From Terriglobales bacterium (GTDB lineage Bacteria > Acidobacteriota > Terriglobia > Terriglobales > Acidobacteriaceae), in contig JBBRZF010000005.1 of NCBI GenBank assembly GCA_038236965.1, forward strand, positions 1-44,394: DNA of 44,394 nt, read 5' to 3'. Under the pieces are notes generated by a model. It saw only the letters and a program-made list of their open reading frames with translations, did not search any database and was not told the origin of the DNA. Positions 1-44,394 of this stretch are shown here, piece after piece. Numbering within the stretch: position 1 is the stretch's first letter; every line of letters starts with the position of its first letter. The position numbers and the translations under genes were made by a program.

Positions 1-81
1 ACTCCCAACCCGCTGAAAACAAAGATTCAGAAACGAACGAAAAAGGGAGGGGGAGGCCGCTTGCCTCCAGATAAACATCCA

Positions 82-130
82 GGCGAGCGTTGCTCGCCCG
101 CCACGGACGAGGCGTCCGGGCCCACGCGAG
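82..130 (+). repeat. Dispersed double-hairpin repeat, copy 1 of 4 (GGCGAGC-NNN-GCTCGCC + CGCCACGGACGRGGCGTCCGGGCCCACGCG)
   Basis: Near-identical sequence recurs at 15702-15749, 44207-44255 and 44347-44394, all in the same orientation. It contains two palindromic stems, GGCGAGC/GCTCGCC and GGACG/CGTCC. It lies just downstream of the recG stop. Confidence 0.8.
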
Positions 131-217
131 ACAGAGGCAACAGAGCAGAGGCAGAGGCAAGAGCAGAGGCAGAGGCAAGAGCAGAGGCAGAGGCAAGAGC
201 AAAGTCAGAGGCAGAGC
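131..217. repeat. Tandem 18-mer repeat (CAGAGGCAGAGGCAAGAG, about 4.5 copies)
   Basis: Direct reading: three perfect 18-mer copies at 146-199 flanked by degenerate copies. It generates the spurious EAEARAEAEAR ORF at 61-285. Confidence 0.85.
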
Positions 218-228
218 GACGGCGAAAC

Positions 229-2418
229 TTAGCCGACTTCGACGAGGCCGTAGCGGCGGTTCCAGTGGGATTGGAGATATTTTAGGGCGCGGTTGCGTTC
301 TTCGGGGGAGACTTCGTGTTCGGGGGCGGCGAGGGTGTAGCGGGCTTCCTTCTTGGCGGCCTCTAAAAGGTCGCGGTCGCGGATGATGTTGGCTACGCGG
401 AGCGAGGGCATTCCGGCCTGGCGGGTGCCGAAGAATTCTCCGGGGCCGCGAAGTTCTAAATCCTTTTCCGCAATCTGAAAGCCGTCGGTGGTGGCGACCA
501 TGGTGTCGAGGCGTTGCTCGGCTTCGGGGGTGATCTTGGGGCCGGTCATGAGGATGCAATAGGACTTTGCGCTGCCTCGCCCGATGCGTCCGCGAAGCTG
601 GTGTAGCTGCGAGAGTCCGAAGCGCTCGGCGTGTTCGATGATCATGAGCGATGCGTTGGGCACGTCTACGCCGACCTCGATGACGGTGGTGGAGACGAGC
701 ACGTTGAGCTCGCCGCGCTGGAAGCGCGACATGGCGATTTCTTTTTCGGCGGCGTCCATGCGTCCGTGGAGAAGGCCTACGCGCGCTTTGGCAAATGGCC
801 CGGTGCGTAGCTGGTCGTACATCTGCATGGCGGCCTTGAGTTGCTGGCGTCCGGTGCCGGGCGGCTTGGAATCGGCGGGAGAGTCGGCGGGCGCTTGCTC
901 GGCCTCGGCCTCTTCGATGACGGGATAGACGATGTAGACCTGATTTCCGGCGGCGATGACTTTTTTGGCGAAGGTCCAGACTTCGTCGGAACGATCGTCG
1001 GGCACGCGGCGAGTGACGATGGGCGTGCGTCCGGGCGGAAGTTCGTCGATGGTGCTGACGTCGAGATCGCCATAGATGGTGAGGGCGAGCGTGCGCGGGA
1101 TGGGAGTGGCCGTCATAACGACGGTGTCCGGAACCTGCGTGGTCTTGCGCATGAGCTTGAGGCGCTGCATGACGCCGAAGCGATGCTGTTCGTCAACGAT
1201 GACCAATCCGAGCTTTGCGAATTCGACGCCTTCTTCGAGAAGCGCGTGGGTGCCGATGACGAGTTGCGCGTCTCCGCTGGCGATGTGCCGGCGGGTGTCG
1301 CGCTTGCGGTCGGCTTCGAGCGAGCCGGTGAGGAGGACGATGCGGTATCCGGCGCGTTCGAGGATGCGTCGCGCGGAGAGAAAATGTTGCGTGGCTAGAA
1401 TCTCGGTGGGCGCCATGATGGCGACCTGGTAGCCGTTCTCGATGGCGATGATGGCGGACTGGAAGGCGATGATGGTTTTGCCGGAGCCGACGTCGCCCTG
1501 CAATAGTCGGCGCATGGGCGTGGGCTGCTGCATCTCGGAGGCGATCTCCTTCATCACGCGCTTTTGCGCAGCGGTGGGATGGAAGGGGAGGATGCGTTTG
1601 ACGGCCTGGCGTATGGGGTCGGTGACCTGGAAGGCGATGCCGGGTTGCTGACGCATGCGGCGGCGCTTGAGCTCGAGGCCGAGTTCGAGGAAGTAAAGTT
1701 CTTCGAAGATGAGGCGCTGGTGCGCGGGTGTGCGAGAGGATTGCAGCAGGGGAAAGCTCTCGCCCTCGTCGGGCCAATGCGCGTGCCAGAAGGCTTGCTG
1801 GCGCGGCATGAGCTGCATGTGTCCGCGGACGATGGCGGGGATGGCGTCGGGCAGGTCGTCGCTGAGATTCGAGAGCGCGCCGTGTATGACTTTGCGGAAC
1901 CAGCGGGAGGAGAGTTTTCCGCTAGCTTCGTAGATGGGGACGATGCGTCCCATCTCGAGGGACTGCATCTCTTCGGGGCTGGCGCCGTCTTCGGCCATGC
2001 CGAGGATTTCGAATTGCGGCTGCGTCATGACGAGCGCGCCGCGTCCCTTGGTGCTTTGATCGACCTTGCCGTAGAGGGCGACGAGCTGGCCGGGCTGGAA
2101 CTTGTCCTTCAAATAAGGCGCGTGAAACCAGGTGGACTTGAGGGTGTGGCGGCCCTGTCCGGCGGTCATCTCGAAGATCTGCAGGCCGCGATTTCGGGTT
2201 CGGAACAGGCCAGAGGTGCGGACTTCGGCGATGACGGTGGCCATCTCGCCGGGCATCAACTCGGGAATGGTGCGGGGATTGAGGCGGTCTTCGTAGCGGA
2301 AGGGGAGGTAGTAGAGAAGATCTTCGACGACGGAGATTCCCTTGGCTGCGAGCACTTCGGCGAGGCGCGGACCGATGCCCTTGACGTACTGGACAGGAGT
2401 GGTGAGGTCGATGGACAT
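229..2418 (-). CDS. recG: ATP-dependent DNA helicase RecG
   Basis: 729-aa ORF with an N-terminal wedge domain, Walker A GDVGSGKT, DEQHRFGV (DEAH-like) and helicase motifs VI; typical RecG length and architecture. Confidence 0.95.
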   Translation of the reverse strand: MSIDLTTPVQYVKGIGPRLAEVLAAKGISVVEDLLYYLPFRYEDRLNPRTIPELMPGEMATVIAEVRTSGLFRTRNRGLQIFEMTAGQGRHTLKSTWFHAPYLKDKFQPGQLVALYGKVDQSTKGRGALVMTQPQFEILGMAEDGASPEEMQSLEMGRIVPIYEASGKLSSRWFRKVIHGALSNLSDDLPDAIPAIVRGHMQLMPRQQAFWHAHWPDEGESFPLLQSSRTPAHQRLIFEELYFLELGLELKRRRMRQQPGIAFQVTDPIRQAVKRILPFHPTAAQKRVMKEIASEMQQPTPMRRLLQGDVGSGKTIIAFQSAIIAIENGYQVAIMAPTEILATQHFLSARRILERAGYRIVLLTGSLEADRKRDTRRHIASGDAQLVIGTHALLEEGVEFAKLGLVIVDEQHRFGVMQRLKLMRKTTQVPDTVVMTATPIPRTLALTIYGDLDVSTIDELPPGRTPIVTRRVPDDRSDEVWTFAKKVIAAGNQVYIVYPVIEEAEAEQAPADSPADSKPPGTGRQQLKAAMQMYDQLRTGPFAKARVGLLHGRMDAAEKEIAMSRFQRGELNVLVSTTVIEVGVDVPNASLMIIEHAERFGLSQLHQLRGRIGRGSAKSYCILMTGPKITPEAEQRLDTMVATTDGFQIAEKDLELRGPGEFFGTRQAGMPSLRVANIIRDRDLLEAAKKEARYTLAAPEHEVSPEERNRALKYLQSHWNRRYGLVEVG

Positions 2419-2513
2419 CCAGGCAAAAGATTACTTGGTATTCGGAAATTTTGTAATCGGGTAAATGAATCGGCGGGGAAAGTCTTATTCAGGAAACCAG
2501 TTGGGGCGCGGCG

Positions 2514-2741
2514 GTGTCCAATGGAGAAGTGCCCAAGAATTTCCTTCAATCCTTGTATGCAGTGCTGATAGGCAATGCAGTGTACTTCCTCGTGCTGATG
2601 CCATTGCTTCCCTACCGGGCGAGGCATGTAGCGCCGCGACTCGATCTGGGAATCGTTGTGGACTTCTGGGTATGCGTGGTGGTGTACGGCATCCTGGAAA
2701 TGGTAAGTCGCAGGAAAAAGCAAAAACAGCGCGAGAGTTGA
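2514..2741 (+). CDS. Hypothetical small membrane protein (75 aa, GTG start), uncertain
   Basis: ORF in the recG/GGDEF divergent intergenic region with two hydrophobic helices (LYAVLIGNAVYFLVLMPLL; LGIVVDFWVCVVVYGIL) and a basic tail RRKKQKQRES. GC3 is lower than in neighbours and there is no clear RBS. Confidence 0.25.
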   Translation: MSNGEVPKNFLQSLYAVLIGNAVYFLVLMPLLPYRARHVAPRLDLGIVVDFWVCVVVYGILEMVSRRKKQKQRES

Positions 2742-2792
2742 TGTACACTCTGAGCCTCCCCCGAAACGACCGCGAAGGGCCTTGATCCCAGC

Positions 2793-4286
2793 ATGCAAAA
2801 GATTGCGATTTTATACGACGCCAGCCAGGCGGTACTCTCGACGTTCGATCTGGACGAAGTGCTGAACCGGATCCTCGGCATCGCACGCGATTATTTTCGG
2901 TTGCAGAACGGCGCCATCCTCCTGCTGGACAAAGAAACGAACGTGCTGGTGGTGCGCGCGAGCTTCGGACGACTGGAAGACGGGGCCGCGGTGAAAGACG
3001 TCACCATGGAGCAGGGGCTGACGGGTGCGGCGGCACGGCTGAAACGCCCCATCTACGCGCCCGATGTTTCGAAGGATGCGCGCTACATTCCAGACAATCC
3101 GTACACGCGGTCGGAATTCGCCATTCCGCTGATGGTGCGAGACGAAGTAGTGGGCGTGCTGGATTGCCAGAGCGGCGAGCTCAATCATTTTGATTCAGAG
3201 ACGATGGACCTGCTGACGCTGTTCGCGACGCAGGCGTCGATAGGGTTGCAGAACGCGCACCTGTATTCGATGGAGCAGCGGCGCGGGGCGCAACTGGAAG
3301 CGATCAACGCCATCGCGAAGCAAGCCACGGGCGTGCTCGATATGCAGGAGCTGCTGAACAAGGTTTGTACGCTGCTGTTGCAGAATTTTCCTCTGGACCA
3401 CGTGGCGATATTTCTGCGCGACGATGAAAGCAATCTGGTGCTGCGCTCGCACGAAGGCAAACTGACGCCCCTGATATCGGAAGGCGATAGTCTTCCACCC
3501 GACGCACTCTGCACGGCGCGCGCGCTGAAGTCGGGCATGACGACGATAGAAGTGATGCGCGAGGACAGCCTGGGACATTGCTTCAAGGAGACGCGCTCGG
3601 AGATATGCCTACCGCTGGTTTCTTTCAACGACAAGATAGGGCTGCTTGCGTGCCACAGCGCCACGCCCCACGCGTTTCTGCCCAATGATGTGCAGGCGCT
3701 GGAGTCGGTGGCCGACATCATCTCAGCCGCGATACAGAATGCGCATTACGTGGAAACCGTGCGGCAACTGGCCTATCGCGACGGACTGACGGGGCTCTTC
3801 AACCGGCGATACTTCGATATGCGAATCCTGGAGGAGATGGAGCGGGCGGCGCGCTACGCAGGCGGTCTATCGGTTCTGGTGATCGACATCGACCACTTCA
3901 AACAGGTGAATGACGAGTTTGGACATCTACTGGGAGATGAAGTGCTGCGGCAGGTGGCCTCCATCTTTACGTTGCAACTGCGGAAGGTGGATATTATCTG
4001 CCGGTACGGGGGCGAGGAGTTTGCCATCGTGGTTCCGGCGACGAGCGGAACCAACGCGATCGCGGTCGCGGAAAAACTTCGAAAGGTTGTAGGAGGCTGG
4101 CACTTCGCGGGCGTGCCACGAGAGGTGACGATAAGCATAGGGGTCGCCGACTATCCCGAGCACGGAACCACAAGAGATGGGCTGGTGCGCGCGGCAGACG
4201 CGGCACTTTATCTGGCAAAACAACGGGGACGCAATCGGGTGCAATCGGCCAGCATGAAGGAATTCACTACTACGCAAGGCGCATAG
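2793..4286 (+). CDS. GAF-GAF-GGDEF diguanylate cyclase
   Basis: Two GAF-like regions followed by a GGDEF domain with active-site RYGGEEF and an RxxD I-site (RKVD) five residues upstream; 497 aa. Confidence 0.9.
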   Translation: MQKIAILYDASQAVLSTFDLDEVLNRILGIARDYFRLQNGAILLLDKETNVLVVRASFGRLEDGAAVKDVTMEQGLTGAAARLKRPIYAPDVSKDARYIPDNPYTRSEFAIPLMVRDEVVGVLDCQSGELNHFDSETMDLLTLFATQASIGLQNAHLYSMEQRRGAQLEAINAIAKQATGVLDMQELLNKVCTLLLQNFPLDHVAIFLRDDESNLVLRSHEGKLTPLISEGDSLPPDALCTARALKSGMTTIEVMREDSLGHCFKETRSEICLPLVSFNDKIGLLACHSATPHAFLPNDVQALESVADIISAAIQNAHYVETVRQLAYRDGLTGLFNRRYFDMRILEEMERAARYAGGLSVLVIDIDHFKQVNDEFGHLLGDEVLRQVASIFTLQLRKVDIICRYGGEEFAIVVPATSGTNAIAVAEKLRKVVGGWHFAGVPREVTISIGVADYPEHGTTRDGLVRAADAALYLAKQRGRNRVQSASMKEFTTTQGA

Positions 4287-4314
4287 TTTCGCGGAGCCAA
4301 AAGCAAGAAAAGGA

Positions 4315-4341
4315 AAGAGCGCGACACGAGGTCGCGCTCTT
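4315..4341. terminator. Perfect 11-bp-stem hairpin between convergent genes (AAGAGCGCGAC-ACGAG-GTCGCGCTCTT)
   Basis: Perfect inverted repeat. On the minus strand it is followed by TTCCTTTTCTTGCTTTTGG, so it is a rho-independent terminator for the PDZ gene and probably also serves the GGDEF gene. Confidence 0.75.
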
Positions 4342-4365
4342 AACTTTATCAGGGGGAGTGCGAGC

Positions 4366-5493
4366 CTAGTCTTCGTCCAAGCCTTGTTTCTGAAGGTCTT
4401 TTTTCAACTGCTCCATCGCCTTCTTCTGTTCCTTCATCGCCTTGTCGATCTGAAGCTGGACATCTTTCTGTATCTGGCGCGCGTTGACGGAATCACGCAG
4501 GGTGAGTTCGATCTGCGGGCGTTGCAGTTCCATGTCTTTCATTGCCAGGAGCGCCATGCGTTTCTGATCGGCGACTTTGGGCATGAAGCTTTTTATATCG
4601 GCCTGCAGGTCATCGAAATCAAAGTCAAAATCAAAATCGAAGGAATTGTTGTTGAAGGAATTTTCCTTGGACTTGCGTTCGGGGAACTTGATGTTGAGGG
4701 TGACTTCGCGTTTGTCGCGAACGACGACGACGCTCGCTGCGCCGGAGCGCCCGCGAGTGACGCGACGCCAATCGCCGACGTCGGAGATCTTTTCCTTGTC
4801 GAGGCGAACGATGACGTCACCGGCTTTAAGTCCTGCGGTATCGGCTGCGCCGCCCTTTTCGACGGAGCGGATGAGCACACCGCCTTCACCCTTGACGCCG
4901 AAGAAATCGGCTAGTTGCGGGGTGATGTTCTCGACCATGAGGCCACCGCGTCCGGGGCTCGTCATGTAGACGTTCACCGAGGGGATGTCCATATCGAAGG
5001 CGGGAAGCGCGGGAATTGCGGGCATGGAGTTGGGGCCGGCGATAACGATGTGCCTGCGCATGTTGTTCTTCATGGCCAGTTTGCGATCGCCGAGCGAGAC
5101 CGGCACATTCAGTATCTGTCCGTCGCGACTGATGCCAAGCGCGACCTGGCGCCCGGGCGGCACTTCGCGGATCATGCGCCGCAGTTGTTCGACGCCTTCG
5201 ACCTTCTGTCCGTTGAAGGCGAGGATGACGTCTTTCTCTTTCAGTCCGGCCTTACCTGCGGGCGCGTCCTGATCGACCATGGTTATTTCCACGCCTGATT
5301 CGTCTTTCAATTTGAGCGGGGCGACGCGGTCGGTGGTGACATCGCGCGTATCCACGCCGAGATAAGAGCCGTTGCCCCAAGCTCCGTCGTCTCCTTGAAA
5401 GACGGTCGGGCATGGGCAGACATCTGCAAGGGCTGCCGTGCTGAACACGAGAGCCATCGCCAATATAGTGCCGAGATAGATTCCCTTCCGCAT
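4366..5493 (-). CDS. Periplasmic tandem-PDZ protein with (DF)n repeat and Lys-rich C-terminal coiled coil
   Basis: ATG at 5493 preceded by a GAGGAG RBS. Signal peptide MRKGIYLGTILAMALVFSTAALA. Two PDZ domains (GVEITMVDQDAPAGKAGLKEKDVILAFNGQKV; GGVLIRSVEKGGAADTAGLKAGDVIVRLD) with no protease domain. It has FDFDFDFDFDD and a C-terminal KAMKEQKKAMEQLKKDLQKQ heptad region. The longer 444-aa ORF in the track begins upstream of this RBS/ATG. Confidence 0.8.
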   Translation of the reverse strand: MRKGIYLGTILAMALVFSTAALADVCPCPTVFQGDDGAWGNGSYLGVDTRDVTTDRVAPLKLKDESGVEITMVDQDAPAGKAGLKEKDVILAFNGQKVEGVEQLRRMIREVPPGRQVALGISRDGQILNVPVSLGDRKLAMKNNMRRHIVIAGPNSMPAIPALPAFDMDIPSVNVYMTSPGRGGLMVENITPQLADFFGVKGEGGVLIRSVEKGGAADTAGLKAGDVIVRLDKEKISDVGDWRRVTRGRSGAASVVVVRDKREVTLNIKFPERKSKENSFNNNSFDFDFDFDFDDLQADIKSFMPKVADQKRMALLAMKDMELQRPQIELTLRDSVNARQIQKDVQLQIDKAMKEQKKAMEQLKKDLQKQGLDED

Positions 5494-5504
5494 GACGTAC
5501 TCCT

Positions 5505-6728
5505 CTATTTTGACCGTCGGAATTCGATCTGCCCGATCGAGGTACGGACCTTGAGAACCGGTCCGCCTCCATTTAGTGCTCCGTCCAGGTACATCGTTTT
5601 GGGGCCGAAATCGCCCCCTTCCGAAGTGATCTTCAACTCCGGAAAATCTGTTCGAATTCCGCGTCCGGAAGCGATTTCGCTGGCCGCGTGAATGGTGCAA
5701 GGCACATTGGCGAGATAGACGACGACGTCTCCGGCGGTGGTTCGCAATCCGGAATCGGTGAATGCGCCGCGTCCGGCGATGAACTCCGCAGTGATAGAAC
5801 CTGCGCCGCTCTGAGCCTGCGCGCCCTTGGCGAGCTTGAAGAGTTCGACATTGCCGCCGCCGGTGATGGCGACGACGTGTCCCTTTGCGCCGCCGACGTG
5901 GATGTTGCCGCCACCGGTCTCGATGCGAAGCGCGCCGGTGACATCGCCGACATCGATAGAGCCGCCAGCGGTAGAGAGTTTCAGTTCGCCTTCGGAGTGG
6001 TTGACGCCGATGCTGCCGGCACCGGTCTGAATGAGGCCGCCGGCGACGTTGCCGACCGCGATGTTGCCGCCGAGGGTGGAGACATCCACACGCTTGGCGT
6101 TGGCGATGTTGATATTGCCGCCACCACTTTTAATGGAGACCTCGGCGTTGACGGTGCCGATCTGGATGTTGCCTCCGGCGGTGCGAGCGCGCACGCTGCC
6201 ATTGATGTCATCGAGATTGACGGTGCCGCCGCCGGTGGCGACTTCCACGCGACCGTTGGTATTGGACACGGCCACGTTGCCGCCATCGCTGGCGACATTG
6301 ATGAGTTGCATGTTGCGTGGAACCTCGACGACGATCTCCACGGTGAAGCGCGCCATGTCGCCGCCGGTGCGGGTGCCGTCGAGGGTGGCGACCTCGTTGC
6401 GACGAGCGGCGGTGATGCGGAAGCGTTCGAACTGCTTGCGTGCTTCCTGTTCGCTGGAGGCGTAGCAGCGCTTGGTGGCAACCCAGCGAAGCTCCGGCGA
6501 GCCACCCTTGACGCGGACATTGCCGACATCGGTGGTAACGCGGAGTACATGGCCGGCAGGCGTGAGGACGCCGTTACTTTGTTCAACCCACGAGCGACCC
6601 TCGCGCACGACGCGCGATTGCGCCAGCACGGGCACGGCAGCCAGTAGCAGGGCGAGGACAAAAGCCACACGCACTGCACCGCGCCAATTGCCCGGCGAGA
6701 CGCTCTCGAGTTGGTGATTGCTTTTCAA
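5505..6728 (-). CDS. DUF4097-type beta-helix protein (putative adhesin-like, GGNI/GGSI repeats)
   Basis: TTG start at 6728 with a GGAGGAA RBS. Signal peptide AVRVAFVLALLLAAVPVLA. About ten tandem GGN(I/V) turns are typical of DUF4097/LiaF C-terminal-like domains. It sits 51 nt downstream of the anti-sigma gene. Confidence 0.8.
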   Translation of the reverse strand: MKSNHQLESVSPGNWRGAVRVAFVLALLLAAVPVLAQSRVVREGRSWVEQSNGVLTPAGHVLRVTTDVGNVRVKGGSPELRWVATKRCYASSEQEARKQFERFRITAARRNEVATLDGTRTGGDMARFTVEIVVEVPRNMQLINVASDGGNVAVSNTNGRVEVATGGGTVNLDDINGSVRARTAGGNIQIGTVNAEVSIKSGGGNINIANAKRVDVSTLGGNIAVGNVAGGLIQTGAGSIGVNHSEGELKLSTAGGSIDVGDVTGALRIETGGGNIHVGGAKGHVVAITGGGNVELFKLAKGAQAQSGAGSITAEFIAGRGAFTDSGLRTTAGDVVVYLANVPCTIHAASEIASGRGIRTDFPELKITSEGGDFGPKTMYLDGALNGGGPVLKVRTSIGQIEFRRSK

Positions 6729-6779
6729 AATTCCTCCGAAGTGCCCGGCCCGTATTCCTGGTACTCAGTAATAAATTTA

Positions 6780-7718
6780 CTAATCAATGTGCGGCATCGA
6801 GGCCATCAAACGGCGGGACTCGGTGCGAATGAAAGCGCTGGGATCCTCTTGCGACAATTGCTGCAAGGCCTGGCGCACGCTGGTATCGGCCTTTACGGCT
6901 TCGAGGGCATGCAGCGCGCCGGTACGAACGCCGGGATTGTTGTCGTTCAACAAAGCTTCGAGAATGGCGTTGCGCACGCGGATGTCCTGCTTGACCAGAC
7001 CGGAAAGACCTTCGAGCGCCTTGAGGCGTACGCCGGGATTGCTGTCATAACGCAACGCGTAGATGAGCGCTTCGCGGACCTGCGGGTCGTCACTTTTTTT
7101 GTTGAGCAAATCGACGGAATCGATACGCACGCCGGAGTTGTAGTTGCTGCGCGAAGCCATCAACAAAAGCTGCTGTACCTTGGGGTCGCTGGTGGAACCG
7201 ACGTACTGCCCGGGAATGGTGGACTCGTACTGGATCTGAACCTTGTCGGAACCGGGCTCCTGGGTGATGCTGCGAATACCGGCGATAGACGCTTCCGTCT
7301 CGGGATGTTTTTCCTGCTGGACGTTGGCAGGAACTGCGATGCCGTGGGAGGCCATGCGATACATGGTGGCGGTGCCGCCGCCGAAGCCGACAATGAAGAT
7401 GACCGCGGCAAGCGCGGGGGAAAACTGAACCTGCTGCAGCCAGTGCATGGGGTCGAAGGCGAGGCGGAGCCATCCGCGCTTCTGCTCGGTGGTCTCAAGG
7501 GCTTCCTGCAAACTCATGCGGGCCGAGGCCAACAGGTTGGGAGTTACCTCCAACAAGGGCACGGCGTTCATGGCGTCCTGGAAGCGGCGAGTTTCCGAGA
7601 GCTCGGCGGCGCAATCGGTGCAGCGTTCGAGATGCTGTTCCAATTCGTGACGCGCGTCGTCGGCAAGTTCGCTGTACAGGTAAAGCGTTACGTTTTCTTT
7701 GACCCAATCGCAGTTCAT
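6780..7718 (-). CDS. Anti-sigma factor (N-terminal zinc-finger HxxxCxxC, one TM helix, periplasmic HEAT/PBS-lyase repeats)
   Basis: ATG with an AGAGGAA RBS. The motif HLERCTDCAAE is a ZAS-like zinc motif. TM segment LAAVIFIVGFGGG. The C-terminus has repeated NPGVR...AL HEAT-like units. It lies 37 nt downstream of the ECF sigma gene. Confidence 0.85.
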   Translation of the reverse strand: MNCDWVKENVTLYLYSELADDARHELEQHLERCTDCAAELSETRRFQDAMNAVPLLEVTPNLLASARMSLQEALETTEQKRGWLRLAFDPMHWLQQVQFSPALAAVIFIVGFGGGTATMYRMASHGIAVPANVQQEKHPETEASIAGIRSITQEPGSDKVQIQYESTIPGQYVGSTSDPKVQQLLLMASRSNYNSGVRIDSVDLLNKKSDDPQVREALIYALRYDSNPGVRLKALEGLSGLVKQDIRVRNAILEALLNDNNPGVRTGALHALEAVKADTSVRQALQQLSQEDPSAFIRTESRRLMASMPHID

Positions 7719-7755
7719 AATTCCTCTATAACCTTCTTGCCCGAAAACTTATTCA

Positions 7756-8352
7756 TCAGCGCATGTCCGCCAGCGCGGCGCGTAATTTCTGTGTTGCCCG
7801 GAAGAGAGTGTTCTTGGCCGTCTCTTCCGTTGTACTGAGCGCGTCACCAATGGTGCGCAGCTTTAATCCCTGGTAGTGCTTCATCTCAAAGACCATGCGC
7901 TCGCGAGGCGTCAATTTTTCCAGGGCCTTGGCGATACGCGCTCCCAGTTGGCGGCGCATCAGATCGCGTTCCGGACTGGCGCCAGAGCGGTCGTCCGCGA
8001 CCTGGTCGATGAGGCTGTACTCTGCGCCGCTCGAATCGGTGATGACGGGAGCGTCTTCCTTGCGCACCTGCCGCTTGCGCAGGTGATCGAGGCAGAGGTT
8101 GGTGACGATGCGGTAGATCCATGTGTAGAACGAACACTCGAAACGGAAGCTGCCGAGATTGCGATACGCCTTAAGGAACGCGTCCTGATAAATATCTTTT
8201 GCGTCCTGCTCGGAGCCGGTCATGTGAAGCGCGAGTCGCAACACGGCCTGATCGTATTGGCGTACGAGGTTCTCGAAGGCTGCGCGATCTCCGCGCTGCG
8301 CTTCGCGAATCAACTCGGCGTCGTTGATGCGACTCAGGCTCTGCCCAACCAT
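7756..8352 (-). CDS. ECF (sigma-70 family) RNA polymerase sigma factor
   Basis: Region 2 (DAFLKAYRNLGSFRFECSFYTWIYRIVTNLCLD) and region 4 (LTPRERMVFEMKHYQGLKLRTIGDALSTTEETAKNTLFRA) are present. Alignment with the E. coli RpoE N-terminus favours the ATG at 8352 (198 aa); in-frame ATGs at 8373, 8391 and 8490 are alternatives. Confidence 0.9.
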   Translation of the reverse strand: MVGQSLSRINDAELIREAQRGDRAAFENLVRQYDQAVLRLALHMTGSEQDAKDIYQDAFLKAYRNLGSFRFECSFYTWIYRIVTNLCLDHLRKRQVRKEDAPVITDSSGAEYSLIDQVADDRSGASPERDLMRRQLGARIAKALEKLTPRERMVFEMKHYQGLKLRTIGDALSTTEETAKNTLFRATQKLRAALADMR

Positions 8353-8604
8353 ATTTCCCTTGGCGGTAGTCATAACGGAACTGCGTCCCATGCTCGCTAC
8401 TCTGAAAATGTTCGGGACTGCTACCGTATCGGCTTGCATCGCTCCTACACCTGCCACCCTGAATAACAAGCCAACCACATATGCCTGCACTCATTTGGAC
8501 GATGTACGAGCGATTCCGTTAGCGCGGATTATAGAGCAAAAAAGTGTTGCTAAGTGCAAGGGAATAGGGGAGATGGGGAGATTTCGGGGTGTTAGGCGGG
8601 AGAA

Positions 8605-8625
8605 AAAAGTGTTCCGAATGTTCGG
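8605..8625. promoter_or_regulatory. Perfect palindrome TTCCGAA-TG-TTCGGAA in the divergent sigma/SPFH intergenic region
   Basis: Read directly. On the minus strand it contains GGAAC (the ECF -35 consensus core) about 215 nt upstream of the sigma-factor start, so it may be an autoregulated promoter or operator. Nearby direct repeats AAAAAAGTGTT occur twice (8538-8548 and 8600-8610). Confidence 0.3.
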
Positions 8626-8974
8626 AAATGGACGGGTGGGGAGGCGGTTATCGCACGCGGAGTCCGCCGAAAAGTACGGACGCCAGAGAGGTGCGCTGTT
8701 GAATTCGAGACATTCGTGTTTCTCTGTTCGGGGGAACAGGACGGGGATTATATGTCGGATCAATGCAAGGAATGTTGCACATCGAGAGCTGCTGAAAAAA
8801 TATGCAAAAGCACGGGACAGAGCTGCTGAATCCCGGCAAGAACCGAGCGCGGCCGTTGATAACAAGGAAAGTTAACAGGGTGTAACAATCAGCACGCGGT
8901 GTCGATAAAGGTTGCGCGCATGGCGCGGAAGTGTCGTAATTCATTCGCACATTGTTTGCATGAGGAGAACTCTG

Positions 8975-9817
8975 ATGGTGGACTACGGATTTGACCGGAA
9001 CAAGGTTGTGGACATGGATGGAAGAACCTTCCTGCGAGGCGTCGGCGCACTTGTGGGTGGAGTTCTGGTGCTGATACTGGTGTGGGCATCGGTTGCCTAC
9101 GTACCGGCGGGAAACGTTGGTGTGCTTACGCTCTTCGGTCGCGTGACCGGAGATGTGCTGGGGGAAGGCACACACCTGGTAAATCCCTTCAAGGTGAACA
9201 ACACGATGTCGGTTCGCACGCAGACGTTGAAAGAGACGGCGAGCGTGCCTTCCAATGAAGGCCTGATCATCGCGCTGGATACCTCGCTACTGTTCCGACT
9301 GGATGCTTCGCGAGCGTCGGACGTGTATCAGAAGATCGGGCCGAATTATGAAGACGTTGTGGTAGAGCCGAACCTGCGTTCCGTGATTCGCTCGATAACG
9401 GCGATGCACTCGGCGAACGCTCTTTATAGCGGAGCGAGAGAGGAAGTTGCGAAGCAGATGTTCATCGAGCTTTCGGCGGAGATGTCGAAGCGAGGCATCA
9501 TCGTGGAAAACATCCTGTTGCGCGACATCCAATTGCCGCCGACGCTAAAAGCTTCGATCGAATCGAAGCAGCAGGCGGAGCAGGAGTCGCTGGCGATGTC
9601 GTTCCGCCTGCAAAAAGAAAAGCAGGAAGCAGAGCGCAAACGAATCGAGGCGCAAGGCATTCGCGACTTCCAACAGATCGTTGCACAGGGCATCAGTGCG
9701 CAACTGCTGGAGTGGAAAGGCATCGAGGCTACGGAGAACCTTGCGAAGAGTCCTAATGCCAAGATCGTGGTGATAGGCAGCGGGAAGAATGGACTACCGC
9801 TGATATTAGGGCAGTAG
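8975..9817 (+). CDS. SPFH/band-7 (prohibitin/HflC-like) membrane protein
   Basis: ATG at 8975 with a GAGGAG RBS 8 nt upstream. N-terminal TM segment VGALVGGVLVLILVWASVAYV, an SPFH domain and a C-terminal coiled coil (QQAEQESLAMSFRLQKEKQEAERKRIEAQ). Confidence 0.9.
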   Translation: MVDYGFDRNKVVDMDGRTFLRGVGALVGGVLVLILVWASVAYVPAGNVGVLTLFGRVTGDVLGEGTHLVNPFKVNNTMSVRTQTLKETASVPSNEGLIIALDTSLLFRLDASRASDVYQKIGPNYEDVVVEPNLRSVIRSITAMHSANALYSGAREEVAKQMFIELSAEMSKRGIIVENILLRDIQLPPTLKASIESKQQAEQESLAMSFRLQKEKQEAERKRIEAQGIRDFQQIVAQGISAQLLEWKGIEATENLAKSPNAKIVVIGSGKNGLPLILGQ

Positions 9818-9837
9818 AAACGGGCTTGCAAATGGAG

Positions 9838-9870
9838 GGCGCGCGGAAGAAGAAATCCGCGCGCCTTTGC
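9838..9870 (+). terminator. Rho-independent terminator downstream of the SPFH gene
   Basis: GGGCGCGCGGA-AGAAGAAA-TCCGCGCGCC followed by TTTGC; a GC-rich 10-bp stem. Confidence 0.6.
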
Positions 9871-9904
9871 TCACCATGACAAAACAAAATCGATGTGAAC
9901 GCAA

Positions 9905-9932
9905 AACGGCCCGCATTTGCGGACCGTTTTTT
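9905..9932 (-). terminator. Bidirectional terminator hairpin downstream of rplI
   Basis: ACGGCCCGCA-TT-TGCGGACCGT flanked by AAAA on the 5' side and TTTTTT on the 3' side of the plus strand. On the minus strand it follows the rplI stop by about 24 nt and is followed by TTTTG. Confidence 0.65.
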
Positions 9933-9955
9933 AATGCGTGAAGAATTTGCGCGAA

Positions 9956-10417
9956 CTACTCGGCTGCGGCTTCGAGTTCCTTGGTGATAGTGACCTTGAC
10001 CGAGGTGGTGACTTCGCGGTGCAGCTTGATGTTGACCGTGAATTCGCCGAGGGCCTTGAGCGGTTCGTCGAGCTGAATCTTGCGGCGATCGATGTTGAAG
10101 CCGCGGGTCTCGAGTTCGTGAGCGATGTCGGATGAGGTCACGGAACCGAACAGGTGATCCTGTTCGCCGGCCTTGCGGACGAAGTGGAGGCTGACGCCGT
10201 CGAACTGCTTGGCGAGCGATTCGGCATCGCCCTTTTCCTTGGCGGTGCGGCGGACCGAAGATGCCTTCATCTGATCAATCACGGCCTTGTTGGCGGTGGT
10301 AGCTTCGACGGCAAGCTTCTTGGGCAGCAGGAAATTGCGACCGTATCCTTCGGCCACTTTTACCACATCGCCGCGGCTTCCTAGCTTGGCTACGTCTTCC
10401 TTGAGAATGACTTCCAT
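9956..10417 (-). CDS. rplI: 50S ribosomal protein L9
   Basis: MEVILKEDVAKLGSRGDVVKVAEGYGRNFLLPKKLA is the canonical L9 N-terminus; ATG at 10417 with a GAGGGAG RBS. The longer ORF in the track is an upstream extension. Confidence 0.95.
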   Translation of the reverse strand: MEVILKEDVAKLGSRGDVVKVAEGYGRNFLLPKKLAVEATTANKAVIDQMKASSVRRTAKEKGDAESLAKQFDGVSLHFVRKAGEQDHLFGSVTSSDIAHELETRGFNIDRRKIQLDEPLKALGEFTVNIKLHREVTTSVKVTITKELEAAAE

Positions 10418-10513
10418 TGCGGTAACTCCCTCAATTTTTGTTCCGGCCGTGCTGACACGCCGGGAGCGAGCGCCACGCATGAAGGCGGGCGGTCGCGGAC
10501 AACCGGGTCCTGA

Positions 10514-10996
10514 TTACTGGCGTGCCGCGAAGGGCAACAGTGCGATATTGCGCGCCTGCTTAATGGCGTCGGTGACGCGACGCTGGTGCGGGGTGCAGAC
10601 ACCGGTGAGGCGGCGAGGAACGATCTTTCCGCTCTCGGCGACGAACTGCGAGAGAAGACGAACGTCCTTGTAATTGATGTTGTCGATTTTTTCGGTGCAG
10701 AACTTGCACACCTTTTTGCGACGGAAGAACTTGCGGCCACCGCCGCCTCCGCCGCCTTCACGTCCGCCGCCAGCGCCGCCGGGGCGCGGGCCAGAGCCGG
10801 GACGTCCGCCGCCACCGCCGCCAGGACGCGAACCGCCGCCGCCCATACGGGGGCCGGAAGAAGAACGCTCGCCTGCGGGACGCTCAGGACGGTCGCCCGC
10901 GGGACGGTCGCCCGCCGGGCGTTCGGGACGCTCGCTCGGAGTGGATGCCGCCGGGGTCGACTCGGGTGCTGCGGGTTTCGTAGTTTCGTCTGCCAT
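10514..10996 (-). CDS. rpsR: 30S ribosomal protein S18 with an RGG/Pro-rich N-terminal extension of about 90 aa
   Basis: The conserved core [69 protein letters not shown] sits at the C-terminus. ATG at 10996 with a strong AAGGAGAG RBS. The N-terminus is low-complexity: [20 protein letters not shown] then [38 protein letters not shown]. Confidence 0.9.
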
Positions 10997-11104
10997 AACT
11001 CTCCTTATATCGGCCACTGCGGCATCGCCGCCGGCCGTTGGCGCGCATCGCGCCTTGGTACGCGCGGGCCTAAAGGCCTCGCGCTCAAATACTGCAAAAA
11101 CGGT

Positions 11105-11560
11105 TTACGCTTCTGTCGGCGCTTCGGTGGTAACCGGAGCTGGGGTCGCGGCCGGAGCTGGGACGGGTTCCGCGGCGGCAGCGGCTTCGGCGGCAGCCTG
11201 GGCATTGCGGCCCTGACCCTTCACCTTGCTGTCGCGCAGAGCCTTGATCTTGCCGAGACGCTTGGCGTCTACGTCGGTGCGGACGGTGATGAACTTGATC
11301 ACCTGTTCCATGACACCGAGACGGCGTTCGATCTCCTTGACCATGGCGCCGGTACCTTCGACGCTGACGAGGACGTAGTTGCCGTCCTGGAATTTGCCGA
11401 CCGAGTAAGCGAGGCGGCGCTTGCCCATGCGTTCCGTGTTGGTGACGGTACCGCCGGCGGTGTTGATGTTGGTTTCAATGGTGGAAACCAGCTTGTCGAA
11501 CTCTTCGTCGATAACGTCAGGACGAACGATGAACATGACTTCGTAAGTGCGTTGCAACAT
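11105..11560 (-). CDS. rpsF: 30S ribosomal protein S6 (Ala/Pro-rich acidic C-terminal tail)
   Basis: MLQRTYEVMFIVRPDV...GKRRLAY is the canonical S6 fold sequence; ATG at 11560 with a TAGGAGAA RBS. Confidence 0.95.
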   Translation of the reverse strand: MLQRTYEVMFIVRPDVIDEEFDKLVSTIETNINTAGGTVTNTERMGKRRLAYSVGKFQDGNYVLVSVEGTGAMVKEIERRLGVMEQVIKFITVRTDVDAKRLGKIKALRDSKVKGQGRNAQAAAEAAAAAEPVPAPAATPAPVTTEAPTEA

Positions 11561-11754
11561 TCTTTTCTCCTAAGGACCTCGCGCTCGGCGTTGGGCCCTC
11601 GCGTTCGGCTCAGGCGGACAGCCCTGGCCGTCCGCTTTCAATCTTTTTCGGAGGATCGCGATCGCTCGCGTCGTCCGCTTGCTAGTGCCGCTTGCTCTTC
11701 CTTACCGCCGCGCTGGTTGGCGCCGGGCGGGTGTTGATTCTGTTGCAGCGGAAC

Positions 11755-12348
11755 CTAACTCTTGCCTGCGTCCTGCCCTGCCACCTTCCGGTTGAACCGG
11801 TTCATGGCCCTGCTGACGCCATCGGTGAGAATGATGGTTACCGCCTGTGAAGCCGCGTCCAATGCCTGGTCGACGACTTCGTACTGTGACTTCTTCAACT
11901 GCGACAGCACATAACGGGCTCCGTCGCTTATGGGATGATCGGGAGCTATCCCGATACGAATCCGCATAAACTCCTGCGTTCCGACCGCGCCGATGATGGA
12001 CTCGACGCCGTTGTGTCCGCCGGAGCTGCCGCGCTGCCGAACCCTTATGCTGCCGAAGGGAAGATCGAGTTCGTCATAAATGACGACCAGATCCCGTTCG
12101 ACATTGGCCTCATACTTCGTTACCAGTTCGCGTACCGAAGTACCGCTGAGGTTCATGTAGGTTTCCGGCTTCGCCAGCAAAACCTCTTCGCCAGCGATGC
12201 GCGCCCGAGCGGTCAACGCCCGGCAGTGCCGGTTCTCAACCTTGACTCCGCATTGCTCGGCGATGCGGTCGATGGCGAGGAACCCGAGATTGTGCGGGGT
12301 AAGCTGATACTCGATTCCCGGATTTCCAAGTCCGACAATGAGCTTCAC
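11755..12348 (-). CDS. pth: Peptidyl-tRNA hydrolase
   Basis: KLIVGLGNPG...HNLGF...GGHNG motifs. Start assigned to the GTG at 12348 (VKLIVGLGNPG, GAGGGA about 10 nt upstream) by alignment with the E. coli Pth N-terminus. The track ORF begins at a TTG at 12411, which is an alternative. Confidence 0.88.
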   Translation of the reverse strand: MKLIVGLGNPGIEYQLTPHNLGFLAIDRIAEQCGVKVENRHCRALTARARIAGEEVLLAKPETYMNLSGTSVRELVTKYEANVERDLVVIYDELDLPFGSIRVRQRGSSGGHNGVESIIGAVGTQEFMRIRIGIAPDHPISDGARYVLSQLKKSQYEVVDQALDAASQAVTIILTDGVSRAMNRFNRKVAGQDAGKS

Positions 12349-12413
12349 GCTTTCCGCATCCCTCGTTCCTCGCCCCGCGACCGCAGCCGTGGAGTGTGTC
12401 CAGAACCGCAAAA

Positions 12414-13136
12414 CTACTTCTTGCCCTTCTCTTCGGTTTTCTTGCCCTTCTCTTCCGTGGCAGCACCTTCGGTTTCCGTCTTGCCCTTCTTGATGACTTC
12501 GGGCTCGGCAGGACCGGCGGCAGCATCCACAGCAGCAGCGTCCGGGGTAGCGACGACTTCTTCCTTGATCTGCGTAAGGTGGACGACCATTGCGTTTTCG
12601 TCCGAAAGAATGTTGATCTTTTCGTTCTTCGGCAAGTCGGAGACGCGGATGTTGACGCCGAATACGAGGTTGCTGATATCGACCTCGATGTGGCTAGGGA
12701 TGTCGGCGGGCAAACACTCGATTTCGACCTCGCGCAAGACATGCTCCAACACACCGCCCTGCGTCTTGACGCCGAGGGCTTCGCCCATGAGGGTGATAGG
12801 AACCTTGAGGGTGAGCATCTTGTCCATGGCGATGCGCTTAAGGTCGCAGTGCAGCAAGGAACCCTTGATGGGTTCGAACTGCCAGTCGACGATCATGGCC
12901 TTGGCGTTCGCGCCTTCGACGTTGACGTCGAAGATGGTGTTGTGGCCGGTCTCCGAATACAGGATGCGAAGCATCTGCTTGGGATCGACAGTGATGGTCA
13001 TGGGTTCCAGACCCGCGCCATAAAGCACGGCGGGGACAAGGCCAGTGACGCGTACGCGGCGCGCGTCGTTCTTAACGCCGGCGATGCGCTTTTTCGCTTC
13101 CACTGTATTGTTTTGCGGCTTGGTTGCAGTTGCCAT
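12414..13136 (-). CDS. rplY: 50S ribosomal protein L25 / general stress protein Ctc (long form with a Lys/Glu-rich C-terminal tail)
   Basis: L25/Ctc two-domain architecture; ATG at 13136 with a GAGGAA RBS. C-terminal tail KKGKTETEGAATEEKGKKTEEKGKK. Confidence 0.9.
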   Translation of the reverse strand: MATATKPQNNTVEAKKRIAGVKNDARRVRVTGLVPAVLYGAGLEPMTITVDPKQMLRILYSETGHNTIFDVNVEGANAKAMIVDWQFEPIKGSLLHCDLKRIAMDKMLTLKVPITLMGEALGVKTQGGVLEHVLREVEIECLPADIPSHIEVDISNLVFGVNIRVSDLPKNEKINILSDENAMVVHLTQIKEEVVATPDAAAVDAAAGPAEPEVIKKGKTETEGAATEEKGKKTEEKGKK

Positions 13137-13232
13137 AATTCCGTTCCTCTACTGCCGCAGGCCGAAAACGCGACCGCGGTCGATTGCAGATTCTGAGCGG
13201 GACGAATCCCGCGCAGTGAGTGCAGGCAGGGC

Positions 13233-14330
13233 CTACACGAAAAGCTTGCTGACTGAAGTTTCTTCGTGGATCGACTGGATGGCTCGGGCAATAAGCCCGG
13301 CAATCGAGAGCACCCTGATCTTGGGCTCGTTTCGACCCGCTTCGCTCAGCGGAATGGTGTTGGTCACAATCAACTGCTTCAGGTCTGAATTGGCGATACG
13401 CTCCAACGCAGGTCCCGAGAGCACCGGGTGCGACGCACACGCATACACTTCATTCGCGCCGTTTTCCAACAGCGCGCTCACCGTCTTCACCAGGGTTCCG
13501 GCGGTGTCGATGATGTCGTCGATGATCAAACACGTGCGGCCGCGTACATCGCCGATCACGTGCATCACTTCCGTCACATTCATTTCCGTACGACGTTTAT
13601 CCACGATAGCCAGGGCCGAATCCATTTTTTTGGCGAAGAAGCGCGCGCGCTCCACGCCGCCGGCGTCGGGAGAGACGACGGTGAGATCGGGCAATTCCAG
13701 CTTGCGGAAGAAATCCACCAGCACCGGGGACGCGAACAGATGGTCCACGGGGATGTTGAAGAATCCTTGGATCTGGGGCGCATGCAGATCGACGACGAGG
13801 GCGCGATCGGCGCCAGCGGTGGTCAACAGGTCGGCCACCAGTTTGGAGGAGATGGGAACACGCGGCTTGTCCTTGCGGTCCTGCCGGGCGTAACCGAAAT
13901 AAGGGATGACGACGGTGATGCGGCGCGCGGAGGCGCGTTTGAGCGCGTCGATCATCAGCAGCAATTGCATCAGGTTGTGAGCGACGGGGTCGCAGGTGGG
14001 CTGCAGGATGAAGACATCGTTGCCGCGCACGTTTTCGAGGATCTGGACATAGATCTCGCCGTCGGAAAACTGGGTAAGCTGGGACTGGCCGACGGGCATG
14101 CCGAGGAAGTCGCAAACCTCTTTGGCCAACGCCGGATTCGACGTTCCGCAGAATATCTTGAACTTGTCGTCTTGACGCGCGCGAACGGGTTTCTTTTCGT
14201 TCCTGGGGTCAATCTTCGATTTATCGGCTGCTGCTGTTGCAGTACCCATGGCGTCTCCCATGCCCGTGGTTGCGGGCTCTGGCGTTCCGGTCATTGGTGC
14301 TACTACGCTGGTTTTTGCTGCCGTGTCCAT
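13233..14330 (-). CDS. prs: Ribose-phosphate pyrophosphokinase (PRPP synthetase)
   Basis: [16 protein letters not shown]...[11 protein letters not shown]...[12 protein letters not shown]...PRPP-binding loop [11 protein letters not shown]. In-frame ATGs at 14330, 14294, 14261 and 14249 precede the conserved core, so the true start is uncertain; 14249 has a GGGAGA RBS-like element. Confidence 0.93.
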
Positions 14331-14376
14331 TTATTCTGCGCCGTCTCTTGGATCGGTTTTACTTACAAAAGTCATA

Positions 14377-14450
14377 TGGCTGGGCGACTAGGATTCGAAC
14401 CTAGACAAAGTGCGTCAAAGGCACTTGACCTACCATTAGTCGATCGCCCA
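14377..14450 (-). tRNA. tRNA-Gln (anticodon UUG)
   Basis: Hand-folded cloverleaf: acceptor stem TGGGCGA/TCGCCCA (7 bp, U1-A72), D stem GACT/GGTC, anticodon stem AGTGC/GCACT with loop CTTTGAC (anticodon TTG), variable loop TTGT, T stem CTAGG/CCTAG with loop TTCGAAT, discriminator G and encoded CCA; 74 nt. Confidence 0.9.
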
Positions 14451-14549
14451 AAAAAAGCTGTCAGGCTTCAGCTATCAGCCGTCAGTAAGAACTCTGACCC
14501 ACTAGGCTGTCAGCTAGAACTTTGAAGCTGCGGGTTGATTCGGGATGAA

Positions 14550-15551
14550 CTATCCGAAGCTCTGTTCCCAATAATTTGGCCGAGACAAGGTTTTGGTGGA
14601 CTGGGCGGGGATTCCGGAAGCGCGCATTTTTTCAGCAGCGCGATCAGCGGTAATCTGGTCCGCAAAAAGCCCGTAAACCGTGGACCCGGAACCTGAAAGC
14701 GAGGCATACTTCGCCCCTTCACGTTCCAAAACACGCTTCACGTCACGAAGTTCGGGATACTCTGGGAAGACGACTCTTTCGAAATCGTTTTCGATCCCGG
14801 CTCGGACAAGGTCGAGAAGCAGCGTCTCGGCCCGGTCCCCGCTCTTAGCGGGAACACCGGATGACTGGGACAACCCGCTCAGCCAATCAAAAGCTGTATG
14901 ACTGAACTGCTTGATTGTATCGAACTGGGTCTCCGGCGTCAATTTAGGATCGCGGCGTGCTGCGGCCTCTCCAGCTTTTTCCACCATGAAGGCGTCCCAC
15001 TTCTTGAAAGCGAAGGGTGTTGAAACGCCTACATCGGGGGTTGCGACGACGCAGGGAAACTCCGGCAGGTCGGCCAAGGGATAGACCTCCTCACCACGAC
15101 TGCAGCCGAAGACGGCGCCACCGAGGAGGAATAAAGGCAGATCGGAGCCCACCTCGGCGCAGATACGGAGGCGTTCGAGCGGGGAGAGTGCCACCTTGAG
15201 CGAGCGCTCCATGGCGAACATGGTGGCGACCGCATTGGAGGAAGCGCCGCCCATTCCGCCCTGGACGGGGAGCGATTTCTCAATCTGTATGACGACCTTG
15301 CTGCGCACCTTCAAGGCCTTGAGGACGCGCTCGGCCATGCGATAGCAGGTGTTGGTCTCGTCGGTGGGCACCGCAGGATTCTTGCTGCGAACTTCTATGC
15401 CGGAACCGGTGCGCGGAGTGTCCACTCGCACGGTGTCGTGCAGAGCCACCGTGTGATAGATAGTGCGCAACTCGTGAAATCCATCGGGGCGAAGACGACC
15501 GATGGCGAGCCCGATATTAATCTTGGCGAAGGAACGGACGGCAATAGGCAT
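14550..15551 (-). CDS. ispE: 4-diphosphocytidyl-2-C-methyl-D-erythritol kinase
   Basis: GHMP-kinase family: AKINIGLAIGRLRPDGFHEL N-terminus and the glycine-rich ATP loop PVQGGMGGASSNAV. Its position upstream of prs is the conserved ispE-prs linkage. Confidence 0.9.
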   Translation of the reverse strand: MPIAVRSFAKINIGLAIGRLRPDGFHELRTIYHTVALHDTVRVDTPRTGSGIEVRSKNPAVPTDETNTCYRMAERVLKALKVRSKVVIQIEKSLPVQGGMGGASSNAVATMFAMERSLKVALSPLERLRICAEVGSDLPLFLLGGAVFGCSRGEEVYPLADLPEFPCVVATPDVGVSTPFAFKKWDAFMVEKAGEAAARRDPKLTPETQFDTIKQFSHTAFDWLSGLSQSSGVPAKSGDRAETLLLDLVRAGIENDFERVVFPEYPELRDVKRVLEREGAKYASLSGSGSTVYGLFADQITADRAAEKMRASGIPAQSTKTLSRPNYWEQSFG

Positions 15552-15701
15552 ATCGAAAGCATTGTACTTCGATTCAAGAAGGAGGTACTAGGGGCCCGGG
15601 GAAATCGAGCACAGAGGAAGGGGTGAGGGTCGCCGGCGAAGACAAAGGCTGGATTCGACTACGGCGCAAAAGCGCGCCTCCGGTCACCGTGACAAAGATC
15701 A

Positions 15702-15749
15702 GGCGAGCTGCGCTGGCCCGCCACGGACGGGGCGTCCGGGCCCACGCGG
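15702..15749 (+). repeat. Dispersed double-hairpin repeat, copy 2 of 4
   Basis: GGCGAGCTGCGCTGGCCCGCCACGGACGGGGCGTCCGGGCCCACGCGGG. Like copy 1 it is followed by a purine-rich (GGCAAG)n-like tract (15750-15786). It lies between ispE and the outer-membrane protein gene. Confidence 0.8.
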
Positions 15750-15791
15750 GCAAGGCAAGATCAAAGGCAAGAAGCAAGGGCCAAAAGTAAA

Positions 15792-18158
15792 TTAGTAGCG
15801 GAACATGTAGGAGAGTTTGACGAAGACCAGTCTGGAGTCGTTGACGAAGCGGGTGCGGCGAATGACTTCTCCATTGGAGTTCATGGCCAGGTTGGGATCG
15901 AGGTTGGCCATGTTGCTGTTGTATCCCACATAGAGGGCGGTGCCGGGATGCAAGAGATAGGTCATAAGGAAATCGGCGTTGAAGCCCTTGGCGCGTTGGA
16001 GATAGGTAAGCGCAGGATTGGCGAGGTTGGCGCCGTACTGTCCGATGAAGCGCAGGGAGAGTTCGCGATTGAACTGGTAGTTCCACTTGGAGCGTATGAC
16101 GTGGGTGTTCAACTGCGAGAGTCCGGCCTTGGGATCGTAGAGACGCTCGAACAAGTACTTGTTATCGATGCGCAGGCGCGACATCGGCTTGATGGTGGTG
16201 CCGACTTCCATCGAATCGTCGTGAACGCGGCGCGGCGCTTGTCCGATGGGCGGGGCGTCGAAGATGCCGAGGGTGGCGTAGCTGATGGCGAGTTCTCGCT
16301 CGACCGAAGCGTGGAAGCCAATCTTTTGGAAGTGATTGCTCTCGAAGTAAACGAAGTAGTTCGCGGTTGAATATTGCTTGTTCGCCGCGAGAGAGCTGAA
16401 GTCCTGCGGCCGCAAGCCTTCGGTGCCGAAGCCGCTGCCTATGTCGATGAAACTCTGTCCCTTGAAATTGACGTTGTACTCGAGGTACTGCCAGGAGTTG
16501 AGGCGGAATCCCTGGTGGTCGTAGGCGCGATTGAAGCCCGAGTAAAGACCGTGGCTATCGATGATGGATTTCTTTGGGAACCATCTGTAGCCGAAGCCCT
16601 GCTGGAACTGGCGATAGTCGGGGCGCTTGAAGAATCCCGTCTGGGTGACGAAACCGACTGAGGTGTCACTGAAGACGGTGTTCATGCTGAAATGGCGTGC
16701 GGTTCGCTTGATCTGCGCGAAATAGAGTGGACCGGCAGCGGTGGTGCCATCGTCGAAACGGGTGGAGGAGGTTAACACCTGGAAGCTGGAAACCCAGTTG
16801 GCGTTGAGTTTGAAGCGTCCGTCCATGCCGCCGACGCGGTTAAACGCGCCGTTGTATTCGCGGTCGGTGTAGATCATGCCGAGAGTGGACTGGTTGGAGA
16901 TGTCGCGCTGCACGCGCACGACGTTGAAATAAGCGCGCGAATCGAAGAGTGGGTCATTGTCGGGCAGAATGCGTCCCGGGGATTTATCGTCGGCGAACAA
17001 CATTCCAATGGAGTAGGGGCCGGCCTTGCCGGAGAGACGCACGCCGAAATCAGGGTCGGAGATGCGGCGGGTAAAGACCAGGTTGATGGGCGTGGTGAAG
17101 TAGCTGGCGTTCTCGATAAAGAACGGCCGTTTTTCCGGATAGAAAGTTTCGAAGCGGCGGTTGGCGGTGGTCTGCGGTTCGTCGGATTCGACCTGGCTGA
17201 AGTCAGGCTTGACGGTGGCATCGAGTACGAGCGCGTCCTTCAAGACGATCTTGGAATCGAGCCCCATCTCGCCCTTGAGGTCTTTGCGTTCATAACGCGG
17301 GTTGTTGAGGTCGCGCAGGTCGGGCGCGCGATAGGAGGCCAATGTGGAATGAGGAGTGAACTGCATGTTGCGGCCGGGAGAGATGTTCTCCAGCCCTTTC
17401 ATGACTCCCTCTTGATTGAGGCGACCTTCGACCTTGTTTGAATATTGCGGCCAGAAATTTTCTTCGCTGTTTCGCGGGATGTCGCGATTGAGCATGAGTC
17501 CCCAGCTCTGCTGAGGGCGCGAGGGAAAGCGGAGGGTCTTGAATGGAATGGCCATCCAGACGACATAACCCTGCGTCGTAATCTTTCCGCGTGAAGACCA
17601 GACGGCGTCCCAGGACATGTCCCAGTTCTGCCCTTCGGTCCAGATGCCGTCTGCCTGCACGCCCAAGGGGTTGGACATGAATCCGTAGGAGCGGCGCTGG
17701 TCGGCGAAGGTGTCGAGCATGATCTCGGCGTTCTCGTCGCCGAAGGCGTCCTCGCGTTTGGCCATGTGTCCGCGGATCTTGCTGGGCTCGGTATCGAAGC
17801 AGACGAAGACGGCGTAGAAATTTTTCTGGTCGTAGCCGAGGTAAACTTCGGTCTTTTGCGAAGAAGGTTCGCCGTCGTGCGGATTGTGCTGGCGGAATTT
17901 ATCGACCATGGCCATGCGTCCGTCGGCGAAATCGGGATGCGGCTTCATGGAGAGGAAGTCTTCGAGGGTGGGCGGACGGGAGACGCGCGGGATGGTGACG
18001 GAACCGTTGACGGTCAGCTTTTCAATAAGGGCCTGGGCGCGCGCGATGGGCGCAGAGCTGGCGAAGAGGAAGAGCGCGATAAAGAGTGCGAAACAAGACC
18101 GTGCGTGACGCAAAAGGAGAACCTCGGACGACTCGGGGCTCGAGGCGCAAAAGCGCAC
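15792..18158 (-). CDS. Large outer-membrane beta-barrel protein (DUF5916 / carbohydrate-binding-family-9-like N-terminal domain)
   Basis: 788 aa. GTG start at 18158 with a GGGGAGG RBS. Signal peptide ...CFALFIALFLFASSAPIARA. Alternating-hydrophobic beta-strand character throughout and a C-terminal aromatic terminus ...KLSYMFRY typical of OM beta-barrels. The family assignment is from memory of similar Bacteroidota/Acidobacteriota proteins. Confidence 0.75.
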   Translation of the reverse strand: MRFCASSPESSEVLLLRHARSCFALFIALFLFASSAPIARAQALIEKLTVNGSVTIPRVSRPPTLEDFLSMKPHPDFADGRMAMVDKFRQHNPHDGEPSSQKTEVYLGYDQKNFYAVFVCFDTEPSKIRGHMAKREDAFGDENAEIMLDTFADQRRSYGFMSNPLGVQADGIWTEGQNWDMSWDAVWSSRGKITTQGYVVWMAIPFKTLRFPSRPQQSWGLMLNRDIPRNSEENFWPQYSNKVEGRLNQEGVMKGLENISPGRNMQFTPHSTLASYRAPDLRDLNNPRYERKDLKGEMGLDSKIVLKDALVLDATVKPDFSQVESDEPQTTANRRFETFYPEKRPFFIENASYFTTPINLVFTRRISDPDFGVRLSGKAGPYSIGMLFADDKSPGRILPDNDPLFDSRAYFNVVRVQRDISNQSTLGMIYTDREYNGAFNRVGGMDGRFKLNANWVSSFQVLTSSTRFDDGTTAAGPLYFAQIKRTARHFSMNTVFSDTSVGFVTQTGFFKRPDYRQFQQGFGYRWFPKKSIIDSHGLYSGFNRAYDHQGFRLNSWQYLEYNVNFKGQSFIDIGSGFGTEGLRPQDFSSLAANKQYSTANYFVYFESNHFQKIGFHASVERELAISYATLGIFDAPPIGQAPRRVHDDSMEVGTTIKPMSRLRIDNKYLFERLYDPKAGLSQLNTHVIRSKWNYQFNRELSLRFIGQYGANLANPALTYLQRAKGFNADFLMTYLLHPGTALYVGYNSNMANLDPNLAMNSNGEVIRRTRFVNDSRLVFVKLSYMFRY

Positions 18159-18294
18159 AGTCCTCCCCGGACATATGTAAGACGGGTAACTACAACTTAG
18201 GTTAGGCGAAAAACGGGGAAATGTCAGTTAGAAGAAGACCTGAGATGGGTACTTAGGCGAACAGGGGCTATAAAGCCCCGTACTCGACGGCGCG

Positions 18295-18489
18295 GAATGG
18301 CATGGCTGAAGTCGTGCCCTGATACAGAGCACCCTTGCTGTTGCAAATTCCCTCAGCGGCTAGAGCCGCGTTGACGGCGACCTTTAATGGCACGGCTAAA
18401 GCCGTGCCCCTTCAAAACATCTTTGCCACTTTATGGCACGAGTGAAGTCGTGTCCTGTCAAAACATCTTTGCAACTTTACGGCAGCTGG
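18295..18489. repeat. Array of 3.5 imperfect tandem units (about 46 nt each), each carrying a GC hairpin (GGCACGGC-TAAA-GCCGTGCC and variants) plus a CAAAACATCTTTGC(C/A)AC tail
   Basis: Read directly in the ruvB-3'/OMP-5' intergenic region: hairpins at 18299-18318, 18389-18408 and 18435-18455, and the repeated tail at 18413-18430 and 18459-18476. Confidence 0.7.
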
Positions 18490-18492
18490 ACT

Positions 18493-19536
18493 TTAGAACA
18501 ATGCGTTTTGTTTGCGCGGGGGCGTGATGCCGAAGTGGTCGTAGGCTAGTTGCGTGACTACGCGTCCGCGCGGAGTGCGGTCGAGGAAGCCTATCTGGAT
18601 GAGGAAGGGCTCGTAGATTTCTTCGATGGCTTCGGCCTCTTCGGCCAAGGCTGCGGCGAGCGTGTTCACGCCGACGGGGCCGCCCTGATATTTCTCGATG
18701 ATGGTGAGCAGCAGTTTGCGGTCGATTTCGTCGAAGCCGTGCTGGTCCACCTCGAGCATTTCGAGTGCGGACTGGGCGGTGGGTTTATCGATGTGTCCGG
18801 CGCCGCGCACCTGCGCGTAGTCGCGCACGCGACGGAGCAGGCGGTTGGCGATGCGCGGTGTTCCGCGACAGCGGCTGGCTATTTCGAAGGCGCCCTCTTC
18901 GTCGATGGCGACTTTGAGGATTTCCGCCGAGCGCTTGATGATGATCTTCAAATCTTCGTGAGTATAGAACTCCATGCGCAGGACGATGCCGAAGCGCGAA
19001 CGCAACGGGGCGGAGAGAAGGCCAGCGCGGGTGGTGGCGCCGATGAAGGTGAAGGGCGAGATCTCAAAAACGTGCGTCCGCGCCGAAGGGCCTTGTCCGA
19101 TGATGATGTCGAGTTTGTAGTCTTCGAGCGCGGAGTAGAGCAATTCTTCTAGCGCCGGTTGCAGGCGATGGACTTCGTCGATGAAGAGCACCTGCTTGTT
19201 CTGCAGGTTGGAGAGGATGGCGGTGAGGTCTCCCTTGATCTGAAGGGTGGGGCCGGAGGTTTGCTGGAACGAGGTGCCGAGTTCGTTGGCGATGATGTTG
19301 GCGAGCGTGGTCTTGCCGAGGCCGGGAGGTCCGTAGAGCAGGACGTGGTCGAGGGCCTCTCCGCGTGAGTTGGCGGCTTCGATGGCTACCTGGAGGTTTT
19401 CCTTGACCTTGGACTGGCCGATGAACTCACGCAGGTATTGCGGGCGCAGCTTGAGTTCGTAGGTGGCGTCGTCCTCGACGACGGCGGCGGAGACGATACG
19501 ATCGCGAAGATCCGGGTTTTCTTTGGAAGATGACAC
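18493..19536 (-). CDS. ruvB: Holliday junction branch-migration ATPase RuvB
   Basis: AAA+ Walker [12 protein letters not shown], Walker [10 protein letters not shown], sensor and arginine-finger regions, and a C-terminal winged helix; GTG start at 19536. No ruvA lies upstream. Confidence 0.95.
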
Positions 19537-19594
19537 TGATGGCGATGGTAATCAGAAATGCGAACAAGGGCAATCGGCTACTGCAATGAGTTGG

Positions 19595-19801
19595 TCACTC
19601 CGTCTTTCGGGTGGAGCCGACGTCGGCAAGGAGTTCCTGCTTGATAAGTTTGCCCTCTTCGTAGAAGGCTTGGACGAGACGGACGCGGCTGTTACGGTTT
19701 CCCGCAACGGCAGACGCAACCTCGAAATCAAGGAACGCTGCGACTAGTTCCCAACGATCTCCGGCCTGCGCCCAAATCTCGTATTGATCGAAACTTGCCA
19801 T
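19595..19801 (-). CDS. Hypothetical small protein (68 aa) immediately upstream of ruvB
   Basis: ATG at 19801, MASFDQYEIWAQAGDRWELVAAFLDFEVASAVAGNRNSRVRLVQAFYEEGKLIKQELLADVGSTRKTE. Reasonable GC3 and no SD. It ends 59 nt before the ruvB start in the slot usually occupied by ruvA. Confidence 0.35.
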   Translation of the reverse strand: MASFDQYEIWAQAGDRWELVAAFLDFEVASAVAGNRNSRVRLVQAFYEEGKLIKQELLADVGSTRKTE

Positions 19802-19914
19802 GGTCCGCCCGTACTGCGTACTGCGGGAACTCGCGATCAGTATAGACCTGGGAGCGAAGCTGGCACACGGCAGAGAACCTGGGCAGTCACTTGGCTGGGC
19901 GGATTCAGGGGGAA

Positions 19915-19968
19915 GTAGCGAGTAGCGAGTAGGGAGTAGCGAGTAGGAGTAGCGAGTAGGAGTAGCGA
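19915..19968. repeat. Heptamer tandem repeat (GTAGCGA / GTAGG(G)A), 8 units
   Basis: Direct reading: gtagcga gtagcga gtaggga gtagcga gtagga gtagcga gtagga gtagcga. It lies about 115 nt upstream of the small ORF / ruvB unit. Confidence 0.85.
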
Positions 19969-19976
19969 ACGAAAAG

Positions 19977-20012
19977 GGGCGCGGAGTGATAGCCGCGCCT
20001 TTGGTTTGCTTC
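19977..20012. terminator. Bidirectional terminator hairpin (GGGCGCGG-AGTGATAG-CCGCGCC + TTTGGTTTGCTTC)
   Basis: It lies 26 nt downstream of the BON-gene stop on the minus strand, where it is followed by CCTTTTCG. The plus-strand side has the better U-run. Confidence 0.65.
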
Positions 20013-20024
20013 AACTAGTAGATC

Positions 20025-20540
20025 TCAGGCTGCTTGCAGGTGTTCAAGGCGTTCCCTTCCACGAATGCCGTCGTCGTCTGAGAGTTCGCGGATGTTGCGC
20101 TTGTCTTCGGCTTGTACGTAGTAAGTTGCGACGCCGCGGGTTTTGCGCAAACGGCGTCCGATGGTTACGGCCTCGGCGGAGGGAATGTTTCCCCAGACGG
20201 TGACGTGTCCATCGCGTACATCCATCTCGACATGATTCAAGCTGCAGACGTGTCCGAGTTGAGCGCGCACGCGAGCGAGCAAGATGTCGTTGGGGAGAAT
20301 CTGGTCGCGCATCATGGCCCAGTATTCGGCGGCAGTTCCGCCGACATGCCTGCTGGCGCTTACTACCTGTTTGCCGGCAAAATTTGCGGATGCCGTTGCA
20401 CCATGCGCAAACTTTCCACGAATCCAGTTTCGCCGTGCAGCACCGCTTCGTCCGTCCAAAAGTGCGGTGAGAGCGGCGCCACAGAGCGCGCCGGCAATAA
20501 AGGCAGCTGAGTTCCTACGGGTTTTGCGGCTTACTCTCAT
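20025..20540 (-). CDS. BON-domain (OsmY-like) protein
   Basis: ATG at 20540 with a GGAGG RBS 7 nt upstream. N-terminal hydrophobic segment AAFIAGALCGAALTALL and a C-terminal BON-like segment LARVRAQLGHVCSLNHVEMDVRDGHVTVWGNIPSAEAV. Confidence 0.7.
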   Translation of the reverse strand: MRVSRKTRRNSAAFIAGALCGAALTALLDGRSGAARRNWIRGKFAHGATASANFAGKQVVSASRHVGGTAAEYWAMMRDQILPNDILLARVRAQLGHVCSLNHVEMDVRDGHVTVWGNIPSAEAVTIGRRLRKTRGVATYYVQAEDKRNIRELSDDDGIRGRERLEHLQAA

Positions 20541-20681
20541 GATGGCCTCCGTACCTGCTGTGAGATGACGGAAAAGACATACGGGGCGGGGGAAATCGAG
20601 AGATAAAGAAGAAAGCCCCACCTATGCCAAGCTGCTGGACAAAGGTGAGGCGTTCGTAAATCGAAGAAGCAAAAACTGTTC

Positions 20682-22787
20682 TTAGTCTTCTTCTTCCACT
20701 TCTTCGCCCTTGGCAAGCTTGGCGGCAGCAACGATCTTTTCCTGCTGCACGGCGGGGACGAAGTCGTAGTGGTCCATTTCCATGTTGAAGCTGCCGCGGC
20801 CTTGCGTCATGGAGGTAAGGTCGGTTCCGTAGGTGAGCATCTCGCTCATGGGGGCGTGCGCCTTGACCACGGTGTTTCCGCCCTTGTTGTCCATGCCCTG
20901 TATGCGTCCGCGACGAGAGTTGAGATCGCCCATGATGGCCCCGGCGAATTCGTCGGGAATGGTGATCTCGACACTCATTACGGGTTCGAGCAGGGTTGGC
21001 TTGGCAATCTCCATGGCCTTTTTGAAAGCGATGCGTCCGGCTTTTTTGAAGGACATTTCGTTGGAATCGACGTCGTGATAGGAGCCGTCGTAGAGGGTGA
21101 CGCGGAAATCGACGACCGGGAAGCCGGCGAGGAATCCACGGGCTGCGCCTTCGACGATCCCCTTTTCGACGGCGGGAATGAAGTTCTTGGGAATGGAGCC
21201 GCCGAAGATGTCGTTGACGAATTCGAACTTGCCACCGCGCGGCAAGGGATCCATTTTGATTTTGCAATCGCCGAACTGACCGTGTCCGCCGGATTGCTTT
21301 TTGTGGCGGCCCTGCACGTCGGCGTGTCCGCGAATGGTTTCGCGATACGGAACCTTGGGCGCCTTGAGCACGACTTCCGTGTGGTAGCGCTTCTTCAGTT
21401 TGCTGACGATGACCTCGATGTGCTGCTGTCCGGTTCCGGCGATGAGGATGTCATTGGTCTGCGCGTCGCGGAAGAAGCGCAGCATGATGTCCTCTTCCAT
21501 GAGCTTGTGTACACCGACGCCGAGTTTGTCTTCGTCGGCGCGGGTCTTGGGCTCGATGGCAAAGGTGATGGCAGGTTCGGGGAAGGTGACCACCGGGAAG
21601 ACGATGGGCGCGGATTTGTCGCCGAGCGAATCTCCGGTGAGTGTGTCTTTCAACTTTGCGACGACGCCGATGTCTCCGGCATGAAGTTCCTGGACGGGAA
21701 CGGCGTTCTTGCCCTGCAAGATGGAAAGATGGGCGAACTTTTCCGTGGTGCTGCGGGTGAAGTTCTGAACGGCGGCATCGTTCTTGAGAACCCCGCTGTA
21801 CACCTTGAAATAGGTGATGCGTCCGGAGAAGGCGTCGCTCATGGTCTTGAAGGCGAAGAGCGAAAGCGGATCGCTGTCGGTGGTTTTGCGAACGGCGGGA
21901 GCGCCATTGCCTTCGGCGGCTGCGGCAGCGACGGTTTCGCGTTCTGAGGCGGTGGGCAGGTAGTCGACGATGAAGTCGAGGACTTCGTCGGTTCCCATGT
22001 TGCCGAGGCCGGAGGAGAAAAGTACAGGGAAGATCTTGTCTTCGCGAATCGCGTTGTGGAGACCGCCGATGATGTGCTCTTCGGCGATGGTGCCGGTGTT
22101 GAAGAACTCTTCCATGAGAGAGTCATCGCCTTCGGCGACGAGTTCGACAAGGGCTTCGTGCGCTGCCTTGGCTTCTTCCGCCATATTGGCCGGGATATCG
22201 CCGACGGTGGCTTTACCGTTGCCGCTCATCTCGTAGGTGTAAGCCTTCATCTTGACGAGATCGATGACGCCGGTGAAAGTTTTTTCCGAGCCGATGGGAA
22301 GTTGCACAGGGACGACGGTGCGTCCGAAGGTGCTGGTGAGCGATTCCATGACGCGAGTGAAGTCCGCGCGTTCGCGGTCCATGCGAGTACAAACGACCAT
22401 GCGCGGCAATTTCAATTCTTCGGCGTAGCCCCATATCTTCTGGGTGACGACCTGGACGCCGCTGACGGCATCCACCACCACGATGGAGGCTTCGACGGCG
22501 GGCATCACCATTTCGGATTCATGGACGAACTGGTTGAATCCGGGCGTATCGATGATGTTGATCTTGGTCTTGCCCCACTCGGCATAGGCGAGCGAACTGG
22601 CGGTGGTCATCTGTCGGGCGATCGCTTCTTCGTCGTAATCGGTGACAGTGGTGCCATCGTCGACGCGGCCTAAACGCTGCGTGGATCCGGCGGTGAACAA
22701 CATGGCTGAAACAAGGGAAGTTTTGCCGGAATGAGAATGGCCTACCACGGCCACATTGCGGATATTCGCGCCTTCGTAACTCTTCAC
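20682..22787 (-). CDS. Elongation factor G family translational GTPase (EF-G paralog)
   Basis: GTG start at 22787 with a TAAGGAGT RBS 6 nt upstream (the track ORF extends to an upstream GTG). It has G1 AVVGHSHSGKTSL, DTPG, and EF-G domains II-V. The sequence diverges from canonical FusA (GHSHSGKTS instead of AHIDAGKTT), consistent with an EF-G2-type paralog. Confidence 0.93.
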   Translation of the reverse strand: MKSYEGANIRNVAVVGHSHSGKTSLVSAMLFTAGSTQRLGRVDDGTTVTDYDEEAIARQMTTASSLAYAEWGKTKINIIDTPGFNQFVHESEMVMPAVEASIVVVDAVSGVQVVTQKIWGYAEELKLPRMVVCTRMDRERADFTRVMESLTSTFGRTVVPVQLPIGSEKTFTGVIDLVKMKAYTYEMSGNGKATVGDIPANMAEEAKAAHEALVELVAEGDDSLMEEFFNTGTIAEEHIIGGLHNAIREDKIFPVLFSSGLGNMGTDEVLDFIVDYLPTASERETVAAAAAEGNGAPAVRKTTDSDPLSLFAFKTMSDAFSGRITYFKVYSGVLKNDAAVQNFTRSTTEKFAHLSILQGKNAVPVQELHAGDIGVVAKLKDTLTGDSLGDKSAPIVFPVVTFPEPAITFAIEPKTRADEDKLGVGVHKLMEEDIMLRFFRDAQTNDILIAGTGQQHIEVIVSKLKKRYHTEVVLKAPKVPYRETIRGHADVQGRHKKQSGGHGQFGDCKIKMDPLPRGGKFEFVNDIFGGSIPKNFIPAVEKGIVEGAARGFLAGFPVVDFRVTLYDGSYHDVDSNEMSFKKAGRIAFKKAMEIAKPTLLEPVMSVEITIPDEFAGAIMGDLNSRRGRIQGMDNKGGNTVVKAHAPMSEMLTYGTDLTSMTQGRGSFNMEMDHYDFVPAVQQEKIVAAAKLAKGEEVEEED

Positions 22788-23395
22788 GAATGACTCCTTA
22801 GATTGGGGCCATTCCGCTGCCGTCGCGTGCCGAGACACGTGCGGCTATCGACTGCGCAGGGAACTGCGCGCTATGGGTGGAGTGCCTCGGCACAAAATCG
22901 TGACGGGAACTCAACGTACTGCCACCCATCTCACGCTGTAAAGCGCGGTTGGGAAACCCCGGTTGAACAGCCCGGAATGGCGGTCCGCGGGGATCAAGGT
23001 CTGACAAGACTTTGATCCGGGTGGAGAGTCACTCCCTAACCGAGGGCGGAAGGGCAGGCACCATGTCTCGCGGCATGGTGGACTACTTTGAGTAACGCGA
23101 AATCGTAGCACAGCGGTTTTGGAAGGAAAAGCGCTTCTGAGGCGGGAGCGGCAATTCCCTTCCCAATCCAGATTTATTTTACGAAAAAGCGCCGAACAGT
23201 TCGACTCTGGTTCTTCGACTCCGGAAAGTTGCGACCGGGGAGAAGGGTGGCGCATCTTACGTAAGGTCAGAGACCCCAATGGGTATGCTTCGGGATGCTC
23301 TTCTACTGAGGCGTGTCTTTCGGGCAGCATCTTCGGGTAACATGGGGGAAACAATAACGGAGCGGGAATTGTTGCTCCTTGAGGATACGCACTGC

Positions 23396-24079
23396 ATGAA
23401 TCGTAAATGGATGCTGCTGGCACTCGCCATCATGATGTTGTTAACCGGGCTCAGCGCTTTCGCCGCCGACACCACGGCCCTACGTCCGCCGAAGGGCGCG
23501 AAGGTCGCGATCCTCATATTTGAAGATCTGCAGTGCCCTGATTGTGGTCGCGTCGAGCCCATCATCGAAGAAGCAGCGAAGACTTACAAGATTCCGATCG
23601 TCCGCCACGACTTCCCTCTGCCGCAGCATAACTGGAGCTTCGACGCGCATATCCTGGCACGGTATTTCGATACGTTCTCGCCGGAGTTGGGCGAGGAATG
23701 GCGCCGCTATTGCCTGAAGAACCAACCCAGCATCACGAAGAATAATTTGCAGGGCATCGCTACGAACTTCGCTTCGCAACATGGGAAGACGATACCCGTG
23801 TTCATCGATCCGAAGGGTGAACTGGCAGCCAAGGTGAAGTCGGATTTCGCTTTGGGGCAGCGCGTTGGCGTGGAACATACGCCGACCATCTACATCGTAA
23901 GCAACACGCAACGCGGAACTCCGTTCGTGGAAGTGGTGGACCGTACGCAGCTTTATCAACTGATCGACCAGATGATGAAGGGCGCGGAAGAGGTTCCGGC
24001 AGAGAAGGCCAAGACTCCGGCCAAGACGACCAAGAAGGCCGCGGCCAAGAAGACAACGAAGACGGAAGCGAAGAAATAG
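23396..24079 (+). CDS. DsbA-family thioredoxin-fold protein (CPDC active site) with a Lys/Ala/Thr-rich histone-H1-like C-terminal tail
   Basis: ATG at 23396 (GAGGAT upstream). Signal peptide MNRKWMLLALAIMMLLTGLSAFAA. Active-site FEDLQCPDCGR. C-terminal tail AEKAKTPAKTTKKAAAKKTTKTEAKK. Confidence 0.85.
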   Translation: MNRKWMLLALAIMMLLTGLSAFAADTTALRPPKGAKVAILIFEDLQCPDCGRVEPIIEEAAKTYKIPIVRHDFPLPQHNWSFDAHILARYFDTFSPELGEEWRRYCLKNQPSITKNNLQGIATNFASQHGKTIPVFIDPKGELAAKVKSDFALGQRVGVEHTPTIYIVSNTQRGTPFVEVVDRTQLYQLIDQMMKGAEEVPAEKAKTPAKTTKKAAAKKTTKTEAKK

Positions 24080-24100
24080 TTTTGCGTGGCAGGATTCGGA

Positions 24101-24128
24101 GCCCGCCCGAGTGGCGGGCTTTTCTGTG
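24101..24128 (+). terminator. Rho-independent terminator of the DsbA-like gene
   Basis: GCCCGCC-CGAGT-GGCGGGC followed by TTTTCTGTG, 22 nt after the stop. Confidence 0.8.
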
Positions 24129-24131
24129 TAG

Positions 24132-24167
24132 AAAAAACGAACCCCGCCTGGGCGACAGGCGGGGTTC
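24132..24167 (-). terminator. Rho-independent terminator of the Sec-peroxiredoxin gene
   Basis: GAACCCCGCCTG-TCGCC-CAGGCGGGGTTC followed by GTTTTTTC on the minus strand, 20 nt after the stop at 24188. The two convergent genes have separate, non-overlapping terminators. Confidence 0.8.
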
Positions 24168-24187
24168 GGTGAATATCTACTACTTCC

Positions 24188-24676
24188 CTATTTCAATTTT
24201 TCCAGCACGGCAAAAACTTCGTTGTTCTCTGGTTGCTGGTCAAGCGGGTAGACCTTGGCGTGAGCCAGGATTCCCTGCTTGTCGATGATGAAGAGAGCAC
24301 GTTCGTTGATGCCGGGAACAGGCGGCCCTTCGCGAAGGATGCCGTACCTGGTGGCGACAGCGCCGTGGGGATAGAAATCGCTGCACAAAGGATATTTGAG
24401 CCAGCCGATGTCACGCTTCTGCCAAGCGACATGACTGGGAATGGAATCTACGCTAATGCCCACGACCTGGGCATCGTAGCCGGCGAACTTATCGAGGTCC
24501 GCATTGTAGGCCGGCATTTGGGCGGTTCAAACCGGTGTCCAGTCGAGCGGATAAAAGGCGAGGACGACGTTCTGTTTGCCGCGGTAATCGCTCAAACGAA
24601 AAGTCATCTTTTCGTTTCCGACGACGGCGGGAACTTCGAAGTCCGGAGCCTGGTCGCCCACTTTCAGTGGTGCCAT
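24188..24676 (-). CDS. bcp: Bcp/PrxQ-type peroxiredoxin with an in-frame TGA at the peroxidatic-Cys position (candidate selenocysteine peroxiredoxin, 162 aa)
   Basis: ATG at 24676 with a GGAGGA RBS. Translation reads [49 protein letters not shown]-[TGA at 24527-24529, codon 50][16 protein letters not shown]... and continues in frame into the 109-aa track ORF (24188-24517). E. coli Bcp reads MNPLKAGDIAPKFSLP...VLVYFYPKAMTPGCTVQACG, so the TGA aligns exactly with the catalytic Cys. There is no resolving Cys five residues downstream. Confidence 0.75.
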
Positions 24677-24941
24677 TTTGATCCTCCGCAAAGTACGAAG
24701 TGCTATGGAGTCCTTGGTGGTTCACGACGATTCTAGTCTTGTGGGCACTCGGCGGGCAAGTTCGAGGCACGGCAGCGACAAAATTATGACGGTGGGCAGG
24801 AAAACGCCGCAGCTTTGGGGAGGCATCGTAGAGGCATGGCCGTTGTGTGCGGAGAAGTGTCTCTGCGCCTGTTCATAACCGCATTCCTGGAAGCGTCAAC
24901 GGCGCGCTACGCAAGTTGCCGGGTGATCGAGGAGGATTAAG

Positions 24942-25862
24942 ATGTTCGGATTTTCCCGCTATAACTACGAAGAGTTCGACCGTAATACTTTGGCGAAAGA
25001 CTTCTTGAAGAGCAAATTCGGCGATGCGCCGGAACCGGGCGAACGCGCGCCGGACTTCGAGTTACGCACCGTGGAGGGGAACAAGATACGGCTTGCGGAT
25101 TTCAAGGGCGAGAAGAACGTGGTGCTCACGTTCGGGTCGGCAACGTGTCCGCTGACGTCGAGTTCGATTTCCGACTTGAACGATCTTTATAACGATTACG
25201 CAGGAGAGGATGTGGAGGGGCTGTTCGTCTACGTGCGCGAAGCGCATCCGGGCGAAGAGATGCCGGCACATGCGTCGATGGCGGATAAAGTGGCTGCGGC
25301 AGAACTGTTCCGCGCGGAAGAAGAGATAGAAATTCCCGTGCTGATCGACGATATCAACGGGAAGGCGCATCGCCGATATGGATCGCTGCCGAATCCGACA
25401 TTCCTGATCGACAAGAGTGGTCGCATCGCATTCCGCTCGCTGGCTACGCGCCCGAGCGTGATTGCCGACGCGCTGGATGAACTGCTGGAGCGTCAGGAGG
25501 AACGAGGCACGGAACATGCGGTGGTGCATGGAGGAGAAGACTCGGCGATGCCATCGCTGAAATCGTTTTTCCATGTGCATCGCGCGCTGCAGCGGGGCGG
25601 GAATAGAGCAGTGAAAAATTTCGAACGCGAGATGGGCATACCGGGAAAAGTTGCGGTGACGGCGAGTCGCATTGCGCGACCGCTGGCGGATAATCCGGGC
25701 ACGGTCGCCGGAACCGCACTGGCCGTCGTGGGCGTAGTCGGACTGGGATTGTGGGCGGGACTTGCCTTGCGTAAGCGTCGCTTCAATCAGACGCCGTACC
25801 GGTTCCCGAAGTACGGTCGGCGCGCGGATGGGCCCGATGATTACGAGGCGGTGGGAATTTAG
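24942..25862 (+). CDS. Iodothyronine-deiodinase-like thioredoxin-fold protein (Cys form, FGSATCP) with a C-terminal TM anchor
   Basis: GAGGAGGAT RBS before the ATG. APDFELRTVEGNKIRLADFKGEKNVVLTFGSATCPLTS matches the deiodinase active-site signature FGS(C/A)T(U/C)P, family assignment from memory. C-terminal hydrophobic helix GTVAGTALAVVGVVGLGLWAGLAL then a basic tail. Confidence 0.7.
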   Translation: MFGFSRYNYEEFDRNTLAKDFLKSKFGDAPEPGERAPDFELRTVEGNKIRLADFKGEKNVVLTFGSATCPLTSSSISDLNDLYNDYAGEDVEGLFVYVREAHPGEEMPAHASMADKVAAAELFRAEEEIEIPVLIDDINGKAHRRYGSLPNPTFLIDKSGRIAFRSLATRPSVIADALDELLERQEERGTEHAVVHGGEDSAMPSLKSFFHVHRALQRGGNRAVKNFEREMGIPGKVAVTASRIARPLADNPGTVAGTALAVVGVVGLGLWAGLALRKRRFNQTPYRFPKYGRRADGPDDYEAVGI

Positions 25863-25871
25863 AGAGACATC

Positions 25872-25994
25872 GGGTAATTGGGTAATTTGTAAATTGGTAA
25901 TTTGAAGATCAAAGGCAGAGGGCGCGGAGGAATCGAAGGACAATTGAGTCATTGGGTTATTGAGTCATTTGGGTTATTGAGTCATTGAGTCAAG
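25872..25994. repeat. Left boundary repeats of the low-GC cassette: (GGTAATT)x4, a partial GGGCGCGGAGGAATC copy, then (TTGAGTCATT[T]GGGTTA)x3.5
   Basis: Direct reading; the TTGAGTCAT units are the reverse complement of the AATGACTCA units at 26578-26625. Confidence 0.75.
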
Positions 25995-26026
25995 TAAACC
26001 CAGTGAAGATTGAGGATCAATGGCAA

Positions 26027-26059
26027 GGGCGCGGAGGAATCCGCGCCCTTTGTTGTTTC
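26027..26059 (+). terminator. Terminator hairpin A (GGGCGCGG-AGGAAT-CCGCGCCC + TTTGTTGTTTC), identical to hairpin B
   Basis: A 33-nt exact duplicate of 26545-26577, with an 8-bp GC stem and a U-rich tail. A degenerate third copy (GGGCGCGGAGGAATC) is at 25920-25934. Confidence 0.75.
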
Positions 26060-26092
26060 TACGGTCGAACGAAATTTGAATTTGGTGGTGGT

Positions 26093-26458
26093 ATGGGGAT
26101 ATCTCGCCAGCTAACTTCTCACGGCGTAGTGTATTGTTGGCAGGTCACGATGCTGCGCTCTGAACTTTGGTGTGGATGTGTCGAGTTGAAGCCACTAGAC
26201 CGTGCTGAATACGGCGCGGCAGGAGCGTTTACGAACATCATCACTTGGGCGCGAGATGCGGAGGAGTTCCGCAGTAAAGCAGACACCATCGCAACGAGCC
26301 TCAAGATGTACGTCGCACAAACAGAAAAAGTTGAACCAGTCGGAGATTACTCTGATGAATGGCCAGAGGAATTCGAAGACATGGTTAGACGTGCCGAGTC
26401 AAATCCGAATGCCATTATCTATGGCACTTTTCATAACTATCCACACGACCAAGCCTAA
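26093..26458 (+). CDS. Hypothetical acidic protein in the low-GC cassette (103-121 aa; start 26093 or 26150)
   Basis: ORF with markedly lower GC (about 50%) than its neighbours. ...MLRSELWCGCVELKPLDRAEYGAAGAFTNIITWARDAEEFRSKADTIATSLKMYVAQTEKVEPVGDYSDEWPEEFEDMVRRAESNPNAIIYGTFHNYPHDQA. The 157-aa track ORF begins before hairpin A and is probably too long. No recognisable domain. Confidence 0.35.
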   Translation: MGISRQLTSHGVVYCWQVTMLRSELWCGCVELKPLDRAEYGAAGAFTNIITWARDAEEFRSKADTIATSLKMYVAQTEKVEPVGDYSDEWPEEFEDMVRRAESNPNAIIYGTFHNYPHDQA

Positions 26459-26544
26459 AGCAGATTTGGATTGTTGACGGTATCAGGCCATCCTTCCCGC
26501 CGTTCTGGATAGAGTGTGATGAGTTCGCTGAGGACAAAAGGCGC

Positions 26545-26577
26545 GGGCGCGGAGGAATCCGCGCCCTTTGTTGTTTC
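26545..26577 (+). terminator. Terminator hairpin B (exact copy of hairpin A)
   Basis: GGGCGCGGAGGAATCCGCGCCCTTTGTTGTTTC, about 90 nt after the cassette ORF stop and about 60 nt from the acnA stop, so it possibly acts bidirectionally. Confidence 0.75.
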
Positions 26578-26625
26578 AAATGACTCAATGACTCAATGGC
26601 TAAATGACCAAATGACTTAATGACG
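26578..26625. repeat. Right boundary repeats of the cassette: (AATGACTCA)x5, degenerate, the inverse of the left array
   Basis: aaatgactca atgactca atggctaa atgaccaa atgacttaatgacg. Confidence 0.75.
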
Positions 26626-26638
26626 TTCGTGACGTTGC

Positions 26639-29443
<2,805 letters not shown>

Positions 29444-29576
29444 AAGACGCCTTCTGAAAAGAGATTCCGAACCTAAAAGCGGAGGCACCGCGCTGGGCAG
29501 AGAAATAGAAAATTGCGCGCTGTGCCGAATTACTTAGTTTACGACTTTTTGCGGGGTGCTGTCAGCAGGCCAAACT

Positions 29577-30917
29577 TCAGGCTAACCATTCGTGTGCGAC
29601 CTGCAGGAGCAGATAGATATTGAGTCCGGCGATGACAAAGGCGACGGTCCAAGCCAGGGCCTTGACGATACGGCCATTCACGAAGTCACCCATCTTGGCC
29701 TTGGAGCTTGTAAACATGACCAGCGGGAAGACGGCGAAGCTCAACTGCATGGAGAGCACGACCTGGCTGAGGATGAGCAGGCGGGCGGTGCCGCTCTCTC
29801 CGGCGATGGCGGTGACGATGACGGCCGGGATGATGGCGATGAGGCGCGTGACGAGGCGGCGGAGCCATGGGCGTAGCGTCATGTTGATGAAGCCTTCCAT
29901 GACGATCTGTCCGGCGAGCGTTCCGGTGAGGGTGGAGTTCTGGCCGGAGGCGAGCAAGGCGATGGCGAAGATGGCGCTGGCGATCTTTGCGCCCAGGAGC
30001 GGGGAGAGAAGTTTGTAGGCGTCCTGTATCTCGGCGACGGCGCGGTGTCCGCTGCGATAAAAGGTGGCGGCGGCGACGATGAGGATAGAAGCGTTGACGA
30101 AGAGCGCGAAGGTGAGGGCGACGGCGGAATCGATGTTGCAGTACTTGATGGCCTCGAGCTTGCCTTCCGGGGTGCGGTCGAAGTCGCGGGTCTGCACCAC
30201 GGCAGAGTGCAGATAGAGATTGTGCGGCATGACGGTGGCGCCAAGGATTCCGATAGCGAGGTAGAGCATGGAGGGATCGCGGAACATATCCGCCGATGGC
30301 ACGAGGAAGCCATGCATGATTCCGGCGAGATCGGGACGGGAGAAGAAGATTTCTAGTCCGAAGCAGACTCCAATGGTTCCGGTGAGGACGACGACGATGG
30401 CCTCGATGTAACGGAACCCCTTGTTTTCCAGGAAGAGAATGAGCAAGACATCGAGCGCGGTGATGCAGACGCCGATGATGAGCGGGATGTGGAAGAGCAG
30501 GTTGAGAGCGATGGCCGAGCCGATGACTTCGGCAAGATCGCAGGCGGCAATGGCGATTTCAGCGACGATCCAGAGGAAGTAAGTGACGGGACGGCTGAAG
30601 TGGTCGCGGCAGGCCTGCGCGAGGTCGCGTCCGCTGACGACGCCTAGTTTGATGCAGAGACTCTGCAGAAGAATCGCCATCAGGTTGGAGAGCATGATGA
30701 CGAAGAGCAAGCGGTAGTTATAGCGGGAGCCGGCGGCGAGATCGGTGGCCCAATTGCCGGGGTCCATGTAACCGACGGCGACGAGAAAGCCGGGGCCGGC
30801 GAAAGCGATCAGTTTGCGAAGGAATCCGGGAGAGCGGGGGACGGGGAGGCTGGAATGAATTTCCGGCAGACTGGGTGTATGGGTCTGCTTACTCCAGCCG
30901 CGCTCCTCCTTCTTCAT
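29577..30917 (-). CDS. mntH: NRAMP-family divalent metal (Mn2+/Fe2+) transporter
   Basis: GPGFLVAVGYMDPGNWATDLAAGS (the DPGN motif) and 11-12 TM helices. ATG at 30917 with a GGAGGA RBS 8 nt upstream; the track ORF starts at an upstream GTG. Confidence 0.94.
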   Translation of the reverse strand: MKKEERGWSKQTHTPSLPEIHSSLPVPRSPGFLRKLIAFAGPGFLVAVGYMDPGNWATDLAAGSRYNYRLLFVIMLSNLMAILLQSLCIKLGVVSGRDLAQACRDHFSRPVTYFLWIVAEIAIAACDLAEVIGSAIALNLLFHIPLIIGVCITALDVLLILFLENKGFRYIEAIVVVLTGTIGVCFGLEIFFSRPDLAGIMHGFLVPSADMFRDPSMLYLAIGILGATVMPHNLYLHSAVVQTRDFDRTPEGKLEAIKYCNIDSAVALTFALFVNASILIVAAATFYRSGHRAVAEIQDAYKLLSPLLGAKIASAIFAIALLASGQNSTLTGTLAGQIVMEGFINMTLRPWLRRLVTRLIAIIPAVIVTAIAGESGTARLLILSQVVLSMQLSFAVFPLVMFTSSKAKMGDFVNGRIVKALAWTVAFVIAGLNIYLLLQVAHEWLA

Positions 30918-31127
30918 GCTTTCGATCCTCCGCACAATCCAAAACTATACCGCAAGCGGTGCGGCGGTAGGTTCGGAGGAGATGAAATTCAAAATCCACC
31001 ACGGAGACACGGAGGCACGGAGAAAGGCAAATCGGGCAGAGGGAGAGAGGTTAGGAATATCCGATTGGAGGTGGCAGAGGGAAGACAAAGGGTCTCTCCG
31101 CTCCGCTGCGCTGCGGTGGATCGTTTT

Positions 31128-31143
31128 CGTTTAGCGCTAAACG
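31128..31143. promoter_or_regulatory. Perfect 16-bp palindrome CGTTTAGCGCTAAACG, a candidate metalloregulator operator upstream of mntH and/or the hemL 3' end
   Basis: Read directly: AT-rich zero-spacer palindrome 17 nt after the hemL stop and about 210 nt upstream of the mntH ATG. Its TAGC/GCTA core is reminiscent of DtxR/MntR-family half-sites, but I have no confirmed match. Confidence 0.3.
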
Positions 31144-31159
31144 TTAGATTCCTGCCGCG

Positions 31160-32461
31160 CTAGGCGGTGACCAATGCCAAGGCTTCGCGGGCGGCGGCGA
31201 TACTTTGTTCGACGTCCTGTTCGGTGTGGGCGGCGGACATGAAGGCGGCCTCGAATTGAGAGGGGGGAAGCCAGACGCCGGCGTCCAACATGCCGCGATG
31301 GAAGCGTCCGAATTGTTGGGTGTTGCAGGTGGCGGCCGAGTCCCAGTCGGTGACCTTCTTGTCGGTAAAGAAGAAGGTGAACATGGAGCCGATGCGATTG
31401 ACGGTCATGGGAATTCCGGCTTCGCGGGCGGCTTCCAGAACGCCGTTGGTGAACTGTGCGGAGAGCTTTTCGAGTCGCGCGTAGATGGCTTCGCGGTCTT
31501 CGCGAAGGGCGCAAAGCATGGCGAGTCCGGCGGCCATGGCGAGGGGATTCCCGCTCAAGGTTCCGGCTTGGTACATGGGGCCAAGGGGCGCGACCATGTT
31601 CATTATTTCTTCGGGGCCGCCATAGGCTCCGACGGGGAGTCCGCCGCCGATGACTTTTCCGAAGGTGGTGAGGTCGGGCTTGATGCCGTAGAGTTCCTGC
31701 GCTCCGCCGTAGCTGACGCGGAAGCCGGTCATGACTTCGTCGAAGATAAGGACGGTGCCTTCGCGTTTGGTGATGTCGCGGAGGAACTGGAGATAGCCTT
31801 CGGCGGGCGCGACGCAGCCCATGTTGCCGACGACGGGCTCGACGATGATGGCGGCGATCTGTCCCTTGAGGCGAGTGAAGGCTTCTTCCACGGCGGCGCG
31901 ATTGTTATAGGGCAGCGCGAGGGTGAATTGCGCGAACTCTTCGGGAACTCCGGCCGAGCCGGGGATGCCGAGGGTGGCAACGCCGGAGCCGGCTTTTACG
32001 AGAAGTGCGTCGGTGTGTCCGTGATAGCAGCCTTCAAACTTGATGATGTATTTGCGGTTGGTATAGGCGCGCGAAAGACGGATGGCCGACATGGTGGCTT
32101 CGGTCCCGGAGCTGACGAAGCGGACTTTCTGCATGGAAGGAATGGCTTCGATGACGGCTTCGGCGAGGTCGGCCTCGGAAGGAGTGGACGCGCCGAAGCT
32201 GGTTCCCTTGCGCGCGGCTGCGATGATGGCCTCAATGACCGAGGCGGGGGCGTGTCCGAGAAGCAGTGGGCCCCAGGAGCCGACGTAGTCGATATACTCA
32301 TTGCCATCGGCGTCGAAGACACGCGAGCCTTCGCCGCGAACCAGGAACGGCGGATCGCCACCGACGGAGCGGAAGGCGCGGACGGGCGAATTGACGCCTC
32401 CGGGGATTAGCTTTTCTGCGCGTTTCTGTAGTTCGCGGGAGACATCGAGTTTGCGGGCCAT
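31160..32461 (-). CDS. hemL: Glutamate-1-semialdehyde 2,1-aminomutase
   Basis: Class-III PLP aminotransferase: [12 protein letters not shown]..., FDEVMTGFR, and the Lys in [14 protein letters not shown] at 32461 with an AAGGAAT RBS; the track ORF has an 18-codon upstream extension. Confidence 0.96.
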
Positions 32462-32570
32462 GCGGATTCCTTGCGAGCGCGACCGTGGTCGCGCAGGAGC
32501 TTGGGTGGGACCCATCCACTATAACAATTCCGCTTGTTACTGGCGAAGCGCTCGCTTAGGATGGGCGGCC

Positions 32571-33197
32571 ATGTACGAACCTGCGGTGGCACTGACGGAC
32601 TTTGTTTTGACCTTGGAATGCGCCGTGCTTTTTGTGTTGCTGAGGCGCGGGGCGAAAAGTCCGTTGCGCAGCGCCTTTCTGTCGATGTTTGCGGCGACGG
32701 CCGTAGCGGCGCTGCTCGGGAGACTTGTCCACGCGTTTCTGCCGGATGAGACCACGCTCGCCTACGGCATTGCGTGGCGCGCGACCTTGCTCATCATCGG
32801 CGCGGCTGCGGTTTCGGCATTCCTGGCGGGCGCGTACCTGCTGTTCCCCGCGGAGCGTGTTCCGCTGCTGCGAAAGATTGCCGCCGGAAGTTATCTCGCT
32901 TACCTGCTTTGGCTGTTCTTCGTTTCCATGAAATTCCGAGTGGCCATTGCCTACTACTTGCCGGCAACGGTGCTGCTGCTCATCGCGTTCCTCGTTGTGC
33001 GCAGGCGGCGTGAGGGCGCAATGATCGGGGCCGTGGGAGTACTGCTCACGCTGATCGCTGCGGCTATCCAGCAGGCGCGGATAGGGATTCATCCGGTCTA
33101 CTTCAATCACGATGCGGTCTACCACGTGGTGGAGATGGTTGCGTTGTGGCTTTTGTTTTTGGGAGCGCGGGGAGTGAGCAGCGAACAGAGTTCCTGA
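32571..33197 (+). CDS. Integral membrane protein of unknown function (about 6 TM helices, 208 aa)
   Basis: ATG at 32571 (MYEPAVALTDFVLTLECAVLFVLL...), with hydrophobic helices throughout. The upstream 90 codons of the track ORF overlap hemL antisense and are not coding. Confidence 0.6.
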   Translation: MYEPAVALTDFVLTLECAVLFVLLRRGAKSPLRSAFLSMFAATAVAALLGRLVHAFLPDETTLAYGIAWRATLLIIGAAAVSAFLAGAYLLFPAERVPLLRKIAAGSYLAYLLWLFFVSMKFRVAIAYYLPATVLLLIAFLVVRRRREGAMIGAVGVLLTLIAAAIQQARIGIHPVYFNHDAVYHVVEMVALWLLFLGARGVSSEQSS

Positions 33198-33257
33198 TTT
33201 TCTCAGTCGTGTTCGGCAGCTAAATACATTTGCGTTTTCGCTGGTAGAATCAGAGGG

Positions 33258-36200
33258 ATGGTCCTCCCTTTCGTCCGCGAATTGTTTGCGGACGTGGAAA
33301 AGTCTGCCGTCTTTGCGCGTGCTGCCAACCACCTGAAGGGCGGCGCGGGGCGGATACGTTTGTCTGGGCTGACTCCGACCGCCAAAGCCCTGCACTATGC
33401 GCTGCTGCACAAGGCGGCGGGGCGTCCGCTGATCGTGCTGGTAAGCGACAATCGTGCGGCTGAAGAACTCATCCCTGTGCTGCAGGGGTTCTGCGAATTG
33501 ACGGGCGCGTGCGCGCCGGAATCGGTCAGCTACCTGCCTTCGCGGGATGTTCTTCCCTTCGAAAACCTGTCCCCACATCCTGAGATTCAAGAAGCGCGTG
33601 CGCAAGCTTTGTGGCGCGTGGCGACCCATGCGGTCTCGATACTGGTGGTGCCGTTCGCATCGTCGGCGATACGTTTGCGCGATGCCGAATTTTACGCAGG
33701 GCTGGCACGCGTGGTGCGGCGTACGGAATCGCTCGATATCGACACGCTGCTTCCGCACCTGAATACCGTGGGCTATGCGGCGGCGGACGTGGTGGAGATG
33801 CCGGGCGAATACGCGATGCGCGGCGGCATTCTGGATGTATATCCGCCGGAGGCCGACCGGCCGTTGCGTATCGAGCTGTTTGGCGACGAAGTGGAATCGA
33901 TACGGAAGTTCGATCCGGAGACGCAGCGTTCGTCGGTGGAGACGGACGAAGTCATCCTGCTGCCCTTGACCGAGACTCCGGTGAGCGAAGAACTACTGGG
34001 CGCGATTCATGCGCGGCTGAGCGGAAAGCGAGTGGAGGGCAATCCGTCGGTGGTGGAGGAGATGATTCGCGCGGGCGGCGTCACGGTGTTTCCGGGATGG
34101 GAATTTTTTGCGCCGGTGGCGGGCGCGCCGAACACGATCTTCGACCTGATGCCGAACTCGCCGGTGCTAATCGACGAACCGGAACTGATGCAGCGCGACT
34201 TCGATACGTGGTGGGAGCGCGTGCAGGGTACGCACGAACGCAGCGGCATCGGGAAGCTGGTTCGTCCGGAAGACATTTACGTTCCGCCGGAGCCGTGGCG
34301 CGAGAAGGTCGCGCAGATTCCGGGCGCGGACATCGAGCAGCTTGGCATCACGACGGCCGATGATGAGAACCATCTGGTGGTGGTGGCGCAGCCGACGACG
34401 CGCTTCCACGGTTCGATTCCGGCGATGGTGGAGCAAGCGAAGAAACTCGCTGGCGAAGGTCGGCGAGTGCTGTTCGCTGCCGGCAACACGGGTGAAGTGG
34501 AGCGACTGGCCGATATCTTCGGCGAGTACAACCTGGCGTACCGGTTGGGGAGTCGCAATCCGCGTCCGGGTGGCGAGACGTATGCCGACGAGGCCGGATA
34601 CTTTGCGGAGGATATGACGGCGGCGACCTTGGTGAAGGCGTTTGTGCCGGACGGCGTTGTGTTGCCGGAGGCGTCGCTGGTTATTTACGGCACGCGCGAC
34701 CTGTTCGACGACTCGGAGCTGATGGCGCCGCGCTCCCTGAAGCAGAAATCGAAGACTTCGGCGTTTCTGTCCGACTTCCGCGACCTTGCTGTTGGCGATT
34801 ACGTGGTGCACGTGGAGCACGGCATCGGGCAGTATCACGGACTGCGCGAAATCGAGCAGCCGGACGGCGGCAAGATCGAGTTCATGATTCTGGAATATGC
34901 CGAGGCTGCTCGGTTGTATGTTCCGCTGACTCGACTCGACCTGGTGCAGAAATATCGGTCGCAGGAAGGCGTGCGTCCGGTATTGAATCGACTGGGCACG
35001 CAGCAATGGGCGAAGACAAAAGCCAAGGTGAAGAAGGCCATGAAGGACATGGCCGACGAACTTCTGAAGCTTTACGCATTGCGCAAGACGGCGGAAGGAC
35101 ACTCGTTCCCGAAAGACACGGAGTGGCAGCGCGAGTTCGAAGACGCCTTCGAATACAACGAGACGGACGACCAGTTGTCGGCGGTGGCGGACATCAAGCG
35201 CGACATGGAATCGACGCTGCCGATGGATCGGCTACTCTGCGGCGACGTTGGTTATGGAAAGACGGAAGTGGCGATGCGCGCGGCTTTCAAGGCGATGAGC
35301 GACAACCGGCAGGTCGCCGTGCTGGCGCCGACTACGGTGCTGGCCTTCCAGCATTTTGAAACTTTCAAGCGGAGATTCTCGGCGTTCCCCATCACCATCG
35401 AGATGATCTCGCGCTTCCGCACGGCGAAGCAGCAGAAAGAGATCGTGGAAAAAGTGGAGAACGGAAAGGTCGATATCCTCATTGGCACGCATCGCGTGCT
35501 CTCGCAGGACATCAAATTTCCGGAGCTTGGCCTGGTCATTGTGGATGAAGAGCAGCGCTTCGGCGTCCGGCATAAAGAGCGGCTGAAGCAGTTGAAGAAG
35601 GAAGTGGATGTTCTGACCATGTCGGCCACGCCGATACCGCGGACGCTGCATATGTCGCTGGTGGGACTGCGCGATATGAGCGTGATCGAGACTCCGCCGA
35701 AAGACCGCATGGCGATCCAGACGGTAGTGGCGGCGTGGGACGAAAAGCTCATCAGGTCTGCGCTGGAAAAGGAACTGGAACGCGGCGGGCAGGTGTACTT
35801 CGTACACAATCGCGTGGAGAGCATCTACGAAATTGCGGCCAAACTGCGCGAACTGGTTCCGCAAGCGAGGGTGCTGGTGGGCCACGGACAGATGTCGGAA
35901 GGCCAGTTGGAAAACGTGATGCTCGGATTCATGCGTCATGAAGCCGACATCCTGGTGGCGACGACGATCATCGAGAACGGGCTGGATATTCCGCTCTGCA
36001 ATACCATTCTTATCAATCGCGCAGACCGGCACGGATTGTCTGAGCTGTACCAGTTGCGCGGACGCGTTGGGCGCTCCAATCGGCGCGCATATGCGTATCT
36101 GCTGATTCCGGCGGACCGCGACTTGACCGACCTGGCGCGACGCCGGTTGGCGGCGCTGAAAGAGTTCAGCGACCTGGGAGCGGGATTCAAGATTGCGGCG

Positions 36201-36797
36201 CTGGATTTGGAACTGCGCGGTGCCGGCAATTTGCTGGGCGGCGAACAGAGCGGCCACATAGAGGCCATCGGGTTCGAACTTTATACGCAGATGCTGGAGA
36301 CGGCCGTCCGCGAGATGAAGGGCGAAGACATCCGCGACGAGCTCGATACGCAACTCAATCTCGGACTCAATATTCGCATCCCGGCCGAGTACATCAAGGA
36401 AGAGAACCAGCGGCTGCGCATGTACAAGCGCATTGCCGGGGTGGAAGACGAGTTGCAGTTGCGCGATGTTGCGAACGAACTGCACGACCGCTACGGAGCA
36501 CCTCCGGCGCCTGTGCGTCACCTCCTGGAATACGCCGCGCTGAAGCTTCTGTGCGAGCGAGTGGGGGTGGCGGCCATCGAGCGGCGTCGCGACCTGGTGA
36601 GCGTGCGCTTTACGGAGAACGCGGAGATCGATGCGACTCGACTGGCACAATTCGTTGCTTCGCAAAAGGGCACGCAGTTCACTCCGCAGGGCGTGCTGAA
36701 ATTCCAGATGAAATCGAGCCAGGCAGAACTGATACTGCAGAGCTTGAAGCAGATGTTGCACGACCTTTCCGTGCAGCCTGAACCGGCAGAGACCTAG
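33258..36797 (+). CDS. mfd: Transcription-repair coupling factor Mfd
   Basis: 1179 aa: UvrB-homology N-terminal region, RNAP-interacting domain, helicase motifs GDVGYGKTEVA and DEEQRFGV, the TRG motif and a C-terminal autoinhibitory domain. Confidence 0.97.
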   Translation: MVLPFVRELFADVEKSAVFARAANHLKGGAGRIRLSGLTPTAKALHYALLHKAAGRPLIVLVSDNRAAEELIPVLQGFCELTGACAPESVSYLPSRDVLPFENLSPHPEIQEARAQALWRVATHAVSILVVPFASSAIRLRDAEFYAGLARVVRRTESLDIDTLLPHLNTVGYAAADVVEMPGEYAMRGGILDVYPPEADRPLRIELFGDEVESIRKFDPETQRSSVETDEVILLPLTETPVSEELLGAIHARLSGKRVEGNPSVVEEMIRAGGVTVFPGWEFFAPVAGAPNTIFDLMPNSPVLIDEPELMQRDFDTWWERVQGTHERSGIGKLVRPEDIYVPPEPWREKVAQIPGADIEQLGITTADDENHLVVVAQPTTRFHGSIPAMVEQAKKLAGEGRRVLFAAGNTGEVERLADIFGEYNLAYRLGSRNPRPGGETYADEAGYFAEDMTAATLVKAFVPDGVVLPEASLVIYGTRDLFDDSELMAPRSLKQKSKTSAFLSDFRDLAVGDYVVHVEHGIGQYHGLREIEQPDGGKIEFMILEYAEAARLYVPLTRLDLVQKYRSQEGVRPVLNRLGTQQWAKTKAKVKKAMKDMADELLKLYALRKTAEGHSFPKDTEWQREFEDAFEYNETDDQLSAVADIKRDMESTLPMDRLLCGDVGYGKTEVAMRAAFKAMSDNRQVAVLAPTTVLAFQHFETFKRRFSAFPITIEMISRFRTAKQQKEIVEKVENGKVDILIGTHRVLSQDIKFPELGLVIVDEEQRFGVRHKERLKQLKKEVDVLTMSATPIPRTLHMSLVGLRDMSVIETPPKDRMAIQTVVAAWDEKLIRSALEKELERGGQVYFVHNRVESIYEIAAKLRELVPQARVLVGHGQMSEGQLENVMLGFMRHEADILVATTIIENGLDIPLCNTILINRADRHGLSELYQLRGRVGRSNRRAYAYLLIPADRDLTDLARRRLAALKEFSDLGAGFKIAALDLELRGAGNLLGGEQSGHIEAIGFELYTQMLETAVREMKGEDIRDELDTQLNLGLNIRIPAEYIKEENQRLRMYKRIAGVEDELQLRDVANELHDRYGAPPAPVRHLLEYAALKLLCERVGVAAIERRRDLVSVRFTENAEIDATRLAQFVASQKGTQFTPQGVLKFQMKSSQAELILQSLKQMLHDLSVQPEPAET

Positions 36798-36836
36798 GAT
36801 CCCGCATCCAACGAAGCATCTTACGAACGGAAAACG

Positions 36837-38648
36837 ATGACCATGCGCAGAATGTTCGCCGCTGTACTTGTGTTCGCACTTGCCACCATGATGAGCGCAC
36901 AGAACGAGCCGAAGGGAAAACAGAAGCCCGTGAAGGTCGATGCTCCGGCGGCTTTGAATTCCGCGTTTGAAGATTTCATGAAGAGCTTCTTCGCCTTTCA
37001 GCCTAGTGCGGGAACGCGTGCGGGGCTGCACCAGTACGACACGCAGATGGAAGATTTGTCGCGGCAGACGATCACGCAGCAGATCGCGGCCTACAAGCAG
37101 TTGGAAGATAAGTTCGTCGCCGTGCCCGTGCAGGGACTTTCGCAGGATGCGGCTGGGGATCGCGAGATGATGATTGCGCGCTCACGCGCGGCGCGCTTCG
37201 AACTGGAAGGCACGCGCTGGTGGGAGAACGATCCTGACCGCTACTCGGCCATCGTCAGCGACAGCGCCTTCGTGCTGATAGGGCGCAACTTCGCGCCGCT
37301 GGATGTGCGTCTGCGCGCACTGGTGTCGCGGGAACGAAAGATGCCGAAGCTGTTTGCCGATGCTCGGGCCAATCTGAAGAATCCGCCGCGCGTGTTCACC
37401 GAGATAGCCATCGAGCAATTGCCGGGCATCATCAGCTTCTACGAAAAAGACGTGCCGAAGGCTTTCGCCGAGGTGAAAGACGCAAAGCTGCAGGCCGAGT
37501 TTAAGCAGACGAACAACCACGCGGTGCAGGCGATGGAGCAGTACCTGGGCTTTCTGAAGGAGACGCTGCTGGCGAAATCGACTGGAGATTTCCGCTTGGG
37601 CGCGGAGAACTTCTCGAAGAAATTGCTTCACGAAGAGATGGTGGACGTCCCACTGGATAGGCTGTTGAAGATCGGATACGACAACCTGCGCGAGAACCAG
37701 CAGAAGTTTAAGGAGTCGGCGGCAAAGATCGATACGAGCAAGACTCCGCAGCAGATCCTTGCGGAGATACAGAATGAGCATCCCGCGCCCGACCAGATAT
37801 TGAAGGCGTTCGGCGACAGGCTGAACGGTCTGCGCGCCTTCATCGCCGAGCACAAGATCATGACCACTCCGTCGCAGGAGATGCCGAAGTTGGAAGAGAC
37901 GCCGCCGTTCATGCGGGCGCTGACGTTTGCATCGATGGACGCGCCGGGGCCGTTCGAAACGCGCGCGAAAGAAGCGTTCTTCAATGTCACCTTGCCGGAG
38001 CGGAACGCAACTCCGGAGCAGATCAAAGAACACATGCAGGAGTTCAACTACGGCGTGATCAACTCGACGGCGATTCACGAGGCCTTCCCAGGACACTACG
38101 AGCAGTACCTGTGGAACGAGCGCGTGAAGTCGAAGATACGGCAGTTCCTCTCGCTGGACATGAGCTTTACGGGCGGACATTTTTCGGGAACCAATGTGGA
38201 AGGCTGGGCGCACTACACCGAGCAGATGATGCTGGACGAAGGCATTGGGCGCACGCCAGGAGTCGCCGAGGAGAAAGATGTGGCGTATCACAAGCTGCGA
38301 CTGGGGCAATTGCAGGATGCGCTGTTGCGCAATGCGCGCTACGTGGTCGCCATCGAGATGCACACGGGCAAGATGAGCTTCGAAGAGGGCGTGGATTTCT
38401 TCGTCAAGGAGGGCTACCAGACGAAGTCTGGCGCGATGCGCGAAACGCGGCGCGGGACCTCCGACCCAACATATCTGATGTACACGCTGGGCAAGTTGCA
38501 GATATTGAAGCTACGCGAGGATTACAAAAGGAAGGTAGGCGCGAAGTTCACGTTACAGGATTTCCACGACCGCTTTATGGAACAGGGCGTGGCTCCGCTG
38601 AGCCTGATACGCAAATCGATGGTCGGCGATAACAGTCCCACGTTGTAG
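36837..38648 (+). CDS. DUF885-family secreted protein (HEAFPGH zinc-binding-like motif)
   Basis: Signal peptide MFAAVLVFALATMMSA. Conserved DUF885 hallmarks NSTAIHEAFPGHYEQ and GWAHYTEQMM; 603 aa. Family assignment is from memory. Confidence 0.8.
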   Translation: MTMRRMFAAVLVFALATMMSAQNEPKGKQKPVKVDAPAALNSAFEDFMKSFFAFQPSAGTRAGLHQYDTQMEDLSRQTITQQIAAYKQLEDKFVAVPVQGLSQDAAGDREMMIARSRAARFELEGTRWWENDPDRYSAIVSDSAFVLIGRNFAPLDVRLRALVSRERKMPKLFADARANLKNPPRVFTEIAIEQLPGIISFYEKDVPKAFAEVKDAKLQAEFKQTNNHAVQAMEQYLGFLKETLLAKSTGDFRLGAENFSKKLLHEEMVDVPLDRLLKIGYDNLRENQQKFKESAAKIDTSKTPQQILAEIQNEHPAPDQILKAFGDRLNGLRAFIAEHKIMTTPSQEMPKLEETPPFMRALTFASMDAPGPFETRAKEAFFNVTLPERNATPEQIKEHMQEFNYGVINSTAIHEAFPGHYEQYLWNERVKSKIRQFLSLDMSFTGGHFSGTNVEGWAHYTEQMMLDEGIGRTPGVAEEKDVAYHKLRLGQLQDALLRNARYVVAIEMHTGKMSFEEGVDFFVKEGYQTKSGAMRETRRGTSDPTYLMYTLGKLQILKLREDYKRKVGAKFTLQDFHDRFMEQGVAPLSLIRKSMVGDNSPTL

Positions 38649-38756
38649 ACTTGCTGGTTCGGAACGGCGCGCAACTCGTACTGTTGCGTGCAGAGAAATC
38701 AAAGTCCGCTCAACAGAGCGGCTTCAAAAGTAATCATTCAAACTGGTAGCCGAAAA

Positions 38757-39638
38757 ATGATAAAGAAAGTTCGCAAGGCAGTCTTCCCCGCAGCAGGTTT
38801 GGGAACAAGGTTCCTTCCGGCCACTAAGGCGCAGCCGAAAGAGATGCTGCCGTTGGTGGATAAACCCATCATCCAGTACGGAGTGGAGGAGGCGATGGCT
38901 TCCGGTTGCGACCAGATACTGATCATTACTGGACGCGGCAAGAACGCTATCGAAGACCATTTCGACGTGAGCTACGAACTCGAGAAGATGCTGGCGGAGC
39001 GAGGCAAGACCGACCTGCTGAAGATTGTGCAGCAGATATCCGACATGGTGCACGTCGCTTACGTAAGGCAGAAGGAAGCGCTGGGACTGGGACACGCGGT
39101 GCTGATGGCGAAGGAGCTGGTCGGCGATGAACCGTTTGCCGTGCTGCTGGCCGACGACGTGGTGGATTCCGAAGTGCCGTGCCTGAAGCAGATGGTGGAC
39201 ATCTACGAAGAGACGGGCTGCTCCGTGATTGCCACGCAAGTGGTGGAAGGAAAAGCCATCTCGGCCTATGGCGTGCTGGACGCGAAACCGGTGGAAGGCA
39301 AATGGGCGGGAAAGCTTTTTGAGATTTCGAACCTGGTGGAAAAGCCTAAGCCGGAAGATGCTCCGTCGAACCTGGCCATCATCGGACGATATGTTTTGAC
39401 GCCGGGGATTTTCCCCGCGCTGGAGCGCACGGGCACAGGCGCAGGCGGAGAGTTGCAACTCACCGACGGGATGAAAGAGTTGCTGAAGACGGAGAAGATC
39501 TACGGCTACACCTTCGAAGGCAAGCGCCACGATACGGGCGACAAGCTTGGATTCCTGAAGGCTACGGTCGAGTTTGCGCTGAAGCGTCCGGATCTGGGTG
39601 GGGAATTGCGAGCGTGGTTGAAGGATTTGAAGCTGTAA
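38757..39638 (+). CDS. galU: UTP--glucose-1-phosphate uridylyltransferase
   Basis: KAVFPAAGLGTRFLPATKAQPKEMLPLVDKPIIQY is the canonical GalU N-terminus; ATG at 38757. The track ORF has a 23-codon upstream extension. Confidence 0.94.
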   Translation: MIKKVRKAVFPAAGLGTRFLPATKAQPKEMLPLVDKPIIQYGVEEAMASGCDQILIITGRGKNAIEDHFDVSYELEKMLAERGKTDLLKIVQQISDMVHVAYVRQKEALGLGHAVLMAKELVGDEPFAVLLADDVVDSEVPCLKQMVDIYEETGCSVIATQVVEGKAISAYGVLDAKPVEGKWAGKLFEISNLVEKPKPEDAPSNLAIIGRYVLTPGIFPALERTGTGAGGELQLTDGMKELLKTEKIYGYTFEGKRHDTGDKLGFLKATVEFALKRPDLGGELRAWLKDLKL

Positions 39639-39658
39639 AAACTTGCGAGTAAGAATCA

Positions 39659-39690
39659 AGGGGGCCGCTCAACGGAGCGACCCTTTTTTC
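39659..39690 (+). terminator. Rho-independent terminator of galU
   Basis: GGGGGCCGCTC-AACG-GAGCGACCC followed by TTTTTTC, 21 nt after the stop. It may also serve purE on the other strand. Confidence 0.75.
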
Positions 39691-39703
39691 GTATCGAGAC
39701 CTG

Positions 39704-40222
39704 TTATTTTTTGCGAGATTCCTGCAGCTTCCTGGATTTTGTCTCTACGCCTTTTTCCAGCTTCTCTTTGTAGGCGACGAGTTTCTTTGCGAGGGAGGGG
39801 TCGGAGAGACCGAGGATCTGTGCGGCGAGGATTCCGGCGTTGGTCGCTCCGGCTTTGCCGATGGCCACGGTGGCCACGGGTATTCCAGAGGGCATCTGCA
39901 CCATCGCCAGTAGGGCGTCGAATCCTGCGAGCGGCGTGGAGGAAATGGGCACGGCGATGATGGGCAACGTGGTTTCGGCGGCGATGACGCCAGCAAGATG
40001 CGCAGCGCCACCGGCACCGGCGATGATGACCTTGATGCCGCGGCCGATGGCGCCTTGCGTGAACACGGTTGTGCGGCGCGGAGAACGATGCGCCGAGATG
40101 ATGTCGATCTCGTAAGGAATGCCGAATTCGTCGAGTGCCTTTGCGGACTCGTTCATGACGTCGAGGTCAGAGTCGCTGCCCATCACGATGGCAACGAGTG
40201 GATGCTGGCTCATGTTGCTCAC
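39704..40222 (-). CDS. purE: N5-carboxyaminoimidazole ribonucleotide mutase
   Basis: [14 protein letters not shown]...[10 protein letters not shown] PurE signature. Start is the GTG at 40222 or the ATG at 40213. Confidence 0.95.
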
Positions 40223-40255
40223 TTTCCAAGTCAGAGATTCAAGAGTAAGTTGCGA

Positions 40256-41539
40256 TTACTTGGTGGTTTGTTGCTTGAGTCCACGGGCGGCGATGTCGCG
40301 GCGATAATGCACGCCTTCGAAATGAATCCGTTGGGCCGCTTCATAGGCGAGAGCGACGGCCTGATGCAGATTGTCTGCGCGTGCGGTGACGCCGAAGACG
40401 CGTCCACCCGCAGTGTAGAGAGTGCCATCGCGCAGGCTGGTGCCGGCATGAAAGACTTTTACGCCTTCCACTTTCTCGGCTTCTTCGACGCCTTCGATGC
40501 GTTTGCCCATCTCGTAGGCTGCGGGATACCCCCCCGAGGCGAGGACGACGCAGACGGAGGCATCCTGCGACCACTTGAAATCGCCTTCACTGACGCGCCC
40601 TTCGATGCTGGCTTCCATGGCCTCCAATAGATCGCTGTCAAGGCGCATGAGGATGGGCTGAGTTTCGGGATCTCCAAAGCGGCAGTTGAATTCCAACACC
40701 ATGGGGCCGCGCGCGGTCATCATAAGCCCGCAGTAGAGGATGCCTTTGTAGGGTGCGCCTTCGGCGGCCATGCCTTCGATGACTGGCTTGGCGATGTGGG
40801 CGACTACCCAATCGCGCATCTGGTCATCGAGGATTCCCGGCCACGAATATGCGCCCATGCCGCCCGTGTTGGGGCCGGTATCGTTGTCGCCGACGCGCTT
40901 GTGGTCCTGCGCTGCGACCAGCGGGGAGACACGTTCGCCATCTGACAGGACGAGGAAGGAAAGCTCTTCGCCTTCGAGAAATTCTTCGAGCACGACGCGA
41001 CGTCCGGCGTCGCCGAGCATCTTGCCACTGAGCATTTCGGTGGCAGCGGCGGCGGCTTCGTCCTTCGTCTTGGCGATGACAACGCCTTTGCCCGCGGCAA
41101 GTCCGTCGGCCTTAACCACGAGCGGAGTGCTGAAGAGCGCCAGCGCGCCGGGCAGTTCTTCTACGGCGGTGATGACGGCGTAATGAGCGGTGGGAATGCG
41201 ATGGCGTTGCAGGAATTCTTTTGCGAAACTCTTGCTCGATTCGAGGCGGGCGGCGGCCTGCGTGGGGCCAAAGATGGGCCATCCGCGGCGTTCGAACTCG
41301 TCCACCACCCCGAGAGTGAGGGGGAGTTCGGGGCCTACGACGGTGAGGTCGGGCTTGATGCGCAAGGCGATTTGGATGATGGAATCGAGGCTCTTGAGAT
41401 CGACAGCTGCGCACTCTGCGTCCTGGCAGATGCCACCGTTGCCGGGCGCGCAATGCAACTCGGTGACGCGCGGCGATTGCCGCAGCTTCCAAGCCAGCGC
41501 GTGTTCACGACCGCCATTGCCGAGGATCAGTACCTTCAT
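40256..41539 (-). CDS. purD: Phosphoribosylamine--glycine ligase
   Basis: MKVLILGNGGREHALAWKL is the canonical PurD N-terminus, followed by an ATP-grasp domain; 427 aa. Confidence 0.97.
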   Translation of the reverse strand: MKVLILGNGGREHALAWKLRQSPRVTELHCAPGNGGICQDAECAAVDLKSLDSIIQIALRIKPDLTVVGPELPLTLGVVDEFERRGWPIFGPTQAAARLESSKSFAKEFLQRHRIPTAHYAVITAVEELPGALALFSTPLVVKADGLAAGKGVVIAKTKDEAAAAATEMLSGKMLGDAGRRVVLEEFLEGEELSFLVLSDGERVSPLVAAQDHKRVGDNDTGPNTGGMGAYSWPGILDDQMRDWVVAHIAKPVIEGMAAEGAPYKGILYCGLMMTARGPMVLEFNCRFGDPETQPILMRLDSDLLEAMEASIEGRVSEGDFKWSQDASVCVVLASGGYPAAYEMGKRIEGVEEAEKVEGVKVFHAGTSLRDGTLYTAGGRVFGVTARADNLHQAVALAYEAAQRIHFEGVHYRRDIAARGLKQQTTK

Positions 41540-41617
41540 TTTGAGTTCTCACCCGAGACGCCGTTCGCTGAACGAACCAGCGTGTGAATACAGGTTATGG
41601 ACTGGGAAGCAGGCGTG

Positions 41618-42370
41618 TCAAACGGCGGCGGTCGGAGCCTTCAACATCTGCGGCACGGTGGCGAATTCGTAGCCTTCGCCCTTGTAGCGGCGAATCAGAT
41701 TATCAGTGGCCTTGATGGTGTGCGAGCGGTCGGTGCCTGTGTTCAGATGCCCGCCATCGTGGAGCAGGATTACTTCGCCGCCGCGAATCTGGCGCTCGGC
41801 TTTCTGCTCGATGGAAAGGTTGGAGGTGGCGCTCCAGTCGTAACAGGTGACGCGCCACATGACCGGCGTCATGCCATATTCACGGGCGGTGCTGAAGGTT
41901 CCGGGGCGACGTCCGCCAAAGGGTGGACGGAACAAATCGGGCTTCTCTCCGCAGGCGTCGGCGATGGCGGCGTTGGTCTGCTCAAGTTGGCGGCGCAGTT
42001 CTGGTTGCGAGACGAAGATGAGGTTGGGATGCGAGTAGGTGTGATTGCCGATGGCGTGACCTGAGGCGACGAGGTCGCGCACGACCTGCGGTCGCTGTTT
42101 AACGAACTCGCCCACTAGAAAGAAAGTTGCGCGAACGTCGTGGCGCGCCAGAACTTCCATTAGTTGCGGTGTGTAGGGATCGTTGGGACCGTCGTCGTAG
42201 GTGAGAGCAAGCTGGCGAGTTCCCGGCGGGAGTCCGTTGAAGTTGCTGCCGTAGAGCTGAGACCAGGGCGCCATGGTGTGCAGTCCGGCCAGAGATGCCA
42301 CTGCTGCCGCTGCGCCCAACGCTGTGAGGGTCCCAAGCATGTACACAGATTGTACCGTTTCCGGTGGCAT
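41618..42370 (-). CDS. Polysaccharide deacetylase family protein (NodB homology domain)
   Basis: TYDDGP (motif 1) and HTYSHP (motif 2) with an N-terminal signal/TM segment; 250 aa. Confidence 0.9.
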   Translation of the reverse strand: MPPETVQSVYMLGTLTALGAAAAVASLAGLHTMAPWSQLYGSNFNGLPPGTRQLALTYDDGPNDPYTPQLMEVLARHDVRATFFLVGEFVKQRPQVVRDLVASGHAIGNHTYSHPNLIFVSQPELRRQLEQTNAAIADACGEKPDLFRPPFGGRRPGTFSTAREYGMTPVMWRVTCYDWSATSNLSIEQKAERQIRGGEVILLHDGGHLNTGTDRSHTIKATDNLIRRYKGEGYEFATVPQMLKAPTAAV

Positions 42371-42424
42371 AAACGAGAACGGCAGCCGCTTAGGCCGCCG
42401 TTGGATGACGTTGAGATTGATAAA

Positions 42425-42889
42425 TTATCGCTTGGCGATGGATTGCATAAAGCGCCAGCCATCGGAAGGGCGTATGGGAATGAGATTGAAGATTCCGATG
42501 ATGAGATTCGATTGGGCGACAATGTGATTGACGTCGCCGGGCATGGCGGAGAAGATTGCGTAGAGCAGGAAATTTACCGTGGGCCCGGCGAGCGCGGATT
42601 GCGCTTCGACGAACCAGAGAGGCGACTGTTCGCGGCGGGTGTAAGCGCCTTTGAAGGTGATGCCGATGGCCTTAACAGGTACGCCGTGGCGCGAGACAGC
42701 AGCCACGTGGGCGAGTTCGTGAAGCAGCAGAGAGGCGAAGACGAGTCCGGCGGCGAGCAACGCTCCGGTGAGGCCGAGCGGCACGGCAAAGCCGACCGTC
42801 AGCAATAGCAAAGCTCCCAGCGCCGATGCGTTCCATTCAAAATGCACAACTGCCTCCTCACGCCTGACCGGGCGAAACACCCCCATCAC
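42425..42889 (-). CDS. Small M50/site-2-protease-family membrane metalloprotease-like protein
   Basis: 154 aa with 3-4 TM helices and a HELAH (HExxH) motif within a TM segment (LLLHELAHVAAV). Confidence 0.65.
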   Translation of the reverse strand: MMGVFRPVRREEAVVHFEWNASALGALLLLTVGFAVPLGLTGALLAAGLVFASLLLHELAHVAAVSRHGVPVKAIGITFKGAYTRREQSPLWFVEAQSALAGPTVNFLLYAIFSAMPGDVNHIVAQSNLIIGIFNLIPIRPSDGWRFMQSIAKR

Positions 42890-43121
42890 GGTGCGTGCGC
42901 TTCTATATAGGCTTGTACGAGTTCTACAGTGTTAGAGTTCCATGGCGCGGCGGCTGTTGCCCTACGGTGAAAGCCGCACCTCGATTCGTAAATAGCCTTA
43001 GGAAGGCAGCCGCCCGGGAATACAGGCTAACAACTAAGGCAAATGGGCAGCGGCGAAAGTTTACTCTTCACATAATTGATTCGCGGCGCGGCACAGGCTA
43101 TGCTGCGCTTGGCAATCCTAC

Positions 43122-43787
43122 ATGGCAAATTTCTTTGAACCACCTCGTTACATCGCGATTGAGGGCCCGATAAGGGTCGGCAAGTCCACGCTGGCGCGCG
43201 TGATAGCCGAGCGGCTGCACGGACAGCTGATACAGGAACCGGAAGACAATCCCTTTCTGGACGCCTTTTACGACGGCGAACCGGGGTCGGCCTTCCAGGC
43301 GCAGTTCGCGTTCTTGATCCAGCGCTACGAACAGTTGGGCTCGCTGGACGTCGGCCCGGCATCGCGCAAAATCGTGGTCGCCGATTACATCTTCGAAAAA
43401 GACAAGATATTCGCCAACCTGAATCTGAGCGATCCGGAGCTGGCGGTTTATGACCGCTATTACAAGCCCTTCCGCCAGGAAGTGCCGACGCCGGAGCTGG
43501 TGATTTATCTGCAGGCGTCGGTAGATGTGCTGAAAAAGCGTCTGAAGAAAAAGAATGTAAACAGCGAACGCGCGGTGAACGAGGATTACCTCGAAGAGGT
43601 GGTGAAGGCCTACGAACACTTCTTCTTCCACTACACGTCGAGCGACCTGCTGGTGGTGAATACCTCGGAAATCGATTTTGTGGAACACTCCGAAGACCTG
43701 CAACAGCTACTTCGGCGGGTGAGCGAGCCTATCAAGGGCACGCAGTATTTCCTGCCGTTGGGCGGAGATGCGGCGGCGGGGGTGTAG
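43122..43787 (+). CDS. Deoxynucleoside kinase (dAK/dGK/dCK family)
   Basis: P-loop IAIEGPIRVGKST, ERS-like and LID regions typical of deoxynucleoside kinases; 221 aa. Confidence 0.85.
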   Translation: MANFFEPPRYIAIEGPIRVGKSTLARVIAERLHGQLIQEPEDNPFLDAFYDGEPGSAFQAQFAFLIQRYEQLGSLDVGPASRKIVVADYIFEKDKIFANLNLSDPELAVYDRYYKPFRQEVPTPELVIYLQASVDVLKKRLKKKNVNSERAVNEDYLEEVVKAYEHFFFHYTSSDLLVVNTSEIDFVEHSEDLQQLLRRVSEPIKGTQYFLPLGGDAAAGV

Positions 43788-43808
43788 GTCCTAGTTAGGA
43801 CAAACGAA

Positions 43809-43831
43809 GCTCTCCATTTGGAGGGCTTTTT
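43809..43831 (+). terminator. Rho-independent terminator of the deoxynucleoside kinase gene
   Basis: GCTCTCC-ATTT-GGAGGGC (7 bp with one G-U pair) followed by TTTTT. Confidence 0.75.
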
Positions 43832-43955
43832 AGCGGGGTCGTGAAGATTTGTAAGTTGCTGAAGGGGTGTAGGTTGCGGAATTCTGGTCGGTAAAATATT
43901 CAAAAGACTGGGGTTATTTGTAAAATATTGAGGACATGGAAGTTAGGTGGTGTTT

Positions 43956-43980
43956 GGGGAGGGTTTGGGCTTGGGGAGGG
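43956..43980 (+). other. G-quadruplex-forming motif (GGGG-A-GGG-TTT-GGG-CTT-GGGG-A-GGG)
   Basis: Five G-runs of three or more with 1-3-nt loops, read directly, embedded in a G/T-rich non-coding stretch (43930-44040). Confidence 0.5.
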
Positions 43981-44206
43981 TGAGGATAGAAGCGGGTTGA
44001 GTGCGGATGAGGGCGGTTTGAGGCCGGATGGGTGATGTCGTTTGGAACTTGGTTAAAGCTCGGATGGTTCTTCGTTAGTTCAGTATGGCTCTTCGTTTAT
44101 TTGGGTAGATTCTTCGAGAACGGGAGAAAAGCGGGAGAGATTGCGGGTCAGAAATGGGGAAAATCCTGTAACGGAGGCGAGTTTTGGGTAAGAAGGCTGC
44201 AACTGA

Positions 44207-44255
44207 GGCGAGCTTTGCTCGCCCGCCACGGACGGGGCGTCCGGGCCCACGCGAG
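44207..44255 (+). repeat. Dispersed double-hairpin repeat, copy 3 of 4
   Basis: GGCGAGCTTTGCTCGCCCGCCACGGACGGGGCGTCCGGGCCCACGCGAG; differs from copy 4 by two positions. Confidence 0.8.
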
Positions 44256-44346
44256 TCAAAAGCTGAACAGGCACGTCAAAACATGAACTACGCAAACCGA
44301 GACTTTCTGCACTAGGACGAAGGGTTCCTTGGTGACGAGGGTTTGA

Positions 44347-44394
44347 GGCGAGCTTCGCTCGCCCGCCACGGACGGGGGCGTCCGGGCCCACGCA
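44347..44394 (+). repeat. Dispersed double-hairpin repeat, copy 4 of 4 (truncated by the window end)
   Basis: GGCGAGCTTCGCTCGCCCGCCACGGACGGGGGCGTCCGGGCCCACGCA, 92 nt downstream of copy 3 in the same orientation. Confidence 0.8.

Follow-up and report, generated by a model that had tools for sequence, protein, structure and literature searches.

The peroxiredoxin locus and its TGA at the peroxidatic position

The window analyzed here is a stretch of 44,394 nucleotides from a Terriglobales soil bacterium (assembly GCA_038236965.1, contig JBBRZF010000005.1, positions 1 to 44,394). On its minus strand lies a short peroxiredoxin reading frame that is interrupted by an in-frame TGA and flanked by two plus-strand genes. 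The features of the locus were as follows, with all coordinates referring to the window.

24676→24188, minus strand: peroxiredoxin ORF of 162 codons, UGA-50 counted, closed by TAG at 24188-24190
24687-24682, minus strand: Shine-Dalgarno sequence GGAGGA, read from the sequence, with a 5-nt spacer before ATG 24676
24527..24529, minus strand: in-frame TGA, read as a putative Sec codon (U50), at the peroxidatic position of P43-x-x-x-T47-x-x-U50
24730..24759, minus strand: possible sigma-70-type promoter, TTGCCC-18-TAGAAT, a weak consensus match (9/12)
24138..24168, minus strand: intrinsic terminator, 13-bp stem with 10 G-C pairs followed by TTTTTT, 20 nt past the TAG
24942..25862, plus strand: divergent neighbor, a 306-aa redoxin/deiodinase-like protein in the Cys form (…FGSATCPLT…), Pfam AhpC-TSA 2.1e-16 and T4_deiodinase 6.9e-16
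23279..24079, plus strand: convergent neighbor, DsbA/Thioredoxin_4-like with an N-terminal hydrophobic leader, Pfam Thioredoxin_4 5.6e-11

Translation of the minus strand from the ATG at 24676-24674 gave 49 codons up to the in-frame TGA at 24529-24527 and then, without a shift, 112 further codons up to the TAG at 24190-24188, with a predicted C-terminus of VLEKLK. The deposited gene call covers only a 109-aa C-terminal piece starting at ATG 24517, which lies four codons past the TGA and is without a Shine-Dalgarno site. The fragment, the ATG at 24676 preceded by a ribosome-binding site, and the continuation of the frame past the TGA had all been described in a first-pass annotation of this DNA, and each could be read directly in the sequence. 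Pfam AhpC-TSA (PF00578) covered the read-through product across the UGA (profile positions 1-123 of 124, E 9.8e-36), and 21 full-length homologues aligned with the product at 61-75% identity. Past the UGA, comparison with the nearest relative, designated L083, indicated purifying selection (dN/dS ~0.1-0.25; dN 0.06-0.21, dS 0.61-0.83). The Logan assembly of run SRR19962014 was 100% identical to positions 21542-26056 of the window, TGA included. Among 57 mechanical candidates for TGA-interrupted genes in the window, the peroxiredoxin alone appeared coding-like. A genome-wide change of code, with TGA as a sense codon, was also considered and was rejected because many ORFs of the window, several of them with Pfam support, end at TGA stops.

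The first-pass annotation had placed the TGA exactly at the peroxidatic Cys and had proposed a homologue alignment as a check. This alignment was made, and the TGA column was occupied by Cys in all 21 of the full-length homologues, as it was in 89/89 Cys-form genes from metagenomes. P43, T47, and U50 were all in place, and R126 was invariant. The window protein also carried Leu44, Met54, and Tyr57, which are signatures of the TGA-carrying orthologues (referred to here as Sec forms). The earlier observation that there is no Cys at +5 held as well: this residue is Pro55, and no Cys was conserved across the Sec forms. Cys98 was rejected as a resolving residue of the family, because no more than 23 of the 114 Sec forms have it.

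Distribution of the TGA form and family placement

A scan of 596 Gb for the pattern FYPxDW[TS]Px-TGA, for which we estimated a chance expectation of ~1 match, returned at least 119 loci, and 117 of those listed were real peroxiredoxin ORFs that continue in frame. The TGA was thus found at the same codon in at least 117 other species belonging to at least eight phyla, with an open frame of ~107-121 aa beyond it in these species. The carriers included cultured Bacillaceae, Thermoanaerobaculia, Blastocatellia, Terriglobales, Myxococcota, and Deltaproteobacteria. Schinkia azotoformans LMG 9581, Anaerobacillus arseniciselenatis DSM 15340, Mesobacillus persicus, and Neobacillus spp. were among those in culture. 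The recurrence of TGA at the peroxidatic codon is far above chance. L083 is among the carriers, and there too the peroxiredoxin gene has the DsbA-like and EF-G genes as its neighbors.

Within the Terriglobales, Sec and Cys orthologues both occurred at the same syntenic locus, and the DsbA/Thioredoxin_4-like neighbor was kept beside both forms. A neighbor-joining tree placed the Cys clade within the Sec forms, and the Cys genes of this locus retained relics of the stems described below; the two observations together suggest that Sec was replaced by Cys at the Terriglobales locus. The 306-aa redoxin/deiodinase-like neighbor scored 95.6 bits against NCBIfam deiodinase_rel, under the cut-off of 250; it forms part of the syntenic context and lies outside the recoding element.

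Judged from its sequence, the window gene belongs to the Sec-peroxiredoxin (Prx, TxxU) selenoprotein family, which is already known, and represents no new kind. The features that place it there are the coverage of PF00578 across the UGA, the UGA at the peroxidatic Cys position together with the Arg, the TGA orthologues found elsewhere, and a Sec-specific RNA structure. It shares with this family the AhpC/TSA domain and, as predicted, Sec in place of the peroxidatic Cys in PxxxTxxU. Sec-peroxiredoxins with TxxU date back to 2001 in the literature and rank with the commonest selenoprotein families of bacteria (PMC1088965, PMC1794560, PMC5029168, PMC13188914). Their founding member is PrxU, from Eubacterium acidaminophilum (Söhling et al. 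2001, cited in PMC13188914). Cys homologues of the family are widespread, Sec and Cys have been exchanged repeatedly, and members occur in Deltaproteobacteria, Firmicutes, Acidobacteria, and others (PMC1794560, PMC5029168). The window protein is not an orthologue of PrxU itself: it is shorter (162 aa versus the 233-position PrxU model), it scored 81.6 bits against NCBIfam NF040737 (PrxU) without reaching the cut-off of 270, and it falls into a separate FYPLDWTP[VT]U subgroup. Current family models appear to pass over this subgroup, and the window protein reached no NCBIfam cut-off.

The label Bcp/PrxQ, given in the first pass, was not supported, with scores of 50.1 bits for BCP (PRK09437; cut-off 140) and 38.3 bits for PrxQ (NF053650; cut-off 260). 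Matches in the PDB were BAS1 2-Cys Prx at 94 bits, Mycobacterium tuberculosis AhpE at 84 bits, and Bcp-type chains at 68-70 bits, which places the protein nearer to Prx1/AhpE than to Bcp/PrxQ. The chains of AhpE (Rv2238c) matched at 83-84 bits over residues 4-142, and those of 2-Cys Prx were slightly higher, at 90-94 bits. Early selenoproteome papers placed Sec-Prx in COG1225 (PMC1088965). With Bcp/PrxQ the protein shares the thioredoxin-fold peroxiredoxin superfamily and overall size, but it has no Cys at +5, a difference that is not decisive alone, since some Bcp enzymes are 1-Cys. Its resemblance to AhpE, a 1-Cys, mycoredoxin-dependent enzyme, lies in a length of ~150-160 aa and in having neither a C-terminal arm nor a conserved resolving Cys, and some homologues carry the JGI name "mycoredoxin-dependent peroxiredoxin." Unlike in AhpE and Prx1, Sec would replace Cys here, in the active-site context DWTPVU; we take the corresponding contexts to be LAFTGIC in AhpE and LDFTFVC in Prx1.

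Two hairpins downstream of the UGA

The RNA downstream of the stop codon was numbered with the U of the UGA as nt 1. Two hairpins were found within it.

24453..24529, minus strand: UGA plus two-hairpin element, a candidate SECIS, covariance-model match over model positions 1-77
24479..24515, minus strand: hairpin 1, nt 15-51, with a 6-bp GCCGGC/GCCGGC base, a weak interrupted upper part, and the apical loop GACCU (nt 31-35)
24455..24475, minus strand: hairpin 2, nt 55-75, GAUGCCCA-GGUCG-UGGGCAUU, 8 bp with a 5-nt loop

The base of hairpin 1 starts 11 nt past the UGA. Its GCCGGC segments, at nt 15-20 and 46-51, lie 12-17 and 43-48 nt past the UGA, exactly where the first-pass annotation had located them, and they were paired in the minimum-free-energy (MFE) fold, in which hairpin 1 of the window had a z-score of -2.0. 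The lower stem covaried at 18:48 (GC8/CG2) and 21:45 (GC5/AU2), with double changes at 15:51 and 16:50. The enclosing helix was present in the MFE fold of 110 of 115 Sec forms versus 31 of 89 Cys forms, and the MFE z-score of the hairpin was -3.1 in the former versus -0.3 in the latter. Its loop had no Sec-specific sequence. RNAalifold on 91 sequences recovered hairpin 2 and did not recover hairpin 1. The register of hairpin 1 varies between clades, and the named structures were therefore scored clade by clade instead.

Hairpin 2, which follows after a linker of 0-4 nt, was much better conserved than hairpin 1. Across 88 distinct Sec sequences, 99.8% of its cells were paired, with pair 58:72 represented as AU46/GC40. 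The unpaired loop residues G64 and U65 were invariant in 115/115 Sec forms and variable in the Cys forms. Synonymous sites 60 and 69 were fixed in the Sec forms only. All six core pairs were present in 102 of 115 Sec forms, in 6 of 90 Cys forms, and in none of the 10 Cys forms having the same pentapeptide. Similarly, the hairpin appeared in the MFE fold of 109/115 Sec forms versus 8/89 Cys forms, with z-scores of -4.5 and -0.9, respectively. In the window, 7/7 hairpin-2 pairs were present, with a z-score of -4.2. Over the two hairpins, compensatory changes were seen in both of the alignments examined, and 47 Cys orthologues had a weaker version of the structure.

For a covariance model of the whole element, R1, 106 Sec forms from outside the Acidobacteria were used. 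The model gave one match in the window (73.7 bits, E 4.1e-21), the next best scoring 11.5 bits. Held-out acidobacterial Sec forms scored 52-78 bits, and Cys orthologues scored 16-49 bits. Rfam, searched on the window at the gathering threshold and in permissive mode, returned no SECIS family, only a chance miRNA match at E 2.2.

According to the published bSECIS consensus, the apical loop lies 16-37 nt from the UGA, the loop is 3-9 nt long with a G in its first two positions, the upper stem has 4-16 bp, and the MFE is -7.5 kcal/mol or lower (PMC13188914). Both hairpins lay below this energy limit, with hairpin 1 at -14.5 and hairpin 2 at -12.3 kcal/mol. In loop and stem, hairpin 2 fitted the consensus (8 bp, GGUCG) and hairpin 1, in which only 2 contiguous bp close GACCU, did not; in distance, the loop of hairpin 1 at 27 nt lay inside the range and that of hairpin 2 at 59 nt outside it. 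A strict scan of the window with the bSECIS model found no single hairpin that fits throughout. A SECIS prediction had been proposed in the first pass, together with a bSECIS-like stem built on the GCCGGC segments. Part of this stood, in that the GCCGGC stem pairs and covaries in relatives and two conserved hairpins follow the UGA. That stem is only the first of the two hairpins, neither of which fits the bSECIS model singly, and in looking for one canonical stem-loop the earlier annotation had missed the second, better conserved hairpin at nt 55-75 with its GGU-type loop. The literature search found nothing on PrxU together with SECIS. Prediction tools for bSECIS elements still miss a subset of them (2026 review, PMC13188914).

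Compared with the canonical SECIS of the E. coli fdhF type, the element is alike in being a coding-region structure directly 3' of the UGA, with its first helix 11 nt past the UGA, and in the small loop of hairpin 2, which starts with GG-U, has an A-U closing pair, and belongs to a hairpin of -12 kcal/mol. It differs in having two adjoining hairpins where the canonical element has one. Of these, the one placed at the canonical distance is weak in its upper stem, and the canonical-looking loop sits at 59 nt. The loop of hairpin 2 resembles what we take to be the E. coli fdhF loop, GGUC, and its G-U within a small loop closed by A-U presumably matches the SECIS loops of E. coli fdhF and Moorella.

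Beyond the correction of the annotation, the novelty is modest and consists of this unusual, strongly conserved two-hairpin RNA signal past the TGA. Possibly, although we consider it somewhat doubtful, the tandem hairpins form a distinct class of bacterial SECIS, in which a SelB-binding hairpin at 59 nt relies on a folded intervening hairpin, and in which the needs of the RNA have frozen the protein sequence [TA]-Q-V-[LVM]-G in every Sec form, over at least eight phyla. In such a class, the intervening hairpin, starting 11 nt past the UGA and often abutting hairpin 2, could allow coaxial stacking, and with hairpin 1 folded, hairpin 2 would be effectively nearer to the ribosome.

Decoding of the UGA and alternative readings

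Taken together, the data are best explained by selenocysteine at the TGA, as the first-pass annotation had proposed: the TGA is kept in at least 117 other species and is followed by a Sec-specific RNA structure. The gene thus very probably encodes an intact, short (162-aa) peroxiredoxin of the AhpC/TSA fold, with Sec as its predicted peroxidatic residue. By analogy with the established bacterial Sec pathway, translation would begin at ATG 24676, and at UGA-50 the downstream mRNA structure would recruit SelB·GTP·Sec-tRNA(Sec) to the ribosome. After insertion of Sec, translation would run on to the TAG at 24188. Hairpin 2 would be the hairpin bound by SelB, and hairpin 1 may serve as a folded spacer that puts hairpin 2 roughly as far from the ribosome as a canonical SECIS would be. 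The enzyme, if it follows peroxiredoxin chemistry, would reduce peroxide via a selenenic acid intermediate and would be recycled by an external thiol redoxin; the Sec forms have no conserved resolving Cys.

Sec competence of the host genome was assumed. Acidobacteria are Sec users, and the TxxU Sec-Prx are an established selenoprotein family (PMC13188914, PMC1794560, PMC1088965, PMC5029168). On the 44-kb contig, ARAGORN and the Pfam annotation of ~30 window ORFs revealed no selA, selB, selD, or tRNA-Sec; the annotated ORFs included housekeeping genes. ARAGORN likewise found no tRNA-Sec at the 119 listed TGA-form loci, each covered with as much as 8 kb of surrounding sequence, a result that is uninformative on the whole genome because linkage is not expected. 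A tblastn search of the loci with a single E. coli SelD query gave only weak matches (~25% identity, E 1e-4 to 5e-6), all of them in Cys-form loci and none like a convincing SelD, and a search for the motif GxG[C/U]GCK across all loci gave no match.

The same blank on the contig would be expected if an ordinary Cys-peroxiredoxin gene had become a pseudogene through a nonsense mutation of recent date, or if the TGA had arisen as an error of sequencing or assembly. The database call of a 109-aa fragment only and the Cys found in the closest full-length homologues (up to 75% identity) would also fit. However, a second assembler yielded the same base, the TGA is common to the sister sequence L083 and at least 116 other species, and past the TGA the frame stays open and shows purifying selection. 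The window further has Leu44, Met54, and Tyr57, intact hairpins with a full set of hairpin-2 pairs, and a covariance score that falls within the Sec range and above every Cys orthologue. A defective gene is therefore very unlikely, and this explanation has been largely refuted already. Nor does the locus look like a source of two products, a 49-aa N-terminal peptide ending at the UGA and a 109-aa protein re-initiated at ATG 24517. Such an arrangement would match the deposited gene call, with an ATG available four codons past the TGA, but we regard it as extremely improbable: the internal ATG is without a Shine-Dalgarno site and a strong one precedes ATG 24676, each piece would lack both a complete peroxiredoxin fold and the catalytic residue, a start at Met54 is poorly conserved, with V, I, or L there in 28 of the 114 Sec forms, and the hairpins would be left without a role.

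Recoding of the UGA by an amino acid other than Sec is harder to separate by sequence, as the window contains nothing that distinguishes Sec from Cys insertion. Cys or Ser could be inserted, perhaps via SelB and the hairpins, by selC*, a tRNA(Cys) that resembles tRNA(Sec), or by an acidobacterial allo-tRNA whose anticodon is UCA. Such tRNAs are described from Deltaproteobacteria, Firmicutes, and Acidobacteria, and in E. coli they act as stop-codon suppressors (PMC5389517). By our reading of the same source, however, they are minor species, and none was found in the window. The element is moreover the same in many phyla, cultured Bacillaceae included, and the family is an experimentally verified selenoprotein family, represented by PrxU as cited in PMC13188914. 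Insertion of Cys or Ser is accordingly considered unlikely, and selenocysteine remains the preferred reading of the TGA.

With this reading, the annotated 109-aa "fragment" becomes a full-length, probably highly active selenoenzyme, as predicted from its sequence, and the finding marks the organism as a likely selenium user. The FYPLDWTP[VT]U subgroup is common, occurring in at least 117 species, and its cultured Bacillaceae members are open to direct testing. The two-hairpin signal, together with the constraint it places on the protein sequence, could inform bSECIS prediction tools. Because Sec and Cys orthologues share synteny there, the Terriglobales locus is a clean natural experiment in Sec/Cys exchange.

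Reading frame and relatives of the peroxiredoxin gene

Features of the peroxiredoxin (Prx) gene
24676 to 24188, minus strand: full-length Prx ORF, with ATG at 24676, 49 residues, TGA, 112 more codons, and TAG at 24190-24188
24529-24527, minus strand: in-frame TGA, read as U50
5 bases upstream of the ATG at 24676, minus strand: Shine-Dalgarno GGAGGA, read from the sequence
20 nt past the TAG, minus strand: intrinsic terminator with a 13-bp stem

With a Shine-Dalgarno sequence before the first ATG and a terminator after the TAG, the Prx gene is a normal transcription unit. The deposited gene call (P0104) covers just the C-terminal 109 aa. The first-pass annotation had described this fragment and, upstream of it, an ATG with a ribosome-binding site, a 49-residue N terminus, the TGA, and unshifted continuation of the frame, all of which were confirmed. 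The 162-aa read-through product matched Pfam AhpC-TSA over profile positions 1-123 of 124 (E 9.8e-36), and it retains P43-x-x-x-T47-x-x-U50 as well as the catalytic Arg126. When 21 full-length homologues (61-75% identity) were aligned, the TGA fell in the column of the Cys that is invariant in DWTP[VT]C, bearing out the earlier placement of the TGA at the catalytic Cys. The Logan assembly of SRR19962014 matched window 21542-26056 at 100% identity, with the TGA present; therefore, the codon is not one assembler's artifact. Two sigma-70-like hexamers (TTGAAC-16-TACAAT; 24503-24530, minus strand) span the UGA codon inside the ORF; the pair, which would lie immediately 5' of the 109-aa fragment as annotated, is probably a chance match.

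A GTDB set with one genome per species was scanned for back-translated FYPxDW[TS]Px followed by TGA, for which we estimated about one chance occurrence. At least 119 loci were found, and in 117 of the 119 matches listed, the TGA lay inside a Prx ORF continuing in frame, for 107 to 121 codons in most, for about 205 in about ten, and cut by a contig end in a few. The matches listed that were nearest to the window came from MAGs of Terriglobales, Acidobacteriaceae, and Ca. Angelobacter, the closest being locus L083 (118/162 residues identical). Other carriers were Thermoanaerobaculia, Blastocatellia, and Pyrinomonadaceae, many cultured Bacillaceae (Neobacillus spp., Schinkia azotoformans LMG 9581, Anaerobacillus arseniciselenatis DSM 15340, and Mesobacillus persicus), and Myxococcota, Deltaproteobacteria, Binatia, Ignavibacteria, and others. 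The only matches listed that were not clean Sec-Prx were L031, a chance match, and L086, which has just 25 codons between the TGA and the end of a contig labelled Mycobacterium leprae MAG. Ten loci from Myxococcota, Deltaproteobacteria, and Planctomycetota (L076, L046, L049, L110, L065, L071, L077, L073, L017, and L097) have about 205 rather than about 110 residues past the UGA and therefore carry some 95 additional residues as a further C-terminal domain.

As a control set, a metagenome scan with TGY in place of TGA yielded 120 genes with Cys at this codon (Cys forms, the TGA-bearing genes being Sec forms). In a neighbor-joining analysis that masked the Sec/Cys column, the window gene paired with L083, a TGA form; the sister group of this pair was a Terriglobales clade of 46 Cys forms, and all of these together fell inside the Sec forms. 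The whole tree required about six Sec/Cys switches. Past the UGA, dN between the window gene and L083 was 0.06-0.21 and dS was 0.61-0.83, and the downstream part has therefore been translated since the two diverged. Constraint after the UGA equaled or exceeded that before it.

The locus and its contig

A neighborhood of EF-G, a DsbA-like gene, Prx, a deiodinase-like redoxin, and aconitase recurred, whole or in part, at Sec forms (L051, L083, L061, L058, and L116) and Cys forms (L158, L153, L179, L223, and others). Because it is common to both, the two forms are orthologues at one chromosomal locus.

Neighbors of the Prx gene
23279-24079, plus strand: DsbA/Thioredoxin_4-like protein, hydrophobic leader at the N terminus, convergent on the Prx gene
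24942-25862, plus strand: divergent 306-aa protein matching the AhpC-TSA and iodothyronine-deiodinase Pfam models

Prx and these two neighbors make up a small cluster of thiol-redox genes, and in the gap between Prx and the DsbA-like gene (24105-24168) terminator-like hairpins stand back to back. The 306-aa protein is a Cys form with the active site FGSATCPLT and a hydrophobic C-terminal segment; other bacteria have selenoprotein members of its deiodinase-like family, and the gene adjoins Prx at Sec loci L051, L116, L061, and L058 and at Cys loci L198 and L155. A 157-aa ORF (25985-26458, plus strand) had no Pfam or NCBIfam match and a third-position GC of 0.48, versus 0.58-0.81 in other chosen ORFs, and may be foreign or not a real gene. 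The contig carries housekeeping genes (RecG, a sigma factor, L9, Pth, L25, Prs, RuvB, EF-G, aconitase, Nramp, Mfd, PurE, PurD, and others), and its sole tRNA is an ordinary tRNA-Gln(UUG) (14377-14450, minus strand) between the ribose-phosphate pyrophosphokinase and GHMP-kinase genes. Because tRNA search and Pfam annotation found no selA, selB, selD, or tRNA-Sec on the 44-kb contig, which covers just part of the genome, we infer the Sec competence of the organism from comparative evidence.

RNA structure downstream of the UGA

The 72 to 77 nt past the UGA aligned without gaps across all Sec forms, and two hairpins were predicted there in sequences of different phyla.

Predicted hairpins in the window (the U of the UGA is nt 1)
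24515-24479, minus strand: hairpin 1, nt 15-51; -14.5 kcal/mol, z -2.0
24475-24455, minus strand: hairpin 2, nt 55-75, GAUGCCCA-GGUCG-UGGGCAUU; -12.3 kcal/mol, z -4.2

The base of hairpin 1 is GCCGGC/GCCGGC, beginning 11 nt past the UGA; its upper part is weak, with two 2-bp steps and a GACCU loop. The earlier proposal of the GCCGGC segments as a stem base was thus upheld, with the amendment that a second hairpin (nt 55-75) is also present. The complete structure of two hairpins was 86.8% paired over ten Sec forms from Acidobacteria (slid registers, 28-43% only), and seven pairs were changed on both sides, a result reached by 0/500 column shuffles. The lower stem of hairpin 1 was rebuilt across phyla from different amino-acid codons, as CCUUC/GAAGA in Bacilli and, in a shifted register, as CCGUCG/CGAACGG in Thermoanaerobaculia. 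Over 88 distinct Sec sequences, the five core pairs of hairpin 2 were 99.8% paired, pair 58:72 was AU in 46 and GC in 40, and two sequences had a compensated C61-G69 to G-C swap. The putative tandem-hairpin recoding element is conserved across at least eight phyla and matched no Rfam family.

The key evidence is the Sec-versus-Cys control. Synonymous site 60, which pairs with G70, was C or U in 115/115 Sec forms and C27, G13, U5, A2 in close Cys orthologues, while synonymous site 69 was G in 112/115 Sec forms and G21, C21, A5 in Cys forms. The unpaired loop bases G64 and U65 were present in 115/115 Sec forms; in Cys forms, G64 occurred in about half and U65 was nearly invariant. All six core pairs of hairpin 2 were formed in 102/115 Sec forms versus 6/90 Cys forms (0/10 among Cys forms with the identical pentapeptide). 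MFE folds contained hairpin 2 in 109/115 Sec versus 8/89 Cys forms and a hairpin 1-type enclosing helix in 110/115 versus 31/89, with mean MFE z-scores of -4.5 and -0.9, respectively, for the hairpin 2 region and -3.1 and -0.3 for the hairpin 1 region.

A covariance model was built from 106 Sec forms, all acidobacterial relatives of the window being excluded. On the 44-kb window it gave a single, full-length match (24453-24529, minus strand; 73.7 bits, E 4e-21), the next best scoring 11.5 bits. Held-out acidobacterial Sec forms scored 52-78 bits and 47 Cys orthologues 16-49 bits. On the two-hairpin structure, these 47 were only 66.7% paired (hairpin 2, 74%; hairpin 1 lower helix, 60%), and GCCGGC stem relics were visible in some, a pattern that replacement of Sec by Cys in that clade would be expected to leave. 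Partial GCCGGC stems were kept in Terriglobales Cys orthologues from metagenomes at the same syntenic locus (L203, L195, L126, L198, and L141; up to 49 bits with the model). Such relics are consistent with recent Sec-to-Cys replacement leaving a decaying SECIS.

Judged from these alignments, RNA structure appears to constrain the Prx protein. Val71 was found in 114/114 Sec forms (V46, L31, I8 in Cys forms), and Gln70 and Gly73 were likewise nearly invariant in Sec forms only, apparently because these codons build hairpin 2. Beside the active site, Leu44 occurred in 113/114 Sec forms and Ala in 67/89 Cys forms. Positions 44, 70, 71, and 73 lie at about 24545-24547 and 24458-24469.

Proposed recoding mechanism and family placement

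By the pathway established for bacteria, a structure just 3' of the UGA tethers SelB·GTP·Sec-tRNA(Sec), which delivers Sec to the A site (PMC13188914); Sec insertion at UGA-50 would proceed likewise on the downstream structure. No single hairpin of the window element fits the whole published bSECIS consensus: hairpin 1 has a fitting loop spacing of 27 nt and lacks a run of ≥4 bp closing the loop, and hairpin 2 agrees in all but its spacing of 59 nt, beyond the 16-37 nt that the consensus allows. Hairpin 2 would be the SelB binder, because G64 and U65 in its loop are the only Sec-specific unpaired bases and because its GGU-type loop, closed by A-U, resembles that of E. coli fdhF, a GGUC loop in which G23 and U24 contact SelB. 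Hairpin 1 would be a folded spacer, since its end, at nt 51-55 in most species, directly adjoins the hairpin 2 start and the abutting helices would be able to stack. In the same direction, the hairpin 1 loop bases G31-A32 are equally conserved in Cys forms, and their conservation is therefore explained by protein sequence. Alternatively, hairpin 1 may be the SECIS and hairpin 2 an accessory. As a minor alternative, a tRNA(Sec)-like tRNA(Cys) or an acidobacterial allo-tRNA would read the UGA (PMC5389517).

The predicted peroxidase would work through one catalytic Sec, no resolving Cys being conserved. Cys is absent at +5 of U50, as the first-pass annotation had stated. Cys98 of the window is present in just 23/114 Sec forms. 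Because a resolving Cys is not conserved, recycling would depend on an external thiol redoxin. The Bcp/PrxQ label was not supported: the window Prx belongs to the same superfamily, yet it scored under both NCBIfam cut-offs (Bcp, 50 versus 140 bits; PrxQ, 38 versus 260 bits). Among solved structures, the nearest by sequence were a 2-Cys Prx, at 94 bits, and AhpE of M. tuberculosis, at 84 bits; AhpE is also similar to the window Prx in size and likewise has no resolving Cys. A PrxU orthologue was also rejected (81.6 bits; cut-off, 270).

TxxU-motif Sec-Prx have long been recognized as a selenoprotein family. Characterization of the Eubacterium acidaminophilum PrxU dates from 2001 (as cited in PMC13188914), Sargasso Sea data contained 43 TxxU Sec-Prx genes (PMC1088965), a 2006 genome survey counted 12 Sec-Prx, reported several Cys→Sec events, and named Acidobacteria among selenoprotein carriers (PMC1794560), and a 2016 survey counted 91 Sec-Prx genes from 78 organisms (PMC5029168). 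The gene in the window has the features expected of this family: the domain, pairing of Sec with Cys in the catalytic column, orthologues that carry TGA, and a Sec-specific downstream structure. On this comparative basis, Sec at its peroxidatic position is strongly supported. The gene adds a member to a known family and is mainly an annotation correction; the tandem-hairpin element, spanning at least eight phyla, outside any Rfam family and a misfit to bSECIS as a single hairpin, might interest specialists.
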